Position numbers and translations under genes: made by a program
The notes under the pieces: model-generated
What the model was told of the DNA's origin: nothing
The model's database searches: none
The model's input: only the letters and a program-made list of their open reading frames with translations
Shown: one piece after another, positions 1-64,000 of the stretch
Layout of the letters: every line of letters begins with the position of its first letter
Position numbering within the stretch: position 1 is the stretch's first letter
Assembly: GCA_019828565.1 (NCBI GenBank)
Contig: JAHDYR010000013.1
Location: forward strand, 1 to 64,000
Length of the DNA stretch: 64,000 nt
Direction of reading: 5' to 3'
From: Carpediemonas membranifera BICM
Lineage: Eukaryota > Protista > Fornicata

Positions 1-225
1 TCTTCCTTCCACTGACCACTTGTGCCATGCCACTGACCCATTATTGCCACTTGTGCCAGCCGCAGCCCATTGCCCTGTGTGCCAGCCGCATGCCCATGAC
101 CATGACCTTGCCAGCCGCTGCCACTGACGCATTGCCAGCCACTTGTTGACCGCGGCCGCATTGCGGCCACCCAGCCTGTGCATGCATTGCCACTTGTGCC
201 ATGCCCTTATTGCTGACCCTTGTTA
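1..225. repeat. Degenerate low-complexity minisatellite (TGCCA/TGACC/CACTTGTGCC motifs)
   Basis: Recurrent ccacttgtgcca, tgcca[c/g/t] and ctgacc motifs; no credible ORF. Confidence 0.6.
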
Positions 226-324
226 TTACCTTACCTTACCTTACCTTACCTTACCTTACCTTACCTTACCTTACCTTACCTTACCTTACCTTACCTTACC
301 TTACCTTACCTTACCTTACCTTAC
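226..324 (+). repeat. Perfect (TTACC)n array = (TAAGG)n on the minus strand; telomere-like
   Basis: 19 perfect TTACC units plus TTAC. C-rich strand is on +, as expected for a left chromosome end. Telomeric identity is inference. Confidence 0.85.
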
Positions 325-496
325 AGGGTCGGGTATGACGAGCCCACGTGGGAGCCGGCCTCCAACCTGCGACACGTTGCCGTTGCCCGCGACTATCTCA
401 AGAAGCATAAGCTCAAGCTTAGGGAGGCAGGATGTGACGCGGTCCACTCCCTCTTCTTCCCCGCAGTTTAAGTAAATCGTTCAACGTCCCAGCACA
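325..496 (+). mobile_element. 3' remnant of a chromoviral Ty3/gypsy element: chromodomain C-half, PPT and short putative LTR
   Basis: VGYDEPTWEPASNLRHVAVARDYLKK (chromodomain). Purine tract AGGGAGGCAGGA (421-432) is followed by TGTGAC...ACA (433-496), whose start resembles the minus-strand start of the putative LTR at 7382-7459. Confidence 0.6.
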
Positions 497-578
497 GAGC
501 CCGAGGAGGCCACATGGGAGCCTTGGGGCACGGTTCGATCCTTGGCCGCCCTAGATTCGTACTTCGAAGCTCACGAAG

Positions 579-700
579 TGTGGTTCAATGGGTGTTGAAC
601 TTTTACTGAGGAGAAGACTCGACACAAGGGTGTCGAGGAGAAACTCCTTGACTATTAAATATAACGTAAATCTGTGTAACTTTGGGTAGGACCCACAACA
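579..700 (-). repeat. 3' LTR (122 bp)
   Basis: Identical to 6401-6522. Confidence 0.97.
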
Positions 701-710
701 CTGCCCCTCC
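701..710 (-). promoter_or_regulatory. Polypurine tract (GGAGGGGCAG)
   Basis: Purine-rich tract immediately upstream of the 3' LTR on the element strand. Confidence 0.85.
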
Positions 711-1565
711 ATGCCTGGTATAGGCATGACAGAGAGACTTGACGTCAGCATTTCACCAAAGGCCTGGACGGTGCCACCCGACCGCCAACGGTGACTCATA
801 GGGCTGGCAACCCCATGGCCTGAGTGCTTTCGCATCTAGCTGAACGAAATCAAAATGATGGTATCATGATCTAACTGCGGTACCGCTATGTGAGCTCTGT
901 TTCAAAAATGGTGAAACGTGACGGAAAGGCTTACCACTGCCCCTCCACGGCCTTCCTAGGCCGTCTTCACAAACCTTATACGTGTTATATGCCATTCCAT
1001 GTAATTCGAAGGCCAAGAACGATTGCTCTAGCAAACACTGCCAATGCTGAGCCCTTATCGCTCATAATCACACAGACGCCGAAAAACGTACTTAGAAGCT
1101 CCAATTCGGCTCCGTTGAGGAGTTCTGAGGCTTCTAATTTTCTGCGTCCAACTGTACTTGAATAACAACATCAAACTGACCGGAAGGAGCACTAGGAAGC
1201 TCCTAATGCCTTATTACCGACAATAAATGCATGCTTGAAGACTAAGATGACCTTGTTAGTTGTTCCTTCGACCGTTTCCGAGAAATGTGCAGGATATGTC
1301 GCCGTCAACTCATTTGATGTCGGACAACACAGCCGTAGAGGCCGTTCTGAAGGAAATTCGTGCCAAAAATCACCGAACTTGGTGATGACGATCTGGCTAG
1401 GCCACTTATTGTTGCCCATACGTCCGTTTGTCGTTCCCTTCGCGCTCAGAAGTATCGTGGACGCAAGCGCATGGTCACCGACAATCTGTAAGTAACAAAC
1501 ATCAACCGTGAGGTTATATAGTCACCGCGTGCAAGCCTCAGAACGCATCACTCGCACCCCTGACG

Positions 1566-2402
1566 ATGACGACTCTGATGCCCCACGACATCAAGGCCGA
1601 GGTTGCCCGACGCCTGGAAGGTTACACCAACTCCATCGAGCTGCCGCTCCAGCGAATCTTTGACGCTATTGAGCAAGGTCGTCTGAACGACGCAGCCGTA
1701 GTGCAGGACGTGAAGCTGACCCAGCAGGTCTTGGCTCTCGTGGCTCACTGCCAGGTCGCGCTTGCCGGTGTGAGGGCCCACCTCAAGCTCGGCAAGAAGC
1801 GCTTGACCGATGGCGACATCGTGTCGGCCGCGATCCGGGGCCGCGACATCACGCTGGGTGGGTCTTCACCCGGTAATGGTCACTACTCTGCAGCTCTCGT
1901 GGCGGCTGTGCGGACTGCCGGCGGGGTCAAGTCGGACACTACAGCGCGCGGATATCTTAACCGCCTGTTGGTCCTCGTCCTCGCACCGGACTACTTCCGT
2001 GTCGCTGTCTACGGCATCAGCCGGCGCATCCCGGCTCCCAACGACTTCTGGGCAACCCTGGTCAGCCGCTTGTGCCACGACGGCTACCTGCCCGCCATTG
2101 GCGATGAGGCTCACTGGGAGCCGCTTCAGGTCTCTGATCCGGACCGCTACTACACTGTCACGTGCGTAGTCCGTCACGAGTATCTGAAGACGACTTGTGG
2201 TCCCGGGTCTTTTGTGTTGATCCTGCAGTATGACGGATACTCGGGACTCAGCATCGTGTCCCTCAACGCTGATCTCTGCCTTGTCCGGTGTGTGCGAGAG
2301 TACTTGGCTGAGAACGCCCTTGAGCGCCACGCTGACCCGACTTGGTTGGTCGAGCTGACGGACACGGAGGAGACGGAAGACGAGGAATCTAGCTCTGAAT
2401 AA
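1566..2402 (+). CDS. Antisense accessory ORF inside the Ty3 element (278 aa) with a degenerate chromodomain-like C-terminus
   Basis: Long ATG-initiated ORF with GC3-rich codons, convergent with pol. YYTVTCVVRHEY...LILQYDGYS...LVRCVREYL resembles chromo-fold spacing; acidic tail. Confidence 0.7.
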   Translation: MTTLMPHDIKAEVARRLEGYTNSIELPLQRIFDAIEQGRLNDAAVVQDVKLTQQVLALVAHCQVALAGVRAHLKLGKKRLTDGDIVSAAIRGRDITLGGSSPGNGHYSAALVAAVRTAGGVKSDTTARGYLNRLLVLVLAPDYFRVAVYGISRRIPAPNDFWATLVSRLCHDGYLPAIGDEAHWEPLQVSDPDRYYTVTCVVRHEYLKTTCGPGSFVLILQYDGYSGLSIVSLNADLCLVRCVREYLAENALERHADPTWLVELTDTEETEDEESSSE

Positions 2403-2444
2403 ATCGTTTGTTCCTCGAGGATACAGCTTCGATGTTGAGAAGTT

Positions 2445-3752
2445 TTACAGACCGTCACGCTTGGCTTGGTCAGACTTCAAATATGTATCGAGGGCTTCCA
2501 AATCTTTGACGTGCGAATAAGGTTCGAATGAAGCCTCTGAATCCTCGAATCCGACCCAGTGTACGAGGTACTCGCGCCTTGACTTGGGGCCCGAGCCTCT
2601 AGAGCGTGAGATGCGCTCGACATGCCACTCATCGACGGAAGCGGCTGCGAGGTCATAGATCTGTTGCTCCGAGAGCTTGCCTGGGTCAAATCTTCGCACA
2701 CGTGCCGCGTCTACCTTGATAGTTGGACCGTCCGCTGACTGACTGAGGTCTTGGACCTCATATGCGACGACAACACCATCACGTTTGACGGCTGCGACAC
2801 GCCTCATGGGGCCGCGCCAGCCCGGGGCTAGCTTGCTCGGTGGTCTTGGGTAGTATTTGACCAGCACGAAACGGCTCAATATCTCGCTTCTCGATGAGGT
2901 TGCCTTTGCGAGAGCGTCTTCGCGCATGGCTCTAATCCTTGCTTTGGCGAGTTGGATGGCGGCATCGGCTGCGGCTAGCTTCGACTGTGGCGGACCAGCC
3001 GAGGCGGCATCCGTGATATAGATCGATGACGGTATTGATAAATTGGCGCCAAACATGATCTCGGCCGGAGTCAACCGGGTCGGGATCCTGGGCATTGAGT
3101 TGACCAAGAATTGGGCGACTGGTAGGTGTGCTACCCAATCGTTATTCCTTAACTCCAGCTTCCTGGCTCTGAGGATGCGTTCGACCTCCTTGTTCGCGCG
3201 TTCGACGACACCGTTGCTCTGGGGATGGTATGCTGTCGTTATGTGGACGTCGAACCCCATCTCTTCGGAGAGGCGTTTGAACAGAGCGTTTTTGAACTCT
3301 GAGCCCCCATCCGATTGGACGACTTCGGGGCATCCGTATCGTAGAATCCAGGTGTTGACCAATGCGTTGGCTGCGTCTTTGGCTGAGGTGCTGTTGACCG
3401 GGACTAGCTCTGTCCAGCGGGAGCACATGTCGATCATTACTGTCACGTAGGACAGGCCGTTGACCGTCGGTAGCGGACCCATGGTGTCAATGGCCACACG
3501 CCGGAACGGGAGGTCTACAGCTGTATGCAGGCCGTCGGGCGTATCAACAGGAGGGCGGGCCAAGACTTGGCACTCTGGACACGCGGTAATCACGTCGTCT
3601 ACGACTTGACGGGAGACAGACAAACCGTCGGCCCTAAGTTGCTCGGTTGTCATCCGGCGAGACAGATGAGCTCCTGCTGTGAGATGAGCGCGGGATACCT
3701 GATCCCTCGACGCCTGTTGCATGGAGAATACTCGAGAGACCGTCGGCTCCAC
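2445..3752 (-). CDS. Ty3 integrase plus chromodomain (pol C-terminal part)
   Basis: HHCC (H..H..CPEC), DDE (IDTMG, SDGGSEF, VERAN), GPY/F-like WRGPM, chromodomain EWHVERI...YLVHWVGF...SFEP. Confidence 0.95.
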   Translation of the reverse strand: MEPTVSRVFSMQQASRDQVSRAHLTAGAHLSRRMTTEQLRADGLSVSRQVVDDVITACPECQVLARPPVDTPDGLHTAVDLPFRRVAIDTMGPLPTVNGLSYVTVMIDMCSRWTELVPVNSTSAKDAANALVNTWILRYGCPEVVQSDGGSEFKNALFKRLSEEMGFDVHITTAYHPQSNGVVERANKEVERILRARKLELRNNDWVAHLPVAQFLVNSMPRIPTRLTPAEIMFGANLSIPSSIYITDAASAGPPQSKLAAADAAIQLAKARIRAMREDALAKATSSRSEILSRFVLVKYYPRPPSKLAPGWRGPMRRVAAVKRDGVVVAYEVQDLSQSADGPTIKVDAARVRRFDPGKLSEQQIYDLAAASVDEWHVERISRSRGSGPKSRREYLVHWVGFEDSEASFEPYSHVKDLEALDTYLKSDQAKRDGL

Positions 3753-5060
3753 CGTTGTCCAGACCGGCGATGTGCTGTAGGGTGAAATCTAAATCGGCGA
3801 TCGAATCAGCCCACCGGCGGACCTTGGCGTTGGTGGACCGGTACATATAGAGTAGGTTCCGGTGATCCGTGAGAATAGTAAAGCTCTCCCAGCACAGGAA
3901 CTTGCGCCATCGTTGTAACGCTGCGACGATAGCGTAGGCTTCTTTCTCACCGGTACACCAGCGTGACTGGACGTCGTTGAACGCACGCGACATATAGCAA
4001 ACTGGTCGGCCCTCTTGGAGTAAGACTGCTCCGTACCCGACATCGGATGCGTCAGTCATGACAGTGTGAGGCTTAGTCGCGTCGAACATGGCTAGAGCGT
4101 CGGCCGAACATAAAGCTTGTTTCAGATCGTCCAGCGACTTCTGAAGAACGTCTCGAGGGGGTCTGCCGACCGGACATGGCGTCTAGCAGAGGCTTAGCTC
4201 GGACCGCGAAGTTGGGTATGTAATCGCGGAAATAGTTGAGGAATCCGTTGAGACCCTGCATGCCCTTCGTGGATGAAGACAGCTTGAGGTTCGCGATATC
4301 TTCGGTCCGCTGGGGTGAGATCTTCACGCTGCCTTGGGATATGATCCACCCGAGGAACTCGACCTCTTGCCGACCGAACTGGCACTTATCTCGGCCGAGC
4401 TGAAGGTTAAGCTTGTCAACGCGTTGCATGACTTTTTCGAGGTTTCCCAGGTACTCGTCCTCATCCGCACCCATGACGATGATGTCATCAATGTATATGA
4501 CACAGGCGGAGCCCACCAGACCCTTGAACCCGTCTTCCATCGCCCTCTGGAAGTACGCTCCGGCGTTACGTAAGCCGAAGGGCATCCGTGTATATTGGTA
4601 TTGACCAAAAACAGTACGGAAGGCGGTTAGGTGACGGCACCGTTCAGAAAGAGGGATCTGATGGTATCCTGCTGACAAGTCTAGGGTAGCGAACACAGAC
4701 TTTCCGGACAGTTGAGTGAGAACTTCGTCTATGCGAGGGATGGGGTAGTCGAATGGTTCCGTTAGTTGATTGATCTCGCGGAAGTCGACGACAAAACGCG
4801 TCTTTCCCCCTTCTTTGGAACTATGATGGTAGGGCTCGCGTATTGAGACTGGCATGCCTCGATGTAGCGCTTTGCCAGGAGCGTATTAATGTGCTCTTGA
4901 ATGATCGGGACTTTCGGCGGGGGAACATAGTACGGCCGAATGTGTACGACTCTGTCGCCCTTGAGGACCAAATCATACGGTTCGAGCCGGCTTGGCTCGG
5001 TACGGTCCACGAATGTCCGGGCGTAACGCTTGAGGATGTCGGCCTGCCTCTGAGAAAAAG
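3750..5060 (-). CDS. Ty3 reverse transcriptase and RNase H (frameshifted pieces)
   Basis: LDLSAGYHQI, MPFGL, YIDD; RNase H TDASDVGYGAVLLQ, EKEAYAIV, TDHRNL. The pieces lie in different frames; boundaries are approximate. Confidence 0.93.
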
Positions 5061-6379
5061 GAAGAGGACATGGCTCTGGCTTGCGCGACGTACTTCTCGA
5101 ATGTAGGTGGTTCGTCGCTGGCTGCGAGCTCGCTGGTAGGCTCAGACAACGAAGGGAGAAGGCCGATCTCCACCATCTGAGGGTAACCCAGGCATACATC
5201 GAAAGCGGTCGACAGGACGTAGGCCTTAATAGTGATAGAGCATCCGCGCGGAGTGAATGGCGAGGGCGCTAAGACGAGGCGGAAGGATACCTGACCATCG
5301 GCCTCTCTGACGCCGCCCACTGTCTCGATAAGTGTCTTCTCGTGTGAGATCCACTTCACTGCCTTGCCGTGGCAGAGCTTGGGGTCAATGGTTGCGCAGT
5401 CAGCGCCCGAGTCGAACAGGACGGACACGACTTGCTTAAGAATGCTAGCCTTGACGGAGGGGAGGACACTCTGACGGGAACCGAGAGAAAACACACAACG
5501 AGCTGAATTTACCTCAGAACGGCAGAATTCAGCTCGGTGGCCCGGCTTCTGGCACTTGGAACAGGTTGTCTTCGGAGCAGGGCATCGGCGAGCGGAGTGA
5601 CCGACCTTACCGCAGTTGAAGCACACGAATGGCTTCTTCTCGTGCTTGGGCTTGTCGATCGGCTTGCCTTTTGAGGGGGCTACGTTCGTGCGGTCAGGCT
5701 CGCGTCGATGAGGGTTCTTCGGACCGCTCCCCGTGTGCCGTGTATGGGAGGGCGTGGTGTTGGTACGCTGTGAGTCGGAGACCCCCGCAGCGCCGAAGGA
5801 AGCGATCATCTCCTTGGACTCCTTGAGGTCGCGTGACATGACGAGGACATCAGCCATTGCGTCCTTGAGATCCTTGCGCTCCGTTGATTCTCTGACTCGA
5901 TACATGATGCGACTGTTGTTGGGGAACTTGAAGCAGCGGCTGTACGTCTCCTTCAAGACGTCCTCGGGATCTTCGGGTTGAACGAGCTTCAAGAGCAGAT
6001 TGAATCGGCGGTTCACTCGAGCAACCTCATCAGGCTCGAAGGACTTGGCGGGGACTCGGAAGAGCTGTAGACGCATGCTCGGGCGAGAAGGTCGAAGGGC
6101 AGCACCGAGGCGCTTGAGGACTCGTTCATCTTGGGCTGCGACACGACGTTTCTTACGGAGCTTCGCGGAGAGCAGGAGAGGAGTGTCTTCAACCTCTTCG
6201 TCGTCGTTAAGGCCTGCTAGCTCTGCTATGCTAGGCTCGATGAGGTCAATAACATCATCGCGGCCGCCTAAGGCGCGATGATCGTGGAGGTTATCCGCAA
6301 AGTCCAAAAGAGCGTCCATGGAGGACTTCTTCAGGAGAGGCGGATTCTTCTTCAGGCTTCTGTAAGTTTCCGTACCCAT
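4973..6379 (-). CDS. Ty3 Gag-protease
   Basis: Two CCHC knuckles (CFNCGKVGHSARRC, CSKCQKPGHRAEFC); aspartic protease LFDSGAD. Confidence 0.93.
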   Translation of the reverse strand: MGTETYRSLKKNPPLLKKSSMDALLDFADNLHDHRALGGRDDVIDLIEPSIAELAGLNDDEEVEDTPLLLSAKLRKKRRVAAQDERVLKRLGAALRPSRPSMRLQLFRVPAKSFEPDEVARVNRRFNLLLKLVQPEDPEDVLKETYSRCFKFPNNSRIMYRVRESTERKDLKDAMADVLVMSRDLKESKEMIASFGAAGVSDSQRTNTTPSHTRHTGSGPKNPHRREPDRTNVAPSKGKPIDKPKHEKKPFVCFNCGKVGHSARRCPAPKTTCSKCQKPGHRAEFCRSEVNSARCVFSLGSRQSVLPSVKASILKQVVSVLFDSGADCATIDPKLCHGKAVKWISHEKTLIETVGGVREADGQVSFRLVLAPSPFTPRGCSITIKAYVLSTAFDVCLGYPQMVEIGLLPSLSEPTSELAASDEPPTFEKYVAQARAMSSSFFSEAGRHPQALRPDIRGPYRAKPARTV

Positions 6380-6400
6380 ATGTTTTGGTAGTACTAGTAC

Positions 6401-6522
6401 TGTGGTTCAATGGGTGTTGAACTTTTACTGAGGAGAAGACTCGACACAAGGGTGTCGAGGAGAAACTCCTTGACTATTAAATATAACGTAAATCTGTGTA
6501 ACTTTGGGTAGGACCCACAACA
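6401..6522 (-). repeat. 5' LTR (122 bp)
   Basis: Identical to 579-700; followed on the element strand by the palindrome GTACTAGTAC, with the gag ATG 21 nt from the LTR. Confidence 0.97.
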
Positions 6523-6932
6523 GAAGGTCTTGAAGCCAAGATGAAGCAAGATAGAAGAAAAAGACAGCACATAAAGCACAGATAAAACAGAAAAACCACA
6601 CTCAAACAGTATAAGGCTGCGTTTGACGTACTGATATTGATTACTGAATACAACAGACGCGGGAAAGACAAAAACGTCCAGAACTCGCGAACCAGAAGGA
6701 ATTGGGGCTCCAAAACCCCTTTTTCGAACACTATACGATGAGATAGCCATAAGCTTCAGTAACTGGCACAGAACAACAATTCGGCCATTTCAGTTCCTAA
6801 AACTGCACCAAGTCATCCGGAACAATTGAAAGAAGGAAAAATAGGAGAGACCAGTGCAGCTTATAGCTATCAGTATAGATATAATACTGACCATATTCAC
6901 CACAGAAGGTTTACTCATAAATTCATTCTCGC

Positions 6933-7459
6933 TTAGCCCGGCTTAGGCATCACCTTTCCATAGACGGGACGCAGGTAGGGAACGTTCTCGCGCTTGGCGC
7001 ACTCGCAGCGGAGGTCGTAGTACTCCTTAAAGCTCTGCGAATAGGCTCGGACGTTACCTTGGTGGGAACCCTCCTTATTAAACGGAAGGCCCTTGAGCTT
7101 CTTACGGAGCTCATTGAGGGACACGGGAACAACCTGAGTCCTAAGGAAATCGTTAACATCGTCAGCGCTGATGTCCTCCAGCTTCCGGTCCAGTGTATCG
7201 GTGATCTCGTCCTGGAGATCCTGGGAAAAGAGGGTCGCTACGGGATAGGCCGGATGGCGCGCTAGAAGGATTCGTACCTCGTCGCGGAATCTTGTAATTC
7301 CGGAAGGGCTAAGCTTACCACTATTAAACGTGGGGAAGGAATAGTCGACATCTAAGGTTACCATTGCTCTAGTATTAATACTGTAGGCTTGTAGGCTTAA
7401 GGGAAACGAATATGCATAAAAGCATAAAATGCACCGTGACTATTGAGGACTGGGTCACA
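6933..7459 (-). mobile_element. 5' remnant of a second Ty3 family: putative short LTR (7382-7459), palindromic PBS-position motif, truncated gag-like ORF (6933-7364)
   Basis: TGTGAC...ACA then GTATTAATACT then ATG, the same layout as the full element. Gag identity of the ORF is inferred from position. Confidence 0.6.
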
Positions 7460-7599
7460 GCGTCAACGGCTGCTTGATCGCTGTTCACCTCCAATACGTT
7501 TTTGAATGGGCATCCATTGGCGTTATGACCGGTAACACGGCACCTACTGCATGTTACAGTTCTCGACATCAGCTTCCCATCAAAAAGTTTTTCTCCCAA
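7460..7599 (-). pseudogene. Zinc-knuckle ORF fragment
   Basis: CSRCRVTGHNANGC (CCHC), abutting the putative LTR. Confidence 0.45.
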
Positions 7600-7877
7600 T
7601 CAAACCTCTGGACACTTTTTGATCAAAACTGCAATATTGATTTGTATCATTTATGGCCTGGTCTTGATTGTGATTTGGTCCCGGCTAGTCCGCGGCACCG
7701 ATCAAATCGTATCATTAAAACACTTCAACCTCATTGCTAGCACTCGGCCCCAAAGGCCCGGCACACCAGCCAACCCAGACAAGAATACCCCTCCATTGGC
7801 GTACTGAGATGCCAGCCCACACGGCGATAACCTAGTAGCTTTACTACATGCGTCCAGTTATGGTACTTCACCTCCCT

Positions 7878-9101
7878 TCAGCGGTAACTGGTGACGAACC
7901 CGACGCTGAACACCACAAATAGGAAAATGGCAACACCCGAGCTGATGTTGTAGATGAAGTTGCGGACCGCGATCCTCTTCTTGACCGCAGGAGACCGTAT
8001 CAGAGTCATGGTGTCAGATATAAACCCGGCAAACGAAGACTCGGACCCACAGAAATCTGATATGAACCTCTGGCATATGATGGCGAACAGCCTGGTGTCG
8101 CCGCCCGGGAAGTAGTGTCTGTACAGCAGGATATTATGTGCTGTCCCAATCAGGATACACGAGAGGATGTTCACCCGGAATGTGCCCCAGTGGACGTTGG
8201 ACTTGACCGGATTCGACCCCAAGTACTTGCCGACAAAGGCCCCGGACACGTTCCACATGCATGAGATAAGGAAGGTGTCGACGAGCTCGCGGTTGTCCTT
8301 GGGGGCGCCGGCGATGTACCAAGAGACCGGGATGACGTGGAACAGAATCAGATTGGTCGCGGGGATGACGTAGATCAGCAGAAGGAGTGCTATCTGCCGC
8401 TTCTTCGGCCACGGGCTCACATGCCGGTCCCGCTTGTCGATCTGCACGGCGAGGTGCTCGTTGAGCTTCACCTGGTCGGTCGAGGACAGGTTCCCGAACA
8501 CCCGCCCCTGTCTGGCCCGGACCTGCTGCCGCGCCCCCACGGTGTCCAGGGAAAACATCGCCACGTCCGTCGCCTCGAGGTCCCGGTCCATCTGGAACCT
8601 GAGCCGGCGGTCGTGGTTGTCGAGCTTCTCCAGACTCTCGGCCAGCGACTTTGATGCGGAGGGCTTATACTTGAGTGCGGCCCACCGCCCGATGTAGTAG
8701 ACGAGGAAGGCGAGGACGCAGGTCCCGACAAGGTTCAGGGGTGAGGTCCAGGGGTAGCCGAGGTACAGCAGGCGGTAGGTGTCCTCGATCATGTTGCCGA
8801 ACGTAGTGAATACCGAGCAGAAGGCGCCCGAAGCCGCGGAGTACATGATATACGTCTGGAAGTATTGGTAGCGGACCTCCTCGAACGCCGATATGTAGCC
8901 ATTGATGCCAGCACCTATCACATTTTCAGCAATACTGGTGAGATTCATGTCGAGGAGGTAGATGTTGGGCAGCCAGAAGACAATCGTCGCGGCCAGAAGA
9001 GCCATGCCGAGCTCCCAAATGAAAATAGAAATTTCAGTGAACATACGCTCTGAGAGACCTAATGGAAGGCTCCGGAAGTTCACATTGGCTTTGTCTCCCA
9101 T
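7878..9101 (-). CDS. FEX: Fluoride exporter FEX (tandem Fluc/CrcB domains)
   Basis: Multi-TM protein; GAFCSVFTTF, WGTFRVNILSCILIG and DFCGSESSF motifs. Confidence 0.8.
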   Translation of the reverse strand: MGDKANVNFRSLPLGLSERMFTEISIFIWELGMALLAATIVFWLPNIYLLDMNLTSIAENVIGAGINGYISAFEEVRYQYFQTYIMYSAASGAFCSVFTTFGNMIEDTYRLLYLGYPWTSPLNLVGTCVLAFLVYYIGRWAALKYKPSASKSLAESLEKLDNHDRRLRFQMDRDLEATDVAMFSLDTVGARQQVRARQGRVFGNLSSTDQVKLNEHLAVQIDKRDRHVSPWPKKRQIALLLLIYVIPATNLILFHVIPVSWYIAGAPKDNRELVDTFLISCMWNVSGAFVGKYLGSNPVKSNVHWGTFRVNILSCILIGTAHNILLYRHYFPGGDTRLFAIICQRFISDFCGSESSFAGFISDTMTLIRSPAVKKRIAVRNFIYNISSGVAIFLFVVFSVGFVTSYR

Positions 9102-9290
9102 TCTCTCAGCCGGTCGAGATGATCTTTGTCGAGCAGAATATGACCCAGCCCATTTTCGGGCAGTTGGCACCAACTCCCAGATATATGCACCATGCCAGGC
9201 CGGGACTCGGCATTTAATACGGCTAGGGCTGCGTCCATGCTCTGTTTAGTTTTTTCGTGAAAAAAAGCAGAGACGGGCTTGAAAGGCTTA

Positions 9291-9503
9291 ATGATCATTC
9301 CAGTGCGGTGTTTCACATGCGGCAAGGTTATTGCGAACCTATGGGAGCCATATCAGAGGCTTCTCGCAGAGAACGTCTCCGCTGCGGAAGCTCTTGATCA
9401 GCTTGGCTGCAACCGGTACTGCTGCCGTCGTATGCTCCTCACACATGTCGATCTGATCGACAATTTGCTCGCATACAACATCCACGCTCATGTAGAGCAG
9501 TAG
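9291..9503 (+). CDS. RPB10: RNA polymerase I/II/III shared subunit RPB10
   Basis: [14 protein letters not shown]...[15 protein letters not shown]. Confidence 0.98.
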
Positions 9504-9734
9504 AATGACCCGCGGATTTGCACTGTATTAAATCGCGCCGTTTCCCCTTGTTGATGTGTGACCGTCTGACGGCGATGAGATGAAAGCACGCATGGTTCTC
9601 AAAACACGCCAGACATGGAAAGCCAGACTCGCCGTCTCCTTCAACCGAAACATGGCGCCAGCCACCTTCCCTGATCAATCCCAGAAGACTCTGCTCGGGA
9701 TGTCAGGCTGCCAATAAACCATAAAGCCAGCAAT

Positions 9735-11405
9735 TTACAACGTGTTCATCCCGCGGACGTCCATGCCCTGCGTGTCCATGCCCGCCGCCTGCTCCTGGGC
9801 CGCCCGCTGTCCCCGGCCGGCAGAGGGGGTGGTCCCGGAGATGACGTCGTCGATACGAAGGAGGTGGGTGGCGTTCTCCACGGCCGTCTTGACGCACTGG
9901 AGTCGGACGGACATGGGGTCCCAGATGTTGGCCACAGCCATGTCCTGTAGCTTGCCGGTGTAGCCGTCCACGCCCCAGGTCTCCATGCCGGGCTTGTTGT
10001 GCATCGAGCGGAGCTCAGTCACGACGCGGATGACCTCAGCGCCGCAGTTTTGGGCGAGCGTGCGCGGGATGACCTCGAACGACGAGGCTAGGGCCGCATA
10101 CGCCTTCTGCTCGAGCCCAGTGATCTTTTGGGAGCACTTGGCGAGGTGGGTGGCGAGGGCCATCTCGTATGCGCCGCCGCCGGGCAGCAGACGGGGGTCG
10201 ATGATGATGTTACGGGCAACGTTCATGGCGTCGGCAAGGTTGCGCTCAATCTCGTTCAGGACGTCCTTGCTGGCGCCGCGGAGCAGGATGGAGCAGGCCT
10301 TGGGCTGGACTGGGACGTCCTCGTCCTGCGTGATGAACGTGAAGTACTCATCGCCGATCTTCTTGATTTCAAAGGTGCTGGCGGTGCCGACGTCCGACGC
10401 CTTGATGTCCTCCATGCGGTGGACAACAGTGGCGCCCGTTACGCGGGCCACACGGTGCAGGTCGGTCTTCCGGAGCCGGCGGATGCATGAAACGCCGTGA
10501 CGAGCAAAGATCTCCTGAGCCTCGTCGTCCAGCCCCTTCTCGGTGATGACCACGGAGGGGTTGACGGCGAGGATGGCCGAGCACTGCTTCTGGACCCACT
10601 CCCGCTCGAGCTTGAGGAACTTGGTGTAGTCCTCGCCCTTGGAGACGTCGATCTCGAGGGTTGACTCGGCCTTCTTGTACTCGAACGAAGAGTCCAGAAG
10701 AACAACACGGGCGTCGCGCTTGAAGCGGTCCATGCCGGCGTGGACGACGTCCTTGTTGATCATGACGCCGTTGAGCACTTGGCAGTCCTCCACGGCGCCG
10801 CCAGGGATCTTCTCGACCTTAGCATAGCGCTTGATGTCGATCTCGGGAGTCGCCTGGCCCTCCTTGGTGATGGCAACGGTGCGGACAGCCTTCAGCGCGA
10901 GGTTGCAGACGAGGTCGCTCCAGGACTTGACAAACTTGGTGCCGACAGTGCTCTTGATGACAGTGCGAATCTCATCGTCGTCGGTTGTGTCGATCGTCTT
11001 GGTAAGAGTCTTTGTGTGAGCAACGGCCTCCTCGAGAGCCTTGTAGTAGCCGCTAATCACGGTTGTAGGGTGAAGATGGTCTACCTCGAGCAGGCGGCGA
11101 GAGACAGCAAGCGCCTCACCAGCCAGGATGATCACAGCAGTCGTGCCATCGCCAGCGCTGTCATCCTGAGATCTGGAGATCTCTAGCATGAGCTTGGCAG
11201 CAGGATGCGAGACATCGATCTCACGAAGAATAGCGTTACCATCGTTGGTCATGACAATACCGCCCATGGGGTCCAGGATCATCTTGAGAGCTGCAGAGGG
11301 CCCGAGAGTTGTCCTGATCACGTCAGCAACAGCCTTAGCGGCCTGAATGTTACCATTGTTCTTTTGGCGCATCGCGCTGCTGTTCAACACAATAACGTTC
11401 TCCAT
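9735..11405 (-). CDS. CCT3: T-complex protein 1 subunit gamma
   Basis: NIQAAKAVADVIRTTLGP, GDGTT, IDIKRYAKVEKIPGG, LRGASKDVLNEIERNL. Confidence 0.96.
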   Translation of the reverse strand: MENVIVLNSSAMRQKNNGNIQAAKAVADVIRTTLGPSAALKMILDPMGGIVMTNDGNAILREIDVSHPAAKLMLEISRSQDDSAGDGTTAVIILAGEALAVSRRLLEVDHLHPTTVISGYYKALEEAVAHTKTLTKTIDTTDDDEIRTVIKSTVGTKFVKSWSDLVCNLALKAVRTVAITKEGQATPEIDIKRYAKVEKIPGGAVEDCQVLNGVMINKDVVHAGMDRFKRDARVVLLDSSFEYKKAESTLEIDVSKGEDYTKFLKLEREWVQKQCSAILAVNPSVVITEKGLDDEAQEIFARHGVSCIRRLRKTDLHRVARVTGATVVHRMEDIKASDVGTASTFEIKKIGDEYFTFITQDEDVPVQPKACSILLRGASKDVLNEIERNLADAMNVARNIIIDPRLLPGGGAYEMALATHLAKCSQKITGLEQKAYAALASSFEVIPRTLAQNCGAEVIRVVTELRSMHNKPGMETWGVDGYTGKLQDMAVANIWDPMSVRLQCVKTAVENATHLLRIDDVISGTTPSAGRGQRAAQEQAAGMDTQGMDVRGMNTL

Positions 11406-11673
11406 TACTGCGATCACACCTTGCAAGCTAGATAAACTGCACATCGATCAATGATCGCCCATCGGCGAGGAACCGTGATTTGATCCATAGTCCACTCAAT
11501 GAGCCATATCCTCCCTATTGACGTCGTTTCAGCTACTTCTGGGTCCTGATAGCCGCAAGGGACGCTGTTCACCGACAGCCTTGGCCTCGTCGTCGAGACC
11601 TCGTCGACCCCTGGCCAGTTGAAATGTTTATATGTAACACGGACATGCAGCAATAAATACGTAAACTAACCCT

Positions 11674-13608
11674 CTACAGCCTATTGTTCTCCACGACGAC
11701 CTTCCTCGAGGGCGGTGGGACGGGCGGGCCCTTCAAGGGGTGTACCTCAGCGGGCACGCACGTCGCCAGCTTCACCAGTCTCGCATTGAATAGGACGCTC
11801 GAGATGGTCGCCACGCCGAGCCTTCCGTCCTGTGCCAGCCCCAGCTTCTTCTGCAGCCGCCGCACCTCGACGGACAACGCCGCGACCTCACTCTCCTCGG
11901 TAACGGGGTCCGGGAAGGCCGCCCCGAGGAGCTCAGCCGACCTCTTCAGCAGGGAGATGAGGTGTTCAGCCTGCAGCATCATCCGCCGGATCACAGGGAG
12001 GTCCCGGCCGACAACGCGGACCGAGTTGTCGTCGATCTCGTCCAGGATCTGTGCCAGTCGCCTGCACCCCCGCAGTGTGACGCCTGTGACGTGGTCGTGG
12101 GCCGGTAAGATCGGGGAGTAGGCGTCCAGAGCCTGCATCGCAAGGTGGAAGCGCTTGATGGCCACCCCAGACGGGATGGGCCCGGGGCTGTCGGCTGGGT
12201 CATCGAGCGTCAGGGCCCCCATCCAGCGGCCGTCGTTCAGTGTCTGGACCCGCAGGATGGCCTGTGGCAGGGTCTCGTTGGGCAGCAGGGCGTGGGCGTA
12301 CTCCTCGTGGTCGGGGCTGAGCAGCTGGATGCGGCCGGCGAGGGCGGTCTCGCCTGGTGTCCTGACGAGCAACGGCGTCATTACCCGTGTCTGGACGGTG
12401 AACCAGGACACGAGCAGCTCCTTGAGGGCCTGTGGGGCGTCGCCGTCGACCGAGAGAGGGTGGACCTCTGTCTCCGCGTTGGCGTCCTCCCGCAGCACCA
12501 CGGTTGGCACCCTGGATGTGTCGAGCAGGGCGTCCTCGAGCACGAAGGGGGCGTACCCGGCCAGCAGAAAGGGCGACCCAATGTGGAGCTGGGGGCAGCG
12601 TTGGATGAGGGGCAGCAGGCGGGTCGGGTCGGCGACGAGAAAGGGGTGCTCGCACTCGCAGTCCGCGTTGGTCACTGGAATGTCTGAGTCCGTCAAGTTC
12701 TTGATGTAGTTGGCCGCCAGTTGGACGGACGTGAAGTAGTACCCGGACTGGCCGTGGAGTAGCTCGGGGTTCGCGAAGTTCGATATGAAGTTCAGGATCG
12801 TCAGAAGGCTCGGAATCCTCGCCTTGAGGACGACGTAGATCCAGATGTCCACAAACTGGTCGCCCCCTACGATGGCGTTGGGATTTCTCTCGGCGATCTC
12901 CGTATAAATCATCTGGGCCGCGCTGAGGATGATCTGCATCTTGCGGGACGGCATCTGGGAGAATATGATGCTCTTGAGCGTTGCTATCGCTCTGTGGAAC
13001 GGCACGCGGTCCGTGATCTGCAGCTCGGGGTCGATCCGCAGCTGAGATTGCGTCAGAGCAGAGTACCGCTCGCACTGGGCGATCAGCTGGGCGTCCTCCT
13101 CCTTGTTGTCCTCCTCGGCGTACTCCATGGCCTTCTTGTGGATCAGTGGGAACACGGTCGCCTCGATGGCGAAGTCGAGCTCCGTGGGCGGGAACCCGAC
13201 GAGCTCGGGGATCTTCTCGAGCATGTAGTGCCGCAGACTGACTATAAACTGGTAAACATGGATATCACGGCCCGTGTTGAAGCGGGTGACGTAGTTCTCG
13301 AGGATCCGGGAGGACGAAGAGCCTGTGTCCAGGAGGATGCGCTGGGCAAGGGAGAACGAGCGGTCCTGGTTGCCAAATAAGTACTGGCTACTGAATATGG
13401 ACTCGCTGATCACGCCAACACCTTTGGCGAGGAGGCCAGCGGTGTTTCTCTTCACATCTATGTGCAGGCGCGTTGAATTGCGCTTCATCAGGGTTATAGT
13501 CTCATAAGAGACACTGACAGGCGTATCCGCTGCCATAGAATGCGCTGCAAGCGAGCCTTGCAGCGACATGGCTCGTTTTCGTTCGTGATGCAATTTGTTA
13601 CGTGGCAT
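11674..13608 (-). CDS. VPS9-domain (Rab5 GEF) protein
   Basis: PSRKMQII...GGDQFVDIWIYVVLKA...GQSGYYFTSV. Confidence 0.85.
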   Translation of the reverse strand: MPRNKLHHERKRAMSLQGSLAAHSMAADTPVSVSYETITLMKRNSTRLHIDVKRNTAGLLAKGVGVISESIFSSQYLFGNQDRSFSLAQRILLDTGSSSSRILENYVTRFNTGRDIHVYQFIVSLRHYMLEKIPELVGFPPTELDFAIEATVFPLIHKKAMEYAEEDNKEEDAQLIAQCERYSALTQSQLRIDPELQITDRVPFHRAIATLKSIIFSQMPSRKMQIILSAAQMIYTEIAERNPNAIVGGDQFVDIWIYVVLKARIPSLLTILNFISNFANPELLHGQSGYYFTSVQLAANYIKNLTDSDIPVTNADCECEHPFLVADPTRLLPLIQRCPQLHIGSPFLLAGYAPFVLEDALLDTSRVPTVVLREDANAETEVHPLSVDGDAPQALKELLVSWFTVQTRVMTPLLVRTPGETALAGRIQLLSPDHEEYAHALLPNETLPQAILRVQTLNDGRWMGALTLDDPADSPGPIPSGVAIKRFHLAMQALDAYSPILPAHDHVTGVTLRGCRRLAQILDEIDDNSVRVVGRDLPVIRRMMLQAEHLISLLKRSAELLGAAFPDPVTEESEVAALSVEVRRLQKKLGLAQDGRLGVATISSVLFNARLVKLATCVPAEVHPLKGPPVPPPSRKVVVENNRL

Positions 13609-13668
13609 GTAACAGCATAAATCAGCCCCAACGGACGATTTGGCCTGCCATTTACCAGTCCAAGCGCT

Positions 13669-15450
13669 CTACCCCCGCCTCTTGGTCCGCCTCACCTCCA
13701 CCTCCTGCACGGCATCCTGAGTCGGCCCCGACTCCAGCACTGTCGACAGCGGCAGAATCTCCCGCACGAGGGCACTGAACTCAGACCAGTACGCCGGCAT
13801 CAGGTGCTCCTGCTTCTCTTTGCCGTCTCTAGACACCACCAGCGGACACGGATCGACTGAGGCCAGGTCCTGGTCGAGTGCCGCCTCCCGCCCCGGCCAC
13901 GCGTCGACAGCAGCATCGGCCATGATCAGGTGCTGCGTGCACTCCCGTATAGTCCTGGTGCCGTCCCAGACCACTCTGCACGCGGCCCGCTGGCTTTCAG
14001 TCGGCCCACACAGGAGCACGCCGGACACGACCGCGGGGGCACATCGGACTGACGACCCACCGCGGCCATCCAGCGCCATCTGGTACGCCATTAGCGCCCT
14101 GTCCGTCGCCCCCGCGCTGCCATGGAGATGGAGGGACGCCGCGGCGAGGAACGTGCCATGCCGGGTCACCCCGATTGCCGGGACTGTCTCGCGGTCAAAG
14201 CCGGCCTGATAGCGCGTCATCGCTGATGAAAGACTGATCTTGTCGATATTCCAGATATTATGGTGAATCTGCCGGAGATCTGGAGGGAGATATTGAGCTA
14301 ATCCTGGGACCAGTCGGGGTGCCAGACCCCAGAAACTCTGCAGTGCCGAGCTGGGGCTGGCCTTACGGAGCAGCTCATTAAGACAGTGTCGCCGAAATAT
14401 GACAATATCTGGAGATTCTGCACCCGTATCTATAGATTGAGGATACGATAAAAATACCAGCACCAGACAGATCAGAGGATCTGTGTCACAAACCTCCAGA
14501 TACCCCAGTAAATTGACCTCCAGCCCAGCCCACTCATCGCCCAGGCGGCGGGGCGGGTTCGTCACCCAGGCCGTGGCGACCGGGTCGTGGAGTACGATAA
14601 GGGCCGTGAGCAGGGCGGCCAGGGTGTCTCTGACCCTGTCTACAGCCCATCGCCCCCCCTCGCCTCCGCCCCTCGCGGCCAGGTCTCCATGAGCAGCGGT
14701 GAGGAACCGGACGAGGGCGGCGCAGCAGAGGGCGAAGTCGGGGTTGAGCGGGGTCAGATGGAAGAGTAGGGGGGCGGGAGACGCCGGGGTGGCCTCAACG
14801 GCAGCAATGACGGTGGCGACGGAGGAGAGGGTCAGTGTGTGGAGCAGCTGGAACAGCATGAGACCGTTGGCTCCGTCATCGGCAAGGAGTGTGTCCCAGA
14901 ACACACCGGGCAGGGCCAGTGCAGGGCCCGTGGCGATGGCGCCACACAGCAGGCTCACTACGGTGAACTGGTCGACGTAGTCCTGGCCAAACAGTGATGG
15001 CGCCGGGTCGTCGCTACCGTACTTGCGGCCCTCACCAGGGAACACGTCCGGGTGCTGCTGCATGGCCCGTTGGAAGGCGGCGATGTGCTGCAGGAGGGTG
15101 GCGGCGAGCAGGGCGGGGTTCCGGGCCGGGGGGAGCACAGACGGCCCGGGGAGGTCGGGCATGTCTCGCAGGGCGTCCCTGAAATCCTCGATCGCTGGGG
15201 GAAGGCTCTCCTCGTCGTCGTCGATGAAGAAGTCCATGGTTGGCGTACCCTCTTCGTCGATGAAGGAGGCGAGCGAGTCGAAGGATGATTCGGACAGAAA
15301 CGACGCGTCGCTGTAGCTCTCATAGCTTCCAGAATCGGTACTGCTGCTGTTTTCGACGTGGAGGCGCTCGTATGCGTCGCTGAATATGCCATCGTCTCTG
15401 GAGAGCACAGCACCGACCTCCAGAACATAGTCTAGCGCTGCAGCGCCCAT
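13669..15450 (-). CDS. Hypothetical protein (acidic N-terminus, helical)
   Basis: Long ORF with coding-like codon bias; start uncertain. Confidence 0.65.
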   Translation of the reverse strand: MGAAALDYVLEVGAVLSRDDGIFSDAYERLHVENSSSTDSGSYESYSDASFLSESSFDSLASFIDEEGTPTMDFFIDDDEESLPPAIEDFRDALRDMPDLPGPSVLPPARNPALLAATLLQHIAAFQRAMQQHPDVFPGEGRKYGSDDPAPSLFGQDYVDQFTVVSLLCGAIATGPALALPGVFWDTLLADDGANGLMLFQLLHTLTLSSVATVIAAVEATPASPAPLLFHLTPLNPDFALCCAALVRFLTAAHGDLAARGGGEGGRWAVDRVRDTLAALLTALIVLHDPVATAWVTNPPRRLGDEWAGLEVNLLGYLEVCDTDPLICLVLVFLSYPQSIDTGAESPDIVIFRRHCLNELLRKASPSSALQSFWGLAPRLVPGLAQYLPPDLRQIHHNIWNIDKISLSSAMTRYQAGFDRETVPAIGVTRHGTFLAAASLHLHGSAGATDRALMAYQMALDGRGGSSVRCAPAVVSGVLLCGPTESQRAACRVVWDGTRTIRECTQHLIMADAAVDAWPGREAALDQDLASVDPCPLVVSRDGKEKQEHLMPAYWSEFSALVREILPLSTVLESGPTQDAVQEVEVRRTKRRG

Positions 15451-15698
15451 AACTGACGTTGGATAAAGGCTATTGATGAACTGGGCATGCTCTGTTTGTT
15501 TTGGCCGGCTTTTCAGGTGCCGCATCACCACACACACATCACCACAGTCGGAGTCGACGGTGAACTGGCAGGGCGTGGGACGACAGAGCGACAGAGGGCT
15601 CCAACACAGCTCTTTCCTGTATACTCGCCCGGTGTCCCATGATGCGCCGTTCTCCCCCCAATTCTTACCGCCATTGATCATATTTATCACGCTACACT

Positions 15699-18012
15699 CT
15701 AAATAGTGTCATACGTCAGCGTCGACCCCTGGTCAAGCATCGCACCGCCCTCGAGGTCGCCATCAAGGGTGTCGTAACCAGTCTTGCCAGCAGCGGCGCC
15801 CATGAGGTTCTTGTGGAGGCCGGTGAGGTAGACGAAGATGGCCGCACCGCCCACAGCAATGACGACGGCGACACACGTGCCGACGCAGAGCAGGGCGGTT
15901 AGGGGCAGGAGGACGGCAGTGGCGAAGAATAGCACCCACTCGATGAAGCCGCGGACGTCGGCACCGAACGACTTGGAGTGGTCGTCGTCGCCCTTGATGA
16001 CGGGCTGGACGGTGAACGTGACGGGGTCCGAGACGTCTCTGTTGTAGAAGATGAGCTTGAACCGGACCTCGTCAGGGGAGGCGAACTTAGACTGCGGGTA
16101 CGCGATGAGGAAGCGGACAGAGCCGTCGGGGGCCGACGAGAATGTGCCGTACGTGTTCTCCTCGATGCGGGGGTGGGACAGCGAGACGAGCTCGACGCTG
16201 TGGGCATACGTGTCCGCCTGGTGGTCTCTGGTGATGCGGACGTTGACGGGCTTCGAGCCGGCCTTGGCGGTGAACTCGCTGACGAACATGTCGCCGGGCT
16301 GGACGGTGACGGTGGCCGTGCCGTTGGTCTCGAGGGCGTGGAGGTTGGACTTGATGGCCGCACAGTCGTATGCCGAGTCGTAGTTGCCCGTGCACTTGCA
16401 CACACCGGTGGCGGGGTCAACAACGCCGTGGTCGTTGCAGTCGAGCTCCGCCCCGTAGCTGATGCCGAGTGAGACCGACTGTGTCGTGAAGACTGTGGCG
16501 TACAGCGCCCCATCGGGGTTGTACGCCATGTCGTATGGCCGGATGGTGATGTCGTCCTCGGGGGTGACCGACGTCAGCATGACAGTCGTGTACGACGACC
16601 CCATGGACCGGCTGGGGTCTGCGGTGTTGAAAGGGGACCGGGAGAAGACGATGTCACAGTGTGCGCCGGTGGCCAGGGCGCTGTTGGCGTTGAGCTTGAC
16701 CCTCAGGGCGGGGCGGCGGGTCGAGTCGTACGAGAGCTTGTACACTGCCACGGGGACGTTGACGTCAGTGCCGGCGTGGATGGTGTGGGAGGCAGTGTCC
16801 TGGGCCTGCAGCGTCACGATCTTCTGGCCGCAGGTTGGGCCGGCGTACCCCACGGGGCAGATAGTGTACGTCGCCTCGAACACGGCGGTGACGCCGACAG
16901 TGTCGCTCTTGACGTGCACCCAGTACTTGCCGGACTCCAGCTCGAGCTGGTTGTACGTCGACCCGTCGAGCTCGATGGTCTCCTGGGCGCTGTCGATGGT
17001 GGTGTAGGCGAGGGTGGGGTTGGGGAGCCAGCCCGTGCAGTCGCCGTTCTTGTCCTCAATGCAGGGCTGCAGGGCATACTTGACAGAGTTGGTCCGGGTC
17101 ACGGCGGAGAACACGAAGTTGGCCGTGGACGTGAATACGAGGTTGGTGGTGGGGATGTCGATGTGGAGGAAGTACTCCTGGTACGTCGAGAAGTCCAGGT
17201 TGACGGGCGTGTTGGCCGCCACGGCAAGGATCTGGTTGGTGTTGATGTAGCTCACGGTCGCGGCGAGGTTCACAGTCGCCTGGGCGTGGTTCTTGACTTG
17301 GCCGAAGACGAACGTCGTCCCGCTCTGCAGCGTGAGGGTATACGGCAGCGTCCGCACCTTGATGGGGAAGACCATGGTGCCGTCCACGTCGGAGAGGTAG
17401 AGGTTGCCGGCCAGGGTGCTGTCGCCCGTGATGGTGAGTGTCCTGGCCTGGTTGTCGACAGACTGGTCGATCTTCAGAGCAAAGTAGCCGACATCGGACT
17501 GTGCAATGCCGTCGCCGATGGCAAGCTGGATGGTCTTGGAGCCGGCGGCCGAGAAGTCATAGCTGGGCACGCCGGTGAGGTCGGCGCGGACCTGGATCTT
17601 GCTCGTCTTGGTGGCAAAGACGATGACGTACCCCGTGGTCATGATGTCGGGGGAGGCGTAGGCGTAGGGGGTGAAGTGGGTCATGTCCACCGAGTTCTTG
17701 GCGATGGTACGGCGGTTCATGAGGGCGTTGTCGATAGACGGGAAGGGCGCCACGGTCGTATAGTCGTAGACTTCGATGCTGTTGTCCAACGCCTTGACAT
17801 CAATGCGAGCAACATGCTCCGTGTCTGCCTATGTTAGAAAATGGATGGTAACGAACCTTGATGGCGAACAAGTAGTAATTGTTCGGCTTGACAGTGATAT
17901 CCTGCCAGCCCTTGTCCACAATCCGCTCCATGGGATAAAAGTCGGTGGCATACGTGCTTGCAAGGCATGCAGACACCAACAAAAGAGCGAGAAGCGCTAC
18001 TTTCGCGAGCAT
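15699..18012 (-). CDS. Type I membrane/surface protein with EGF-like motifs; intron 17829-17856
   Basis: Signal peptide MLAKVALLALLLVSACLA; CPVGYAGPTC and CNDHG...CKC...DC; C-terminal TM and GYDTL tail. A 28-nt GT-AG intron joins the two ORFs. Confidence 0.85.
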
Positions 18013-18308
18013 TTGGGTGGTGGGAAATGACTCCACGTGAGTCGAAACGATCTCAAGAGATGGAGACGGATTCTGACTGGCGCCGGAGCGGGGAACGGTG
18101 AAAGAGAGCGGCCCTAGTGTGATGAGGGTAGATTAGTGCTGAAATCTGACTGCAGATTTTCTCAGCCAATCGTCTTCCAGGATGATCTCACATCCACTTT
18201 CTGACCACCGCACATTGCTATCGATGCTAGTATACATAATGGCATCACCATGCGACCATACAAACGTCAATAAACAGAGACCCGCCTACCTGGTGCTTTA
18301 CTAGTGGC

Positions 18309-20738
18309 CTACACGATGTGCCTGATGATGCCCTCGACATGGCCCTTCATCTGCTCCACATCACACCCGACGTATCGCCTGATGACCTCCGTCCAGTATA
18401 CGAACAGACTAGCAATGGGGACCGAGATGGGGTCGTTAACACGGTCCAGCGCCTCAGACGCCGCCTCGACGACCGTGTCCGCCTTGCCGGGGTACATAGC
18501 CCGCAGCTTGGCCGCAAACACAGCGAGGATCTCCTCCTTGGCGCTGAGAGTGGTCGTCTCGATCACCGAGTCGTCTCCGATGTCCGTAAGCTGCACCAGC
18601 TTGCTGAAGAATCCCAGCTCTCTCGCCACGAGGAACTCTTCCGTGTCTGAAACGAGGATGACGTGCAGCGCGACCCTCTTGTGCGGGGGGAAGCGCTGGC
18701 CCTTCATCCACTCGCCCAAGGCGAAGAGGAGCCGCTCGCCGGCGTTGTAGAGGGCGTCGAAGTTGTCGATGACGATGACGCCCCGCAGCGCGTCTATGGC
18801 CTCGTTGAAGACCTCCTCCATCTTCTCCATGAAGCCCGAGCCCTCCCGCATGGCGTTCACGATCTTCACGAACTCCGCACCCGACGCCCGGGCGAGCTGG
18901 ACCGCGAACGAGCTCTTGCCGCTGTTCTTCTGGCCGTGGACGACAGTGAGGCCGACGCCCGAGACCATGCCGTGGTTCCTGACGTCCGCGCCGATGACCT
19001 CGCCCCGCTCCTCGACCAGAGCGTTGATGCGGGGGATGTCCACCCAGCCGTTGCGCTGGATCTGCTGCATCTGGACGTAGTCGGAGCCAAACATGGGGTG
19101 TGTCTTGTGGATGGCCTCGAAGATGTCGTCCTTGCTGACGAATATGCTCGTGACGTTTCCCGCGTTCACCTCTGCCATCTGCTCGATCGTGAAGTCATCC
19201 GCCGACATGCCGAGTGCCTTGTCGACGGCGATGTTGACGGCCTTACCGATGACGTTGGCGATCTCAGCGCCCGTGTAGTTCTCCGTCTCGGCCGCGAACA
19301 TGTCCAACACCTCAGCGAGCTCGGCGTCCTCCATCGGCTGGGCCTTGGTGTCCCGTATGAACGTGTTCTTGTCCCTAAGATGCTTCGTGTGGATCCGGAA
19401 GATGTCCGCCCGCCCCGCTCTATCGGCCAGCCGTACCGGGATCTGAACCGAGAAGCGGCCAGGTCGGAGCATGGCTGGGTCGAGGAGGTCGAGCCTGTTG
19501 GTCATGCCGATGACGAGGAAGTTGGACGACTGGTTGACGCCGTCGAGCTTGGTCAGGAGCTGGTTGACGATGCCGTCCTTGACGCCCGTGTTGTCGCCCT
19601 TGGACCCGCGCTTCTGGAAGAGCGCGTCGATCTCGTCGAACACGATGACATGGAGCCGAGACTCGGCGCCCTTCTCCTCCCACTCCTTCTCTGCGGGCTC
19701 GAACAGCTTGCGGACGTTCTCCTCGGACTGGCCGACGTACTTGTTGAGAAGCTCGGGCCCGTTGACGATGATGGGCTCCTCGCAGTCGAGGAAGGCCGAC
19801 AGCTGCCGGGCGAGCAGCGTCTTGCCGGTGCCGGGGGGGCCGTAGAGCAGCAGGCCCTTCACGTGGTCCTTGTCGCGGTAGAGCCCGAGGTTGGGCGGGA
19901 TCATTCGGGACTTGAGGACCTCGGAGAAGACCGAAAAGATCTCCTTGTTCAGCCCGCCAACGCCGAACGACTCGACGTCGAACTTGCCCCGGTTGAACAC
20001 GGACATGCTGTAGGCCGCCTGGTAGTCGCCCGACAGGCCCATGAGACGGTGGGTGGCCGAGGCCTTGGGCGACGACGCCGTGCCGAGTCGCTTGTAATAC
20101 TCGCTCAGGTCCTCCTTCTGGACGAGCACCTGGGTCTTGTCTGTGACCGTGTAGAACCTGGCTGGGTCGGTCTCCTCGGTGTCGTCGACGCCCACGACGC
20201 TGTCGACTCTCACTAGGAGGTCGATGGATGTGGTGGGGCCCTCGTCCATGGGGACGTTCAGCACAAAGAGCGTGTCCTTGCACAGAGCTGAGGGGACGTC
20301 CTTGGCGGCCTTGAAGGCGTCGGGCAGGGCCTGACGGACACCCTGTAGTGAGCCCATGTCCGACCTGAAGGCGTTGACGACGTTGGTGGTGTTCACAGTG
20401 AACTCGGCGGCATATGACTTGATGGAGTGGATGCTGAGTGTCACATGTGCGGCGATGTCCTCGTCAGCGAAGGGTGTCGTGTGGAGTCGGGAGGTGGGGC
20501 CGAGCTTGAAGTCGGTACGCTGCGCCAGGTTGAAGTAGAAGCTGGGCTCGGTCTCCATGCCAGTAGGATCGTATTTGACACGATAAACCCGGTTGAGCGT
20601 TCCAATCTGGTTTGAAAACTTCACCTTGGTGACTGCTCCGGGCTTGAGGGAGTGAGGGCCGCGAGCAAGAACGATATTGGAGTTAGCCATTCCATACGCG
20701 CCAACAATGTCCTTTTTGTACGATGAAATGGGGTTCAT
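18309..20738 (-). CDS. NSF: Vesicle-fusing AAA+ ATPase NSF/Sec18
   Basis: [50 protein letters not shown]. Confidence 0.93.
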   Translation of the reverse strand: MNPISSYKKDIVGAYGMANSNIVLARGPHSLKPGAVTKVKFSNQIGTLNRVYRVKYDPTGMETEPSFYFNLAQRTDFKLGPTSRLHTTPFADEDIAAHVTLSIHSIKSYAAEFTVNTTNVVNAFRSDMGSLQGVRQALPDAFKAAKDVPSALCKDTLFVLNVPMDEGPTTSIDLLVRVDSVVGVDDTEETDPARFYTVTDKTQVLVQKEDLSEYYKRLGTASSPKASATHRLMGLSGDYQAAYSMSVFNRGKFDVESFGVGGLNKEIFSVFSEVLKSRMIPPNLGLYRDKDHVKGLLLYGPPGTGKTLLARQLSAFLDCEEPIIVNGPELLNKYVGQSEENVRKLFEPAEKEWEEKGAESRLHVIVFDEIDALFQKRGSKGDNTGVKDGIVNQLLTKLDGVNQSSNFLVIGMTNRLDLLDPAMLRPGRFSVQIPVRLADRAGRADIFRIHTKHLRDKNTFIRDTKAQPMEDAELAEVLDMFAAETENYTGAEIANVIGKAVNIAVDKALGMSADDFTIEQMAEVNAGNVTSIFVSKDDIFEAIHKTHPMFGSDYVQMQQIQRNGWVDIPRINALVEERGEVIGADVRNHGMVSGVGLTVVHGQKNSGKSSFAVQLARASGAEFVKIVNAMREGSGFMEKMEEVFNEAIDALRGVIVIDNFDALYNAGERLLFALGEWMKGQRFPPHKRVALHVILVSDTEEFLVARELGFFSKLVQLTDIGDDSVIETTTLSAKEEILAVFAAKLRAMYPGKADTVVEAASEALDRVNDPISVPIASLFVYWTEVIRRYVGCDVEQMKGHVEGIIRHIV

Positions 20739-21030
20739 GATGAGATGGGCTTTCAGGTGAGGTGTGAATAGCCTTAAACTGCACATTATAAGCCAGTGTT
20801 ATAGGAGCCCAATATTTTAACAATTTTGCCCAATATGGGATTAAGACCGTGTATCCAAGCACACGCTCGCTGGAAATAGACAAGGCTCGTAAACCTGGAA
20901 ATGCATCGCCTCTTGCCAGCAGGTCAGACAGTCAGCTGCGTCAGTCCCCTTGGTCCCCTCCATCTGCCCGCGCACCTCCATCTGCTGCCAGACGTCAGAG
21001 TTTTTCCAACAGTCTTTACGGGAACGTGGA

Positions 21031-21582
21031 ATGAGCACTGGAATTTCGTCCGAAACTGATCTGGCGGCCGAAATTCTCCGCATCAAGGAGAAACATGAGA
21101 TGAGATTGAAGTTCATGCGGTTAACAGAGTCCGAGCACGATGCGATCACGTATCTCTCGCCTCGGAGCATCTCTAAGGTCACACAGGAGCACCAGCTTAC
21201 TATGGACGAGCTAGAGCAATTGTACAATATCCCAACGCCCAAAGTCTCAACGCCACCGCCGCCTACGGTGCAGCAACAGCCCGTGTCGACGCAGCGCTCG
21301 TTCATCAACTACCACTCGGCCAAATTCCCCCCCTTCATGCCTGAAGCAGCGCCAATCTCCCCAAGGCGCCACGCCCCAAGCCTGGCCTCTCCCCATTCGG
21401 CCACCGGGACCGCGCAGACCCCTGCCCCGTCCCTTTATGAGCCAGTCAAGAAGGAGTCACCCCGGAAAGAGCTGGACAGGACGAACGGAGTCCTGTCGCC
21501 GGGCAGACCCATCCCCATGTCTGCGGACAGCCCGATGCCCCGGCCCATCGCGGACATGCTGAGGCGACCCCGCGGCAGGTGA
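21031..21582 (+). CDS. Hypothetical Pro/Ser-rich protein
   Basis: ATG ORF between convergent and divergent genes. Confidence 0.6.
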   Translation: MSTGISSETDLAAEILRIKEKHEMRLKFMRLTESEHDAITYLSPRSISKVTQEHQLTMDELEQLYNIPTPKVSTPPPPTVQQQPVSTQRSFINYHSAKFPPFMPEAAPISPRRHAPSLASPHSATGTAQTPAPSLYEPVKKESPRKELDRTNGVLSPGRPIPMSADSPMPRPIADMLRRPRGR

Positions 21583-21677
21583 GGAGCGTGTGGCATGACT
21601 AAATAGAGTTGAAGCTCCCATTGAATTTACCCGGCGGGTGTCAGCTAAAGTCAGGTGTCGCGTGTGCGGCCACACTC

Positions 21678-22300
21678 TCACTTCTTGGCCCTCTTGATCG
21701 CATCAACGGCCCAGTTGAGTGCGGCCACCACCGTCCCACTCTCGGGCGTCCGATCATCCGTCCACAGGCTCGACGTCGCCATCAGCGTCGAATCCCGCCC
21801 ATCCAGCACCGCGAGCTGCTCCCCGTACGTCTCCTTGAACTCCTCGATGGGCATGGCGCTCTCGATGTCGTGCTTGTTGAGGCAGAGGCAGACTGGCACG
21901 TGGGCGCCAAAGGCCTCGGCGGTGACCACATCCTTCAGCGCAGATAGTCCCTCGGTGATTCTAGACGTGTCTGAGCTGTCCATGACGTATATGAGGGCGC
22001 TGGTCTCAGCGTAGTAGTGGTGCCAGGACTTTCTGAAGTTCTCTTGGCCACCAATGTCCCACAGCTTTAATGCAAAGCCGCGGTAAGAAAAAGCTGCGAA
22101 GTTTTGGCCTAGTGTTGGCATGATGGGCTGAATGACGTTCTGGTGGAACTTGCTGCGGACGTGGTTCAAAAAAGATGTCTTGCTGCGTCAGGACAAGTGG
22201 AAAAGGAGACGAACCCGGCAGAATCGAGCCCTAAAATAGTAATATGGCCAACTGGCTTCTCAAATATGTCGTGGTACACTCGTCTGGTCAGATGGAACAT
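21678..22300 (-). CDS. ARF-like small GTPase; intron 22183-22214
   Basis: Spliced GLDSAGKT P-loop, WDIGGQ, NKHD. Confidence 0.9.
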
Positions 22301-22463
22301 CTTGTCCAGTCTGTGTCACGCAGAATATGGCAAGAGCCTGAAGAACCTCCCTCGCCCACTCTAGACTGCGAGCAGACCCGCCTGGGGTGTTTCGTCATAA
22401 ATATTGCGAGATTTACAGTCGATTGAGTCGAGAACAGTGAAGCATCACAAAAAGCTGTGAGGA

Positions 22464-23130
22464 ATGGTTGTCGATTTCACAAAGATCACCGAGCTCCGTC
22501 CCATCTTCTTCCTGTGTGATATTCAGGAGCGTTTCGCCAAGGCTATGACTAATTGGGATGTTTGTCCGCCCTCCTTCCCCGCTACTCACAAAGATGGTCG
22601 TTGACGGCACTGTGATGATGCTCAAGGTTGCTCTTGAGCTCAAGGCCCCCGTGATTGTTACCGAGCAGTACACCAAGGCGTTCGGCCCCACCGTGGCCCC
22701 CATCCGTGAGGTCCTCGACCAGTTCCCCGAGGGCCTCGTTCACGGCCCCTTCGAGAAGAAGGCGTTCGGCATGCTCACTCCCCCGGTCCGCCAGGCAGTC
22801 GCCAAGCTCTCCCATGATGGCCACAATGCCGCTGTTATCTGCGGCATCGAGACCCAGGTCTGCGTCCAGCAGACGACACAGCGCCTGCACGCCGAGGGCC
22901 TGCTCGACACCTTCATCCCCCGTGACTGCGTCTCCTCCCGCTTCCAGGCGGACAAGGACGCCGCCCTCGACTTCATGAGGGATCTCATGAGACACCGCAA
23001 GGAGGGCGAGGCGGAGATATTCATCACTACGGCTGAGTCACTGGCGTTCAACCTCATTGGCGGAGCAGACCACCCCAGCTTCAAGGCCATCTCGGGACTG
23101 GTCAAGGCCGAGAGACACAGAGAGTACTAA
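22464..23130 (+). CDS. Isochorismatase-family hydrolase (ISOC-like); intron 22560-22593
   Basis: FLCDIQERF, VTEQY, GIETQVCVQQT, HPSFKAISGLVK. Confidence 0.9.
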
Positions 23131-23317
23131 TAAACTTATGCGGTGGTGAGAAAGGGCCTCGCACTCTTAGGGATGCCCAGGGCGCGTGGCCGGACCAAGC
23201 AGTGGCCGGTCAATATGAGGCAATAGTGGCGCTGTGGAGCTCCAGAGAGAGTTCAGGTGGGGTGCCCCATGGACAGGGCCGGGGTTGACTGACACCGCAG
23301 GTTAAGGTCACTCACAA

Positions 23318-23769
23318 TGTGCTATTGAAGGGTCGAACAATGTGTTTATACTGCGCAACACTGCCCTGTCTCCCTCCTACTCACGTCTAAAGTCGGCGAC
23401 TCACATGGGTGAGAACGGCGGGCTCCCAGTCTCCCAGGCTGTCCCACGCATTCTCTCTTGCGTCTGGGCAATTGCTGACGGAGTGGAGACGGTGAGTGGC
23501 CTCATCAGCCACTTCAACGGGGAGTACTCGATGTCGCTCCGCCAGCCTCGCCTCGTGCCGATCGTGCCCATGGCCCCCGTCCGACCGGGCTTCATGGCCT
23601 ACGGTGACACGATGGGCCTACTGAATGATAATTTCTGTCATCGTGTGGGAATTAATCACGCACTCCCACACGCCACCAAACCGTTGACAGAAGAGCAGGA
23701 GGAACAATACCAGAACAACCCAAGGTCAATGGGCCGTCTGCTCAGGTAATGTGTTTATTCTGCGCAACA
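23318..23769. mobile_element. Non-autonomous miniature element (TGT...ACA, 5-bp TSD CACAA), sister of the Fanzor element
   Basis: First 79 bp are identical to 40299-40377; terminal direct repeat AATGTGTTTAT[A/T]CTGCGCAACA at both ends; CACAA at 23313-23317 and 23770-23774. Confidence 0.8.
23405..23749 (+). CDS. Orphan cargo ORF (~114 aa) in the miniature element
   Basis: ATG ORF filling the element interior; no recognisable family. Confidence 0.35.
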   Translation: MGENGGLPVSQAVPRILSCVWAIADGVETVSGLISHFNGEYSMSLRQPRLVPIVPMAPVRPGFMAYGDTMGLLNDNFCHRVGINHALPHATKPLTEEQEEQYQNNPRSMGRLLR

Positions 23770-23805
23770 CACAACATTTCTGCGAGAAAGAACCAACCTT
23801 TCTAA

Positions 23806-24348
23806 ATGAAACAGGCGAACAGGCATCCTGCCTCGCCACACAGACAGCGGCCACCGCAAGTGAATCCTTGGAAGCTCAGGAATACCGGGGCGAAAGCTAC
23901 GAAGCTTCTTAACGCCGGCTACAAGAAGTCGGAGGTGTGCCGGATCCTGGGGATCAACGAGGACTACTACGACACTATGATGGACCCCAAGGGCAGGAAT
24001 AAGCGTAACAAGATGCTCCGTCGTGCGAACAAGCTTTCTCAACAGTCTCGTTCTGTCGTGTTCAATCCAGACACGAGCGTCCGCCTCCCCAAGACCAAGA
24101 GCGCGCAAAACCTGTCTTTATCAGCTGTTTCATCCCTATCAGAGCTGCAGACCATGTCCGCGTCGATGACTTCGCTGCCCAACACCGTGGATCAGTCGTT
24201 CGAGGTCCAGCTCAAGGAACTGAGGATCGTTAGGCAGCACGGGTACATCGACCGGCCTCGCAGTCACAGAAGGCGCCGGCGCAAGCAGCGTGGCCCCGTC
24301 CGCCGGCTCATGCGGTGGATGCGGTCCTTCTTCCGCCTCATACCATGA
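23806..24348 (+). CDS. Hypothetical basic protein
   Basis: 180-aa ATG ORF. Confidence 0.6.
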   Translation: MKQANRHPASPHRQRPPQVNPWKLRNTGAKATKLLNAGYKKSEVCRILGINEDYYDTMMDPKGRNKRNKMLRRANKLSQQSRSVVFNPDTSVRLPKTKSAQNLSLSAVSSLSELQTMSASMTSLPNTVDQSFEVQLKELRIVRQHGYIDRPRSHRRRRRKQRGPVRRLMRWMRSFFRLIP

Positions 24349-24513
24349 CGGGGCAGTGTGTAGGGGATAAGAGAGCCGTAGGAGAGTTATGTATGGCTAT
24401 CGCGCAGTAACTGACACAGCGGGGCATAAACTGCGTGAAGACGACGAGAAATTGTTTCTCTGTTCTCGTGGACGATCAAGGTCTTCTAGTAGCATTCCCA
24501 CAGGTCAAATTTG

Positions 24514-25143
24514 ATGTCAGGTGCAATTCATAAGACAAAGAAACCACAGGGTCGGAAGAAGACCCGCTTTTACTGTGAGTTGTGCAAAAAGCAGTGTAAC
24601 GACGCCAATGGCTTCAAATGTCACACTGAGACTGAGCACCACAAGCAGATGCTTCGCGTCTTCTCCGAAAACCAGGATGCGTACCTCCGCAAGCTCAGCG
24701 GCAAGTTCCACGGCGGCATGATGCGGATCATCTCGACCCGGTACGCCCGCACCGCTGTGCTGATGAACACGGTGTACAACGAGTACATAGGGGACCCACA
24801 CCACGTCCATATGAACGCCACCCGGTGGACCTCGTTGTCGGGCTATACCCAGTGGCTCGCGTCGATCGGTATGGTATGGGCCGAAGAGAGGCCCGAGGGA
24901 TGGTATGTGCGGTACATCGACAAGGACCCGACTGCCACTAAACTGCGGCTGAAGGGGGAGGAGCGCGAGAAGGCCAGGGCCAGGGCTGAGCGGGAGGCCC
25001 GGGCAGAGATGGAGGAGCAGCGGCTAGTGGAGGCGGTGGAAGACATCCCGGAAGCTGTGGTGGAGGCAGCTGTGGAAGCGCCCAAAACAATCAAGAAAGT
25101 GCTGAAGCGCGGCAAGAAGGAGAAGAAGGAGGTGCTTTTCTGA
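24514..25143 (+). CDS. KIN17: KIN17 DNA/RNA-binding protein (short form)
   Basis: RFYCELCKKQCNDANGFKCH, VYNEYI...HVHMNATRWTSL. Confidence 0.93.
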   Translation: MSGAIHKTKKPQGRKKTRFYCELCKKQCNDANGFKCHTETEHHKQMLRVFSENQDAYLRKLSGKFHGGMMRIISTRYARTAVLMNTVYNEYIGDPHHVHMNATRWTSLSGYTQWLASIGMVWAEERPEGWYVRYIDKDPTATKLRLKGEEREKARARAEREARAEMEEQRLVEAVEDIPEAVVEAAVEAPKTIKKVLKRGKKEKKEVLF

Positions 25144-25374
25144 GAAGTGAGGGAATACATTTATGAACAGGGCCTCACGTTTCGATGTTTTTTTACGTGA
25201 TTATTAAACCAGCTTGTGAGGAGGGTGGGGACGACGAGGAGATGGCTCAAAATGTCGTAAAAGCTGGTGGCCGAGTGGATATTGCATCGGGTGTGGCTGC
25301 TCATGCCATGCTATGGTCCAAGCAGGCTTGAACTCTTCTAGATTTGATGAGATCAAAGCTCGCTTGAAGCGAGG

Positions 25375-26559
25375 ATGTCGGAGCTCCCTCAGCTTGCGCA
25401 GGGCTTCTTGCACGAGTTGTGTAAACACTCTCCTGATATCTCGAAGCTTTTTGCCGCTCAAGATGATGTTCTTACGGGACTTGTCGCCTCGCTAAAAGGC
25501 CCACAGCCCACATCTCAAGGAATAATGGCTCTTGCTTCACTTTGCCGCAGTTCCAGTGATGCTGCGATGAAGGTTCTTGATTCTGATGCCGTAGAGACCC
25601 TGATCGCGCTCGTCGGGTCTAATGACGATGCCGCTGTCCAAGTCTCGGCCATCCAGGTCCTCACGGGCATTGTCGCCCACTCCGAGGAGCACGCGAAGCG
25701 TCTGATCGCCCGTGTCTCCCAGGACCGGCTCGCCACGCTCCTGGGCCGCATCCTACCCGGGTCGAGCAAGCCGCCGTCGCCCACGGCCCCGCCCAGGCCC
25801 CGGCTCTCAGTCCACGAGAGCGTGTCCAACAAGCTGATTGACTCTCTGGGCCGGACCCCTGCCCCGAGCACCCCCTCGACCCTCCGGACCGTGGTGCTGC
25901 ACACGGGGCCGATCAGGGCGCTCACCACGGCGAATAACACGAGCGAGGATGAGGAGGAGGAGGCGAAGGCCGCGTCCGAGTCGTACTCGTACTACTCCTA
26001 CGACTCGGACAGTGACTCTGACTCCGAGTCTGACTCTGACTCTGGTGATGAGACACCGGCGTCGAAGGTCAACCCGACGCCCACTCTGATCCCACAAGTC
26101 CCACCGTCACCCCCTCTTGCCCCAGCCGAGCCCATTACCGACAATACCCAGGTCACGGGCCCGAGTCAGAGCTCACAGTCCGAGGCCACCCTGCCCCCGA
26201 GGCCCGTGAAGCGGAAGGCGCCCATGGAGCCCGTTGTCCAGCGGAAGCGGGTCGAGACCAGCTCGAGTTCGGAGTCCGATGAGCCGGCGGCAGATCCCGT
26301 CCCAGCCCCGGCCCCCGCCCCCAAGGTCACACCGGTACCGACTAAGCGGTCCAAGTCAAGTGACTCTGACTCCGACTCGGGCTCTGAGTCTGACGGTCTG
26401 GCTGATATGATCGCCATGTCTGGGCGGAAGGAGGCGGTCCAGGTCGGCCCAACCCCGGCCCAGCGTAGGGAGGCGGCCCGGCTGATCAAGCGAACCCGGA
26501 GCCTGGACGAGCTGCACCAGAGCCGGCATCTGATCCAGACCCTGGCGAAGGAGGGGTAG
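25375..26559 (+). CDS. Armadillo-like N-terminus plus Ser/Asp/Pro-rich disordered region
   Basis: ALASLCRSS...AVETLIALV...AIQVLTGI. Confidence 0.7.
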   Translation: MSELPQLAQGFLHELCKHSPDISKLFAAQDDVLTGLVASLKGPQPTSQGIMALASLCRSSSDAAMKVLDSDAVETLIALVGSNDDAAVQVSAIQVLTGIVAHSEEHAKRLIARVSQDRLATLLGRILPGSSKPPSPTAPPRPRLSVHESVSNKLIDSLGRTPAPSTPSTLRTVVLHTGPIRALTTANNTSEDEEEEAKAASESYSYYSYDSDSDSDSESDSDSGDETPASKVNPTPTLIPQVPPSPPLAPAEPITDNTQVTGPSQSSQSEATLPPRPVKRKAPMEPVVQRKRVETSSSSESDEPAADPVPAPAPAPKVTPVPTKRSKSSDSDSDSGSESDGLADMIAMSGRKEAVQVGPTPAQRREAARLIKRTRSLDELHQSRHLIQTLAKEG

Positions 26560-26642
26560 CGTGGGGCGCATGTAAATACTAGCGGTTGGTAGTCTAATCA
26601 TTTGATTACCGCTGCTGTGATGAAGTTCCAAGCCCAGCAACA

Positions 26643-26724
26643 CGGATGTTTACAATCAGCACCTCAACGGCAGAACTTCTTCTACCCCAACGGCAGTGTC
26701 TCCACCATGGCCACCGCACTTTAA
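26643..26724 (-). repeat. Dispersed ~80-bp structured repeat, copy A
   Basis: Reverse complement matches 52773-52855 and 54646-54721. Confidence 0.9.
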
Positions 26725-26748
26725 GAGATAGTGACATGCCGGCAAACG

Positions 26749-27681
26749 ATGGAGGACTTCCTGAGACAGATCAAATTCCTCTCCAAACCAGTAAATCTCC
26801 TTGAATTTCAGTGTGAACGCTCGTGGTTATCACTCATAGTGCTTCTTCCGCTTTTTGCAGTCGTCCAGCAGCTCCTACTCAGCACAGGCAAGGTCCTGGC
26901 GCATTTCCTCCCTTTAGAACGTAAGAAGTACGGCAAGTTCTCGGAGTCCTTTGCCTTTTTCATCATATACTCGACGTACGTCATTATCAACACAACCATC
27001 CTCTTCCAGGACGGATCCCTCTTCGACCACGAACGCCAGTGGACGAACCTCTTCGATCTCGAGACCTTCCTTCGCTCGGAAGAGCGTATCCGCATTGTTG
27101 AGCTCTGCCAGTTCTCGTACTACGCCGTCTCGATGGTCCGAATGTTCCTCAGCGAGCGCCGCAAGCACCGCGACTTCCCTGTCATGCTCATCCACCATGT
27201 AGTGACCCTCGGCCTCATCCTGTTCTCCTACCCCGACCCATTCTACCACCGCACAGCCATCACGATCATGCTCGTTCATGACGTCTCTGACGTCTTCCTC
27301 GAGGGCTCCAAGATGCTCGTCTACTGCGGGCAGGGTCTGTCTGACTGCACATTCAAGGTCTTCGCTGTGGTATTCCCCCTCTCTCGGCTCGTGCTCTACC
27401 CGTACTTCTGCGTCTTCAACTATATCCTGCACTCACCCTCCGTCGCCGCAGAGTTCAAGGGTCACCCCGCCCTGCACCCGGGCGACGAGAACTACAGGAG
27501 GCCCGGCTGCACCCTCTTCCTCTGCACCCTGCTCGTGCTCCACCTCTACTGGTTCGCCCTCATCGTCAAGATGTCCATCCCATCGTTCATGGTGAAGCAC
27601 ACAGAAGGGGATATAAGGTCGCCCGAGCAGCAGGCCCGACTGCAGACAGAGTCTGATGCGGTCAAGACCAAGTGTGAGTAA
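26749..27681 (+). CDS. Ceramide synthase (LAG1/TLC domain)
   Basis: Lag1 motif RDFPVMLIHHVVT...VHDVSDVFLEGSK. Confidence 0.92.
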   Translation: MEDFLRQIKFLSKPVNLLEFQCERSWLSLIVLLPLFAVVQQLLLSTGKVLAHFLPLERKKYGKFSESFAFFIIYSTYVIINTTILFQDGSLFDHERQWTNLFDLETFLRSEERIRIVELCQFSYYAVSMVRMFLSERRKHRDFPVMLIHHVVTLGLILFSYPDPFYHRTAITIMLVHDVSDVFLEGSKMLVYCGQGLSDCTFKVFAVVFPLSRLVLYPYFCVFNYILHSPSVAAEFKGHPALHPGDENYRRPGCTLFLCTLLVLHLYWFALIVKMSIPSFMVKHTEGDIRSPEQQARLQTESDAVKTKCE

Positions 27682-27828
27682 AGGGCGTCTGGAGTCTGGC
27701 TGACAAGGGTCCTAGGTGGAGAATAGCGGCAGTAGCATGCATACAGTGCGTCCATGGGTTGTACATCCCCTTGATCGCCCAGTTCATGCCGGTTAAACTG
27801 CCCGACTCAGAAGAGCAGCTTGCGGCCA

Positions 27829-29220
27829 ATGTCCTCTGTAGCAGACGTTCCTGCCAAGCCAATTGATACATCTAAGTGGCCTCTTCTTCTGAAGAACTAC
27901 AGTGATCTTCATGTCCGGAGCAATGACTTTAAGCAGCTCAAGCAGGGATTTAACCCCCTTAAGCGCCCTCTCAAGGAGCACATGCGCTATGGCGTGATTA
28001 ACCTCGACAAGCCTTCTAACCCCTCTTCTCACGAGGTAGTTTCCTGGATCAAGAGGATTCTGAAGTGCGATAAGACTGGCCACAGCGGTACCCTCGATCC
28101 CAAGGTTACTGGCTGCCTCTCCGTCTGCATTGACCGCGCCACCCGTCTTGTGAAGTCCCAGCAGGGTGCTGGCAAGGAGTACGTCGCCGTTCTTTCCCTC
28201 CACGGCAAGATTTCCGGTGTCGACGCCCTCAAGCGCGCTCTGAACGAGCTCACCGGCACCCTGTTCCAGCGCCCCCCTCTCGAGTCCGCTGTGAAGAAGG
28301 TCCTCCGCATCCGTACGGTCTACTCCATCGACCTGCTCCAGTTCGACGGTGAGCGCCAGCTTGCTGTCCTCAAGGTCTCCTGCGAGGCCGGCACCTACAT
28401 CCGTACCCTCTGCGAGCACCTGGGCCTCCTCCTCGGTGTTGGAGGGCACATGCAGGAGCTCCGCCGTATCCGTACAGGCCACCTGACCGAGAAGGACCGC
28501 CTCGTCACAATGCACGACGTCCTCGACGCCATGTGGGCCTACGAGAACAAGGGCGACGAGAGCTACCTCAGGCGCGTGGTCATGCCCCTCGAGGTGCTGC
28601 TCACAACGTACAAGCGCCTCGTCATCAAGGACACCGCCGTCAACGCCATCTGCTACGGCGCCAAGCTCCTCCTCCCCGGCCTACTCCGGTTCGACGAGGG
28701 CATCGAGGCCGGCGACCAGGTAGTGATCATGACAACCAAGGGCGAGGCCGTCGCCGTCGGCGTGGCCCAGATGAACACGGTCGGCCTGGGCACGGCCAAG
28801 GACGGCAAGGGCGTGGTGGCCCGACTCAAGCGGGTGATCATGGAGCGGGACACGTACCCCAGGGAGTGGGGCAAGGGCCCCGTCGCAAAGATCAAGCAGC
28901 AGCTCGTCAAGGAGGGCAAGCTCGATAAGTTCGGCCGCCCCAACGAGAACACGCCCGAGAACTGGCAGGACGCGTACGGCCCCCTGCACGTCAGGGGAAC
29001 CGACGTCGAGGAGAACCCCGCCCCTGCTGCCGCTGTGCCTGTGCCCCAGCCCGTTGCCGTGAAGCGGAAGGCCGCTGAGGTCGAGGAGCCCGTCGTGGAG
29101 AAGAAGGAGAAGAAGAGCAAACACGAGGGCGAGACCAAGGAGGAGCGCAAGGCACGGAAGGCCGCCAAGAAGGCGAAGAAGGAGGCCAAGGCCGCGAAGA
29201 AGGCCGCGAGAGTTGAGTAG
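27829..29220 (+). CDS. CBF5: H/ACA pseudouridine synthase Cbf5/dyskerin
   Basis: [34 protein letters not shown] domain, Lys-rich tail. Confidence 0.98.
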
Positions 29221-29367
29221 GTAAACATGCGGGAATATGGCTTCAGTGGGCCTTGCGGGGAGGGGTCATGCGCCCCAGTGCTGCTTGATCCTCACGATCA
29301 CGGGTTTAAAACTGCGTGACTCCAGACAGCGTCGAATACGCCCGCAACGAGGACATAGACCAACTGT

Positions 29368-30912
29368 ATGCCTAGCAAGCTATATGAGTTACTCACAGAC
29401 ATGCTTGTCTGGCTATTGCCTGTGCAGTGGCTTCGGAACTTCATTCGCTTCGTCCTGTACGGCTTCCGCGATCCCTCTCGCCAGTCTCGCGGGCGCATGC
29501 GTTCAGAGCTACCAGTTCCAGTTTCAATACGCCGTCCCGAGCCCAACAAGGTGAAGCTAGCCCTTGACATCGGCGGCTCCCTGGCCAAGCTCGTCATCTT
29601 CGTCCCGAATGACTTGAGGGCAAAGCTCTTCCCGTTCACGTACGACGAGGACAGCGCCACCTACACCCCCGACTTCTCAGCGTGCCAGCGCCTAGGCATG
29701 GCCGACTTCCGTGAGGACCCCTCCATTGAGGCAGACCTGACCATCGAGAACAGCGAGGTGCTGGGTGGCTCTCTCTACTTCGCCCAGTTCGAGACCAAGT
29801 CCGTGTCTAAGTGTCTGCTGTTCATCACCAAATACCAGCTCCACCGTCTCACGTCCGAGTCCTTTGTCGATAGTCTCGACGACATCGCCGACTCGCCCCT
29901 CCACGCCACCGACCTCGAGGCCAGCGAGCACATCGACACGCTGTACAAGGGTACCATGGGGCCCATCTGTGCCACCGGAGGGGGTGCGTTCAAGTTCGAG
30001 GCAGACATCATGTCCACCGCCTCGTGCACACTTGCCCGGTGTGATGAGATGAGGTCCCTCATCACGGGCCTCAACTTCGTACTCAGGGCACTGCCCACGG
30101 AGAGCTGGATATATCTTGGCACGCGATACGACCGAGAGCAGCCTCGCCGGTCAATGCCGGTCGACGACACGTTATTCCCGTATTTACTAGTCGGCATCGG
30201 GTCGGGTGTCTCCCTCATCCGGGTCGACGGGGCCGACTCGTACCGTAGAGTCGATGGCACGTCGCTGGGCGGGGGTCTCTTCGTTGGCTTGTGTAGAGCG
30301 ATGACACAGGCCAAGACCTTCGATGAGATGCTCGACCTTGTGAGCCGGGGGGATAACAGGAACGTCGACATGCTGGTCAAGGACATTTACGGGTCTGGGT
30401 ACGGCAAGATCGGGCTCTCCCCGGAGACCATTGCTGCCTCCATGGGAAAGGCGACGGGCGACTCGTCGGAAGAGGACCTGGCGAAGTCTGCCCTGATGTT
30501 GGTCTGCCTCAACATCGCCCAGATCGCATACCTCAACGCCGAGCGGCACGGCGTCCGAGATATTTACTTTGGCGGTCATTTTGTTAATAACAACGACGTC
30601 GCCATGGCCACGATCTCCGCCGGCATCGAGTACTGGTCCACTGGCCAGGTCTTCGCTCGTTTCCTCCGTCACGAGGGCTTCCTGGGCGCCATCGGCTCCC
30701 TCGTCGTCCCCACCGAGCCCGCCCGACCCCGGGGCATGACTCGGTCGCTGAGTCAGAACTTCGTCAAGCCCTTCCCTCCCTTTTTATCCGGCATTGATCT
30801 TTTGAACACCAGTGCCGACGTGAGTGAGGATGACGACGACAGTGTCAGTGCAAGCGTCCTGGGGTCTCTGCGATCGTCGGTGGCCAAGGAGTGGGAGCAC
30901 CAGGAGGAGTAG
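29368..30912 (+). CDS. PANK: Type II pantothenate kinase (fumble family)
   Basis: LDIGGSLAK, ATGGGAFKF, GIGSGVS, FLRHEGFLGAIG. Confidence 0.95.
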   Translation: MPSKLYELLTDMLVWLLPVQWLRNFIRFVLYGFRDPSRQSRGRMRSELPVPVSIRRPEPNKVKLALDIGGSLAKLVIFVPNDLRAKLFPFTYDEDSATYTPDFSACQRLGMADFREDPSIEADLTIENSEVLGGSLYFAQFETKSVSKCLLFITKYQLHRLTSESFVDSLDDIADSPLHATDLEASEHIDTLYKGTMGPICATGGGAFKFEADIMSTASCTLARCDEMRSLITGLNFVLRALPTESWIYLGTRYDREQPRRSMPVDDTLFPYLLVGIGSGVSLIRVDGADSYRRVDGTSLGGGLFVGLCRAMTQAKTFDEMLDLVSRGDNRNVDMLVKDIYGSGYGKIGLSPETIAASMGKATGDSSEEDLAKSALMLVCLNIAQIAYLNAERHGVRDIYFGGHFVNNNDVAMATISAGIEYWSTGQVFARFLRHEGFLGAIGSLVVPTEPARPRGMTRSLSQNFVKPFPPFLSGIDLLNTSADVSEDDDDSVSASVLGSLRSSVAKEWEHQEE

Positions 30913-31078
30913 GCGGCTATTATGATTATGATTATGGTTATAAATCGCAGCTTTTGGGCATGGGGGAGGTAGAGCTGGTCTTGACCCAAGGGCCCCTGGC
31001 AGCTGCAAAGTCGTGGTGCAGTTTAGACCAGGTCAGAGCGTCTCGTGGCACCTTGTCGCAAAACCGGGCAGCACAACA

Positions 31079-32332
31079 ATGCTTAGCAATACCACTAATG
31101 CGGCCAAGAATGTCATTCGTCCTATCTACTTGGACTTCCAGGCGACAACTCCTCTTGATCCCCGTGTTTTAGACACCATGATGCCCTTTCTCACTGAACA
31201 ATACGGCAATCCCCACTCACGGACGCATACCATGGGATGGGAAGCTTCTGAGGCCGTCGAGGATGCCCGCGCGCACATTGCGTCGGTTATCCACGCCTCT
31301 CCCAAGGACATTGTCTTCACCAGTGGTGCTACGGAGTCAAACAACATCGCCATCAAGGGCGCAGCACTTCAGGCCGAGCGCAAGGGCCGCAAGCACATCG
31401 TCACGACCCATCTCGAGCACAAATGCGTCCTTGAGTCTGTCCGTTACCTCGAGGCCCGCGGCTTCGACGTGACCTACGTCCCCGTCGACGACCAGGGCAT
31501 AGTAGACCCTAACGACCTCAGGGAGATCCTCGAAAAGCGCCCTGACACGGCCCTTGTCTCTGTAATGGCCGTGAACAACGAGATCGGCGTCATCCAGGAC
31601 CTCGAGGCCATCGGCACCCTCTGTCGCAAGCACGGCGTAGTATTCCACACCGACGCGGCCCAGGGCTTCGGTAAGATCCCCCTGGACGTGGTCCGCCAGC
31701 ACGTGGACCTCATGTCGATCTCTGGCCACAAGATCTACGGCCCCAAGGGCGTCGGTGCCCTCTTCGTCGGCCGCAGACCTCGCATCCGCCTCGCCCCGGT
31801 CATCTCTGGCGGCGGGCAGGAGCGTGGCATCCGCTCTGGCACTGTCGCGACGCCCCTTGCTGTGGGACTGGGGCGGGCGGCGGAGCTAGCCGAGGGGGAA
31901 ATGGACCGCGACCACAGACACATCTCAAGCCTCGCGGACAAGCTGTGGACGGGCATCCAGCGCCGTATCCCGCATGTGACTCTGAACGGACACCCTACCA
32001 AGCGCTACGTCGGCAACCTCAACGTCTCGTTCTCGTACGTCGAGGGCGAGTCCCTTATCATGGGCCTCCACGACGTCGCCGTCTCCTCCGGGTCTGCCTG
32101 CACCTCGGCCTCTCTCGAACCGAGCTACGTGCTGCACGCGCTGGGTGTGCCCGCTGACCAATCCCACACGAGCTTGAGGATGGGGCTCGGGCGGTTCAGC
32201 ACCGAGGATGAGGTCGAATTCACACTCGAACATCTGGCAGGTACGGTGGGGCGGCTGCGGGAGCTGTCGCCGTTGTACGAGATGGTCCAGGAGGGCATCG
32301 ATATCAGCCAGATTAAGTGGGCTAGCCACTAG
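31079..32332 (+). CDS. NFS1: Cysteine desulfurase IscS/Nfs1
   Basis: PIYLDFQATTP, SGHKIYGPKG, SSGSACTSASLEPSYVL. Confidence 0.98.
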   Translation: MLSNTTNAAKNVIRPIYLDFQATTPLDPRVLDTMMPFLTEQYGNPHSRTHTMGWEASEAVEDARAHIASVIHASPKDIVFTSGATESNNIAIKGAALQAERKGRKHIVTTHLEHKCVLESVRYLEARGFDVTYVPVDDQGIVDPNDLREILEKRPDTALVSVMAVNNEIGVIQDLEAIGTLCRKHGVVFHTDAAQGFGKIPLDVVRQHVDLMSISGHKIYGPKGVGALFVGRRPRIRLAPVISGGGQERGIRSGTVATPLAVGLGRAAELAEGEMDRDHRHISSLADKLWTGIQRRIPHVTLNGHPTKRYVGNLNVSFSYVEGESLIMGLHDVAVSSGSACTSASLEPSYVLHALGVPADQSHTSLRMGLGRFSTEDEVEFTLEHLAGTVGRLRELSPLYEMVQEGIDISQIKWASH

Positions 32333-33288
32333 GTCGGCAAAGGCAGGTGGTGGTCGTGTTGTTCGTGATCGTAAAAGCTGAATACCAGAGAAAGATCTGC
32401 CTGCATCATTCCATGTGCATGGCTCCTGTATTTTCCGCGTTTTAAGGGTCGAATGGTTTCAAATGTAAACCCGGGGCTATCAACGCGGGGGAGGGGAAGG
32501 ACCAAGCATGTGCAAGGGCAGGCCGGGAGACCGGCCCTTTGGCACACAGCAAAATCGGTCTGGGTCGGTCAGACCCCATGTCATCCCAGACTCCATCACT
32601 CAAAATGGTGCGTGCATGCATGCTTTAGAGCCCATTCCGAAGCTATATCGGCCATGCCGTCACCTCGACTACTACCATCGAATCGCTGTCGCTCTGCCAT
32701 AAAGCTTGTATAGCCCTCTAACATCTGGATCCGGGCCATTACCAGCGGGCGCACACTGGAAGTATGCGTTTGGAGTCGATCCGATCTTCGATTTCGACCG
32801 ACATCGAACATGACGAGTAGAGGTCGGAGAGGGCTGAAACTCACACCATCGCATCAGAATAGAAGCTCATACAGGATAGCTGACCCGTCTGTACTTTTTA
32901 ATCTCCCAACCTTAATTTCTGGAGTCGTCGAAAATGACGACTCAGTTTGACTCAATCCACCCTCAGCCTGCACCCACTGGCGTAACCTCAGCTACTAGCG
33001 ACCGATCTTAGCACGACTGAATTCGGATGACACTCAGCCAGCCGATGAAAGGGGGGCAACAGCCTCAGATACCTGCATTATAACGCGGCATCAGCAGCAA
33101 CGAAACCCGAGCATGACTGTGGTTCGAGGGCGAAACACAATGCAGCCAATAGACCATCATCCGGCGGTCTCTGGGACAATGATTGAAAGATCGAATATTT
33201 GCTCTGATACGCCCTGATCCAGGTCTTACAGTCGAGCAAGTCAGAACAATCTGGCGGTTAGTTCTGGCGAAGTAGCGCAGTTCTGGTG

Positions 33289-34089
33289 ATGGGAAACAAT
33301 AATTCCGCAGCACCAAGTCGTTCTGACATCAACAATACACCGGTAGCGAGCCATGGTCATACTACCGCGAAGGAATCGGACAAAGGACAAATTGTGAACA
33401 TAGACTGGAAGCATGGCGGGCATTCAGTGTACATTACAGGTTCATTCAACCGCTGGAGGGAACGCATACCGATGAAACACAAGGACGGCGTCTGGTCAGT
33501 GGGCATCCGCCTCCCAATTGGACTGCATCAGTACAAGTACGTCGTGGACAACGAGTGGAAGTATGACCACACCAAGCCCACTAGATCAGACCCTATTGGG
33601 AATGTGAACAACATTATCGAGATCCACGAGACGCTCGACGACCCCGATGCTCGCGAGTACACACAGACCCTGCCTGTGCTAGGACAGGGGCTGTTTGATA
33701 ACATGGGGCTTGTGCCAGACGCTCAGCCCAAGCAGCTGAACACTACGCCTCTCAACAGACAGATGAAGGACGACGGCCGCATCCACCCCGACGCCGCAAG
33801 CCAGCAAAGTGCCGAGGTCGTCGGTTCAAGAGACCCGTGTCTGCTGCCCCTGCCCGAGCATGTGGTGCTGACCCATTTATACCGGGCGAACACGGCGACG
33901 ACGACCCAGTACGGCGTCACTGTCCGTTTTAGGAACAAGTTTGTGACGACGATAGTTTATAACCCGAGCTCGGGTGTGCTGGACGAGCGGCGGCGTATTG
34001 AGCAGGAATGCCAGTACGGCGGGACGATGCTGAGGCCCGGTGAGAGTCTCGGGCAGTTTTACTTGAGGGAGATGCGGGCCGCGGGATGA
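33289..34089 (+). CDS. AMPK/SNF1 beta subunit
   Basis: MGN myristoylation motif, CBM48 (GSFNRW...YKYVVDNEW), ASC domain (DPCLLPLPEHVVLTHLY...KFVTTIVY). Confidence 0.92.
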   Translation: MGNNNSAAPSRSDINNTPVASHGHTTAKESDKGQIVNIDWKHGGHSVYITGSFNRWRERIPMKHKDGVWSVGIRLPIGLHQYKYVVDNEWKYDHTKPTRSDPIGNVNNIIEIHETLDDPDAREYTQTLPVLGQGLFDNMGLVPDAQPKQLNTTPLNRQMKDDGRIHPDAASQQSAEVVGSRDPCLLPLPEHVVLTHLYRANTATTTQYGVTVRFRNKFVTTIVYNPSSGVLDERRRIEQECQYGGTMLRPGESLGQFYLREMRAAG

Positions 34090-34206
34090 GCGGGCAGTGT
34101 AAAGCAGCAGCTGGCACAGTACCGGCACAGTGATGGTTGGTGCACATAAGATCATGGTTGGTCGGGTGGCTGAGTCTTACAGTTGTGACTGCTGATCCAT
34201 GACACG

Positions 34207-34914
34207 ATGGTGATGATCGGGCTGATGTGGGCTGTGGTGCGGCCCATCCTTGAGAAACGGTACGAATGCAAGCAGATAGACGACCATAGAGACGATGATA
34301 CCCGTGTTCTCGATCTTTCAGCCAGCATGAAGGCTGCAATGTCGAACGAGGCTGCATCTGCCATACTGCGCCTCCATCTCGAAGATTCAGGCCGAACGGC
34401 CGTATTTAACATCGAGATACACGATAATTCAGGTGCAACTGTTCTCACAGACGAGGCTTCTGTCGCCATCCCCACGGACTCTAGCGGGGCTCTGACCATG
34501 ACGGTCCTGCGGCCGAGAATGAGCGCGGTCACTGGCATGCTAGACCAGTATCTCGTGGTCAGACAGGAACCCTTCCCGTCCCATGGGATGCGGGGGCCGG
34601 GTAGAGGCGTCTTTGACGAGACCATGCCAGGCGGCATTGATGTGGGCAGCGACGACCGCCACCCCGCCGGCATTCCGTCAGTAATCAACCCCATTGGCGG
34701 CTTCCACCCCAGCGGGAGTCTGGTGGGACCTGGCCACGGACTGTTCCAGGGCAGGGGGGAGAGGGGGGGCGTCAGGGACCCTGATGCACCCAACCCACTG
34801 GGAACAGACGGGGATGTCGATGAGTTCAGCAAGGGTCTGCCTGACGGCGAGCGGCCGCTGCCCAAGGGGGCTGTTCCACCGGGTGCAAGGTTCGACCCGT
34901 TCGGACCTGTGTGA
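34207..34914 (+). CDS. PSMF1: Proteasome regulator PI31-like
   Basis: LVGPGH and C-terminal GAVPPGARFDPFGP motifs. Confidence 0.75.
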   Translation: MVMIGLMWAVVRPILEKRYECKQIDDHRDDDTRVLDLSASMKAAMSNEAASAILRLHLEDSGRTAVFNIEIHDNSGATVLTDEASVAIPTDSSGALTMTVLRPRMSAVTGMLDQYLVVRQEPFPSHGMRGPGRGVFDETMPGGIDVGSDDRHPAGIPSVINPIGGFHPSGSLVGPGHGLFQGRGERGGVRDPDAPNPLGTDGDVDEFSKGLPDGERPLPKGAVPPGARFDPFGPV

Positions 34915-35187
34915 AGTGGGCTCGTATAAAGCAGAATGCTGTACCGGGTCTTGAGCTGGTGCCCCACAAGGTAGGATGTGGTACTTCTTTGTTGGCAAGA
35001 AAGCGAAGCCGCAGGGCAATGCTCACAGCCACGGTTTAAATTGCGCCAAAATTATTGAGCGCCCACCTGGTGGAGGCATAGCCAGGGGGGCATTCTACAG
35101 CGTACTGGGGCCCGACCGAGCCTTGTACTTGAAGGGGGAATTGTCAAAGTCGCCTGGCAGTCGCCACCGCAGCGCCCCAACACAAGA

Positions 35188-36185
35188 ATGTCCAAAAGCT
35201 TAGACCGGGACATTGAACAGCTAACAATGAATTGTAAGTGCCCTAGTGAAGAGAGTGTGCTTCAAACATGCTCCAAAGTGATTGAGCTTCTTCGTGATGA
35301 TCCTAACGTCATCCAAGTGAGGGCGCCAGCTTCAGTTTGTTCCATACGACTTGATTATGCAGATATGTGGCGACATTCACGGCCAATTCTATGATTTGAA
35401 AGAGCTTTTCAGTGTCGGTGGAGATTGCCCTAACACAAACTACGTTTTCATGGGCGACTTCGTTTGTACCGTGTCCCAAGCTCACACAGGTAGATCGAGG
35501 CTTCTACAGCGTCGAGACGCTTCTATGGCTTCTCATGCTGAAGGTGAAGCATCCTCAGCGTCTTAACCTCATCCGCGGCAACCACGAGTCCCGCCAGATC
35601 ACTCAGGTCTACGGCTTCTACGACGAGTGCCTCAAGAAGTTCTCCACAGTCTCCGTGTGGCGCTCGTGCACCTGCGTCTTCGACCACATTGCCCTGGCGG
35701 CCATTGTCGAGAACCACATCTTCTGCGTCCACGGCGGTCTCTCCCCTTCAGGGTCCACGATTGACCTCATCCAGAACCTCGACAGGGTTCAGGAGGTCCC
35801 ACACGACGGGATCATGTGCGACCTGATGTGGTCGGACCCCGAGGCCATCGACGGCTGGGGAATCTCACCAAGAGGAGCCGGGTACCTCTTCGGGGCAACC
35901 ATAGTCGACCAGTTCCTCAGGAACAACCGGCTGGGACTCGTGGCCCGTGCCCACCAGCTCGTGATGGACGGGTACCGCTTCATGTTCGACGACAGGGCCG
36001 TGACGGTTTGGTCCGCCCCCAACTACTGCTACCGGTGCGGCAACAGGGCGGCTATATTCGAGTACGACGGCGTCAGCAACGACCGGAAGTCCATGGACAA
36101 GCGCTTCCGTCTGTTCACTGAGGCGCCGTCATCCCAGCGCCTGTTCCCGTCCCGCCGCAACAAGGTGCCCGACTACTTCCTCTAG
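35188..36185 (+). CDS. PPP4C: PP2A-family Ser/Thr phosphatase catalytic subunit, most like PP4; introns 35335-35362 and 35462-35489
   Basis: Spliced [53 protein letters not shown] end. Confidence 0.9.
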
Positions 36186-36428
36186 TGGCGCTGTGCCGTA
36201 AACATCACTTCTTTTCATCCGTTTGTCACTTTATTAGCATTGTGCTGCTCGGCGTCGTTGGAGGGACTCAAGGCCATCAGACGATGTTCACGGCATCCTC
36301 GGGGTCTGAGGCGGCAGGAGACACCATTCACTTTGTCCCAACCGGCCCCGCGGCTGTACCATCTTTACCTGTCAAGTCGGGTTAGGGTCGCGATCTCCTG
36401 CCAGCTATCTTCGAAAACAGTAATAACG

Positions 36429-37064
36429 ATGGAACCACGTGAATTGACGGAGGAAGTGAAGCTGACGAAGACTACCATGGATGAGAAGAACTATGACCTG
36501 CTTGCAAACATGTTTGCTTGCATGAAATGCATCGATTATCTTGAACGGATCTATGCGAGCGGAGACATCAAAGAGGACCAGTATGTGATGCAGTGCAAGC
36601 AGCTTCTGAACCAGTTCTTCCAGCTGAAGCAGTCTGTGAAGGACATTGCCCCCGACCACGAACGCTTTGCCGGGGACTTCTCCCTCCAGTGCCCCTCCGC
36701 CCTCGCCCGCATCCGCGAGGGTGTCCCGGCCACCTCCCAGAACGGTGTTTCGCTCAGTGGCCCCAGCCAGATCATTGCGGCGAACAAGGTCACGGAGAAG
36801 TTCATCACCCTCATGGACCAGCTCCACATGAACTACCGCACCAAGCAGGACCTCGCCATAGGTGTCGAGAGCACGTACGAGGCCATGATCGACCTGGCGC
36901 TGCTCCCAGTTGACTTCTCGGGCAAGGTCGAGTTCCAGAAGTGGATCAACACGTTCAACATGATGAGAGCCACAGACTCTCTCTCGGAGGAGCAGGCCGG
37001 CGAGCTTCTGTTCGCGTGTGAGCACACATACCAGAAGATCAAGGACCTCCTCCAGTCATCCTGA
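36429..37064 (+). CDS. VPS28: ESCRT-I subunit Vps28
   Basis: EEVKL...YLERIY...CKQLLNQF, FITLMDQL, LSEEQAGELLF. Confidence 0.92.
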   Translation: MEPRELTEEVKLTKTTMDEKNYDLLANMFACMKCIDYLERIYASGDIKEDQYVMQCKQLLNQFFQLKQSVKDIAPDHERFAGDFSLQCPSALARIREGVPATSQNGVSLSGPSQIIAANKVTEKFITLMDQLHMNYRTKQDLAIGVESTYEAMIDLALLPVDFSGKVEFQKWINTFNMMRATDSLSEEQAGELLFACEHTYQKIKDLLQSS

Positions 37065-37209
37065 GCCAGCACCCAGCCATCCGTAAATATTGCACATTGG
37101 ATATCAGCAGAGGGCGGCGAGGCCGGTATAAGTGGGGGGCCTACCATGGCGGCGGGGAGCATGCCTGGCGACGGATTCCAGAAAGATGCACTTTATGGCA
37201 GAAAATTCG

Positions 37210-38461
37210 ATGGCGAGTGAACCCAAGCAAACTATCAAAGATTACCTCGAAAAGGCGAACGTTTTCCAAATATTGCACACAGCTGTGAAAGACTTGACGC
37301 TGGCGCATCCCGACGACCCCCTGCAGTTCCTGTCATCGTGGTTTGCCAACAAAAATCGTCAGTCCCTGGTTCTATGTCGCTTACACAGCTCCTCGTGTTC
37401 TTATTATTACTGGCGAAGATGATTCTGCTGATCAAATAGGCGTGGACATTGCTCAGAAGTTCAATGTCGCCCCCCTCTGGCTCAAGGACATCAAGGAGAG
37501 CGCCCCAACGGCCACCAGGGCAGAGTTAGCCGAGAAGGTCATCACCAAACTCTCAGCGATGAAGGAGGGCTACGTGCTCACGGGCTTCCCCCAGACGCGC
37601 TCCCAGGCCTTCATGCTGCAGGATCACGGCGTCATCCCGACCCACGTCATCATCACACAAGGCGCGCAGCTCGACGCGTTCAGGCCGCTGTACCCCAAGG
37701 CGCTGTGCTTCCCCGCGGACACTGCCGCTGCCGTTGCCTTTGTCGGGGCAGGGCAGGTTCCAGACGTCCGACCCGAGGCGACCCACCGCGTCTTCCTCTT
37801 CGGCCCCCCCGGGTCGGGCGTGTCGACCGTGGCCACTAGACTGACCGAGGAGCCCGGTATCGAGGCCGCCCTGACGATGCAGCAGGTGCTCTACGCCGAG
37901 GTCGCTGCTTGCACAGAGGCCGGCCGTAAGCTGCATCCCTACACGAAGCGGCATATCAACCACAGAGGAGAGGTCGACTTCGACGTCGACATCGCCACCA
38001 TCTCGTCCCGCGGCCACGACGCCCTTATTGCTGAGATCGCCGCGGCCCGCCTTGGCCGGACACAGGGCTGGGTAGTCCACGGCAAGTGGCCCATGAATAT
38101 GAACCAGGTGAAGCTCCTCGGCAAGCACGGCGCGACCCCCACACGCGTGATCATGCTCGCCGTGCCCGACGAGGTGTGCATCGACCGGCTCGTAAACCGG
38201 CGGGTCGACCCCCTCAGAGGAGTGATGGTCCACCCGGACGACCCTGAGTGGGACGAGCGGTGCCTCGAGTTCATTCAGCGGCCCGAGGACGAGCTGAGCA
38301 CCGTCCAGGAGAGGATGGCAGCGTACCACCGGTGGCCGCTCCTCGCACACGTCAACAACACCGCTGAGATCGTCGACGGAGTCGGGTCACGGGAGGAGGT
38401 GCTCGCTAGAGTGCTCGCGGTGCTCAGGCGGCCGGCCATTGGCGGAGGGGGGCTTGTTTAA
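37210..38461 (+). CDS. Adenylate kinase-like protein (AK8-type) with N-terminal Dpy-30/RIIa-like motif; intron 37358-37388
   Basis: YLEKANVF...PDDPLQFL; GYVLTGFPQTRSQA; GPPGSG; RLVNRRVDP. Confidence 0.8.
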
Positions 38462-38518
38462 ATATCTGTCAGACAGACACTTTATTGCAATTCCACAATC
38501 AACGGGATAAACTACACT

Positions 38519-39169
38519 TTACTCGAAAGAAGGCCGCCTGGCACCACAGTTACCGCAGTATGACGCGCCCTCCTGGAACTTAGCGCCACAGAAAGGGCAG
38601 TATATCATCGGTCCGGCCGGCTGTGCGTACTCGGGAACCACACCAGGCCCGAGCTCCGTATCCGCCGGGATCCACACCATACGCATCCCAGAGACCGTCT
38701 GCGTCTTCATGGGCGCGGGTTGGGCGCGGGAGTATGCTGGATTGGCGTTGTATGAGCTGAACTCATGGGGCTCATGGTCCACGGGCAGCGGCCGCCGCTC
38801 AGAGGCTGGCTCGTCGCGGACAGACTGCATGAAGCGGGTGGTGCGGGCGAGTGGCTCCCCGTCGCCCTCAATATCGCAGGGGGAGGAGACGTCGGGGCTC
38901 CTATGGGATGGGGCGACGTGGGACTGCGAGGCGTACGGCGGGCCACCATCCTCGAGCATGTCGTCGAGCTCGTCAAATACGTCTTCTTGTGGTTCCTTGG
39001 TCTGGGGAAGTGGCTTCCGCGGCTCAGCGGACTGGTTCAGTACAAAAGGCTTGCGTTCGCGCGGGGAGCTCTCAGATTTCTGTTGAACGCCAGAAACGCG
39101 GCATTTCTTAGCGTGTGTCACGAATTCGCTGGGATTGGTAAAGGATTTCGAACAGAATGGGCACTTCAT
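38519..39169 (-). CDS. Zinc finger / zinc-ribbon protein
   Basis: CPFC...H...C at the N-terminus; YCPFCG...YCGNCG at the C-terminus. Confidence 0.75.
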   Translation of the reverse strand: MKCPFCSKSFTNPSEFVTHAKKCRVSGVQQKSESSPRERKPFVLNQSAEPRKPLPQTKEPQEDVFDELDDMLEDGGPPYASQSHVAPSHRSPDVSSPCDIEGDGEPLARTTRFMQSVRDEPASERRPLPVDHEPHEFSSYNANPAYSRAQPAPMKTQTVSGMRMVWIPADTELGPGVVPEYAQPAGPMIYCPFCGAKFQEGASYCGNCGARRPSFE

Positions 39170-39326
39170 CGTCCTGCGATTTTGTCTCTAATCTGCACCA
39201 GTAATTTTTGGGGCACAACGACGGCTGAGATCTAGCAGGGTGTGAGACCCAGGGTAACATCGAATCAATGACTAGTCAGCGCTTTTCTGTGGGTTTTTGA
39301 GCCTGGAATTCCGACCTTTCCAGACA

Positions 39327-40211
39327 ATGCCGACCGAGACTCTTCGTGCCCAAGAGGTTACTATTCAGGGCTACAAGTTTTTGATCACTGTTTCTCGAAA
39401 GAACAAAGCCGTTTGTCACTCTCATTCCCGTCTCATCCAGGACAGTTCGCTTCAGATCACCGTCACGGGCGATTATCCCGATGCAATGTACCATATCGTT
39501 CTCCAGGACCAAACTATCCAGATCCTACGCCAAGCGCGTACCTTCCACACCGACCAGGCCCTCTACACCTACCTAGTAACGTCGATCCAAATGAAGGGAA
39601 TACCAAAGAAGCGCAAGTACGGCTACGACTTCTCTAGTGTGTCCTTCTACCTCAACAAGGTCAAGTTTGAACACGGCAGGCCCGACACTGCCGCCTCCCC
39701 GCCCCTCTCTCGCTCGAGTTCGATGTCTGTTGCCCCCCAGCACCAGCCCGCCCCGTCGACATCATCGTTCGCCCCAGCGCCATACACAGTGTCTGCAGCG
39801 GTCTCCTCAGCCATGCCGACCTCTCCCCTGCACACGAGGACAGTTCTGTCTGCCAGCGACCTGTACCCCGCCCCCGCGGCCATGGGCATGGGATCTCCGT
39901 CACCATCAGACAGACTCAGTAGGGTCGAGGCCGCACTGTCGGCCGCCATGGACCGCATCCAGAGACTCGAGGCCGAGGGTGCCACTGCCACGATGCAGAC
40001 GCTGGGCGGTGAGGTCGATGTGCTCAAGTCAATGATGCTCTCAGGGAAGCGGGATGATATCCTCAAGGTCCAGCTGACCCAGTCCCTCCACGATAGAATG
40101 GGGAAGCTCGAGGGGGAGGTCACCCGCGGCCTTCAACAGTTGAATGCCCGCGTGGAGTCACTCGAGAAGCTGGTGAAGGCCCGGCGATCGGACATGGGCA
40201 AGTACATGTGA
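39327..40211 (+). CDS. Hypothetical protein with C-terminal coiled coil
   Basis: Long ORF with heptad-like C-terminus. Confidence 0.7.
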   Translation: MPTETLRAQEVTIQGYKFLITVSRKNKAVCHSHSRLIQDSSLQITVTGDYPDAMYHIVLQDQTIQILRQARTFHTDQALYTYLVTSIQMKGIPKKRKYGYDFSSVSFYLNKVKFEHGRPDTAASPPLSRSSSMSVAPQHQPAPSTSSFAPAPYTVSAAVSSAMPTSPLHTRTVLSASDLYPAPAAMGMGSPSPSDRLSRVEAALSAAMDRIQRLEAEGATATMQTLGGEVDVLKSMMLSGKRDDILKVQLTQSLHDRMGKLEGEVTRGLQQLNARVESLEKLVKARRSDMGKYM

Positions 40212-40298
40212 TCATAGACTCTTCTGTAAGTTATAAAGGCGCTCGTTGGTGCCGCTATACTGATCCGAGGGTATAGGACAGTTTAAGGTCAGAAACTC

Positions 40299-41767
40299 TG
40301 TGCTATTGAAGGGTCGAACAATGTGTTTATACTGCGCAACACTGCCCTGTCTCCCTCCTACTCACGTCTAAAGTCGGTAGGGAGATCGTCTTCTCCAGGG
40401 CTTCCACAAAGCGTCTTCTTCGTGGACGTCAGCACAGCTGCAAACATCACAATCTCAAGCTCACACGTCTCATTGTCTTCTATTCCACATTAAATTCACT
40501 TCTACACTTGTATATGCTGGTAATGGTGTTCATCGTCGGCTCTTATATGACATCTTCATCAATGACCAGCTGCACACCTGTAGTGCGCAACAAGATGGAG
40601 ATATATACGATCAAAGCCTCCATCAAGCAAGCTCTCAGACAGAACTACACCGAAGAACGGAGAGTGGGGGATTACGCCGCAGCAAAATATCTCTACTCAT
40701 GCCTGCTGGCCCGGCTCGCGGTTGAATGCTATGCGCAGCGCCGGCAACTCCCCCTACATGACGGTTCCGTACGTTCGAAAGCGAGCGAGAGGGCGGGAGA
40801 AAGAGCGCCCCCGACTCGGGACCAATAATGCCGAGGCTCCGCCCGCGCCGGATCCTGATGTCCACCTCATGGGGTTCGACACGGGCGCGAGGCCCATCGG
40901 AGGGTATTACATCAGGCACCCCGATGGCACCACCAGCTCCGGCGTCCTTCCAAAGTGCGGATACACTAAGACGCCAAGTTTCGGCTTTGATATGACGGCC
41001 GCGTCGTTCAAGAGCACAAGACTAGTGAGTATCAACAACTCTATTAGGTTTGTGCTGGACAACGCGAACGAAATTTTCGAGGCTGGAATGCGTAAGTCTT
41101 TCCGCCGAGTGCGCTTTGCGAACCACATCCTTCGCCAGAAGCACCTCGCCCGCTGCGGCCAACAGTTGGCTCGGGAGTTCGGTTGGCGTCGCCACCATCC
41201 CATCGCCACCCCCATTCGCCTGAAAGTTTTCTACAGGAGCTCGGGATTCACCACGCCTGCTGGTATGTCCATTCCTTGCGCGCCATATCGAAAGTTCGCG
41301 AGAGAGATAGTTCCCCTTCTCAAGGGGTATAACATTGTCGTCGATCTTAACATGGTTAACGAGGACCGCACCACCGTCGTCTGCCCTCACTGCCACGCCC
41401 CCTACAAGCGAGTTCGTCCGCGTGATGACCAGCACGTTCACCCACATCGTGTGATGCTCTGCGAAAATCCACAGTGCCGTGGTGCTCAGTGGCGCGCAAC
41501 AGTTCCTGATGCTCTGAATGTTGATCAGCGGGACAAGAGTGCTGCAGAGAACATCCTGTGGCGTTCTCTTGCCACGGAAGATGAGCTCAGTGGCTCTCCG
41601 TTCAGTCGCACATTGATCCCACGTCTTCAAACATCATTCCAGTATCATTAATTGGCTAACCGCCAACATTCGTCTACGGACGGATGATGCTGTACAGTTT
41701 GGCACTTTGATCGTTCCTTTCAGGCCCTGTCTTGGAGGTTCGAACAATGTGTTTATACTGCGCAACA
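40299..41767. mobile_element. Miniature LTR-like element carrying Fanzor
   Basis: TGT...ACA termini; direct repeats 40299-40341 and 41728-41767; imperfect 5-bp TSD AACTC/AGCTC; PPT-like tract 40342-40358 on the minus strand. Confidence 0.75.
40595..41651 (+). CDS. Fanzor1 (eukaryotic TnpB/OMEGA nuclease), split in two frames and internally shortened
   Basis: N-terminal YTIKASIKQAL...LAVECYAQRRQLP (from 40595). Second frame: RuvC-I GFDTG, FRRVRF bridge region, RuvC-II VNEDRTT, Zn finger CPHC...CENPQC, RuvC-III QRDKSAAENIL. Confidence 0.88.
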
Positions 41768-41787
41768 AGCTCCTGTTTGGCCTGTAC
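41652..41787 (+). ncRNA. Candidate Fanzor omegaRNA (scaffold to 41767, guide from the flank)
   Basis: Directly 3' of the stop codon; hairpins TTGGC/GCCAA and CATTCGTC-TACG-GACGGATG (cUACGg tetraloop); ends at the element boundary. Confidence 0.55.
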
Positions 41788-41839
41788 ATACTCCATTTAT
41801 TTCACAGTAAACGCTGGCTTAGGCAACAGGGTCCAACAC

Positions 41840-43735
41840 ATGATATCCCCGAGTGCTCTCCAGGGCCAAAAAGGCTTATCGCGACTCCACATCTTTCTAG
41901 TTTCGTTCATTTTCTGTGTATGTATGCTTCTACTGCGCTTCGTTCTTGCTCTTTCGCCCTCCAGTCCGCCATATTACGCAGAGGGCCTTTCAATCCGCCT
42001 AATAACCTGGTCAGTGAACCAAAGCACAGCCATAGACGTCTCTCGTCTGACCATAGGCCTCAGTGACGTCCACGCCTTCACGCTGGTGCCCCATGTCACC
42101 GTCGTGGCCGCAGACCTCCCCCGGGACGTCGAGTACGGCATCACCAGCCTCCCAAACACTACTGTCCATCACTGTGCAACTATAGATGCCCTTGTCCCAG
42201 CCCTCAGCGCAGCCGTCATCGAGTCGACCGAGGATGTGGTGGTTGTGCTCGACCCCGCTCACATCCCGACGGGATCAGTGTCCGCCCGCCCCTTCAGCCT
42301 AGCGGGCATCCACATGATGCCGGGACACCGCCACTTTGTCGTAGCGGTCGGCCCGGAAGCCAAGCAGACCCTGGCTCAAGCCATCGGGGTGACCCGGTTG
42401 CCCTTGAGACCGTTGGACAGTGTCGACCCTGCTTTGAGGGACTGGAACCTGCTCACCTCAGACGTGCAGGTCATCGACGGCCATGCTTTCTACGGGGGCG
42501 ACTACGGCGGGTGGTTCGCCCCCAGAACGACCTTCGTCTACCCCGGACCGCACATGGACACACCGCAGCCGGCCGGACCGCCGCATTATTCCAGATTCAA
42601 CGATAGTCTCACCCCAATGCAGCGGGCACTCCATGCACACAGGATGAGATTGGACGATAGATTTGCATCCTTAGATTGGGTGGGAAGTGTCGTCTGTGAC
42701 AACGGTGATGGTCCAGGTCGCGTGGCGTTTGTGTGGTACTTTCCGTACGGATCTGCTGCGACCGTCGCGCGATACACCCGCATGGCCCTGTTGTCCGCTT
42801 TCTCTCTCAGGAGTACGACCGATGTGAGACTGCTGTTTGCATTCCAGGACAGTCATATTGAGTCAGATGCCGAATCTCTGGCGGTCATGGCAGATATGGG
42901 GGTTGAGTACGTCATAATCCCTGACAAGATTGACCGAGATTTTATAGATTCGATGAATCCGCTTCTCGACAAGTTCAAGCTGATCATGGAGCGGCTCAAT
43001 GTCGTCAAAATCAACAGATATCTCCCCCCTGAGCGCCAGCTCGACAAGATTGCCACACTTGACGCTGATATTGCCGCCGTCGAGGATCCGACGAGAATAT
43101 TCTGTCACCCCTCCGCATTTTATGGCATCATGGAGCGCGAGCAGGATTGGATCTTCAACGGCGGTCTCGCTGTCTATGATCTGAACCAAATCAACCCAGA
43201 TGAATTTGTTGACGACATCGTATCTTTTGGGAAAGATCCGGCTTCACCGTGTCTCTTTGACCGCATGTGGGCAGTGTCAGATCAGGAGCTGATCTCGTGC
43301 TACTTCATGAACCGTAAGCGGAACATCCCACTGCTGGGAAACAACATGTGCCAGCAGGTCGTTGATCTCCCAGATCTTGGGGCTCTGTACTATAATAGAT
43401 ACAGAGATAATCTTTTGATCCACCGCAACGGCGGCACCGGGCTCTACCATTACGTCCCCGCCCTCAAGCGCCGACTGGCCCTGTACTGGCCTGCCGAGCT
43501 CGCCCAATGCGTCAACGGGTACAGCACGACCGGCAATGTGCTCATCGACCGCATGGAGCCTGGTGTGTGCGACCGGTGTCGGTGCGTCGGTCGTGGGGTG
43601 GGTCGGGAGGACCACAGCTGGGCCGCCTTCTGGGCCCGGAACTCAGTGGGGCTGAGGCACGACCCTGCCCTGGTGTACAGAGCGGACCTGCACCCACAGC
43701 TGTCGCCAAGGGGTCTGGTGGCGGTGGGGGGGTGA
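41840..43735 (+). CDS. Membrane-anchored glycosyltransferase (GT-A fold, GT8-like)
   Basis: N-terminal TM; TLDADI (DxD), FNGGLAVY, SDQELISCYF. Confidence 0.8.
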   Translation: MISPSALQGQKGLSRLHIFLVSFIFCVCMLLLRFVLALSPSSPPYYAEGLSIRLITWSVNQSTAIDVSRLTIGLSDVHAFTLVPHVTVVAADLPRDVEYGITSLPNTTVHHCATIDALVPALSAAVIESTEDVVVVLDPAHIPTGSVSARPFSLAGIHMMPGHRHFVVAVGPEAKQTLAQAIGVTRLPLRPLDSVDPALRDWNLLTSDVQVIDGHAFYGGDYGGWFAPRTTFVYPGPHMDTPQPAGPPHYSRFNDSLTPMQRALHAHRMRLDDRFASLDWVGSVVCDNGDGPGRVAFVWYFPYGSAATVARYTRMALLSAFSLRSTTDVRLLFAFQDSHIESDAESLAVMADMGVEYVIIPDKIDRDFIDSMNPLLDKFKLIMERLNVVKINRYLPPERQLDKIATLDADIAAVEDPTRIFCHPSAFYGIMEREQDWIFNGGLAVYDLNQINPDEFVDDIVSFGKDPASPCLFDRMWAVSDQELISCYFMNRKRNIPLLGNNMCQQVVDLPDLGALYYNRYRDNLLIHRNGGTGLYHYVPALKRRLALYWPAELAQCVNGYSTTGNVLIDRMEPGVCDRCRCVGRGVGREDHSWAAFWARNSVGLRHDPALVYRADLHPQLSPRGLVAVGG

Positions 43736-43959
43736 TCCTGCAAACTGAGCTATGCTATGGCACTTGGAGGCCGGCCGGTCCCGAGTCTTACGTCGTGTCA
43801 GTCGCTTATCTGGGGCAATGTTGTAAAGAGAGGGTTGTTGTCTCGTCGTCTTTTCTTCACTCAACCCATTTTCTTCAATCCGTCGAAGTCAAACAGACAT
43901 AACAATCCCCCGAGCTGGTCCTTTACAATAGCAACACATGCCACTATAGACCACACACG

Positions 43960-44958
43960 TCAATCCTCCTCGGCCTCAGGCTCGTGGACCCAGGCCGAGT
44001 CCATCAGCAGCGGGTCATCCTCCAGCACCGGAAGCAGGGACTGGTTGGGGCCAGTGTAGTCGGTGGCGTCTGGTAGCTCGCTACAGTGGGTGGTACGAAG
44101 ATGGTTGATGAATGATATGCGGTCATACGTGCCCAGTGCCGCTACAGCTGCCCGCCATCGGCTCAGATCCACACCGTGTTCCGACAGACAGTGTCCGTCG
44201 AGGGCAGACACTGATCCAACGGCGGCCTCGCATATGAAGCAGGGGACGGCCGGGCCAGGAAGAGAGGGCTCCTCGTACTCATCCTCTGAGGAGTCAGGCA
44301 GGGGTTCGGGGGAGCGGTAGCCGGTCTCGGGGGGCGGGGCTAGGGCGGTAAGGTAGTTCTTCATGTAGAATCGATCAAATCGGCTATCTGATGGGTGTAG
44401 CCGTGCGTGTCTCTTCTTCCGCAAGTGCGACCGGAGCGACTGGTTGTTCTGGAACTGACCGTTGCAGTAGATGCACACCTTGTCCATCGTGACGCCCCTG
44501 ATGAGGTCGAACATGTCCTCCACGAAGACGAGGTTGTTGGGCTGGCCGCACCGAAGGCCATGGACGTCCAGGAGGTGCTCCAGGGCCGCTGTCTTGTCTG
44601 TGGAAAGCGGTTCGGTGCACATGACGCATTTGGAAGGCTTGAGGGGCTGTGTACGCTCGGCTTCTTGAGCGTCGAGGGCGGATGCACGGTAAGACTCAAG
44701 GCATGCTTCCAGGGCCGCGATCACATGAGGGTCGGTGGAGACAACATGGGTGGTGCCAAAGTCGTCCTGGTTGCCGCACAGTTCATCGTTTGCAAGCTCT
44801 ACAAGGGCGGGAAGGAACTCGAGGGGCATTGAGAGCGCCTCGGCATCGTGGATGAAGATTGAATGCTCCTGCCTGATATGATCTAGAATATCATCCATGG
44901 TCGTTATCTCTGTTGGGCCACAGAGCGGGCATTCGAGTGTTCCCACTTTCTGGTTCAT
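43960..44958 (-). CDS. ZNF277: ZNF277-like C2H2 zinc finger protein
   Basis: GQPNNLVFV, CIYC...LRSHLRKKRH, FDRFYMKNYL, LLPVLEDDPLL. Confidence 0.85.
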   Translation of the reverse strand: MNQKVGTLECPLCGPTEITTMDDILDHIRQEHSIFIHDAEALSMPLEFLPALVELANDELCGNQDDFGTTHVVSTDPHVIAALEACLESYRASALDAQEAERTQPLKPSKCVMCTEPLSTDKTAALEHLLDVHGLRCGQPNNLVFVEDMFDLIRGVTMDKVCIYCNGQFQNNQSLRSHLRKKRHARLHPSDSRFDRFYMKNYLTALAPPPETGYRSPEPLPDSSEDEYEEPSLPGPAVPCFICEAAVGSVSALDGHCLSEHGVDLSRWRAAVAALGTYDRISFINHLRTTHCSELPDATDYTGPNQSLLPVLEDDPLLMDSAWVHEPEAEED

Positions 44959-45145
44959 TATGACCCAATTCTGAGAGTCAAGCAGCATCCTGGTCTCGGT
45001 GCCGCAGCACTGCACTCCCAGACAACGCACCAACGACCCACCACAACCCAGCATTATCCTCGACTCACCGGCGGAGTCGGGTTTGGTTGTCTGACATGCC
45101 CTTGGAGACTTGACACTCATCAAAACTCGCGAAGGCGTCATATGG

Positions 45146-47141
45146 ATGTCCTTGGAAACAGATGTCCTTGTAGTAGTACTTCTACTATTCTTCGTGGTCC
45201 TTGGCCTGTCGCTCTTCCATTGCGCCGGCATTCACGCTCTCCCCGAGTCCTCGATCGCGATTGTTATAGGAATGATCGTCGGAGTGTTCGTAGAGCTCTT
45301 CCTAAGCACCTCTTCGAGCCTGTACTCCTTCCTCGTCTTCGACACCGACGTCTTCTTCTACATTGTTCGTCCCGTCCCACCGCCCTCACACAGCTGCTTC
45401 CGCCCATCCTCCTGGACTCTGGATACCTGCTTAATAAGACCGTACGTGCCTCCTAGCTCGCTTACACAGCAGTTGTTTCGGAACTTCGGCACCATTATGC
45501 TCTATGCTATCGTCGGCACCATCCTCAAGTACGTCACCCCGCCCCAGCTGACACAGCGCTTTTTTCACTGCAGCATCGGTATGGGCTGCCCCACAGCTGT
45601 TCGGTGGCTCCATCGAGCCCTCGTTTGTTGAGGCAGTAACCTTTGGCGCGCTCATAAGCGCCGTCGACCCCGTCGCCGTCCTCGCCATCTTCGAGGAGAC
45701 GCAAGTCAACGACTTTCTCTCTATCCTTGTTAGCGGCGAGAGTCTTATGAATGATGCCGCGTCTATCGTGCTGTTCCAGGGCTTCAGGGCCTTGGTGGGC
45801 GAGACGGTCACATTCTGGTCGATTGTTTGGCTCGTGCTCAAGTTTTTTATCGTGGTGGTCGCCTCAACCATCATCGGATTCCTTTTCGCAGCTTTAGGCT
45901 CCCTTATTACGAAATATCTCACCCGAAAGGTGTCCGTTGCTGAGACCCTCGTCATGTTCTTAACCTCTCTCCTAGCATACGTCATATGCGATATCCTGAC
46001 TCTGTCTGGAGTCATCGGCATCCTGACTGCGTCCATCGCTCACTCCCACTACACTGACAGGAATTTGAGCGGGCGGTCGTTGACGTCGGCCAGATACATA
46101 TTCAGGGCTCTAGCGATGATCGCCGAGACAATCATATTTGTCCAGCTGGGGATAGCATTCTTCACAGAAAACGTCTGGCTGGTCAACTGGCTTCAGCTTA
46201 TCTGGGTGTATCTGACGATCTCCGTATCTCGGCTGATGTTTACCATTCTCCTCTCTTGGCTGTCGAATCTATTCCGACCGCCATCCGAGCAGATATCATG
46301 GCGCGACGAGTTTGTCTTAACATACGGCGGGCTCAGGGGCGCCATCGCCTTTGGTCTGGCCATCGACTTCCCCGAGGAGGACGAGGAGCTGCGGACCGCC
46401 GTCATCCGGATTACCCTGCTCATCGTGCTCATAACGGTCTTTCTCCAGGGCTCGACGATGAAGTATGTCCTTAAGCTGCTCGAGATTAGCCTCCGAGACC
46501 GGCGCGCGGCCGAGCAGGAGGACAGCCTGCCAGTGCAGACGCTCATGGCGGCGGTGCCGCAGGTCGTGAGTGGAATTTACGTGATATCTGGCCATGGGTC
46601 GTTGTTACATAACCTGGCCAAGTGGGATGCCCGATTTATCGTCCCCGTGCTAACCAGGGTGCCAATCGTTCACGGCGAGGCTCTGATCATGGCGTTTGAC
46701 CGCGACCTGCACACTACCGCCGCCACGGCTGGGGCCCGGCTTGGCGTCTCTCCAGCAGTGGCCAGCAGCGGGAGCTCTACCCTGAGACGTCCGCTCCAGT
46801 TCGGGTACAGGACGAGCGAGGCCCTCGGGGTCGACACAGAGCCCCGTGTGTACGCCGGGTCGCCCTCCGAGTATGTGCCGGCATCGCCAGCTATGGGGTC
46901 GACCGATGAACCCACCAGCAGCGACAGTGAGGCCGGGGAGCGGCACCACATACCTACCACACCTCCCAGCACCCCACCTGACACTGAGCACCTCGAGCCG
47001 CCAGAGGAGGAGGAGCATGCACCTGAAGCTGAGAGCCCGCCGCTGATGGACTTGGGCCTCGCGCTGAGGGGGCCGAGATACCTCAGGCCGAGGAGACTGG
47101 AGGCAACGCCGGCCATCACACGGCGGCGGCCCAGTAGGTAG
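45146..47141 (+). CDS. Na+/H+ exchanger (CPA1/NHE); introns 45365-45393, 45442-45469, 45529-45556
   Basis: LPESS, FFYILLPPI, SAVDPVAVLAIF, GESLMNDA, GGLRGAIAF. Confidence 0.93.
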
Positions 47142-47695
47142 TGGTGGTAGTAAAGTTATTGGACGAGAGCCCGCTGAATAGCTTGGGGTCCTCTTGGGAA
47201 CGCTCCAGGTCAGGTCTCCCCGCAGCCCGTGGTTCCATGCTTGTCCGGACTGGCATCTACCGACCCCACTGGCACAAGCGACGTTCTGAGGTTGAGCAGT
47301 GTGCACTCTGATCCGAATTGACGTTCAATGGTCTGATGGACTTGAATCCACGGCAAAATGGGCCAGCGGTGAGAACAGGCGGGATGATTGGGTGCTAGTA
47401 ACTAGCGGCCGACGGAGAGGCAGACCTTAGCCAACCCACCTTCCGTTTTTCCACTCTGTGTCACAGGGAACGAAAAGCCTTTCAAGATTAGTCAACCACC
47501 CAACTTAATCGCCCAGCTGCCTTTTGTTCCAGCTCGTGCCACCTATGGAGTCTCGTCCGGTCTTCCCGTAGTAGGGTTGAGCCTTGTCGGGTCTATTTTA
47601 GTAATTTTTCGAGCAAGCAAACGAACCGGGCTCGTTCTCGAAGCCAAGGTTCAAACACCAGAGTTCTTTTCGTTACTTTATGATCATTGTCGCGT

Positions 47696-48739
47696 ATGAG
47701 CCTCCACAACTACTCTAATCGGCATAGATTTCTTTCAACAACCTCACAAGCATCTTTCAAGGTTCCCACGGGCCAGGTATCCTTCCAAGCTCCCAAACGA
47801 CCCATCGGGCCCCTCAGTTCCGATAAGATGATCCCTCTCCTTTCAAAATCATCCTACGATCTCAACAAGCATTTCCGTAACACATTCAATTTCTCTGAGG
47901 AAAGCGTAGCGAGACACCTCCGCCGCCTGCTGATGCCAGACACCGCCAGCGTGCGCGAGGGCTACTCCGTCGACGAGATCATCAACGCGCAGGTTTCTGT
48001 GATCATTGGCGGGATGAGTCGCGACGTCTCCCCATCCTATGAGCCATGGATCCTCTTCGAGCACAGGTCACCAGACACCAACTTCCCCAACGACCTGTGT
48101 CTTGCTGGCGGTTTGGTTAAGGCGTCGGAGATGACTGACCCGCGGTCGGCCATTCTACGAGAAATGGAGGAGGAGGCGGCCTTGATGGTCGACGGCATCC
48201 GTATATCAGGCGCCCTGCGTAATATTATGCTCAAGAGGGTCGACGAGACCCACAAGGGCCCAAGGCGTAGACTCATTAACGTTATTCCCATCGTCACATT
48301 CAGCCGCCGTCCGATTGATTCATTCAAGCTTGACCCCCAATACCGGGAGGTCCAGCGCCTCCTTGCCGCCAACTTCCGGTCTCTCTTGATCAACAGCAAG
48401 CACTACGCCACGCACGAGGACATCCTCTCCGACGGCCCCCTGCTCAGAGACAACCTCCCCGCCCCCCTGGTCAAGCAGTGGGGCAAGCAGGGCGCGGTCA
48501 CGCTGTGCACCACCCCCGCGGATTACCCGTACACCAACCCCGTCGCCTTCTCCCAGCCCCGGGCCGACGACCCCGTCGCCGTGCTCGACCCGTACGCCCT
48601 TCGTACGGTCAGCCTGACTGAGCCTGACAAGCCGCCCGCCGAGCAGGACCTGAGCTATGGGCTGACCGGGGCTATTATCAACAGGATGGTTGAGGTACTG
48701 CTTGGGGGACTGAAGACGATGACGCCCCACAGGAGGTAG
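47696..48739 (+). CDS. Nudix hydrolase (NUDT7/8 CoA-pyrophosphatase-like)
   Basis: LCLAGG...AILREMEEE Nudix box; YGLTG. Confidence 0.8.
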   Translation: MSLHNYSNRHRFLSTTSQASFKVPTGQVSFQAPKRPIGPLSSDKMIPLLSKSSYDLNKHFRNTFNFSEESVARHLRRLLMPDTASVREGYSVDEIINAQVSVIIGGMSRDVSPSYEPWILFEHRSPDTNFPNDLCLAGGLVKASEMTDPRSAILREMEEEAALMVDGIRISGALRNIMLKRVDETHKGPRRRLINVIPIVTFSRRPIDSFKLDPQYREVQRLLAANFRSLLINSKHYATHEDILSDGPLLRDNLPAPLVKQWGKQGAVTLCTTPADYPYTNPVAFSQPRADDPVAVLDPYALRTVSLTEPDKPPAEQDLSYGLTGAIINRMVEVLLGGLKTMTPHRR

Positions 48740-49168
48740 CATTGGTCTGCCCGGCTTGCATTTGTGAGTAAACCCCATCGGATTGCTTCTTGATTGTGAC
48801 TTGACTCTGATTTCGTAAGTCAGGTTGTGAAGATCTTCAGATTTGACCGAAACAAATTCGAGACTTCATGGCGCCCCCGGCAGTGAAATTTAATCCAAGC
48901 TCACTATTGCCATATGGATGAATGGAATGCCAATGGAATACGATGCTAACGCTTGCTTGCTGATCCAGGAGATCCTGTGCTCCTGACTCCATCAGACCCT
49001 CGCTTTTTCTTCGTTCACCAAAAATACCTTTGAGATTCTGGGTGTCACGCCCACACTACCCTGGGCCGGACGAGCCAGTCGAGAACGTATAAGCGGTGCG
49101 TCTCGATTCGTCAAATGACTTGCCGTGACTTTCGGCTCAAACCCCCCGGTCTAAAGGAAACTTCGTCA

Positions 49169-52100
49169 ATGGCTCACCAAATTACCTGTGATGGCAACGA
49201 AGCTGTTGCTAGAATCGCACACTTCCTGTCCGACAGCATTATTCTCTTCCCCATCACTCCCTCTACCCCCATGGGTGAATTGTCCGACGTTTTCAACGTT
49301 CAGGGCAAGAAGAATATCTTTGAGCAGCCTGTTGCGATCCACCAGATGCAGTCTGAGGCTGGTGTTTCTGGTGCCGTCCACGGCGCTCTCTTTGGCGGTG
49401 CTCTGACTACCACGTTCACTACCTCACAGGGCCTTCTCCTCATGATCCCCAACATGTACAAGATCGCCGGCGAGTGCCTCCCCGGTGTCATCCACTGCGC
49501 CACCCGTGCCCTCGGCACCCACTCCCAGACCATCTACCCCGACCACCAGGATGCCATGGCTATCCGTAACACCGGCTGGTGCATGCTCGCATCCTCCTCT
49601 GTCCAGGAGGCTATGGACCTCGCCCTCGTGTCCCACCTGACTGCCATGGACTGCTCCCTGCCTTTCTTCCACTTCTTTGATGGTTTCCGTACTTCCCACG
49701 AGATCATGAAGATCAAGGAGATCCCCCAGGAGGATGTCGCCAAGATGGTCGACCACGACGCCATCGAGCGCTTCCGTGCCTCATGCGCCTCCCCCGCCCA
49801 CCCTGAGGTGCGCGGCGCCATCACTGGCTACGAGACTTACTTCCAGTCCTCCGAGGCCATCAACCCCCTGTACAACGCCGTCCCCGCCTCCTGCCAGAAG
49901 ATGATGGACAAGGTCGCCTCCTACACCGGCCGCCAGTACCACACTATGGACTACCACGGCGCCCCCGACGCCGAGCGCGTCATCGTCGTCATGGGCTCCG
50001 CTGCCGGTGCCGCTGCTGAGGCCGTCGACTTCCTGACCGCCCGCGGTGAGAAGGTCGGCGTGGTCAACGTCCGCCTCTTCCGTCCCTTCGACGTGGAGAA
50101 GATCCGCGACGTCATCCCTGCCACGTGCAAGCGTGTGGCCGTCCTCGACCGCACCAAGGAGACCGGCGCTGCCGGTGAGCCCCTCTTCCTCGACGTCTGC
50201 TCCGCCTTCGCCTCTGTCCCCGAGCGCGGTATCCAGGTCATCGGTGGCCGCTACGGCCTCGGCGGCAAGGAGTTCAGCCCCACCACCGCTGCCGGTGTCT
50301 TCGACAACCTCGCCCTCGAGACGCCCAAGACCCGCTTCACCGTGGGCATCAACGACGACGTGACCCACCTCTCGATCCCCACTCCCGAGCGCATCGACGC
50401 CGTCCCCGAGGGCACCGTGCAGTGCATGTTCTGGGGCCTCGGTGCTGACGGTACCGTGGGCGCCAACAAGACTGCCATCAAGATCATCGGCAACAACACC
50501 GACCTCTCCGCCCAGGGCTACTTCGTGTACGACGCCAAGAAGTCTGGCGGCCTCACTGTCTCCCACCTCAGGTTCGGGCCCCAGGAGATCAAGTCCAGCT
50601 ACCTCATCGACAACGCCGACTACATCGCCTGCCACAACCCCGCCTTCCTCAACATCTACAAGCACAAGCTCGTCGAGCCCATCAAGGAGGGCGGCTCCTT
50701 TGTCGTCAACGGCCGGTTCAGCAACGTCGACGAGTTCGGTGCCGCCATCGATGCCCGCACTAAGCGCATCCTCGCCCGCCGCCACGCCAAGGTCTACGCC
50801 ATCGACGCCGAGCACATTGCCCGCGAGGTTGGCCTTGGATCCCGCATCAACATGGTCATGCAGACTGTGTTCTTCGGCCTTGCCAACGTCATCCCCATGG
50901 AGCACGCCATCTCTCTCCTCAAGAAGGAGATCGAGAAGACGTACGGCCGCAAGGGCAAGGACATTGTCGAGATGAACTGGAAGGCTGTGGACGCCTCGAT
51001 GGCCGCCATCAAGCCCCTCCCCATCCCCGAGGAGTGGGCCAACGTCGAGGTCGAGCGCCAGGAGATCGACTGGTCCCGCCCCGACTTCGTCCGTAACTTC
51101 ATGGACCGCGTCAACACCCAGACGGCCAACGAGCTCCCCGTCTCTGCCATGCCATACGCCGGCCGTTACCCCGTGTCCACCACCCAGTACGAGAAGCGCG
51201 CCATCTCGACCCGCATCCCCGAGTGGAACATGGAGGCGTGCTCCCAGTGCAACACCTGCGCCATGGTCTGCCCCCACGCCGTCATCCGCCCCTACCTCGT
51301 CGACGACAAGGCGTACGAGAACCGCCCCTTCGACTCTGCCCTCCCCAAGGCCAAGGGCAAGAAGTTCAAGGGCCTCCGCTTCATGATCCAGCCCTCTCCT
51401 CTCGACTGCACTGGCTGTGGCGTGTGCGCTGAGACGTGCCCCGACGACGCCCTCCGCATGGTCGACATCGCCCCCGTCCGCGACGCCAACGTCGAGAAGT
51501 ACGAGTGGGCCCACGCCCTGCCCCTCCGCGAAGAGCTCATGGACAAGTTCTCCGTCAAGGGCTCCCAGTTCCAGCAGCCCCTGCTCGAGTTCTCAGGCGC
51601 TTGCCCCGGCTGCGCTGAGACTCCCGTCGTCCGCCTCGTCACCCAGCTCTACGGCAAGCGCATGACCATCTCCAACGCCTCTGGCTGCTCCGTCGTCTGG
51701 TCTGCCACTGCCGGCCCCAGCCCCTACACGACCGACGGCGAGGGGCACGGTCCCACCTACGCCAACTCACTCTTCGAGGACGGCGCCGAGTTTGGTGCTG
51801 GCCACGTGTTCGCCTACACCCAGCGCCGCGAGAAGCTCATGCTCGAGGCAGACAAGGTCCTCGCCTGCAAGTGCGACATCCCTGCTGATCTCCGCTCCGC
51901 CCTCGAGGCCTGGCGCGCCTCTGCCGAGGACGGCGAGCAGACTGCCAAGACCGCTCCCGCTCTCATCGCCGCCCTCGCCGACGAGTCACGCTACGCCAAG
52001 GCCACCTGCCTCGAGTCCCTGAAGTACCTCAAGATGGACCAGGATATGCTTGTCAAGCCCTCCGTCTGGATCATGGGCGGTGACGGCTGGGCCGAGGACA

Positions 52101-52690
52101 TTGGCTTCGCCGGTATCGACCACATTGTCGCCTCTGGGGTCGACTGCAACATGCTCGTCTTTGACAACGGTGTGTACGCCAACACTGGCGGCCAGAAGTC
52201 CAAGGCCACCCCCCTCGGTGCCGTCCAGAACTTCGCCCGTAACGGCCAGGAGCATGCCCGCAAGGACCTTGCTGCGATGATGATGACGTATGGTGACGTC
52301 TACGTCGCCTCCGTCTCGCTCTCGGACCCCAAGCACCTCCTCAACTGCATCAAGGAGGCCGAGGCCTTCCACGGCCCCTCCCTGCTCGTCTACAACTCCC
52401 CCTGCATCAACTGGGGTATCAAGGGCGGCATGACCCAGATGGTCAACCAGTCCAAGCTCATGGTCGACTCCGGCATGTGGAACCTCTGGAGCTACGACCC
52501 CCGTCGCGGTGAGAACATGCAGGACAAGGTCGTCATCTCCTCGGAGCCCGACTTCGAGAAGGTGCCCCTGGTCCTCGAGAGCCAGGTGCGGTTCCAGTCG
52601 CTCTCTGAGGCCCGTAAGGCTGAGCTTCACCCCAAGCTCATCCAGGACCTCAAGACCAAGTGGGCCAACCTCAACAACCTCCGCAAGTAA
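49169..52690 (+). CDS. PFOR: Pyruvate:ferredoxin oxidoreductase
   Basis: FPITPST, GGRYGLG, GADGTVGANK, two 4Fe-4S motifs, EFSGACPGC, GGDGW; strong codon bias. Confidence 0.99.
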   Translation: MAHQITCDGNEAVARIAHFLSDSIILFPITPSTPMGELSDVFNVQGKKNIFEQPVAIHQMQSEAGVSGAVHGALFGGALTTTFTTSQGLLLMIPNMYKIAGECLPGVIHCATRALGTHSQTIYPDHQDAMAIRNTGWCMLASSSVQEAMDLALVSHLTAMDCSLPFFHFFDGFRTSHEIMKIKEIPQEDVAKMVDHDAIERFRASCASPAHPEVRGAITGYETYFQSSEAINPLYNAVPASCQKMMDKVASYTGRQYHTMDYHGAPDAERVIVVMGSAAGAAAEAVDFLTARGEKVGVVNVRLFRPFDVEKIRDVIPATCKRVAVLDRTKETGAAGEPLFLDVCSAFASVPERGIQVIGGRYGLGGKEFSPTTAAGVFDNLALETPKTRFTVGINDDVTHLSIPTPERIDAVPEGTVQCMFWGLGADGTVGANKTAIKIIGNNTDLSAQGYFVYDAKKSGGLTVSHLRFGPQEIKSSYLIDNADYIACHNPAFLNIYKHKLVEPIKEGGSFVVNGRFSNVDEFGAAIDARTKRILARRHAKVYAIDAEHIAREVGLGSRINMVMQTVFFGLANVIPMEHAISLLKKEIEKTYGRKGKDIVEMNWKAVDASMAAIKPLPIPEEWANVEVERQEIDWSRPDFVRNFMDRVNTQTANELPVSAMPYAGRYPVSTTQYEKRAISTRIPEWNMEACSQCNTCAMVCPHAVIRPYLVDDKAYENRPFDSALPKAKGKKFKGLRFMIQPSPLDCTGCGVCAETCPDDALRMVDIAPVRDANVEKYEWAHALPLREELMDKFSVKGSQFQQPLLEFSGACPGCAETPVVRLVTQLYGKRMTISNASGCSVVWSATAGPSPYTTDGEGHGPTYANSLFEDGAEFGAGHVFAYTQRREKLMLEADKVLACKCDIPADLRSALEAWRASAEDGEQTAKTAPALIAALADESRYAKATCLESLKYLKMDQDMLVKPSVWIMGGDGWAEDIGFAGIDHIVASGVDCNMLVFDNGVYANTGGQKSKATPLGAVQNFARNGQEHARKDLAAMMMTYGDVYVASVSLSDPKHLLNCIKEAEAFHGPSLLVYNSPCINWGIKGGMTQMVNQSKLMVDSGMWNLWSYDPRRGENMQDKVVISSEPDFEKVPLVLESQVRFQSLSEARKAELHPKLIQDLKTKWANLNNLRK

Positions 52691-52772
52691 ATATTTTTAA
52701 CTAAGGCTTAAAGCTGTTGGTGTGGAAGACTAGAATCGAACAGATCACTAGTTGACTCGGCAGTGTCTGTCC

Positions 52773-52855
52773 TAAAGTGCGGTGGCTATGGTGGAGACAC
52801 ACTGCCGTTGGGGTAGAAGAAGTTCTGCCGTTGGGGCGCTGATTGTAAACATCCG
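52773..52855 (+). repeat. Dispersed structured repeat, copy B
   Basis: Matches copies A and C. Confidence 0.9.
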
Positions 52856-52960
52856 AGTTCTGGTTAGTGAAACTACAAGCGATTGGACTAATCAGTTGAT
52901 TAGTTCGCAGTTTATGCCACTTGGACTCTCGTTTTCGTTGTGCGACGAAGCTGAAGCTTT

Positions 52961-54455
52961 ATGGACATCAATCTTGACGAGTTCCAGTCAGATTGTGCGT
53001 ATCGATTCCCATTCTTAACTAGATTACGATGAGCCGCGAAAGCAGACTGTGAAATCAGGCGAAGGTGTTTTTCAGCCCACCAGTTCCGTTCCATGGAAGA
53101 AAAGAGGTAAGAAAGCCAAGTTTACCAAGATATCTAGCAGGTACCCGTTATTGAAGTCCCTCCAGGACGAGATCACTGATGTTTGAGCCCCCGCATTTCC
53201 GCCACTCACATAGTACATGGAGTACGCCAATTTGACACCAGAAGAGAACCGTGCCAGACTCCGAGTCCTTGACGACCTCAAAGAGCTTGTCCACCGCGTC
53301 TTCCCAGAGGCTGACGTGCATGTCTTCGGCTCCTTTGCCACCAACCTCTCCCTCCCGACATCGGACCTGGATGTCGTCATCCTGCAGCAGGGGTCGAGCG
53401 ACACTGCCCACTTCGACTATATGGCAGGGAACAAGGCCGACAAGATCGACCTCATGGACCAATTGGCGGCCACGATGGTGCCCACCGGGTTTTCGACGTA
53501 CCACGCCATCCAGAAGATAACCCGGGCCAAAGTCCCTGTGCTGAAGACGGTCCACTTCTCTACTGGAGTGAAGCTCGACATCAGCTTCAACACTACGAAC
53601 GGCCCAGCCCACACAGACATGGTTCGCCGGTACCTGTTGAAGTATCCCGTAGCCCGCTCCATCATCACACTCATGAAGCACTTTCTCCTCCAGAGGGGGT
53701 TGAACGAACCGTACACTGGCGGGTTGGGCGGGTATGCGCTGACATGCATGGTGGTCTCATTCTTCACGACATACGACTCCGTCTTCAGCCCGGACCCGCA
53801 ATTGCTGGACGAGTTCCCGGACGCCGTCTACTTCCTCGACTTCCTCGACTTTGTGGCACACAAGGTTGACTTCTGGAAGGTCGGCATCTCTGTCAAGACA
53901 GGGTTCTTCCCCCGCCGAGGACGCGTGTTCGACGGCCAGGTCAACAACAACATGCTGTGCATTGAAGACCCCCAGCGACCGTCATCCGACATCGGGTCGG
54001 CCGCATACGCCTTTGATAGGATCAGATCAGCTGTGGACAACGCATACAGTCTCATCGTCAAGCCGAGCATGCGTTCCGTGGTTGTCCCCCGCCAGATGGA
54101 GCGGCGCGGCATCCGAACAGGCTCCATCCTGACCCGCGTGCTCTTTGCCGACTCCAGAGTCGAGGCGATGCGGGTAAAGTGCGTCAGCGTCGACACCCTG
54201 ACCGCCCCGCCGTCGTGCAGCATACCGGCCAGCGCTGCGGTAAGCGTGCAGGGCTCGCCGTCGAGGGAGGAGACTCCGGTGGCCCTGGTCATGCATGACG
54301 GCGACACTAGCGACTCTAATGACTCGACTCAATCGGAGTCGAGCACAGTGGGACAGTCGCCCAGCCCGACCCCAGCCCCGGAGGAGGTGTATGAGCTGAG
54401 CAGCGGGACGGACGACGAGGGTCACTGGAGCCCTGGCGTCATCGACATCGACTGA
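52961..54455 (+). CDS. Non-canonical poly(A) polymerase Trf4/TENT4-like; introns 52995-53022 and 53181-53213
   Basis: FGSFATNLSLPTSDLDVVI, AKVPVLK, LDISFN, QRGLNEPYTGGLGGY, LCIEDP. Confidence 0.92.
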
Positions 54456-54645
54456 GTGTCATCGGATTGGTTTAATAAATATCGTGTCGTGGAGTGCCTC
54501 AAGGCCGGCTGCACAGTTCCACTGATCATGGGGCCTTGCCGGTGTTCGGGAGACATTAGGCCTGAGAGTTGATTCGGCCAGCGTGCTGTCCGCGGTCATA
54601 TGGGAGCCCCCGACCCTTCTTGAGGTGGTCGCCAGCGATTGTGTC

Positions 54646-54782
54646 TTAAAGTGCGGTGGCCATGGTGGAGACACTGCCGTTGGGGCAGAAGTAGTTCTGC
54701 CGTTGAGGTGGTGATTGTAAAGAGCGTCCGCTGATGGTCTATATGTATATATACAGTACTAGATTAAATACGTAAACATCCG
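54646..54782 (+). repeat. Dispersed structured repeat, copy C, with a 50-bp insertion (54722-54771)
   Basis: Matches copies A and B; GTAAA duplicated on both sides of the insert. Confidence 0.85.
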
Positions 54783-54852
54783 GAACTGCGTCGTGTCCCG
54801 GACAATCAGATGATGAATGACTGGAGACAGTGCTAGGAGCCATTTATGTATC

Positions 54853-55023
54853 TTAATCCACCTTCTTAGCACGCTTGGCCTTCTTGCCAGCCTTCTTGGG
54901 AGGGCTGGGGGTGGGCTCGTCCGCGGCAGCGGGGACAATGTCGGGGGCAGGGACGGTGGGGCCGGCGGGGCGGTCAGCCTTCCTGTTCATCTTCTTGTAC
55001 ATGCTGCTGGCGCGCAGAGGCAT
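54853..55023 (-). CDS. Small basic Lys/Ala/Pro-rich protein (56 aa)
   Basis: MPLRASSMYKKMNRKADRPAGPTVPAPDIVPAAADEPTPSPPKKAGKKAKRAKKVD*; all Lys codons are AAG; below the ORF-track cutoff. Confidence 0.7.
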   Translation of the reverse strand: MPLRASSMYKKMNRKADRPAGPTVPAPDIVPAAADEPTPSPPKKAGKKAKRAKKVD

Positions 55024-55084
55024 GATTTGAGTTGGAACTTCACGATCAATACTTAATTTGATGATGTGTCAAACGAAGTGAAAC

Positions 55085-56307
55085 ATGGCAAACCGTGAAG
55101 AACTGATCCAGAGCTATTTAGACGCTGCTCGTGATCACGAAGCGGCGTCAGAGAGACTGAAGCAAAGTTCGTTGCTCTACACACTCTCATATAGTCAGAA
55201 AGGAGAAGAGTGAGCTTGACCGCGACTACCAGCTCAGCGAAATGCACATTAACGCTCTCCAAAGCGTTGGGCAACTTATAGGCGAGATCCTCCGCAAGAT
55301 TGATGACGATCAGTGTTCGTATCACCGAGTATTCTCACCCAGACATTGTCAAGGCAACGCACGGGCAGAAGTACCTCGTCAACGCCCGAAAGAAGGTAGA
55401 AGCCGAGCTCCTCCGTGAGGGAACCCGTGTAGCTCTGGATATGCAGACGTACACGATCATGCGGGCACTCCCCCGCGAGGTTGACCCGACAGTTTTCCAC
55501 ATGCTCCACGAGGACCCTGGGGACATCCAGTACGACCAGATCGGCGGCCTCGACGAGCAGCTGGAGCAAGTCCGCGAGGTCATCGACCTGCCCCTCTCCG
55601 AGCCGGAGTTGTTCAAGAACGTCGGGATTCGGCCCCCCAAGGGCGTCCTGCTGTACGGCCCACCGGGCACGGGTAAGACGCTGATAGCCAGGGCACTCGC
55701 ACATAACGTCAAGGCTAATTTCCTCAAGATCGTCGCCTCGTCCATCATTCAGAAGTACATTGGCGAGTCACCACGAATCATCCGAGAGATCTTCGCATAC
55801 GCCAAGGAGCACGAGCCAGCGATCGTATTTATCGATGAGATCGACGCCATCGGCGGTCGTCGTCTGAGCGACGGCACATCGACCGACCGCGAGGTCCAGC
55901 GCACGCTCATGGAGCTCCTCAACCAGCTTGACGGCTTCGACGATCTGGGCCAGGTGAAGGTCGTGTTCGCGACCAACCGGCCCGACATCCTCGACCCCGC
56001 CCTTCTCCGTCCCGGCCGACTCGACCGGAAGATCGAGATCGGGCTCCCCAACGAGGCGGGTCGGAAGCACATCCTGGCCATCCACTCGAGTAAGATGCAC
56101 CTGGCCCCCGGGATTGACTGGGCGCCCATCGTCAAGGCCTCCGACGGCTTCAACGGGGCCGATCTCCGCAACGTCTGCACCGAGGCCGGCATGTGCGCCA
56201 TCCGGGACGAGAGGGGCGTGATCGAGCAGGGCGACCTACTCAAGGCGGTGCGGAAACTCGGGGACTCGAAGAAGCTGGAGACGGCGCTGAAGTATGAGAA
56301 GGTTTAG
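55085..56307 (+). CDS. RPT4: 26S proteasome AAA-ATPase Rpt4; introns 55167-55194 and 55315-55342
   Basis: [19 protein letters not shown]...[34 protein letters not shown]. Confidence 0.96.
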
Positions 56308-56488
56308 GCGATGGGACAAAAAATTTCCCATCCAGAATGCTCTGAGGGCGCGACTCCCGCCACCCCGACCTGCACCGACAGCGGGACAGGCTGGTTGCCC
56401 GCCGCTCAGTGATCTGTCGCCCATGGACCTGTTATACATACAATCGCTTAACGTCGTAAAGAAGAAGATCCTTATCGCTCGCGATCTG

Positions 56489-57325
56489 ATGCCCTTCGAT
56501 CCTGCTACCGTTCCCGTAATCATTGATGCTGCCAAGGCCGTTGCCAAGGCCGATGCCTCTACTGCTGCTCGTGCCATCTCCGTGCTCGATCTCACCAGCC
56601 TGAACGACAACGACACCGATGCTGTCATCGAGGCTCTTTGCAAGCGTGCTGTCAACACTGCTGGCCACACCGCCGCTGTCTGCGTCTACGCTCCCTTCAT
56701 CAAGACCGCCCGTGCTGCTCTCGGCGAGAACCCCGTCAAGATTGCCACCGTGGTGAACTTCCCCGCTGGCGGCAACGACGTCGAGGCCGTTAAGGCCGAG
56801 ACTGAGGCTGCTGTTGCTGATGGCGCCGATGAGATCGATCTCGTCCTCCCCTACAAGGCCTTCCTTGCCGGCGACATTGCCACATGCGAGGCCATGCTCG
56901 ACACCACCCGCGCCGCCTGCGGCACCAAGGCCGGCATGAAGGTCATCCTTGAGTCCGGCTACTTCGACGACCTCGCCAAGGTCTACAACGCCGCCCGCCT
57001 CTGCATCAAGCACGGCGCCAACTTCGTCAAGACCTCTACTGGCAAGATCCCCGTCGGCGCCACCCCCGAGGCCGCTGTCACCATGATCACTGCTGTCCGC
57101 GACGCCAAGGCGGAGGACGGCGCCATCTGCGGCTTCAAGGCTGCCGGCGGTGTCCGCACTACTGCTGACGCGGCCCACTACATCGCCATCGCCGACAACA
57201 TCATGGGAGAGGGCTGGGCTGCTCCTGCCACCTTCCGCTTCGGCGCCAGCGGCGTCCTCACGGCCCTGCTCGAGACCTACGGCGTCGACCAGAGCGGCGA
57301 GGCCAAGCCTACTGGCAACTACTAG
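56489..57325 (+). CDS. deoC: Deoxyribose-phosphate aldolase
   Basis: LDLTSLNDNDT, IATVVNFP, FVKTSTGK, GFKAAGGVRT, FRFGASG. Confidence 0.96.
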   Translation: MPFDPATVPVIIDAAKAVAKADASTAARAISVLDLTSLNDNDTDAVIEALCKRAVNTAGHTAAVCVYAPFIKTARAALGENPVKIATVVNFPAGGNDVEAVKAETEAAVADGADEIDLVLPYKAFLAGDIATCEAMLDTTRAACGTKAGMKVILESGYFDDLAKVYNAARLCIKHGANFVKTSTGKIPVGATPEAAVTMITAVRDAKAEDGAICGFKAAGGVRTTADAAHYIAIADNIMGEGWAAPATFRFGASGVLTALLETYGVDQSGEAKPTGNY

Positions 57326-57572
57326 GTTAAAGTTCGTTATTTCTGGCTATTCGCGACTTGGCCGACAAGCAGGCTGCGCCTGATGCTGAGTAAGAGATTG
57401 GCATAAAGCGTGCGGAAAACGTTCATGTCAAGGAACAGTAACCACGTGAGTATTTTCATACCTGAAGGTCACCGGATATGCATAAGCCATCTCCCGAACA
57501 GAAAGACGGGTCAATGGGTCAGAAACCCGAAGTGCACTTTATGCAGTTCGTTGCGCACTTTAGCCTCAGAAC

Positions 57573-58100
57573 AATGGGCTCGAAGAAGAAGGTGACGGAG
57601 GAGGCGAAGGAAGTGTTCGAATCACTTGCTTCTATTATGTCATTGGAGGACGGGGCATATTTTGACAAAGTGACAGCGCTAGCGGCAGTTGCCAAGATTC
57701 TCGGCATCTCTCAATCCATGTTTCAGTCCAGCATCGGTGTATGTTGTCTATCCTTAGAATTATCACACAGGGCAGTCGCGGTGGAGCAATGAAACGGAAA
57801 GCTCCAACTACGAGGGCCGTGGATCACGCTTCACCATCCATCACTAGCCAGGACCGCGAGCGCCGCCACAAGAAGCCCCAGGCGGTGTCTGTAGCCAGCT
57901 CGAGCATCCTTCCGCACCCAGATCTTCGGGTGGACATTTATCCCAACGACGCTATCCTAGCCAAGGCAGACAAGGAGTTGCTGGAGACACTGGTGATGCT
58001 ACCGGACAAGATAGGCACGTTCAGCCCAGAGGCGGTGCTTGACCTGCTCGTGCAGGTCATGGAGTACGGGTTTTTGCTGAGAGTTCGCCAAAACGAATGA
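57573..58100 (+). CDS. Hypothetical protein (probably spliced; may join the next ORF)
   Basis: MGSKKK... ORF linked to the downstream ORF by a GTATGT...CACACAG intron-like segment near 57739-57770. Confidence 0.45.
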
Positions 58101-59098
58101 GTGCGGCATTCATGTGTATTGATTATAAACTTAGCCAGCTTCTCAACGGCGGCGGTGGCAGCCGGCCTGTCTGTTGCTGTGATTGGCCCGGCGAGACCCG
58201 CGCGAGGTGTCTTTCCCGGCAAAACCGACAACCATTCATGAACGAGCTGTCTCGGGCATTTAGGGCTCTGAGGATAGCATGCGCCATGAGTAGGGCTGAA
58301 ATGCTTGGTTTATCACCGCCAGACATCCGTAATTTCTTTCCTGAGCGCGTAGAGACGTCATCTCAGCCAAAAGCTCGACTCCAGCAGCATTTGGATGATT
58401 CAACAACCACTGTTGATCCAAATAGCCAGAATTGGACTGCAAGGGACGAGTGTATTGCCATTATCATGACCAAGAGGGCAGCCCTTCGACGCAGACGCAC
58501 CTTGGCCGCCACACTCCACGCCCTAGCCGCAGCAACGGCAGCGTCGCGCAGGATACGGGAAGACGCGGCCAAAGCCGACTCCTTCCGAGTCCGCATGCTC
58601 TGTCGCACGGCCCTGGTCCGGTGGCAGGGGGCCCTGTCCGCCGCCGCCCACACCCGCCGCCTTGAGGACACCGCCCAGTCGCACCGGGAGATGAGGTTGA
58701 CCGGGTCAGTTATTGCCCAGTGGCGGTATGCGGCGGTGCGGAGGGCGACCAAACGGGCGCTGATGGTCGATTCCGCGTCCCAGTTCCGACGGAGTGCCGT
58801 CCGTGGCGTCAGGGCGGGCCTTGTTGCTGCGGTAGAGGTGCTTGAGGCTGACCGCGCAGTCGCTGAGACACGGGCAAAGCTGGAGATAGCCCAGGCTCTG
58901 CTGGTCCAGGCCCGAGCCCACCCAAGGCCGCTGGAGCTTGGGCGGCTGGCACAGTGGGAGTATATCACCCCACCGGAGCCGGAATCCGTGCCCGACGAGA
59001 CTGACGGTGATCTTGACGGGGCGCTCCTGGCCTTGGTCCAGTCTCCCGCGGCCAGGAGGGTGCTGGGGGAGCAGCTGGTCGACCTCGTCCTGGGGTGA
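58097..59098 (+). CDS. Hypothetical helical protein with weak Sfi1-like Trp repeats
   Basis: ALVRWQ and VIAQWR spaced ~33 aa apart; start uncertain. Confidence 0.5.
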   Translation: MSAAFMCIDYKLSQLLNGGGGSRPVCCCDWPGETRARCLSRQNRQPFMNELSRAFRALRIACAMSRAEMLGLSPPDIRNFFPERVETSSQPKARLQQHLDDSTTTVDPNSQNWTARDECIAIIMTKRAALRRRRTLAATLHALAAATAASRRIREDAAKADSFRVRMLCRTALVRWQGALSAAAHTRRLEDTAQSHREMRLTGSVIAQWRYAAVRRATKRALMVDSASQFRRSAVRGVRAGLVAAVEVLEADRAVAETRAKLEIAQALLVQARAHPRPLELGRLAQWEYITPPEPESVPDETDGDLDGALLALVQSPAARRVLGEQLVDLVLG

Positions 59099-59343
59099 AG
59101 GCCAAGGGTTACTATATATAGATATAGTAACGTATATATATGGACAACTCAAGACCACTGAACTCCGACGGGGTGCTTCACCAGGGGCCTGGTCGGCAGG
59201 GATGCCCAGACTGTGAGATCATCTGGACCCGGATAGATAGAATTTTGTGGCCTGTATGGATTTATGGGGCTATCGAGAGTCAGGTGCCACACAGGCAGGC
59301 TACACATGTTACGTTAAGGCTCATATAAATGGGATGAGTCACC

Positions 59344-60496
59344 ATGATCGATCCTTTCTCCTTCATCGTTGTTGTTGCATGCTCAGCGACAGGTCCGTTG
59401 CATTCATTGTCTTGTGTTACATAGCCTTGCTGGTTACCTTGAAGCTCATCCCCGTCGTGTCCCAGTGGACGCTCAAGGCCGATCTCTGGGGCTATGACCT
59501 GAACAAAGGCCACCCAAAGGATGGCAAGGAACGTGTGAAGGTTCCAGAAACCATGGGTATCGTCCCCAGCATCATATACCTCCTATGCCTCATTTTCTTC
59601 CAGCTTTTCTTCCCCGACAGCAAATCCGTGCGTGCCAGCCCAACCTCCTCACCCAGCTAGCCACATGGAACGCTGCTCTCGCCAGCATCGGTTTCACTGT
59701 GCTCCTTGGCTTTGTCGACGATGTTCTTGAGCTCCGCTGGCGGTACAAGCTCATCCTCCCCGCCTTCGCCTCTCTCCCACTCGTCATGGCATACAACGTC
59801 ACCGGAGGCACAACCAAGGTGGTCTTCCCGTCCTTCATGGCCGACATTGTGGGCTTCTCGACCCTTAACATCGGCCTGCTCCACCTTGTGTACATTGACC
59901 TGCTCTCCATCTTCGCCTCAAACTCTATCAACATCTACGCCGGCATCAACGGCCTCGAGGTCGGCCAGAGCATGATCATCGCCCTGTTTATCGCCGCATA
60001 CAACATCATCTGCATGCTCCAGGGCAGCAACACCGAGGAGTCCGCCTTCATCTCCGACGCAGCCCAGTTCTCTCTGTACGTCGTCATCCCGTTCATATTC
60101 GTGTCTGCGGGCCTCTTCATCTTCAACCGCTACCCGTCCTGCGTGTTCATCGGCGACACTTATACTTACTTTGCCGGAATGGTACTTGCAGTTGCCGGAA
60201 TCCTGGGCCATTTCTCGAAATCCCTGCTGGTTTTGTTCATCCCGCAGCTTATCAACTTCACGCTCTCCCTGCCCCAGCTCGTCGGAATCGTCCCCTGCCC
60301 CCGGCACAGACTGCCCCGGTATGACCCGGCCGACGGAAAGCTCCATGCCGTCAAGAACCACCTGACGCTGATCAACTTCGCCCTGAGGCTGACGGGGCCC
60401 ATGGAGGAGAGGACCATCTGCCACGTCCTGCTCGGGTTCCAGGTGGCCTGCTGCTCGGCCGGGCTCGCCTTCATGCTGTGGGCAAAGGGTTTATAA
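59344..60496 (+). CDS. ALG7: UDP-GlcNAc:dolichyl-phosphate GlcNAc-1-P transferase; introns 59393-59424 and 59628-59656
   Basis: GYDLNK, LLGFVDDVLELRWR, NSINIYAGINGLE, FIGDTYTYFAG, CPRHRLP. Confidence 0.95.
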
Positions 60497-60750
60497 ATGT
60501 TTATTACTGAGGTTTAACTCGGGTGGTGACTCAGCATCGCGCAAGATGAAGCTCCACACGCTAGTGCCGACACATATATCAACCAATATTGGGGAAAGGG
60601 GACCTTGACCGCAATCTCCGCGGTGCTTGCCACGGGCTTATGCACTCCCATGGCCAATGCCGCGACGTGGCCACACCACATTTTCCAGATTACCGAGATT
60701 GATCACGGCGACTCTGACCGAAGTCTTGTCAAAACATTCCAACCGATAAT

Positions 60751-61469
60751 ATGGTCTACGAACAAGCCCCTCTTCCCTACAAGTCCCTCGAGCCCCACTA
60801 CGACGACAGAACTCTCGATGTTCACTACAACAAGCACCACACCGCTTACTGCACGAAGGTGAACGCCGCTCTCAAGGAGGTTGGCATCGATAAGGACCTC
60901 GAGTACGTCCTCGGCCACCTCGACGAGGTCCCCGAAGCCAAGCGCCAGTTTGTTGCCAACAACGGCGGCGGCGCATGGAACCACACCTTCTTCTGGAAGT
61001 GCATGGCCGTTCGTTCCCCGCCGAGCCCCTCTCTGGCCCAAGAGTAGAGGCAGCGGCGATTTCAACATACAATACTAACACAGCCTGAGAGCCAGCGCGG
61101 CGAGATGAGCGCCCCCCTCAAGGCCGCGATCGACCGTGATTTCGGCTCGTTCGAGAAGTTCATCGAGGAGTTCTCCAACGCCGCTGCCACCCAGTTCGGT
61201 TCCGGCTGGGCCTGGCTCGTTGTCGACCCCGCCACCAAGAAGCTGTCGATCATGAAGACGCTCAACCAGGCGACCCCCATCAACGAGGGCAAGTTCAAGC
61301 CTCTCCTCACCATCGATGTGTGGGAGCACGCCTACTACGTGTGTACCCCCCATTTACATATTTTACATAGCTCAACTGGACGTCCGACCGCCCTGGCTGG
61401 ATCAAGACGTTCTGCCACCACCTCGCCAACTGGAACTTCGTCAGTGCCGAGTTCGCCAAGTACCAGTAA
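60751..61469 (+). CDS. SOD: Fe/Mn superoxide dismutase; introns 61009-61083 and 61339-61370
   Basis: [29 protein letters not shown]. Confidence 0.96.
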
Positions 61470-61664
61470 ATGCTACGTGTGGGTTGTCGCTTGTGGCTAA
61501 TTAAGGGACCTTTGCGGCATTCCCGGTTGACTCCCAAGGAAGCAAAGGTCGAGCAACTTGTGCGTCTTTGGTAACTGGGTGCTTCATTACACCGTGGGCC
61601 CACCCTACTCCACCCTGAGCGCTGCTATCATCATTTCGCACTTTAACCCGGATCCCGGTGAGCG

Positions 61665-64000
61665 ATGGGCGTTTGGCAAGACCTCGGTCTGTCAAAGGAT
61701 ATTGAAGAGTCCGTTACTCTTATGGACTGGAAAGAGCCATACGAGGTCCAGCGTCGTGTTATACCGGTCATCGCTAGGGGAGAGAACGCGGTGGGCAGCG
61801 CCAAAACTGGCTCTGGCAAGTGCTTGGCCAAAGATACTCCTGTTCTCATGGCTAATGGTGAGTTCAAGCCCGTTCAGGACATTGTTGCTGGCGAGAGGCT
61901 CATGGGAGACGATGGGACGCCCCGCCTCGTCACCAGCGTCACCACTGGCCGCCAGGAGATGGCGAGAGTCACCCTGGAGGGCGGCGCGGTCTTCGGATGC
62001 AACATGTCGCACATCATCACGGTAGCCCTGCCCGAGCCCCAACACCTGGCCGAGGTCGAGGGCAAGGGCTGGGCTGCCGCGGCGTACAGACTCAGCCTGG
62101 GTCTGGACGGCGGGGCCACCGCCATCCAGCTCGAGTCCCGGCAGTTCAACACCAGGGCCGTCGCCGAGGGCTGGCTGGTGTCACTGGCCGGCAACCCCCT
62201 CTACGTCCCGGCGGACGGCGTCTTCGACATCTCCGTCGAATCCTACTTCGCCCTCCCCGACGCCATCCGTGCCGAGCTCAAGGCCGTCATCGCCCCCGAG
62301 CTCTCCTTCCACGGCCGGGCCGACCCCGCCGTCCCCGTCCACCCATACGTCGTCGGGGCCTGGCTCGGGGCCGCCTGGGACGACACCATGCCCGAGGACA
62401 CCCCCGCCGCCGTCCTCGAGGCCATCGAGGAGCTCCTCCCCAACCGCGACCCTGTCGAGGCCATGCGTCCGAACGGCAAGCGCGTTCCCCCAGCCATCAA
62501 GTACGGGCCCGCCGAGGCCCGGCGCCAGTGTCTGGCCGGCCTGGTCGACACCAACGGCTACCAGTCCGGCTCCAGGGGTCTGGTCGACGACGCCGCCTTC
62601 ATGGCCCGCTCCTTGGGTCTGATAGTGACCAAGTCTGGCGAGATCACGGGCGACCTGACCCGCCTTCCTCTGCGGGTTGAGTCCAGTCGCCCCCAGCCTG
62701 ACCACCACCGCCAGGCCTTCACGGTCGAGCGGCTGCCGGTGGACGACTACTACGGCTTCACCATCGACGGCAACAGACGGTTCGTCATCAACCACGAGAT
62801 GGTCGTCACCCACAACACCGGCGCATTTGTGCTCCCGATGCTGGACAAGTTCATCGCCAACCCCGACCGCCCCAGCTTCTACTCGCTCGTGCTCGTCTCC
62901 ACCAAGGAGCTCGCCGCCCAGATCGCTGGGGTCATCACCAGCGTCAGTAAGATCGTGGGGGAGCGGGTGAACGTCCTGACGCTGACCAGCGGTAAGCACC
63001 AGGGCAAGCCGTGCTTCATCGATCTCTCGGATAGGCCGCACTTTATCGTGGCGACGCCCGGCAAGCTGCTCGCTGAGTTCACAGGCCCCAACGGTGCCCT
63101 GATCAAGACGTACTTCAACAACCTGCAGTATCTGGTGCTCGACGAGGCTGACCAGCTTTTGAATAAGTCGTTCCTGGAGCAGATTCGGGAGATTATTTCC
63201 CAGATTCCGAGATCGGAGAACAGGGTGACCGCCCTCTTCAGCGCCACCATCGACGAGAAGGTTGCTCATCTGAGGAACATGGTCCTTGGCGAAGAGAAGT
63301 GGACGCTCGTCGAGGTCGACAAGGGCACCGTCGACACGCTGCGGCAGAGCAGGATTATGATCAGACGGAAGCACGAGGGCCTGCAGGATGTGATCCTCAT
63401 CCATCTCATGATGCTGAACGCCGGCCATAAGCACATCGTGTTCGTACCGACGAAGGAGGAGGCCGTCCGTGTGGCGCTGCTCGTCAACGCCTTCTGGGGC
63501 GAGGGCGCGTCCATGAAGGCCGTGCCTCTCTGCTCCCTGCTGGACAGAGACACGCGCATGGAGTACCTCAACCGCTTCGCCAACGGCACTGCCAATGTCC
63601 TGGTCGCGACGGACGTGGCCAGCAGAGGCCTCGACATCCCTTTCGTTGAGGTCGTCATCCAGTGCGACGTGCCCCTCAACCCCGAGCTGTACGTCCACAA
63701 GGTCGGCCGGACAGCGAGGGCGGGCAGGACGGGCAACGCCTTCCTGCTGGTGAAGGAGAGCCAGCTCGAGGACTTTGCCGTGCTGGAGCAGAGCTCGACC
63801 AAGCTCAATCTCAGGGAGAATCTCAAGCCCATGAAGATCTCAATAGATTCGATCCCCGCTGAGATTCAGAACAGGGTGAAGATCGCGGCAAAGATGGCCA
63901 AAGAAGCGGACGAGGAGCAGCAGACCACCGTCGTCAGCAAGGCCGTGGTTCATTACACCATGCGGGGCGTCAAGAGGGGGAAGCGTGTTCATAAGAAGAA
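61665..64000 (+). CDS. DEAD-box RNA helicase (Rrp3/Dbp8-like group) containing an intein; runs off the window end
   Basis: Q motif, AKTGSGK|TGAF, VLDEADQLL, FSAT, VATDVASRGLDIP, HKVGRTARAGR. Confidence 0.95.
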   Translation, partial: MGVWQDLGLSKDIEESVTLMDWKEPYEVQRRVIPVIARGENAVGSAKTGSGKCLAKDTPVLMANGEFKPVQDIVAGERLMGDDGTPRLVTSVTTGRQEMARVTLEGGAVFGCNMSHIITVALPEPQHLAEVEGKGWAAAAYRLSLGLDGGATAIQLESRQFNTRAVAEGWLVSLAGNPLYVPADGVFDISVESYFALPDAIRAELKAVIAPELSFHGRADPAVPVHPYVVGAWLGAAWDDTMPEDTPAAVLEAIEELLPNRDPVEAMRPNGKRVPPAIKYGPAEARRQCLAGLVDTNGYQSGSRGLVDDAAFMARSLGLIVTKSGEITGDLTRLPLRVESSRPQPDHHRQAFTVERLPVDDYYGFTIDGNRRFVINHEMVVTHNTGAFVLPMLDKFIANPDRPSFYSLVLVSTKELAAQIAGVITSVSKIVGERVNVLTLTSGKHQGKPCFIDLSDRPHFIVATPGKLLAEFTGPNGALIKTYFNNLQYLVLDEADQLLNKSFLEQIREIISQIPRSENRVTALFSATIDEKVAHLRNMVLGEEKWTLVEVDKGTVDTLRQSRIMIRRKHEGLQDVILIHLMMLNAGHKHIVFVPTKEEAVRVALLVNAFWGEGASMKAVPLCSLLDRDTRMEYLNRFANGTANVLVATDVASRGLDIPFVEVVIQCDVPLNPELYVHKVGRTARAGRTGNAFLLVKESQLEDFAVLEQSSTKLNLRENLKPMKISIDSIPAEIQNRVKIAAKMAKEADEEQQTTVVSKAVVHYTMRGVKRGKRVHKK
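61821..62816 (+). mobile_element. Intein (332 aa) with degenerate LAGLIDADG homing-endonuclease domain
   Basis: Starts CLAKDTPVLMANG; block B CNMSH; block C PYVVGAWLGAA; block E LAGLVDTNG; ends YYGFTIDGNRRFV...VVTHN; +1 residue Thr. Confidence 0.96.

Follow-up and report, generated by a model that had tools for sequence, protein, structure and literature searches.

We describe in Carpediemonas membranifera a family of TnpB/Fanzor-type nuclease genes, Fanzor-A, that travels between two miniature LTR-derived ends. With its TG...CA ends and 5-bp TSDs, Fanzor-A qualifies as a genuine mobile element. Its integrase-dependent mobilization is well supported because its ends are fixed, its insertions carry TSDs, it shares a terminus with the Ty3/chromovirus family Ty3-P, both families insert at one distance from the same motif, and a single 5-bp target has been used by both. 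We consider it probable that Fanzor-A is a non-autonomous family with miniature Ty3/chromovirus LTR ends, inserted in trans by a Ty3 integrase 10 nt downstream of that motif. The following features lie in one 64,000-nt stretch of DNA, called the window here:

579..6522, minus strand: Ty3-W, a Ty3/chromovirus element with 122-nt LTRs, gag zinc knuckle, RT, RNase H, integrase, and chromodomain
23318..23769, plus strand: second Fanzor-A deletion derivative, 452 bp, with a perfect TSD, CACAA (BLAST, direct reading)
40278..40288, plus strand: target motif ACAGTTTAAGG (consensus GCAGTTTAAGG), separated from the element by 10 nt (position-frequency table)
40294..40298: left TSD copy, AACTC (direct reading)
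40299..40341, minus strand: left end (LE), a 43-nt miniature LTR, that is, an LTR with an internal deletion (LTR alignments)
40342..40365, minus strand: PPT abutting the miniature LTR (direct reading, conservation, counterparts in families B and C)
40595..40763, plus strand: Fanzor N-terminal fragment (MEIYTIKAS...), ATG at 40595, in a frame different from that of the RuvC half
40763..40773: internal-deletion junction, ~770 bp lost (BLAST to full-length copies L004 and L010)
40773..41651, plus strand: Fanzor C-terminal half with RuvC-I (GFDTG), RuvC-II (VNED), zinc finger, and RuvC-III (QRDK)
41693..41767, plus strand: right-end block, with little or no variation among 31 copies; it is a candidate for the omega-RNA scaffold, for an integrase or packaging site, or for both
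41728..41767, minus strand: right end (RE), a 40-nt miniature LTR, plus strand TGTCTT...GCAACA
41768..41772: right TSD copy, AGCTC, with one mismatch to the left copy (direct reading)

The unit at 40299-41767 is a decayed, internally deleted copy of Fanzor-A and is bounded at both ends by TGT...ACA direct repeats. LE reads TGTGCT...GCAACA on the plus strand and TGTTGCG...AATAGCACA on the minus strand. A repeat search found its last 28 nt identical to those of RE, which is homologous to LE along its full length and diverges in the last 12 to 15 nt of the minus-strand reading. Just inside the left repeat, the minus strand carries a PPT, GGAGGGAGACAGGGCAG, which directly abuts TGTTG and is invariant or nearly so in the 28 copies compared. 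Direct reading gave the same ~40-bp repeats, 28 identical nucleotides, and AACTC/AGCTC flanks as the original prediction, which had been made from the sequence alone, and we agree with it that the unit holds neither a transposase gene nor TIRs: inverted repeats at the unit ends amount to 3 bp (TGT/ACA), the repeat search returned no inverted pair, and the TIRs of at least 10 bp that characterize TIR DNA transposons, Ginger included, are absent. The likeness that it drew to the Ty3 element of the window is also borne out, both at the PPT/LTR junction, which in Ty3-W is GGAGGGGCAG followed by TGTTG, and at the start of the unit, which resembles the Ty3-W plus-strand start, TGTGGTTCAATGGG.

Full copies of Fanzor-A are ~2.25 kb long, and the protein has more than 128 matches in the 24-Mb genome. 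The terminal 28-mer occurs 228 times genome-wide, whereas its reversed control has 0 occurrences, and at nearly all of 50 loci the copies cease to be homologous at 40297-40300 and 41767-41768; the unit is therefore not a chance arrangement. This alignment of copies, proposed as a check alongside the original prediction, fixed the ends across the ~50 loci and revealed perfect 5-bp TSDs of arbitrary sequence in 14 of 23 copies. One locus is a solo 43-nt repeat with its own TSD (L023). Deletion derivatives of 280 to 1900 bp retain both ends, and a 1.6-kb deletion subfamily is present at six or more sites with the LE/RE difference kept. Copies diverge from each other by 2 to 5%, and most, including that in the window, have broken genes. 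The derivative at 23318..23769 has the target motif at the same distance as the 40299-41767 unit; a different cargo was considered for it and rejected, since what it carries is a fragment of the Fanzor REC region. Families B and C are two more Fanzor families; their proteins are ~40 to 50% identical to that of A, they have the same architecture of miniature LTR and PPT, and family C includes at least one intact 642-aa gene, at L053:2965-4890 on the minus strand. When the left ends of B and C were used to look for LTR partners, no clear LTR-pair signal was obtained.

The open reading frame at 40722-41651 contains GFDTG, VNED, QRDK, and CxxC...CxxxxC. A Fanzor gene with these three RuvC motifs and finger had been predicted here, and the motifs stand, but the gene is not whole: comparison with full-length copies shows that the ~770-bp loss has removed most of the REC region, and the N terminus is out of frame. 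The full-length protein (~620 to 640 aa) is a member of the TnpB/Fanzor superfamily, as profile, motif, and fold comparisons establish, so the TnpB/Fanzor-like assignment made from the letters alone was correct. A profile of three paralogous families led, in a library of 1.8 billion proteins, to PF07282-bearing proteins, to which it aligned in hhalign with 99.6% probability (E = 2e-23) over 247 columns that take in RuvC-I to RuvC-III and the zinc finger. The catalytic D (GFDPG), E (NEFRTS/VNED), and D (HRDK) are invariant in eight paralogues and align with the same motifs of the PF07282-bearing proteins, and the CxxC...CxxxxC zinc ribbon between RuvC-II and RuvC-III is conserved in the paralogues. 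ESM-Atlas neighbors are giant-virus PF07282/DUF8286 proteins of 600 to 700 aa (feature score 0.98; TM of 0.59 to 0.64 to PF07282 clusters over ~500 residues).

With a model of the C-terminal part (pLDDT 59), the top 41 Foldseek matches in the PDB were all Cas12f, SpuFz, PpFz, Fanzor2, TnpB, or other Cas12 proteins, at E values down to 4e-5 but a TM of only ~0.35; the full-length AlphaFold (AF2) model (pLDDT 46) was too poor for use. The best match in a PDB sequence search was Cas12f at the zinc-finger stretch (E = 0.14). Used as single queries, the 309-aa and 674-aa proteins had no match in the PDB and none above threshold in Pfam, and a homologous-protein search returned Carpediemonas copies only. 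Judged by its length of ~620 to 640 aa and its giant-virus neighbors, the protein is likely of the Fanzor1 subtype, and it is probably RNA guided. Full-length copies contained no second ORF; a TnpA of the Y1 or serine recombinase kind is absent. Among 20 Fanzor-A copies, dN/dS is ~0.5, a weak signal.

Alignment with the LTRs of Ty3-P and Ty3-W supports a derivation of the Fanzor-A ends from Ty3 LTR ends with the adjoining PPT. In this alignment, the miniature LTR joins the 7 nt that open a Ty3 LTR to the ~36 nt that close it, with the PPT before it. The outer 32 to 37 nt of LE are identical to the U5 end of the Ty3-P LTR. At the U3 end, 5 of 7 nt match (TGTTGCG in Fanzor-A versus TGATGCA in Ty3-P); the difference at the other two is a point against our preferred account. 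Ty3-P is a young Ty3/chromovirus family of 4.64 kb with 16 or more copies and roughly 21 insertion sites; examples lie at C11:577555-582199, C1:1513863-1518507, and C65:162135-166782. Pairs of TGTGCTATTGAAGGG lie 4553 bp apart at no fewer than 12 loci, the 92-nt LTR with its PPT is 99 to 100% identical among 16 copies, and the end of the chromodomain ORF coincides with the PPT; known here from its LTR, PPT, and chromodomain ORF, the family is presumably autonomous. Because Fanzor-A copies are 2 to 5% apart and Ty3-P copies 99 to 100% alike, the current burst of Ty3-P postdates most insertions of Fanzor-A, which also tells against the preferred account. The original prediction had suggested looking for a Ty3 or Ginger-type partner with matching termini, and Ty3-P, with its 32- to 37-nt shared terminus and common insertion site, is such a partner. 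Ty3-W was tried in this role and rejected; its chromodomain and LTR are much less element-like than those of Ty3-P, and it does not lie 10 nt from the motif.

The insertion point of both Fanzor-A and Ty3-P is exactly 10 nt downstream of GCAGTTTAAGG, a consensus taken from a position-frequency table of 34 left flanks. The arrangement of motif, N10, and Fanzor-A left end has 53 matches in the genome versus 0 for the control, and Ty3-P stands at the same distance at five sites. At one site (C11), the order is motif, N5, TACGC, Ty3-P, TACGC, Fanzor-A, TACGC, a single 5-bp target having been used in turn by both. Across the 34 left flanks, the 10-nt spacer that separates the motif from the element varies, and no TAM-like base is conserved beside the TSD. 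Family B inserts on the other side of the same motif. The U5-like end of Fanzor-A is always on the motif side (53 versus 0), and Ty3-P is mostly in the opposite orientation (4 versus 1); this opposite bias is not what a single integrase treating the two alike would be expected to produce, and it counts against the preferred account. In individual cases within the window, start codons follow closely downstream of the motif, and from these cases we describe it as a promoter-like motif of host genes. A PWM test against ORF starts gave no clear signal (11 of 40 against a 19% background), probably because short introns interrupt the ORFs.

In the mechanism that we propose, a full copy would consist of the ~620- to 640-aa nuclease gene, two miniature LTR ends (43 and 40 nt), and a PPT beside one of them, and a Ty3/chromovirus integrase would integrate it in trans. 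The best candidate is the integrase of Ty3-P, whose LTR end is the element's left end; we infer its action from the shared terminus and target. It would cut the target with a 5-bp stagger, at exactly 10 bp downstream of GCAGTTTAAGG, and is probably tethered to whatever binds this motif. Since the two unlike repeats stay intact as the element is passed on from end to end, the copying step would not be the canonical LTR cycle, and the substrate may be a full-length cDNA or DNA intermediate processed at the terminal CA dinucleotides. We know of no retroviral-type integrase that mobilizes an element whose ends are not regenerated, and this counts against the explanation.

The original prediction envisaged a TRIM-like, integrase-mobilized vehicle. 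An integrase acting in trans is supported by the shared Ty3-P terminus and target, but TRIM replication is not, given the inherited unlike repeats. In a true TRIM/SMART element, minus-strand RNA would be packaged, reverse transcribed by Ty3 RT with two strand transfers, and integrated. Much of the structure agrees with this: TG...CA direct repeats, TSDs of 5 bp (within the 4- to 6-bp class), a PPT that directly adjoins the 3' repeat in families A, B, and C, a solo repeat flanked by a TSD of its own, a promoter-like minus-strand GCAGTATAAAC within the repeat, and a partner, Ty3-P, with matching LTR termini. Standard LTR replication, however, gives each new copy two identical LTRs, and no such identity at insertion was found in Fanzor-A; LE and RE are unlike in every copy, their outer 12 to 15 nt always differing. 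Within the shared 28 nt, position 3 is A, C, or G by subfamily in the left repeat and G in 23 of 23 right repeats, and position 6 shows the converse pattern. Because these LE and RE variants differ and pass through transposition, the repeats are not regenerated from one template, and the caveat about unlike repeat starts that came with the prediction proved decisive. Even the 1.6-kb deletion subfamily, at its six or more sites, kept unlike repeats. Inspection of Fanzor-A revealed no tRNA-type (TGG-type) PBS, RE-adjacent sequence joined to the Ty3-P LTR had 0 matches and so gave no PBS next to the 5' LTR in common with the partner, and the window contains no tRNA genes. Canonical LTR replication of Fanzor-A is not supported by these sequence comparisons, and we regard a true TRIM/SMART element, already contradicted by the inherited repeats, as quite unlikely.

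Inheritance of unlike ends from end to end, together with many internal-deletion derivatives of the sort that DNA transposons have, would suit a cut-and-paste or copy-out DNA transposon served by a separate Ginger-type or other DDE transposase elsewhere, its likeness to Ty3-P ends reflecting common descent of the enzymes or an exchange of ends. TGT...ACA termini with 5-bp TSDs also fit Ginger-like elements. We nevertheless find this unlikely, as the TIRs are no longer than 3 bp, no such transposase was seen beside any copy, and a Ty3 integrase explains more simply the 32- to 37-nt Ty3 LTR identity, the PPT, and the same insertion point. The strict orientation and the fixed distance from the 11-nt motif could also arise if the Fanzor placed the element itself, through a 5-nt staggered cut next to the motif, acting as a TAM-like site, and repair copying, with the TSD as the filled overhang; Cas12/TnpB-type enzymes do cut with a stagger. 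Yet Ty3-P, which has no Fanzor, enters at this very site and likewise duplicates 5 bp, the variable 10 nt between motif and element leave nothing for a fixed guide to pair with, the genes are broken in most copies, the copy at 40299-41767 among them, and repair homing would not yield TSDs at new loci. Self-placement by the Fanzor is very improbable, and insertion in trans by a Ty3 integrase remains our preferred account.

Like the Fanzor1 transposons of eukaryotes (PMC3627910; PMC10432273), Fanzor-A encodes a TnpB homologue in the 600- to 700-aa range with a RuvC D-E-D triad and zinc finger, travels as a passenger of a multicopy element without its own transposase, has the 3' end of the gene and a conserved noncoding block abutting the element end, and has left many deletion derivatives ("ghost" loci). 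Known Fanzor1 carriers are DNA transposons, namely, Mariner, Helitron, Sola2, IS4, MuDR, hAT, CMC, Crypton-like, and IS607 elements (PMC3627910; PMC10432273), and have TIRs or hairpins, whereas Fanzor-A has miniature LTRs, a PPT, 5-bp TSDs, and a Ty3 partner. Gypsy elements have been reported only at <10 kb from Fanzors (10.1101/2023.06.13.544871) or as chance insertions (PMC10432273). The OMEGA elements of IS200/IS605 and IS607 have TnpA, no TSD, and subterminal hairpins, in contrast to the 5-bp TSDs and lack of a second ORF in Fanzor-A. Ginger elements are alike in their TGT...ACA termini and short TSDs, and their rve-type enzyme is related to Ty3 integrases, but they have their own integrase and long TIRs, and Fanzor-A has neither. 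With TRIM, SMART, and LARD elements, Fanzor-A shares short TG...CA repeats, a PPT, a 5-bp TSD, dependence on a Ty3/copia partner, and solo-LTR formation; it differs in its repeats of 40 to 43 nt that are never identical and whose differences are inherited, in having no recognizable PBS, and in its large antisense protein-coding cargo. Yeast Ty3 (at Pol III starts) and Tf1 (at Pol II promoters) likewise insert within a few base pairs of a fixed promoter-relative position with a 5-bp TSD, whereas the target of Fanzor-A is an 11-nt motif shortly upstream of protein-coding start codons.

TnpB and Fanzor proteins are thought to earn their keep by restoring excising transposons, and because the benefit of the nuclease is tied in this way to excision, a recent review sees no reason for a retrotransposon to carry such a nuclease and knows of none that does (PMC13565253). 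A Ty3-integrase carrier for TnpB/Fanzor-type nucleases appears to be of a kind not yet documented. We see an even chance that these are the first OMEGA/Fanzor nucleases on a retrotransposon-derived, integrase-dependent vehicle, in three old families with miniature LTRs and PPTs, inserted by a Ty3 integrase at a constant spacing from a core-promoter motif and copied end to end by neither the LTR cycle nor a known DNA-transposon route. If so, they would be a counterexample to the current view that nothing favors a Fanzor on a non-excising element, and the use of the nuclease to a copy-and-paste element would become a testable question. They would also offer an example from nature, in a deep-branching eukaryote, of integration aimed at promoters with an accuracy of one base and, possibly, a new route of DNA mobilization by a retroviral-type integrase.

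The probable partner of the nuclease is an RNA whose transcription runs from the conserved right end out into the flank; the LTR-like end might then mark the scaffold/guide boundary, as the original prediction proposed. Four public runs (X1-X4) consist of contigs and give no strand information and no RNA ends. This candidate omega-RNA is suggested by the conservation of the right-end block, which has no match in Rfam, and by a modest fold signal in the last ~75 nt (z of -2.8 for family A, -3.9 for B, and -0.8 for C). The diverged Fanzor/right-end pairs of families A, B, and C would provide material for biochemistry.

The Fanzor-carrying unit lies in the 24.2-Mb assembly (69 contigs) of Carpediemonas membranifera, an anaerobic, free-living metamonad; the window, C14:1-64000, also contains a PFOR gene, consistent with such a host. 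Direct reading recovered all of the repeats, flanks, polypurine tract (PPT) junction, and Fanzor motifs on which the original prediction was built. The features concerned, including a Ty3/chromovirus (Ty3-W) and a second element of the same family (Fanzor-A), are as follows.

40299-40341, left repeat, 43 nt, TGT...ACA
40722-41651, Fanzor-like ORF with GFDTG, VNED, QRDK, and a CxxC/CxxxxC finger
41728-41767, right repeat, 40 nt, TGT...ACA
23318-23769, second Fanzor-A deletion derivative, with a perfect CACAA duplication
579-6522, minus strand, Ty3-W, with 122-nt LTRs, gag zinc knuckle, RT, RNase H, integrase, and chromodomain

The final 28 nt of the two repeats are identical, AACTC and AGCTC flank the unit on the left and right, respectively, and a polypyrimidine run just after the left repeat reads on the minus strand as a PPT adjoining TGTTG. 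Relative to full-length copies, approximately 770 bp are missing at 40763/40773, and the N-terminal piece (ATG at 40595) is therefore in a different reading frame from the RuvC half. We rejected a different cargo for the second element; the sequence between its ends is a piece of the Fanzor REC region.

Fanzor-A is a high-copy family. The window Fanzor has more than 128 six-frame protein matches across the genome, and the terminal 28-mer has 228 matches (0 for the reversed control). Alignment of approximately 50 loci fixed the ends of the element, with homology beginning at 40297-40300 and ending at 41767-41768 in window-copy coordinates, and revealed 5-bp target-site duplications (TSDs). A perfect TSD of arbitrary sequence is present in 14 of 23 independent two-ended copies, against a chance rate of about 1/1024 per copy; the TSD of the window copy has one mismatch. 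Copies without a perfect TSD bear marks of later rearrangement, such as flanks swapped between loci L013 and L016 or a 2-bp deletion in the end of L030. L023 consists of a solo 43-nt repeat flanked by a duplication of its own. Full-length copies measure approximately 2.2 to 2.3 kb (L004, L006, and L010), and many others are deletion derivatives of 280 to 1,900 bp that retain both ends.

The genome encodes three paralogous Fanzor families (A, B, and C) with protein identities of approximately 40 to 50%. Pfam and PDB searches with a single Fanzor sequence were blank. Searched against 1.8 billion proteins, the A/B/C profile retrieved distant relatives bearing PF07282, the Cas12f1-like TNB domain, and hhalign matched the profile to these relatives with 99.6% probability (E = 2e-23) over 247 columns covering RuvC-I, RuvC-II, the zinc finger, and RuvC-III. 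ESM Atlas neighbors of an intact 642-amino-acid family C protein are giant-virus proteins of 600 to 700 amino acids carrying PF07282/DUF8286 (feature score, 0.98; TM, 0.59 to 0.64 over approximately 500 residues). The C-terminal half, modeled at medium quality (pLDDT 59), had PDB matches only to Cas12f, SpuFz, PpFz, Fanzor2, TnpB, and structures of other Cas12 proteins. Together, these four lines of evidence establish the membership of these proteins in the TnpB/Fanzor superfamily, as had been proposed from motifs; size and neighbors make Fanzor1 the likely subtype. Most of the genes are broken, although at least one in family C is intact, and dN/dS is approximately 0.5 among 20 copies. The family C protein P0012 (locus L054) is publicly annotated as a "cytosine deaminase," which looks like a misannotation; others are named "transposase" or "hypothetical." A chimeric element (L056, C37:104209-111051) joins a family B left part to a family C right part, indicating that the families recombine.

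The original prediction compared the unit with Ty3-W, whose quoted PPT/LTR junction and LTR start we verified in the sequence. Kinship with Ty3 elements stands, but a different family is the closer partner. The left-end 15-mer TGTGCTATTGAAGGG occurs exactly 141 times in the genome, at 12 or more loci in same-strand pairs spaced 4,553 bp apart; each pair represents the two 92-nt LTRs bounding a copy of a 4.64-kb element, Ty3-P. At least 16 copies are 99 to 100% identical over LTR and PPT, and solo LTRs are also found. In locus L039, an ORF with a terminal chromodomain (29.5 bits) ends just ahead of the PPT and LTR. Ty3-P is a very young chromovirus, with copies at the following positions and at 12 or more others.

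C11:577555-582199, Ty3-P
C1:1513863-1523158, tandem pair of Ty3-P, 4 nt apart
C65:162135-166782, Ty3-P
L039:2637-3028, Ty3-P end

Aligned on the retro-sense strand (the minus strand of the window unit), the Fanzor-A left end is made of two LTR pieces, the initial 7 nt (TGTTGCG; TGATGCA in Ty3-P and TGTTGTG in Ty3-W) and, fused directly to them, the final ~36 nt of the LTR of Ty3-P; a PPT precedes this miniature LTR. The outer 32 nt of the left end are identical to the Ty3-P LTR end; the right end is homologous over all 40 nt, with its last 12 to 15 nt diverged. Judging by these alignments, the Fanzor-A ends are evidently LTR derived. Families B and C share the architecture with different sequences (TG...CA ends, 5-bp TSDs) in the order LE-specific part, ~30-nt repeat ending in CA, polypyrimidine run, ORF, and repeat again.

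Fanzor-A and Ty3-P also share a target. Nearly all Fanzor-A copies carry the motif GCAGTTTAAGG 10 nt upstream of the left end; motif and left end together gave 53 genome matches (two or fewer mismatches; control, 0), and a genome-wide search for the opposite orientation gave none. The 11-nt consensus is GCA[GC]TTTA[AT]G[GC], and its good matches in the window lie 3 to 50 nt upstream of host start codons, among others at these positions.

20772-20782, minus strand, motif match
26716-26726, plus strand, motif match
27791-27801, minus strand, motif match
37188-37198, plus strand, motif match
61638-61648, plus strand, motif match

Because of this placement, the motif may serve Carpediemonas as a core-promoter or initiator element. 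Ty3-P and all three Fanzor families use it as their integration target: family C insertions lie at 9 to 10 nt, family B insertions are inverted and 12 nt off its other side, and Ty3-P lies at exactly the Fanzor-A distance. On contig C11 the order is motif-N5-TACGC-[Ty3-P]-TACGC-[Fanzor-A]-TACGC; the triple TACGC indicates that one 5-bp target was used twice, in integrations that followed one another, and allows a Ty3-P TSD of 5 bp to be read directly. Contigs C13 and C15 carry head-to-head Ty3-P/Fanzor-A pairs 5 to 7 bp apart. The cargo coding strand runs with the motif in both elements. The U5-like end of Fanzor-A is always motif proximal, whereas Ty3-P mostly presents its U3 end (C26:903731, C3:174122, C11:582199, and C1:208030; control, 0) and its U5 end at one site (C54:66854), a puzzle for shared insertion machinery. 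The 28-nt terminal repeat itself includes a good match to the host promoter-like motif, GCAGTATAAAC (PWM 9.9), at 40325-40335 and 41751-41761, both on the minus strand; the corresponding match in the family B repeat lies on its plus strand.

The original prediction envisaged a TRIM-like vehicle mobilized by an integrase. The shared terminus and the shared, precise target support the integrase part, with Ty3-P as the better partner that would supply this activity. TRIM-style replication is not supported. Canonical reverse transcription leaves both LTRs of a new copy identical, but the outer parts of the left and right repeats differ in all Fanzor-A copies compared, bearing out an earlier caveat. 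Even within the shared 28 nt, position 3 is A (9 copies), C (5), or G (8) in left repeats and G in 23 of 23 right repeats, and an A at position 6 is confined to right repeats. Such differences are common to subfamilies at many sites, as in a 1.6-kb deletion derivative (L003, L009, L011, L012, and L014). Subfamilies thus keep them while spreading, which implies that the element is inherited end to end and contradicts a standard LTR cycle. The sequence adjoining the right repeat does not match the Ty3-P primer-binding region, and inspection of Fanzor-A revealed no tRNA-type primer-binding site. In Ty3-W, the expected site, 22 nt ahead of the gag ATG, is occupied by a perfect 10-nt palindrome, GTACTAGTAC (6391-6400, plus strand), adjoining the 5' LTR at 6401; the Fanzor-A right repeat contains a strictly conserved GTTCGAAC.

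The Fanzor carriers named by Bao and Jurka (2013, PMC3627910) are DNA transposons only. Ty3 elements near Spizellomyces Fanzor loci were considered chance insertions (Saito et al. 2023, PMC10432273), and Gypsy was reported, by proximity alone, as the most frequent transposon up to 10 kb from Fanzors (Jiang et al. 2023, 10.1101/2023.06.13.544871). A literature search for Fanzor and Carpediemonas together found no paper.

Across 31 copies, the final ~75 nt of Fanzor-A show little or no variation. Compared with shuffled sequences, the terminal 168 nt have a better fold in family A (z = -2.8) and family B (z = -3.9); family C shows no such advantage (z = -0.8). An Rfam search of the Fanzor-A right end gave no match, and the flank alignment contained no conserved TAM-like base adjoining the TSD. 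Public runs covering this region consist solely of contigs, of uncertain library type, in which RNA ends are not visible. A candidate omega-RNA ending in ...GCGCAACA, with its guide in the flank, is plausible.

Several minor observations concern the surrounding sequence. An array of approximately 20 tandem CCTTA copies (TTACC register) at 226-324 starts 225 nt into the contig and may represent a telomere-type repeat; Ty3-W lies 250 nt inward of this array. The antisense "accessory ORF" of the original prediction, inside Ty3-W (1566-2402, plus strand), encodes 278 amino acids and had no match in Pfam. On contig C8, three family C left ends (930999, 933080, and 935159, plus strand) spaced 2.08 kb apart may belong to tandemly arrayed copies of a deletion derivative that share end repeats.
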